Below are positions 1 through 26,048 of a DNA stretch of 26,048 nt, one piece after another (position 1 is the first letter of the stretch; every line of letters begins with the position of its first letter). Made by a program: the position numbers and the translations under genes. The notes below the pieces were generated by a model. The model saw only the letters and a list, made by a program, of their open reading frames with translations. It was not told where the DNA came from and did no database searches. This DNA comes from Candidatus Uhrbacteria bacterium RIFOXYB12_FULL_58_10 (GTDB taxonomy: Bacteria; Patescibacteriota; Patescibacteriia; 2-12-FULL-57-11), in assembly GCA_943359495.1 (NCBI GenBank), contig CALRHY010000001.1, positions 1 through 26,048 on the forward strand, read 5' to 3'.

Positions 1-13700: not shown

Positions 13701-14819
13701 ATGGGAACAACGGACACAATCAAGGTCACTCTGTTCGTGGACGGACAGAAGCGGCGCACAGGACTCATCGCTCGGCACAACCTCGACGCGGTGGTGCTGG
13801 TCCTCGAGACCGCGCATGAGTACCGCGACGATGACATCACTCCTCCGACGGTTCGGATCATGATCCAGACCGAAAAGGTGGTGGTCATCGACGCACACGT
13901 CAACGGCGACGTCGCGGGGACGATGCGCCTCCTCCTGCCCGAGTGGCTCGTCACCGTCGAGGACAAGCCTACCGCGCCGCGCCCGGATCCTGAGGTCGTC
14001 AGGCAGGAGCGGGAGCAGCAGCTCTGGAGGTTAGCGACGGAGATGTACAGGAACGGCTTCGGACAGAAGCCGAACGTGCACATCTGCAGCGTCGAGCGCT
14101 GCCCGGAGCACACGGTGCCAGCAGACCAGCAAATGGGACCCAGAGCACTGCAGCCGGCGATCGCCGTCGACAAGAGCGGGAAAGTCTGGAACATCTGCCA
14201 AGAACACTTCCAGGCTGGACGCCACATCGCCGCGCAGTGGTCGACCTGGGAACAGGCCGCCGAGCAGGCGCGAAGGACAAACGACGTAGGTGCACTTGGG
14301 CGTGCCAACGAAGTTCTGACCGCCATCGACAGGCTCGGCGTGCAGATCGACGTCTTCGCGAGCAAGAAGGCTCAAGAGGCGGCGAAGCCGAAGGGGGCCA
14401 TCGCAGCAGCGCTGACGAAACGCGCCGCGAGCAAACCGTCTGGTAGCGGACCTGCACAGCAGGCCGCCAAACCGGATCCGGATCCCGAGCTCACCACGGA
14501 GAAAGCCGTAGAGCACTTGGCGGAGCAGCTGCGTCGGACGCGGCACGGCGACCTCCTCATGGGTAACCCCCTGGAGATGGACGCGACCGCGTGGAAGAAG
14601 CTCTCCGATCACATGGCGGCGCAACCGTCGGCTGCCGTGGGCAAGCAAGGGCAGCCGCAACGGCGAGCGGAGCGGGCCGTCGCTTTCCTGACCGCAGTGC
14701 GCGGTGAGAAGAGCACGGCGGACGAGGAGGTCCAGTCGGTGCGCTTCGGAGACGAGGCCAAACCGACAAGCGACGACGAGACGGTGAGCGGCGCACCGCA
14801 AGGCGCCACCATCAACTGA
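13701..14819 (+). CDS. Hypothetical 372-aa protein with a putative Cys/His Zn-binding module and an Ala/Lys/Pro-rich linker
   Basis: Long ORF with GAGG 5 nt before the ATG and strongly G/C-ending codons. Motifs CSVERCPEH and ICQEH. A strong hairpin (14893-14942) follows. No family recognised. Confidence 0.8.
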   Translation: MGTTDTIKVTLFVDGQKRRTGLIARHNLDAVVLVLETAHEYRDDDITPPTVRIMIQTEKVVVIDAHVNGDVAGTMRLLLPEWLVTVEDKPTAPRPDPEVVRQEREQQLWRLATEMYRNGFGQKPNVHICSVERCPEHTVPADQQMGPRALQPAIAVDKSGKVWNICQEHFQAGRHIAAQWSTWEQAAEQARRTNDVGALGRANEVLTAIDRLGVQIDVFASKKAQEAAKPKGAIAAALTKRAASKPSGSGPAQQAAKPDPDPELTTEKAVEHLAEQLRRTRHGDLLMGNPLEMDATAWKKLSDHMAAQPSAAVGKQGQPQRRAERAVAFLTAVRGEKSTADEEVQSVRFGDEAKPTSDDETVSGAPQGATIN

Positions 14820-14892
14820 CCTCCGAAAACGGGTTCCCGTGTGGCCCGGCGAGACGACAGTCGCGAGACTGACGACTCCAAACCACCGGAAT

Positions 14893-14950
14893 TGGTCGGA
14901 TTCGAAGCGCGTGCATCACGCAGCGCCAACCGAATCCGACCAGTCTTTTC
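14893..14950 (+). terminator. Hairpin/terminator downstream of the 372-aa ORF
   Basis: Perfect 12-bp stem TGGTCGGATTCG/CGAATCCGACCA followed by GTCTTTT. Confidence 0.55.
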
Positions 14951-15047
14951 CACATCAGGAAGCGTTTCGTGGTGTGAAAAGGAAAATCTTTATTTCTGTC
15001 GATCTTAGCAAAAGAACTATGGGCAACGGCCTCAAAATGCCAAACCT

Positions 15048-15076
15048 TTGACAAGCCTTGAACGGCGCAGTACTTT
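15048..15076 (+). promoter_or_regulatory. sigma70-type promoter P2
   Basis: TTGACA-N17-TACTTT. Confidence 0.6.
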
Positions 15077-15186
15077 AGTGTCCGTTCTGACAAACGAACT
15101 GCTCTCTTTTTTACTTCATGACCTTGGTCGTGGTGTAGGGAAGACGAGCAGTGTGTTTTTTGAACATAACCGAGACGGAGGATCGA

Positions 15187-15408
15187 ATGGCGATTTTCAG
15201 GATGGAACGGCGTGGTACTCGATGTGGACGGAAAGAGCGCCCACCTCTGACGATGGAGCAACGTACGGAACGCGAGTTCCAGCACTGGTGCAACATCCTC
15301 GACACCATCAAGACCGGCGGCCAAGAACGCGGCAATGGAAGGCCGCGTTTGCGATCGAGCCACCGCAGGGTCACCGACTTCAACAGCAACGCACGTACCG
15401 CCGCCTGA
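15187..15408 (+). CDS. Small Arg-rich hypothetical protein (73 aa)
   Basis: GGAGG 5 nt before ATG 15187, downstream of P2; MAIFRMERRGTRCGRKERPPLTMEQRTEREFQHWCNILDTIKTGG... No family recognised. Confidence 0.45.
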   Translation: MAIFRMERRGTRCGRKERPPLTMEQRTEREFQHWCNILDTIKTGGQERGNGRPRLRSSHRRVTDFNSNARTAA

Positions 15409-15547
15409 CCACTCCACACCTTCACGCGCCCGGGAGAGCCGCGTGAAAAAAATCAAACCGTCTGCGCAGATCGTGCGCGACGGCTAGCTCTCCTCGTTTT
15501 TTGGACACAGAAATGTTCTGTTTCTAAAAAACGATTCGATGACTATC

Positions 15548-15575
15548 TTGACAAATAGAAAAAAGTTGGTATTAT
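15548..15575 (+). promoter_or_regulatory. sigma70-type promoter P3
   Basis: TTGACA-N16-TATTAT with an extended -10 TG. Confidence 0.72.
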
Positions 15576-15580
15576 AAAAG

Positions 15581-15738
15581 GACTCGCGAGAGAACTCTGC
15601 GAAGCAGTGTACGCATTCTGCCGCATCGGAAAGTGGAAGCACTCTCTCTCCTCGCGCCGTGTAGCAATACGTGGCGTCGCTTCCCCCTTTCGGTTCGAAG
15701 AAACGCGCGTGACGCCGCTTTGCAGATTTCTCCCGCGA
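15581..15738 (+). ncRNA. Small rod-shaped RNA, 6S (SsrS)-like candidate
   Basis: Has its own promoter and terminator and no credible ORF. 22-bp closing stem 15584-15605/15717-15738 (two mismatches, one G-U), irregular central region, inner stem 15629-40/15679-91, apical 9-bp stem with a GCAA tetraloop. Confidence 0.65.
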
Positions 15739-15741
15739 ATA

Positions 15742-15776
15742 AAAACTCCCCTCCGATACACTCGGAGGGGAGTTTT
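15742..15776. terminator. Bidirectional intrinsic terminator between the small RNA and recA
   Basis: Perfect 15-bp inverted repeat AAAACTCCCCTCCGA-tacac-TCGGAGGGGAGTTTT. Confidence 0.88.
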
Positions 15777-15835
15777 GTATTTGCGACCAACGTCGCACGT
15801 ACTCCCTTATGCCATACCTATCTACTCACCCCTCA

Positions 15836-16912
15836 CTACGTCTCAAACTCTTCCGGTGGTGGTTCATCCATGTCGATCGGCGGAACGACATTGTCCGGAT
15901 TATCTCTAAAGGCAACGGCAGCAAATGTTGCCGTACGGATTTCGGCAAGTAATTCTGGGTGTTCTTTGAGGTAGGTCTTCGATGCTTCGCGCCCGACCCC
16001 CAATTTGATCTCGCCAAAACTGTAGGTGTTTCCATTCTTCTTCACCGTTCCTTCAAGGACGCCGGTGTCGAGCATGTCGCCCGGAATGGAAATCCCTTCG
16101 TTGTACATGATGTCGAATTCGGTGGCCCGGAATGGCGGCGCAACTTTATTTTTTACTACCTTTGCTTTCACGCGATTGCCGATAATTTTATCGCCCAACT
16201 TAATCTGCGCAGCACGGCGGACTTCGATGCGCAGCGAGCTGTAAAACTTGAGCGCGGTTCCACCGGTGGTCGTTTCTGGATTGCCGAAAACGATCCCGAT
16301 CTTCATACGTGTCTGGTTGATGAAGATAACGGTCGTCTTTGATTTCGAGACGATGGCCGTGAGCTTACGCAGTGCCTGACTCATGAGACGCGCATGCAAC
16401 CCCATGTGCTGATCGCCCATCTCGCCTTCAATTTCTGCCCGAGGAGTAAGGGCAGCAACAGAGTCGATGACAATCAAGTCAACCGCGTTTGAACGGACCA
16501 GCGTTTCAACAATGTCCAGTGCCTGCTCGCCCGTATCTGGTTGCGAGATCAACAATTCATCAACTTTCACGCCGATCTTTTTTGCGTAATCTGGATCTAA
16601 AGCGTGTTCTGCGTCAACAAACGCAGCAATGCCGTGCATCTTTTGAATTTCGGCAACCACATGCTGGGCGAGTGTGGTCTTTCCTGAAGATTCTGGGCCG
16701 AAAATTTCGATGATGCGTCCACGCGGCACACCACCGACGCCGAGCGCGATGTCGAGCGAAAGACAACCAGTCGGAATAGATTCGACTTGCATCTTCCCTG
16801 CCTCGCCGAGGCGCATGATCGAGCCGTCGCCAAATTTTTCGCGGATCTGGTTAATCGCTTCGTTCACGGCATTGTTCTTCGCTCCTTGTTCGTCGTCTTT
16901 CTTTTTTGCCAT
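15836..16912 (-). CDS. recA: Recombinase RecA
   Basis: Start moved to ATG 16912 (MAKKKDDE...; 358 aa). GPESSGKTT Walker [30 protein letters not shown] and KNKVAPPF. Confidence 0.98.
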
Positions 16913-17069
16913 ACAAAAAACACACACGTGATTGATCGCGCACGCTCCCTGTAGAGCAAGTCCTCCCGCTTCCCGACACGGCGCACGTGCTCGTACACAG
17001 TTCGTCTTCCAAAAAGGAATGAGGAACTGTATCGAGCGCGAACGTCGTATGCTATTGCGTCTGTTGCTC

Positions 17070-17783
17070 CTAGCGAACTGCGGCAACCGCAGCCGCTCCA
17101 CCGTCACCGAGAGCGGCCGAGCCATTCCACAGCACGCGGCGATAGAATACCTGCTCGTCGCTATGTACTTTCTTCGCAGCTATCTTAATGATATTCAGAC
17201 CGCGGTGCAAATTGACCGCTTCGGAAAATTTTCCATCCGCGTTCAAATAGACCAATTCGCCATTAATACGCAATTCTGTGCCGCGTTCGGTCAGCCCCGC
17301 TACAGAGACCGTTGGTATGGCACTCAAGGAACCATCTGCCGGCGTCGAAAGCGCGAGTGACGGTAGCGCGGTCATACCGTGGATCTCCCAACCAAGCACT
17401 CCGAGCGCAAGAATGGCCGATCCTGCCACCAAGACAGCAGAGACAACACGCGGCGCAACCATGAACGAACGACGCAAGGCGCGCGCTTGTGGCAGCGTGT
17501 TTGTTCGGAGACCAATCACTTGCTCCTGCGCCGAGGCATGGAGCGCCAAAAGTTCTTCTGGGTGTACATGAAGCACACGAGCGATCGAGCGCAGAAAAAA
17601 CTGCTGGTACAAAAAGTCCGGTAACTGTGCAGGCATGTCTTCCTCAAATGCACGAAGGTGCTTTTCTTGCACATGCGCCTCGCCTGCAAGCACAGCAATA
17701 CTTTTTCCTGCAGCTTCCCGTTGTTGCCGCAAAAAATTCCCCAATGTCGTCTCAAGAATCGGTTGTTCCACCCAATCACTCAT
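17070..17783 (-). CDS. RodZ-like protein: N-terminal HTH, one TM helix, C-terminal Ig-like beta domain
   Basis: [20 protein letters not shown]...FLRSIARVL resembles the RodZ HTH. Hydrophobic segment [20 protein letters not shown]; C-terminal V.G.TE.GTEL.ING..V....DG.FS..V.L..G.N.I pattern. The ftsK-rodZ-recA neighbourhood fits. Confidence 0.75.
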
Positions 17784-17794
17784 ACGAAGAGCTA

Positions 17795-20035
17795 TTACAT
17801 CTGCGGTTCGTCAGAACCATCATACACGTCCTCGCCCTCTGCCTCCGCATCAGGCAACATGTCAAGTCCCTCACGAGAAATCAAGAGTTCGCGCGGTTTT
17901 GCACCATCACCCGGACCAATAATCCCCTTTTCTTCGAGCAAGTCCAGAAGCCGTGCGGCCCGCGCATACCCCACCTTCAAACGCCGCTGCAACAAACTGG
18001 CCGATGCTTTGCCGGCACGAAGAATAGTATCTTGGGCTTCAATCAATAGAGGATCGGAATCGCCATCATCACGAAACGCGCTGGCAGAACCAGGAGCATT
18101 CTTGCCGCGCTCGGTGACTTCGCTTAAATAATTCGGCGGACCACTGGTGTCTTTCACATGGTCCACCACTTTGCGGATTTCCTCGTCGGTGACGAGACAA
18201 CCTTGAATACGCTTTGGCTTGGACAACTCCGCGTTCACAAACAACATGTCGCCGCGGCCAAGCAATTTTTCTGCGCCCAACGAATCAAGAATAGTCCGCG
18301 AATCCGTCCCCGAGGCAACCGAGAAAGCGATACGCGAGGTAATGTTTGCCTTGATCAATCCAGTAATGACATCAACGGACGGACGCTGTGTTGCTAAAAT
18401 AAGATGGATTCCGACCGCGCGGGCCATCTGTGCCAGGCGGATGATCGAACTTTCCACTTCGGATGCCGCTGCAACCATCAAATCTGCCAACTCATCGATG
18501 ACAAGCAAGAGATACGGCAGTTTTTCTGGGCTCGCGTTGTTGTAACTCGCAATGTCACGGAAGCCAGCCTTCGAAAGTAAATCGAATCGCCGTTCCATTT
18601 CGCCAATCGACCACTTCAACGCATTCACCGTCTTTGGAACGTCGGTAATCACCGGGGTGATCAAATGCGGGATGCCATTGTAAACCTGAAGTTCCACACG
18701 CTTTGGATCGACCATGATAAACCGCAAATCATCCGGACCGTTTTGGTACAAGAGCGACAAAATGATGGTGTTCAAACAGACTGATTTGCCCGAACCAGTT
18801 GCACCAGCCACAAGCAAGTGCGGCATTTTTGCCACGTTCACTGTCCAAGATTTACCAGAAACATCTTTGCCCAGCGCGACCTCAAGACCATTTTTGCGTC
18901 CCCGGAATTCTGGTGATTCCAACACCTCACGAAGACCGACGATTGAGACGGTTGTATTTGGCACTTCGATTCCTACCAATGACTTTCCTGGGATTGGTGC
19001 TTCGATACGAATCGGATGCGCAGCGAGCGACAAGGCGAGATCATTTGAAAGACCAGTGATACGCGAAAGTTTAATCCCTTCGGCTGGGCGCAGGCTGTAT
19101 TGGGTCACGGTCGGCCCGACAGAAATATCACCCATTTCCACCGGAATACCGAACTGTTCAAAAGTGCGGCGAATGCGCTCCATGTTTGCTTGAATATCGC
19201 CTGCCGCCGGCTTCCCTGTACGAACGGAAAGCAATTCGAGTGGTACTTCAATGTGCTGGCGCGGATGTTTAACCAAGGTTTCCGGTTCCGCAGGTTCGAC
19301 GGGTCCTGTTGGCATAGACTGCTGTTCACCAAAAATCTGCGGCTGTTTTGGAATGGCATTTTCCATTGGCCGTGCGGCGAAGCGAGCTTTTTCAACAAAG
19401 GCGTCTTCGTTGTCGCCATCGTCTTTGCCAGAGAGCCCATGAATAACCGGAGCATTAGCTGCTGCCGGACCACCCGAAAGCCGGAACAGCCAGCGTAATG
19501 GTGCGCCGAAGAATGATGTCGTCTCAGCCATGCGATGCAAAGACGTATTGAAAGTCAGCAAGCAAGAAACAACTGCAAGTGCGAGTAACACCACAAGCCC
19601 CGCCCAAAAACCCATCACCGAAAGTAGTGGCGCAGCGAAAAACATCCCGAGGTAGCCACCACCTTGGTTCCAAGGAGCCATCATCGGAACGAATTGTTGG
19701 GTGCACAATTCAATCGTTCCGTTGATAACAAGGGCGAGAAGGACAAGCCCGAGCGAACCAGCAGTTCGCAAAGCGAATCGTTCGGGAAGCAATGTCTTCG
19801 TGGCAAAGAAAGCTAAAAGAATTGGCAAGATGATACGGTCCCAACCGAGTAGCCCAGCAAGACCGCGGTCCAGGAGCACACCAAACGCACCCGCAAGACC
19901 AAAGACCGACAGCGCGCTGATCGCCGCCATGGCATACAGAAAAACAACCAAAATCCCACGCTGCGTCTCCGGGGAAATGGAGAAGTCTGGCAAACGCGGT
20001 TCGGCAGCGGCATTTCCTCGTCGTTTTTTAGACAT
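17795..20035 (-). CDS. ftsK: DNA translocase FtsK/SpoIIIE
   Basis: N-terminal TM helices, PHLLVAGATGSGKSV Walker A, VIDELADLM, ATQRPSVDVITG and the gamma domain SASLLQRRLKVGYARAARL. Confidence 0.97.
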   Translation of the reverse strand: MSKKRRGNAAAEPRLPDFSISPETQRGILVVFLYAMAAISALSVFGLAGAFGVLLDRGLAGLLGWDRIILPILLAFFATKTLLPERFALRTAGSLGLVLLALVINGTIELCTQQFVPMMAPWNQGGGYLGMFFAAPLLSVMGFWAGLVVLLALAVVSCLLTFNTSLHRMAETTSFFGAPLRWLFRLSGGPAAANAPVIHGLSGKDDGDNEDAFVEKARFAARPMENAIPKQPQIFGEQQSMPTGPVEPAEPETLVKHPRQHIEVPLELLSVRTGKPAAGDIQANMERIRRTFEQFGIPVEMGDISVGPTVTQYSLRPAEGIKLSRITGLSNDLALSLAAHPIRIEAPIPGKSLVGIEVPNTTVSIVGLREVLESPEFRGRKNGLEVALGKDVSGKSWTVNVAKMPHLLVAGATGSGKSVCLNTIILSLLYQNGPDDLRFIMVDPKRVELQVYNGIPHLITPVITDVPKTVNALKWSIGEMERRFDLLSKAGFRDIASYNNASPEKLPYLLLVIDELADLMVAAASEVESSIIRLAQMARAVGIHLILATQRPSVDVITGLIKANITSRIAFSVASGTDSRTILDSLGAEKLLGRGDMLFVNAELSKPKRIQGCLVTDEEIRKVVDHVKDTSGPPNYLSEVTERGKNAPGSASAFRDDGDSDPLLIEAQDTILRAGKASASLLQRRLKVGYARAARLLDLLEEKGIIGPGDGAKPRELLISREGLDMLPDAEAEGEDVYDGSDEPQM

Positions 20036-20148
20036 GCGCCAAGCGATAAAATCGTGCGCAGTATATCAAAGAATCGTAAGCACATCCAATCGATCAAAAC
20101 GTCGTCTACTTGACATTTCTTCCTTTTTCCTATGGGATACAGGCGGCA

Positions 20149-20970
20149 ATGGATTCCTCCGAAGAGGACTTGCTAGAAAGGAGGAAACACGTGGCTCAAA
20201 CAACGGCAAATGGTGTGGTCATGCGTCCATCATTTGCGTTTGTACTAATGGTAGAAATGCTCCGACGAAAAGCGCAGCTGCCGGGGCTAGATGCGGTCGC
20301 GTTCCGAGACTGGTTATACGGACCGTCTTGGGACAACCTTTTTCGCTTTCTCGCTCCAGTCGAAGCAGCCATAGTCAAACGCGCTCTAAAGATCACAGAG
20401 CCACAACAAACCTCGCAGTACCTACGCCCGCCTCACTACAGAACGCCGATCGATGCCAAACGATTCGAAGAGGTGATTACAGCACCACTGATTGGGCGAT
20501 ACATGCCAAAGACGTTATGGTGGCACTTCATCACTGGTGGGACTATGCGCCGTCAGTTCTTTGGAGAAATCCTGCGGATAGCTCACAACCTGAGTATTAT
20601 CGACACCGCGTGGATCCTTCGCGAACTTGGAGATGGCGACGAAGAGACAGGTATACAATTCCTGCTCACGCGTTTTACCCCCGCAGAGCGACACCTCCTG
20701 TTGCAGGAACTACATACGGATGACGGCTCCTTTCAAGGCATCGTCGTGCGCCACTGGCGATTGCTGCTCACGAAGATGAGCGAAGAGGACGTTCGTACGC
20801 TGATGAGAGTGCTCGGCACACACGTCGGTTTCTGCTGTGTAAACGCTGAACTCGAGGAAGAGCTTCGTGCAGCCGAGTACGACGGCGCCATGACCATCAG
20901 AGCACCACAACTCCCACGAATCACTGCGCCGATCGACACATGCATCCGTCAATCAGACGACGAACCGTAA
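20149..20970 (+). CDS. Hypothetical protein (~273 aa, probably mostly helical)
   Basis: Single long ORF filling the gap between ftsK and efp and followed by a terminator. ATG 20149 was preferred to the TTG at 20110. No family recognised. Confidence 0.7.
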   Translation: MDSSEEDLLERRKHVAQTTANGVVMRPSFAFVLMVEMLRRKAQLPGLDAVAFRDWLYGPSWDNLFRFLAPVEAAIVKRALKITEPQQTSQYLRPPHYRTPIDAKRFEEVITAPLIGRYMPKTLWWHFITGGTMRRQFFGEILRIAHNLSIIDTAWILRELGDGDEETGIQFLLTRFTPAERHLLLQELHTDDGSFQGIVVRHWRLLLTKMSEEDVRTLMRVLGTHVGFCCVNAELEEELRAAEYDGAMTIRAPQLPRITAPIDTCIRQSDDEP

Positions 20971-20982
20971 AAACGCCGCCCT

Positions 20983-21025
20983 CCGTCTCGGCTCAATGGA
21001 CCCGCCATTCCGAGACGGTTTTTTT
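20983..21025 (+). terminator. Intrinsic terminator of the hypothetical gene
   Basis: CCGTCTCGG...CCGAGACGG 9-bp stem followed by T7. Confidence 0.7.
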
Positions 21026-21031
21026 ATACAC

Positions 21032-21052
21032 AAAAAGCCGCTCGAAAGCGGC
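21032..21052 (-). terminator. Intrinsic terminator of efp
   Basis: Minus strand GCCGCT-TTCG-AGCGGC-TTTTT. Confidence 0.7.
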
Positions 21053-21071
21053 CATTGTTCTTCGAACTTTT

Positions 21072-21638
21072 TTATTCACTCGTCCGCTCTACATACTCCC
21101 CTGTATCCGTATTGATGACGATCAAATCTCCTTCTTTGATAAACATTGGCACGGCTACGCGCATACCTGTTTCTACGGTCACATCCTTGGTCACATTCCC
21201 GCCTGCAGTATCTCCTTTGACCGCAGGATCTGCCTGGACCACTTTCAAGGTGATCTTACGTGGCAACGAAACAGTGACTGGCGCTTCTTCAAAAACCAAC
21301 ACTTGGACCTCCTGACCTTCTTTCAAATAGCCAGCGCGGTCCTCAAGCATACCTTTCGGGATCATGACCTGCTCGTAGTCCGACGTGTCCATGAAGGTGT
21401 ATCCAGTCTGATCAGCAAACAAGTACTGCATGCGCCGACGTTCGACGTCGACGATGTCGACTGGATCGGAATCTTTGTAGGTATTTTCCACACTGCGCCC
21501 AGAACGAATGTTCTTCATTCGCGCCCGTGTAAATGCCGAACCCTTGCCCGGGCTCACGTGCTGAAACTCGGTGACGAGATACAACTCGCCACCGTCACGA
21601 ATAACTACGTCTTTGCAAATGTCTGTTGATTTTGCCAT
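21072..21638 (-). CDS. efp: Translation elongation factor P
   Basis: HVSPGKGSAF loop with the modifiable Lys, QYLFAD, PAVKGDTA and VPMFIKEGDLIVINTDTGEYVER; 188 aa. Confidence 0.97.
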   Translation of the reverse strand: MAKSTDICKDVVIRDGGELYLVTEFQHVSPGKGSAFTRARMKNIRSGRSVENTYKDSDPVDIVDVERRRMQYLFADQTGYTFMDTSDYEQVMIPKGMLEDRAGYLKEGQEVQVLVFEEAPVTVSLPRKITLKVVQADPAVKGDTAGGNVTKDVTVETGMRVAVPMFIKEGDLIVINTDTGEYVERTSE

Positions 21639-21689
21639 AAAGGAAAATGTTCGTGCCTAAGGCAGCACGGCGTCTCAGTAACGTGCGCC

Positions 21690-21717
21690 AGTATAGCCGA
21701 CTGGAGGATAAAGGCAA
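21690..21717 (-). promoter_or_regulatory. Putative efp promoter
   Basis: TTGCCT-N16-TATACT on the minus strand. Confidence 0.55.
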
Positions 21718-21743
21718 CCCCCACCAATCGATGCCGTTAGGGG

Positions 21744-21936
21744 GTTTGGGGGACGGCGACTGTTTGAGCTCCTTGGTTCTGCCCGGAGCCATTTGCTCAA
21801 TCAGCCTTGTGACAAAGTGAAGGACTGATGTTCTTTATAGGACTCCCACAGAAAGACATCGCGGAGGGCGCATTTATAGTACGAGTTTCGCCATCCCCCA
21901 AAATCTTTTTGGTTCTTTTGGGATTCGCCAAAAGAA
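21744..21936. other. Structured intergenic element between epmA and efp
   Basis: TTTGGGGGACGGCGA pairs with TCGCCATCCCCCAAA (~21888-21902) and encloses three hairpins. A separate hairpin TTCTTTTGG/CCAAAAGAA lies at 21913-21936. Confidence 0.5.
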
Positions 21937-21951
21937 TGTCGGACGATCTCG

Positions 21952-23382
21952 CTATAACCCCTTCTTCTTTCCCCCATTTTTTTGAAACACAAACAACTCA
22001 CTGGCCGGGAACAACCGCACATCTTCGATACGTTCTTTACCGAGCAGAAGCATCAACAAGCGATCCAAGCCAAGTGCGATACCGCCCGAAGGAGGCATAC
22101 CGATACGAAGTGCATGCATGAAATCTTCGTCTGGGCCAGCCGCAGTCTTGCCCATTTTTTTGCGGAGACGAATGTCGGCGCGTAGACGTTCCTCTTGTTC
22201 GGCGGCGTCATTTAATTCGGTATAGGCATTCGCCAATTCTACGCCGGCAATGTAAAGCTCAAAGCGTTCCGCAAAACGCGGATCGCATTCGGAGCGTTTA
22301 GCGAGCGCGCCCATTTGTATCGGATAGTCATACAAGATTGTTGGAACTTTTCTACCGAGGCATGGCTCAACTTCATTTAAAAAGATGCGGAAAAACAAAT
22401 CATCGTATGCTTCAGCATCGGTCGGACGATACCCTTTTGCTCGGACGGTGCGGCGCAACGCTTCAACATCCAAATTTTTTTCCAAATCCACCGCCGCATA
22501 TTTCTGAAATGCTTCGACAACGGAAATCCGTTCCCATGGGTGGTCGATGTGTACCGTCGTCCCACGAACGCGCAATGTCTGACTGCCACGCATTTCTTTC
22601 GCAAGCGCACGGACAAGTGCTTCACAATCATCCATGATTTCAAGATACGACGCATAGGCGCGGTACCATTCGAGCATGAGGAATTCATGATTGTGCATGC
22701 CTCCCAAATTTTCTTCGTTGCGAAAACTGCGCGAAAATTCAAACAGCTTTTCAAAACCTGCAACCAATAATTTTTTGAGACAGTACTCCGGCGACGTCAC
22801 CAAAAATCCTTGCGCACTCCCCCCATCCGCAGTCGTCACGATTGTTTCGAGCGGCGAAAGATATGGTTCCGCACCAGGCACGGCGACGAGCGACGGCGTG
22901 TCTGCTTCGAGGAAGCCGCGCTTCAAAAAAAATCCACGGATAGCAGCAAGATACTGACCGCGCTGCCGGACGATCTCGCGCCCGGCTGGATCAAGCAGCA
23001 TCCGTTCCCATTGCAACCGTCGTGTCGGCTCAGCATCAGCTGGAACCAACTCGCGTCCACCAGTCGCTCGCACATGCACTGTTCCACTTTTTCCAGTGCC
23101 CTCTTTTTCTACCACACCAGTGATCTCAATAATCGCAAAAATAACAGGAAGTTCTGGAGAAAAAATCTGCACTGCACCAGTCTCATCGCGCAAGACAAAA
23201 GAATCGTCAGCCACAGAAAAGACACGCCCTGTCACCGTGACGGTTTTACCAACAGCGCGCACGATATCTCCAATCCGATGCGTCCGATAGACGCGCGAAG
23301 GAAGCGAGATATGAGCCGTGGAAGCTACCTCAGCTTTTGATTTTTTTACTGGGCGAGTTCGACGGATTGGCTTTTTTTTCAT
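21952..23382 (-). CDS. epmA: EF-P lysine aminoacylase EpmA/GenX-type protein with an additional N-terminal OB-fold-like domain
   Basis: EpmA-type motifs FLVTSPEYCLKKLLVAG, RSFRNEE, HNHEFLMLEWYR, ERFELY...ELANAYTEL and GIALGLDRL; adjacent to efp. Start moved to ATG 23382 (476 aa). Confidence 0.85.
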   Translation of the reverse strand: MKKKPIRRTRPVKKSKAEVASTAHISLPSRVYRTHRIGDIVRAVGKTVTVTGRVFSVADDSFVLRDETGAVQIFSPELPVIFAIIEITGVVEKEGTGKSGTVHVRATGGRELVPADAEPTRRLQWERMLLDPAGREIVRQRGQYLAAIRGFFLKRGFLEADTPSLVAVPGAEPYLSPLETIVTTADGGSAQGFLVTSPEYCLKKLLVAGFEKLFEFSRSFRNEENLGGMHNHEFLMLEWYRAYASYLEIMDDCEALVRALAKEMRGSQTLRVRGTTVHIDHPWERISVVEAFQKYAAVDLEKNLDVEALRRTVRAKGYRPTDAEAYDDLFFRIFLNEVEPCLGRKVPTILYDYPIQMGALAKRSECDPRFAERFELYIAGVELANAYTELNDAAEQEERLRADIRLRKKMGKTAAGPDEDFMHALRIGMPPSGGIALGLDRLLMLLLGKERIEDVRLFPASELFVFQKNGGKKKGL

Positions 23383-23435
23383 ACGGGAGTGCAAGCAGAA
23401 TACCGCATTTTTGCGACGTCGACGAATACAGTAAA

Positions 23436-23511
23436 GTAGCCCTTCGATTACGCCCAACGCTCCACTCAGGGAAGAATATAAAAATGTTCCCTGAGCTTGT
23501 CGAAGGGCTAC
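23436..23511. repeat. Family B nested palindrome (two inverted CCCTGAG...TCGAAGGG modules)
   Basis: Outer arms GTAGCCCTTCGA/TCGAAGGGCTAC; inner arms CTCAGGGA/TCCCTGAG. Confidence 0.75.
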
Positions 23512-23533
23512 CATACTCTCTCGTCGGCAATAA

Positions 23534-23568
23534 AAAAATCCCTCCGACAGTACGTCGGAGGGATTTTT
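23534..23568 (-). terminator. Intrinsic terminator of rpsF-ssb-rpsR
   Basis: Perfect 15-bp inverted repeat AAAAATCCCTCCGAC-agtac-GTCGGAGGGATTTTT, with a T run on the minus strand. Confidence 0.85.
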
Positions 23569-23583
23569 GTTTTCTGGATGTCT

Positions 23584-23811
23584 TCAATCAACAACGAAAG
23601 GAAGCAGTGAGACGATGCGGGCGCGCTTGATGGCGTTGGCCAACTTGCGCTGATGCATGGCACAGACTCCCGAACGGCGGCGCGGCACGATCTTCGCATA
23701 CGAAGAAATATAGCGTCGCAACGTGGTCGTGTCTTTATAATCAATGGCTACTACATTTTTGATGCAGAACCCACAGGATTTTTCAACGACTTTTTTTTGA
23801 TTTCTTTGCAT
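23584..23811 (-). CDS. rpsR: 30S ribosomal protein S18 (Zn-binding C+ type)
   Basis: CGFC...IDYKD...LRRYIS...[26 protein letters not shown]...LLPFV; retains the C/C/C/H Zn ligands. Confidence 0.96.
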
Positions 23812-23816
23812 AAGCG

Positions 23817-24299
23817 CTAAAACGGAATGTCTTCGATTTTAATCTCTTCTTCCGATAGTGTTGCGTTTGGCATTGGTGCGGCGCCTGCGACTGAGATGTC
23901 TGCGGCCGGACCTTCGATGGAGAACCCTGGTGCACCGCCTGCTGGCCGTGGTGCCGGAGCGCCTCCCTGCGGCGGACGATCGAGGATGATCAAGTTGTCA
24001 GCCACGATTTCCGTTCGGTTCCGCTTCGTACCATCTTGCCCGTCCCATTCCCTCGTTTGCAAATGACCTTCGACGTACACCTTGCGGCCCTTGGTCAGAT
24101 ATTGGTTGCAGATGTCCGCGAGCTTGCTCCAGGCGACGATGTTGTGAAATTCTGTCTTCTCTTGCTTCTTGCCATCGCTGCCTGTCCAGACGCGCGAGGT
24201 AGCGACACCAAAAGTCGCAACGTTCTGGCCACTCGTCGTGGTCCGGAGTTCTGGATCACGCGTCAAGTTGCCGATGATCTGTGCTTTATTGAGCGTCAT
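23817..24299 (-). CDS. ssb: Single-stranded DNA-binding protein
   Basis: [42 protein letters not shown] and an acidic IEDIPF tail. Confidence 0.97.
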
Positions 24300-24321
24300 A
24301 GCAAGCCGGAAGAAGGATATC

Positions 24322-24810
24322 TTAGGATTGCTCGTTCAAAATTTGATCCAACTTCTTATCGAGATCTTCCATGCTCAATGCGGACGGCTTTGCGACAGCT
24401 GCTATCACTGGTGCTGGCATTGTTTCAGTTGCTGCTGATCCGCGGTAGCTTGGAGTGGTGGCACGATCTTCGCGCGCACGCGTCTTTGCATCTTCAAAGG
24501 AAAGAATCTTCATGGATTCTTTTTCTGGCATGGTGGCGCGGCTGATCTGATAGCGGCCAAGATCGTTTGAAAGGCGCAACACTTCGTTGACCTTTTGCAT
24601 TGCTGCTTCTGGCGCTTCGAAGTAGACAAGGAAAAATTGCCCGTAGCGATTGTTCTTGATCGCGTAGGCGAGCTTCAATTTGCCGACAGATTCGTTGCGG
24701 ACAACTTTCACACCTGCTGCTTCGATCAGCGAGGTGATTTTTGCCTGCAATTCTGGAAGTTCTGCGTCGGTGTGGCGGGCGGGGAGGATGTAGAGGAGTT
24801 CGTACAACAT
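24322..24810 (-). CDS. rpsF: 30S ribosomal protein S6 with C-terminal extension
   Basis: YELLYIL, GKLKLAYAIK...YGQFFLVYFEA. Start at ATG 24810; first gene of the rpsF-ssb-rpsR operon. Confidence 0.93.
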   Translation of the reverse strand: MLYELLYILPARHTDAELPELQAKITSLIEAAGVKVVRNESVGKLKLAYAIKNNRYGQFFLVYFEAPEAAMQKVNEVLRLSNDLGRYQISRATMPEKESMKILSFEDAKTRAREDRATTPSYRGSAATETMPAPVIAAVAKPSALSMEDLDKKLDQILNEQS

Positions 24811-24821
24811 AACGGAAATGA

Positions 24822-24844
24822 GACACGACCAACCGAGCGGTGTC
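24822..24844 (-). promoter_or_regulatory. Possible S6:S18-binding rpsF leader hairpin
   Basis: Minus strand GACAC-CG...GTGTC stem with a CCG motif, 11 nt upstream of the rpsF ATG; resembles the known rpsF leader position and CCR motif. Confidence 0.35.
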
Positions 24845-24857
24845 ATGTATTGGCCGC

Positions 24858-24886
24858 ATGGTAGCGTGACCAGGAAAAAAAGGCAA
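24858..24886 (-). promoter_or_regulatory. Putative rpsF operon promoter
   Basis: TTGCCT-N17-TACCAT on the minus strand. Confidence 0.6.
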
Positions 24887-24938
24887 GGCTCTGCAATAGA
24901 CCGCAGCGATGAAAGCGGGTAGGATAGGCGAAATGGTA

Positions 24939-25033
24939 GGGAAGGGAGTAAACGGGTAAGGGCGTGTGGGAGTATGTCGATACGACCCGCCGCACAAAAC
25001 CTACTCCCTTACGCCCCTACACTCCCTACTCCC
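24939..25033. repeat. Inverted GGGAGTA/TACTCCC simple repeats with G-quadruplex motifs on both strands
   Basis: Five G3 tracts on + (24939-24970) and four C3+ tracts (25006-25033). The arms are mutually complementary. Confidence 0.6.
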
Positions 25034-25044
25034 TAGCACGTTCC

Positions 25045-26047
25045 ATGCCCACACACTTCGCCATTTTCGGCAAAACACCAGCACTCTCCGCAGCAGAGCT
25101 TTTTTTGGTCTGCTCCGAACCGGGAAAAGCATTGCGCGCAGAACGAGTCCACGAAACAGGGATGATATGGGAAAGTGCGGTAGAGCGAGATACCGCGTTC
25201 TGGGACAGGTTGGGCGGATCGATCAAAGCAGGAACTATCATCAAAAAATGCCCAATAGACAGCACGAAAGCTGATCTTTGTGCGACCATCGTTGCCGACC
25301 TCACGGAACGCGTGTTGGAGGGCCGCGTTCTTTTTGGCATCAGTGTGTATGCGTTAGACGCTCAGGGAACGAAACAAGAAAAAACGTTGGCTGGCCTTGG
25401 CGCCGAAGTGAAACACGCGCTAGTGGAAGAAGGACGACAGGCGCGGCATGTCACCTCAAATGACCAAACGCTTTCAGCAGTCACCATCACCAAAAACCAC
25501 CTCCTCGGACCAGGTGTCGAGTACAGCATTTTTTTGGATGGCGGCATGATTGCTTTGGGCGTTACCACCTGGGTCCAACCATACGAAGATTTTTCCGCCC
25601 GTGAATTCGGCCGCCCGCGCGCCAACAGCCGCTCGGGGATGATTCCGGTCAAACTAGCCCGCATGATGTTGCATCTTGCCGACTTACCGACATCTGCAAC
25701 CATTTTGGATCCCTTCTGCGGCTCCGGGACCATCGCGACAGAAGCGCTGGCCTTAGATTTTCAACACGTTATTGCCAGCGACATCTTGGAACGGGCGATC
25801 GAAGAAACAAAAGAGAATAGCGCCTGGATTCTAGAACAAACCCAGACTGCAGGAAAAATCGATGTCATTCATATTCCAGTAGAGCGCCTGGCAGAAAGGG
25901 TCGCGCCTGCAACTATTGATGCAATCATCACCGAACCGCTTCTTGGGCCACCGTTGCGCGGTAGTGAAACACGCGAATTTGTTGAAAAAACCGTAGAAAA
26001 TCTAGAAAAACTGTACATTGCCGCATTTGAACAGTTTTCCCTTGTCT
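25045..26047 (+). CDS. Trm11/UPF0020-like SAM-dependent RNA methyltransferase (3' end outside window)
   Basis: Open from ATG 25045 to the window edge; absent from the ORF track because it has no stop. R.FGRP....RSGMIPVKLARMML, ILDPFCGSGTI (motif I), IASDI and IITEP.LGPP (motif IV-like). Confidence 0.85.
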   Translation, partial: MPTHFAIFGKTPALSAAELFLVCSEPGKALRAERVHETGMIWESAVERDTAFWDRLGGSIKAGTIIKKCPIDSTKADLCATIVADLTERVLEGRVLFGISVYALDAQGTKQEKTLAGLGAEVKHALVEEGRQARHVTSNDQTLSAVTITKNHLLGPGVEYSIFLDGGMIALGVTTWVQPYEDFSAREFGRPRANSRSGMIPVKLARMMLHLADLPTSATILDPFCGSGTIATEALALDFQHVIASDILERAIEETKENSAWILEQTQTAGKIDVIHIPVERLAERVAPATIDAIITEPLLGPPLRGSETREFVEKTVENLEKLYIAAFEQFSLV

Positions 26048-26048
26048 T

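What the first reader, a model, noticed from the sequence alone, without database searches (positions are those of the whole stretch)
15581..15738. Stand-alone ~158-nt rod-like RNA, a 6S-like candidate near the RNA polymerase operon
Seen: complete transcription unit (P3 promoter, 15-bp terminator) with a 22-bp closing stem, irregular centre, inner stem and GNRA-capped apical stem. Known: 6S RNA is a long irregular hairpin that mimics an open promoter and binds sigma70 holoenzyme; compact ~160-nt versions exist (Aquifex). It lacks the SRP, tmRNA and RNase P signatures. Inference: a divergent 6S RNA or a new sRNA. The centre could partly pair (TACGC/GCGTG), so the 6S call is not certain.
Basis: partly seen in the sequence, partly recalled or inferred. 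Interest (0 to 1): 0.65.

Follow-up and report, generated by a model that had tools for sequence, protein, structure and literature searches.

The report
New rod-shaped small RNA beside rpoB
This is a real gene for a rod-shaped non-coding RNA of about 160 nt, found widely in uncultivated Patescibacteria; it is not a recognisable 6S RNA, and its invariant pyrimidine strand matches conserved purine boxes in neighbouring non-coding transcripts, so base pairing is its most likely mode of action.

Summary
Window 15581-15738 (+) is a stand-alone small-RNA gene with a near-consensus promoter (15548-15575), a rod-like fold (-71 kcal/mol, z -4.9) and a terminator hairpin shared with convergent recA.

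The genome is a 0.68-Mb Uhrbacteria-like Patescibacteria MAG. All 7 genomes of its family carry one copy. Homologues occur in at least 8 further families of the class and in one genome of another class. The helices covary: 23 of 50 pairs change on both sides, 0/500 shuffles.

Two elements hardly change: a CUGCG/CGCAG helix and a single-stranded UCUCUCUCCUC tract. The tract is predicted unpaired in 14 of 15 homologues.

No Rfam family matches, including 6S and SRP RNA. The architecture is a one-sided strand or a three-way junction, not a two-sided bubble, so it does not fit 6S. No Ffh or FtsY was found, Ro is in 1 of 7 genomes and CsrA in 0 of 7.

New here: the exact complement GAGGAGAGAG lies on the sRNA's strand in the non-coding rpoB-sRNA gap. 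It occurs 13 times in 10 of 13 genomes and never on the opposite strand. It also forms a few extended Shine-Dalgarno sites.

My best reading, at about 50%, is a stable base-pairing RNA, either regulator or sponge. This scan found the family twice before on other DNA, with the partner unknown.

The parts
15548..15575 (+). sigma-70-type promoter of the sRNA (TTGACA, 16 nt, TG-n-TATTAT)
   Evidence: 11/12 match with extended -10. Equivalent promoters precede the homologues.
15581..15738 (+). rod-shaped small RNA ('CU-RNA'), about 158 nt
   Evidence: MFE -71.1, z -4.9; covariation; homologues; a 151-nt metatranscriptome contig covers 15596-15744 at 94% identity.
15597..15603 (+). 5' half of the invariant helix (CUGCGAA)
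   Evidence: Invariant in all 7 family members. The CUGCG/CGCAG core is kept in most class-level homologues.
15719..15725 (+). 3' half of the invariant helix (UUUGCAG)
   Evidence: it pairs with 15597-15603, including a conserved G-U pair.
15641..15653 (+). invariant single-stranded pyrimidine tract ACUCUCUCUCCUC (candidate seed, anti-SD-like)
   Evidence: The core UCUCUCUCCU is identical in all 15 aligned homologues. Mean P(unpaired) is 0.72-1.00 in 14 of 15, against 0.20-0.30 for the rest of the RNA. The 12-mer AUCUCUCUCCUC occurs in 64/200 class genomes, almost always once, while the reversed control occurs in about 11.
15655..15676 (+). variable apical hairpin, 9 bp, GCAA tetraloop
   Evidence: the helix covaries and its loop sequences are not conserved among homologues.
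15745..15777 (.). bidirectional terminator hairpin (12 bp, loop UACAC, U-tract on both strands), shared with recA
   Evidence: Sequence. Terminator-type Rfam models align to it. Homologues have terminators or a U-run directly after the closing stem.
11992..12000 (+). GA box 1 (GAGGAGAGA), complement of the pyrimidine tract, in the non-coding rpoB-sRNA gap
   Evidence: Duplex with the CU region is -25.7 kcal/mol, against -11.5 +/- 4.4 for random 40-mers.
12794..12803 (+). GA box 2 (AGGAGAGAGA)
   Evidence: apart from the sRNA gene itself, each 10-mer complement has its only genomic copy in the gap. This is the copy of AGGAGAGAGA. Duplex -20.7 kcal/mol.
13269..13278 (+). GA box 3 (GAGGAGAGAG)
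   Evidence: Duplex -22.9 kcal/mol. The same box is present in the gaps of 10 of 13 genomes.

Best explanation
The gene makes a stable, rod-shaped non-coding RNA. Its job is to display one invariant single-stranded pyrimidine tract, UCUCUCUCCUC, on top of a long closing helix. I propose that the tract base-pairs with GAGGAGAGAG boxes. One to three such boxes sit in non-coding transcripts ('GA-RNAs') encoded between rpoB and the sRNA gene. The same box forms the extended Shine-Dalgarno of a few mRNAs. Pairing would cover the GGAGG core, so the RNA would act as an anti-SD-like repressor, or as the sponge or partner of the GA-RNAs. Shown here: the gene, its structure, its conservation, the exposure of the tract, and the conserved, strand-specific and locus-specific complement. 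Inferred: that the two RNAs meet, the direction of control (who regulates whom), and the output. The invariant CUGCG/CGCAG helix probably binds a protein. That is inference only.
For: There is a promoter, a significant fold and a terminator. The gene is single copy and present in 7/7 family genomes. It occurs in 8 further class genomes from 7 other families (plus family f13, later confirmed in G018) and in one genome of another class. Eight of ten sampled 12-mer hits in model-negative genomes are also rods with the tract unpaired. Covariation: 90.8% of cells are paired, against 77% in shuffles and 35-47% when partners are slid, and 23 pairs change on both sides. The tract is unpaired in the ensembles of 14/15 homologues. 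Partner evidence: GAGGAGAGAG occurs 13 times on the sRNA's strand in 43 kb of rpoB-sRNA gaps from 13 genomes (10 of 13), and 0 times on the other strand. The 209 same-composition permutations average 0.25. In the near-closed G005 genome, both exact GGAGGAGAGAG copies lie in that gap. In G000, each 10-mer complement has its only genomic copy in the gap. In G018, G063, G085 and G118, at least one of the 2-4 genomic copies lies in the gap. In lower-GC relatives the boxes lie about 40 nt after consensus promoters and are followed by a hairpin and a terminator. Other copies sit directly before start codons, two of the three with an upstream promoter. The 16S 3' end is canonical, so the box contains a true SD core. 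A metatranscriptome contig covers only the sRNA. Its 5 listed differences from the window sit at wobble-compatible or GNRA-preserving positions, and the tract is unchanged.
Against: No experiment or strand-specific expression data exists. The single RNA-run contig could be DNA carry-over. The tract and the box are both invariant, so there is no compensatory change across the intermolecular duplex. Co-conservation could therefore reflect a shared protein or ribosome ligand. Predicted accessibility of the three boxes in this window is only 0.15-0.43. Genome-wide, the box is not more frequent than chance, so any regulon is small. A long closing stem that pairs the 5' and 3' ends is typical of stable RNP-type RNAs such as 6S, SRP and Y RNA, not of classical seed-first sRNAs. 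In some genomes the sRNA is not near rpoB, and no box was seen within 8 kb.
Confidence: 0.5

Rival explanations
1. It is a 6S-like RNA. The rod binds RNA polymerase holoenzyme as an open-promoter mimic, and the pyrimidine strand is the template for a purine-rich product RNA.
For: It has the right size, paired ends, its own promoter and terminator, and is single copy. No canonical 6S was found in 41 class genomes, so the niche is open. The gene is linked to rpoB. A template of pyrimidines would give a purine-started product. That product would have the sequence of the GA boxes.
Against: No 6S model matches, even at E<=10. The unpaired region is one-sided or a three-way junction. The distal 'upstream duplex' is a variable short hairpin or absent. 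A 10-nt tract that is invariant across families with 41-70% GC is unlike 6S, which is conserved in shape more than in sequence (established knowledge). The tract has conserved complements elsewhere.
Confidence: 0.12
2. It is the RNA subunit or scaffold of an unknown ribonucleoprotein. The invariant CUGCG/CGCAG helix and the pyrimidine strand are protein-binding sites. The GA boxes resemble the complement for another reason, for example because they are strong ribosome-binding sites.
For: A base-paired element with invariant sequence usually means protein or tertiary recognition. The closing stem that seals both ends suggests a long-lived RNP. The family is wide and single copy.
Against: No conserved protein gene accompanies it. 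Ro is present in 1/7 genomes, CsrA in 0/7, and Ffh/FtsY were not found. The locus-specific and strand-specific placement of the exact complement is hard to explain without pairing.
Confidence: 0.2
3. It is a highly divergent SRP (4.5S) RNA.
For: It is a hairpin-shaped stable RNA. No SRP RNA was detected in 41 class genomes.
Against: The apical loops and adjacent internal loops are not conserved. No Ffh M domain, SRP54 GTPase or TIGR00959 match was found in the genomes tested, while SecY and RNase P RNA are found.
Confidence: 0.02

Closest known systems
6S RNA (SsrS; Rfam RF00013, 6S-Flavo RF01685)
   Same: Length of about 160-200 nt, ends paired into a long irregular rod, its own promoter and terminator, one copy per genome, and an unpaired 5'-side strand in the upper half.
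   Different: There is no model match. The strand is one-sided or sits in a three-way junction, not in a two-sided central bubble. There is no long terminal helix. The single strand is invariant in sequence and has conserved complements in neighbouring transcripts.
C/U-rich-seed base-pairing sRNAs of Gram-positive bacteria (RsaE/RoxS, RNAIII, LhrC) that occlude Shine-Dalgarno sequences
   Same: An exposed, conserved pyrimidine-rich motif complementary to GGAG-type ribosome-binding sites. No Hfq-type module is evident.
   Different: There is no sequence or model homology. There is one tract rather than several. The scaffold is a sealed rod rather than a 5' seed plus terminator. The best-conserved partners are non-coding neighbours, not mRNAs.
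sRNA-sponge pairs
   Same: Two non-coding RNAs have a conserved perfect complement of 10-11 nt, and one of them is present in several tandem copies.
   Different: Both partners are encoded side by side at a fixed housekeeping locus (rpoB-ftsK) across the families where synteny was checked. Which one is the regulator is unknown.
Y RNA / Ro RNP
   Same: The stem formed by the 5' and 3' ends carries a conserved helical sequence, and the upper single-stranded region is pyrimidine-rich.
   Different: A TROVE/Ro protein is present in only 1 of 7 family genomes, and no Y RNA model matches.

Membership tests
6S RNA | Match to the curated covariance models (RF00013, RF01685) | tested here: not met
   (E<=10, 500-nt slice): no 6S family listed. 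RF00013 finds 0/41 genomes of the class.
6S RNA | A large two-sided central bubble flanked by a long closing stem and a long terminal stem (open-promoter mimic) | tested here: not met
   a 13-nt strand faces 0-1 nt, or lies in a three-way junction. The distal hairpins are 6-13 bp, variable, or absent on one side.
6S RNA | About 150-200 nt, paired ends, independent transcription unit, single copy | tested here: met
6S RNA | Binds sigma-70-type holoenzyme and templates product RNA | not testable with these tools
   This needs EMSA or pull-down and in vitro transcription. No small-RNA libraries are available.
SRP RNA (4.5S) | Match to RF00169 or RF01854, with a conserved helix-8 tetraloop and internal loops | tested here: not met
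   Apical loops differ among homologues.
SRP RNA (4.5S) | Ffh partner encoded in the genome | tested here: not met
   PF02978 0/5, PF00448 0/5 and TIGR00959 0/5. No DTAGR-type ORF in G000. SecY control 5/5.
Y RNA | Ro (TROVE) protein encoded, usually adjacent | tested here: not met
   1/7 family genomes, and not adjacent.
Seed-pairing regulatory sRNA (functional class) | A conserved, accessible single-stranded seed | tested here: met
   P(unpaired) 0.72-1.00 in 14/15 homologues; the 10-nt core is invariant.
Seed-pairing regulatory sRNA (functional class) | Conserved complementary sites in other transcripts | tested here: met
Seed-pairing regulatory sRNA (functional class) | Pairing changes expression or stability of the partner | not testable with these tools
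   This needs reporter or in vitro assays with compensatory mutants.
Csr/Rsm sponge system (for the GA boxes) | CsrA/RsmA protein encoded | tested here: not met
   0/7 in the family and 1/31 among relatives.

The most novel reading that the evidence does not exclude
The rod-shaped CU-RNA and the tandem GA-RNAs form a previously undescribed two-RNA housekeeping module. It sits beside rpoB in the genomes where synteny was checked and recurs across several families of Patescibacteria. It could control ribosome or RNA-polymerase access in cells that appear to lack Hfq-type, CsrA-type and even SRP-type machinery. One form would be a 6S-like decoy whose release RNA is genomically encoded (the GA box) instead of being synthesised on the decoy.
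Probability: 0.2. Interest if true: 0.85.

Novelty: new variant of a known kind. Interest (0 to 1): 0.62.

Why it matters
Patescibacteria (CPR) are a large share of bacterial diversity, have genomes of about 1 Mb, and almost nothing is known about their RNA regulators. This RNA is one of the few conserved non-coding genes in these genomes besides the universal ones, and no curated RNA family covers it. Earlier follow-ups in this scan left its invariant strand without a partner. A conserved, locus-linked complement now gives a concrete, cheap test: two synthetic RNAs, a gel shift, and compensatory mutants or a heterologous reporter. If pairing holds, it would be the first riboregulatory circuit defined for this phylum. 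It would also supply a marker pair for annotating thousands of MAGs.

Tried and rejected
Known RNA families: nothing at gathering thresholds for the whole window except a tRNA, nothing relevant at E<=10 for 15400-15900, and nothing at E<=0.5 for 10600-15600.

SRP RNA: rejected.

Y RNA: rejected, Ro in 1/7 genomes.

Csr-type sponge: rejected, no CsrA.

Repeat or mobile element: rejected, single copy; only the terminator has look-alikes.

Riboswitch or leader: rejected, because the unit ends in a terminator facing convergent recA.

Protein coding: the overlapping ORFs have no Pfam match. Conservation follows base pairs. tblastx and blastp across the gaps find no shared protein.

General SD titration: GA-type 8-mers and 9-mers are not enriched genome-wide in G000, and the 9-mers outside the gap are not at start codons.

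Intermolecular covariation: not obtainable, because both motifs are invariant.

Expression: only one RNA run holds part of the sRNA, and the DNA runs are lake-water metagenomes.

Literature searches found no description of this RNA or of SRP loss in the phylum.

Full report
OBSERVATION. A near-consensus promoter lies at 15548-15575: TTGACA, a 16-nt spacer and TGgTATTAT. It precedes a 158-nt sequence that folds into one long irregular hairpin. MFE is -71.1 kcal/mol, and dinucleotide shuffles give -50.9 +/- 4.1, so z = -4.9. The fold has a closing stem of about 22 bp, further helices, a 13-nt one-sided strand (ACUCUCUCUCCUC, 15641-15653) and a 9-bp apical stem with a GCAA loop. A 12-bp G+C-rich hairpin with flanking U/A tracts (15745-15777) follows. 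It also serves convergent recA (15836-17125). The simple terminator scan missed it, but Rfam terminator-type models align to it. The element is single copy.

ORGANISM AND CONTEXT. The window is contig 1 of a 679-kb, 84-contig, 78.6%-complete genome. Record titles of close relatives name Candidatus Uhrbacteria and Patescibacteria. Source runs are lake-water metagenomes. The local gene order is rpoC-rpoB (minus strand), a 4.9-kb gap, the sRNA, then recA, an HTH protein and ftsK.

In relatives the order is rpoB, a 2.7-5 kb gap, the sRNA, ftsK, HTH, recA. This holds both in the family and in other families of the class. In this genome the ftsK-HTH-recA block is inverted.

HOMOLOGUES AND STRUCTURE. 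BLAST found two relatives. A three-sequence covariance model then found exactly one copy in each of the six other genomes of the family. All have a promoter and a terminator. A seven-sequence model, R2, matched 8 further genomes of the class: 7 other families plus f13. It also matched one genome of another class, a compact version of about 115 nt.

The exact 12-mer AUCUCUCUCCUC occurs in 64 of 200 class genomes, nearly always once, while the reversed control occurs in about 11. I sampled ten of those hits from model-negative genomes. Eight are rods with the tract unpaired. The model search therefore under-counts the family.

On the seven-sequence alignment, 90.8% of cells pair. Column shuffles give 77%, and sliding the partners gives 35-47%. 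Twenty-three of 50 pairs change on both sides, and 0/500 shuffles reach that.

Two elements hardly change:
- the helix CUGCGAA/UUUGCAG (15597-15603 with 15719-25), whose CUGCG/CGCAG core persists in most class-level homologues;
- the pyrimidine tract.

The tract is flanked by variable hairpins on its 5' side, its 3' side or both. The common architecture is a long sealed rod carrying a three-way junction, or a bulge, that displays the tract. In the partition functions of 15 homologues, the tract has mean P(unpaired) of 0.72-1.00 in 14 and 0.49 in one. The rest of each RNA has 0.20-0.30.

WHAT IT IS NOT.

6S RNA. No model matches, even at E<=10, and RF00013 finds nothing in 41 class genomes. The unpaired region is not a two-sided bubble between two long helices.

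SRP RNA. RF00169 and RF01854 find nothing. The apical loops are not conserved. The genomes tested show no Ffh M domain, no SRP54-type GTPase and no TIGR00959 match. RNase P RNA (5/5) and SecY (5/5, E about 1e-105) are found.

Y RNA. Ro is present in 1/7 genomes.

Csr-type system. CsrA is present in 0/7 genomes.

It is not a repeat, not a leader and not coding.

THE PARTNER. A first-stage note on this window (e1-5290789) pointed out that the tract's complement recurs upstream. I tested that note.

In G000, apart from the sRNA gene itself, each 10-mer complement has its only genomic copy in the gap. GAGGAGAGAG lies at 13269 and AGGAGAGAGA at 12794, both on the + strand. A 9-mer lies at 11992.

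The same holds in relatives. The non-coding gap between rpoB and the sRNA carries one to three boxes on the sRNA's strand in G002-G006, G063, G118, G056, G085 and G018. Over 43 kb of gaps from 13 genomes, GAGGAGAGAG occurs 13 times on that strand, in 10 of 13 genomes, and never on the other strand. The 209 other permutations of the same letters average 0.25. The only other frequent permutation is the one-base shift of the same site.

Whole-genome counts agree. In G005, which is near-closed, both exact GGAGGAGAGAG copies are in the gap. In G004 two of three are. In G018, G063, G085 and G118, at least one of the 2-4 genomic copies is in the gap.

Predicted duplexes in this window are -21 to -26 kcal/mol, against -11.5 +/- 4.4 for random 40-mers.

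In lower-GC relatives the boxes belong to discrete units. Each has a consensus promoter, an A/U-rich leader of about 40 nt, the box, a hairpin and a terminator, and units are sometimes duplicated in tandem. In the high-GC family of this window the units sit in an ORF-poor stretch of 2-3 kb. That stretch has one conserved nucleotide island (window about 11760-12132) and no protein-level conservation.

Outside the gap, three of the four other exact 11-mers are extended Shine-Dalgarno sequences directly before start codons. They precede a 353-aa orphan, a 188-aa PAS-domain protein and a 188-aa orphan. The first two have an upstream promoter, and the fourth 11-mer lies inside a coding sequence. 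The 16S 3' end is canonical. The box therefore contains a real SD core, and pairing with the sRNA would cover it.

EXPRESSION. One wastewater metatranscriptome holds a 151-nt contig equal to 15596-15744 at 94% identity, and nothing from the flanks. Its 5 listed differences from the window are wobble-compatible or keep the GNRA loop, and the tract is unchanged. This is weak support, since DNA carry-over is not excluded.

MECHANISM. Best reading, about 0.5: a stable base-pairing RNA whose exposed anti-SD-like tract pairs with the GA boxes of neighbouring GA-RNAs and of a few mRNAs, acting as repressor or as sponge/partner. Rivals: an RNP scaffold with protein-bound motifs (0.2), a 6S-like polymerase decoy (0.12), SRP RNA (0.02).

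The main weaknesses are these:
- there are no compensatory changes across the intermolecular duplex, because both motifs are invariant;
- predicted box accessibility is moderate;
- the sealed-rod scaffold is unusual for seed sRNAs;
- some homologues lie away from rpoB.

NOVELTY. The family is absent from Rfam 15, and I found no paper on it. This scan found it twice before on other DNA (e1-4334476 and e1-1280212). Both follow-ups concluded that it is a new rod-shaped RNA, not demonstrably 6S, with partner unknown. I reached the same verdict independently. I add the conserved partner, the class-wide prevalence estimate and the three-way-junction architecture.

Noticed in passing
whole genome G000 and relatives (no window coordinates): No trace of the SRP pathway was found. 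SRP RNA models hit 0/41 class genomes. PF02978, PF00448 and TIGR00959 hit 0/5, including near-closed genomes. In 120 phylum genomes that are at least 90% complete, PF00448 gives only P-loop-level matches (best E 4e-6). Controls work: RNase P RNA 5/5 and SecY 5/5. This is either a real loss or a blind spot of the collection. I found no paper stating it.
   Followed up: partly
window 10660-13700 (+): An ORF-poor stretch of about 3 kb between rpoB and the orphan gene has a strong promoter at 11252-11280, three GA boxes, and a nucleotide island (about 11760-12132) conserved in G002, G003, G005 and G006. It has no protein-level conservation. In lower-GC relatives the equivalent region resolves into discrete 'GA-RNA' units of about 150-200 nt, each with its own promoter and terminator.
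   Followed up: partly
window 13701-14819 (+): A 372-aa orphan ORF lies in a local GC peak (0.64 against about 0.52). It has no Pfam match and no tblastn match in the syntenic gaps of six family genomes, so it looks like a lineage-specific insertion into the gap.
   Followed up: partly
window 15836-20035: The recA-HTH-ftsK block is inverted here compared with the relatives where synteny was checked. In those, ftsK rather than recA abuts the sRNA.
   Followed up: yes
L036 / G001 contig C55: The public record CAZQBA010000055.1 is titled 'uncultured Gammaproteobacteria bacterium'. It carries the same Patescibacteria sRNA-ftsK-HTH-recA locus, so the label looks wrong.
   Followed up: no
L072 743-1817; L081 86-663; L082 3396-3975 (minus): Three genes in relatives have the full GGAGGAGAGAG box as an extended Shine-Dalgarno, two of them with an upstream consensus-like promoter. 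They encode a 353-aa orphan, a 188-aa PAS-domain protein and a 188-aa orphan, and are candidate mRNA targets of the sRNA.
   Followed up: partly
G005:C2:517652-518488: A TROVE (Ro-like) protein is present in only one of the seven family genomes.
   Followed up: no
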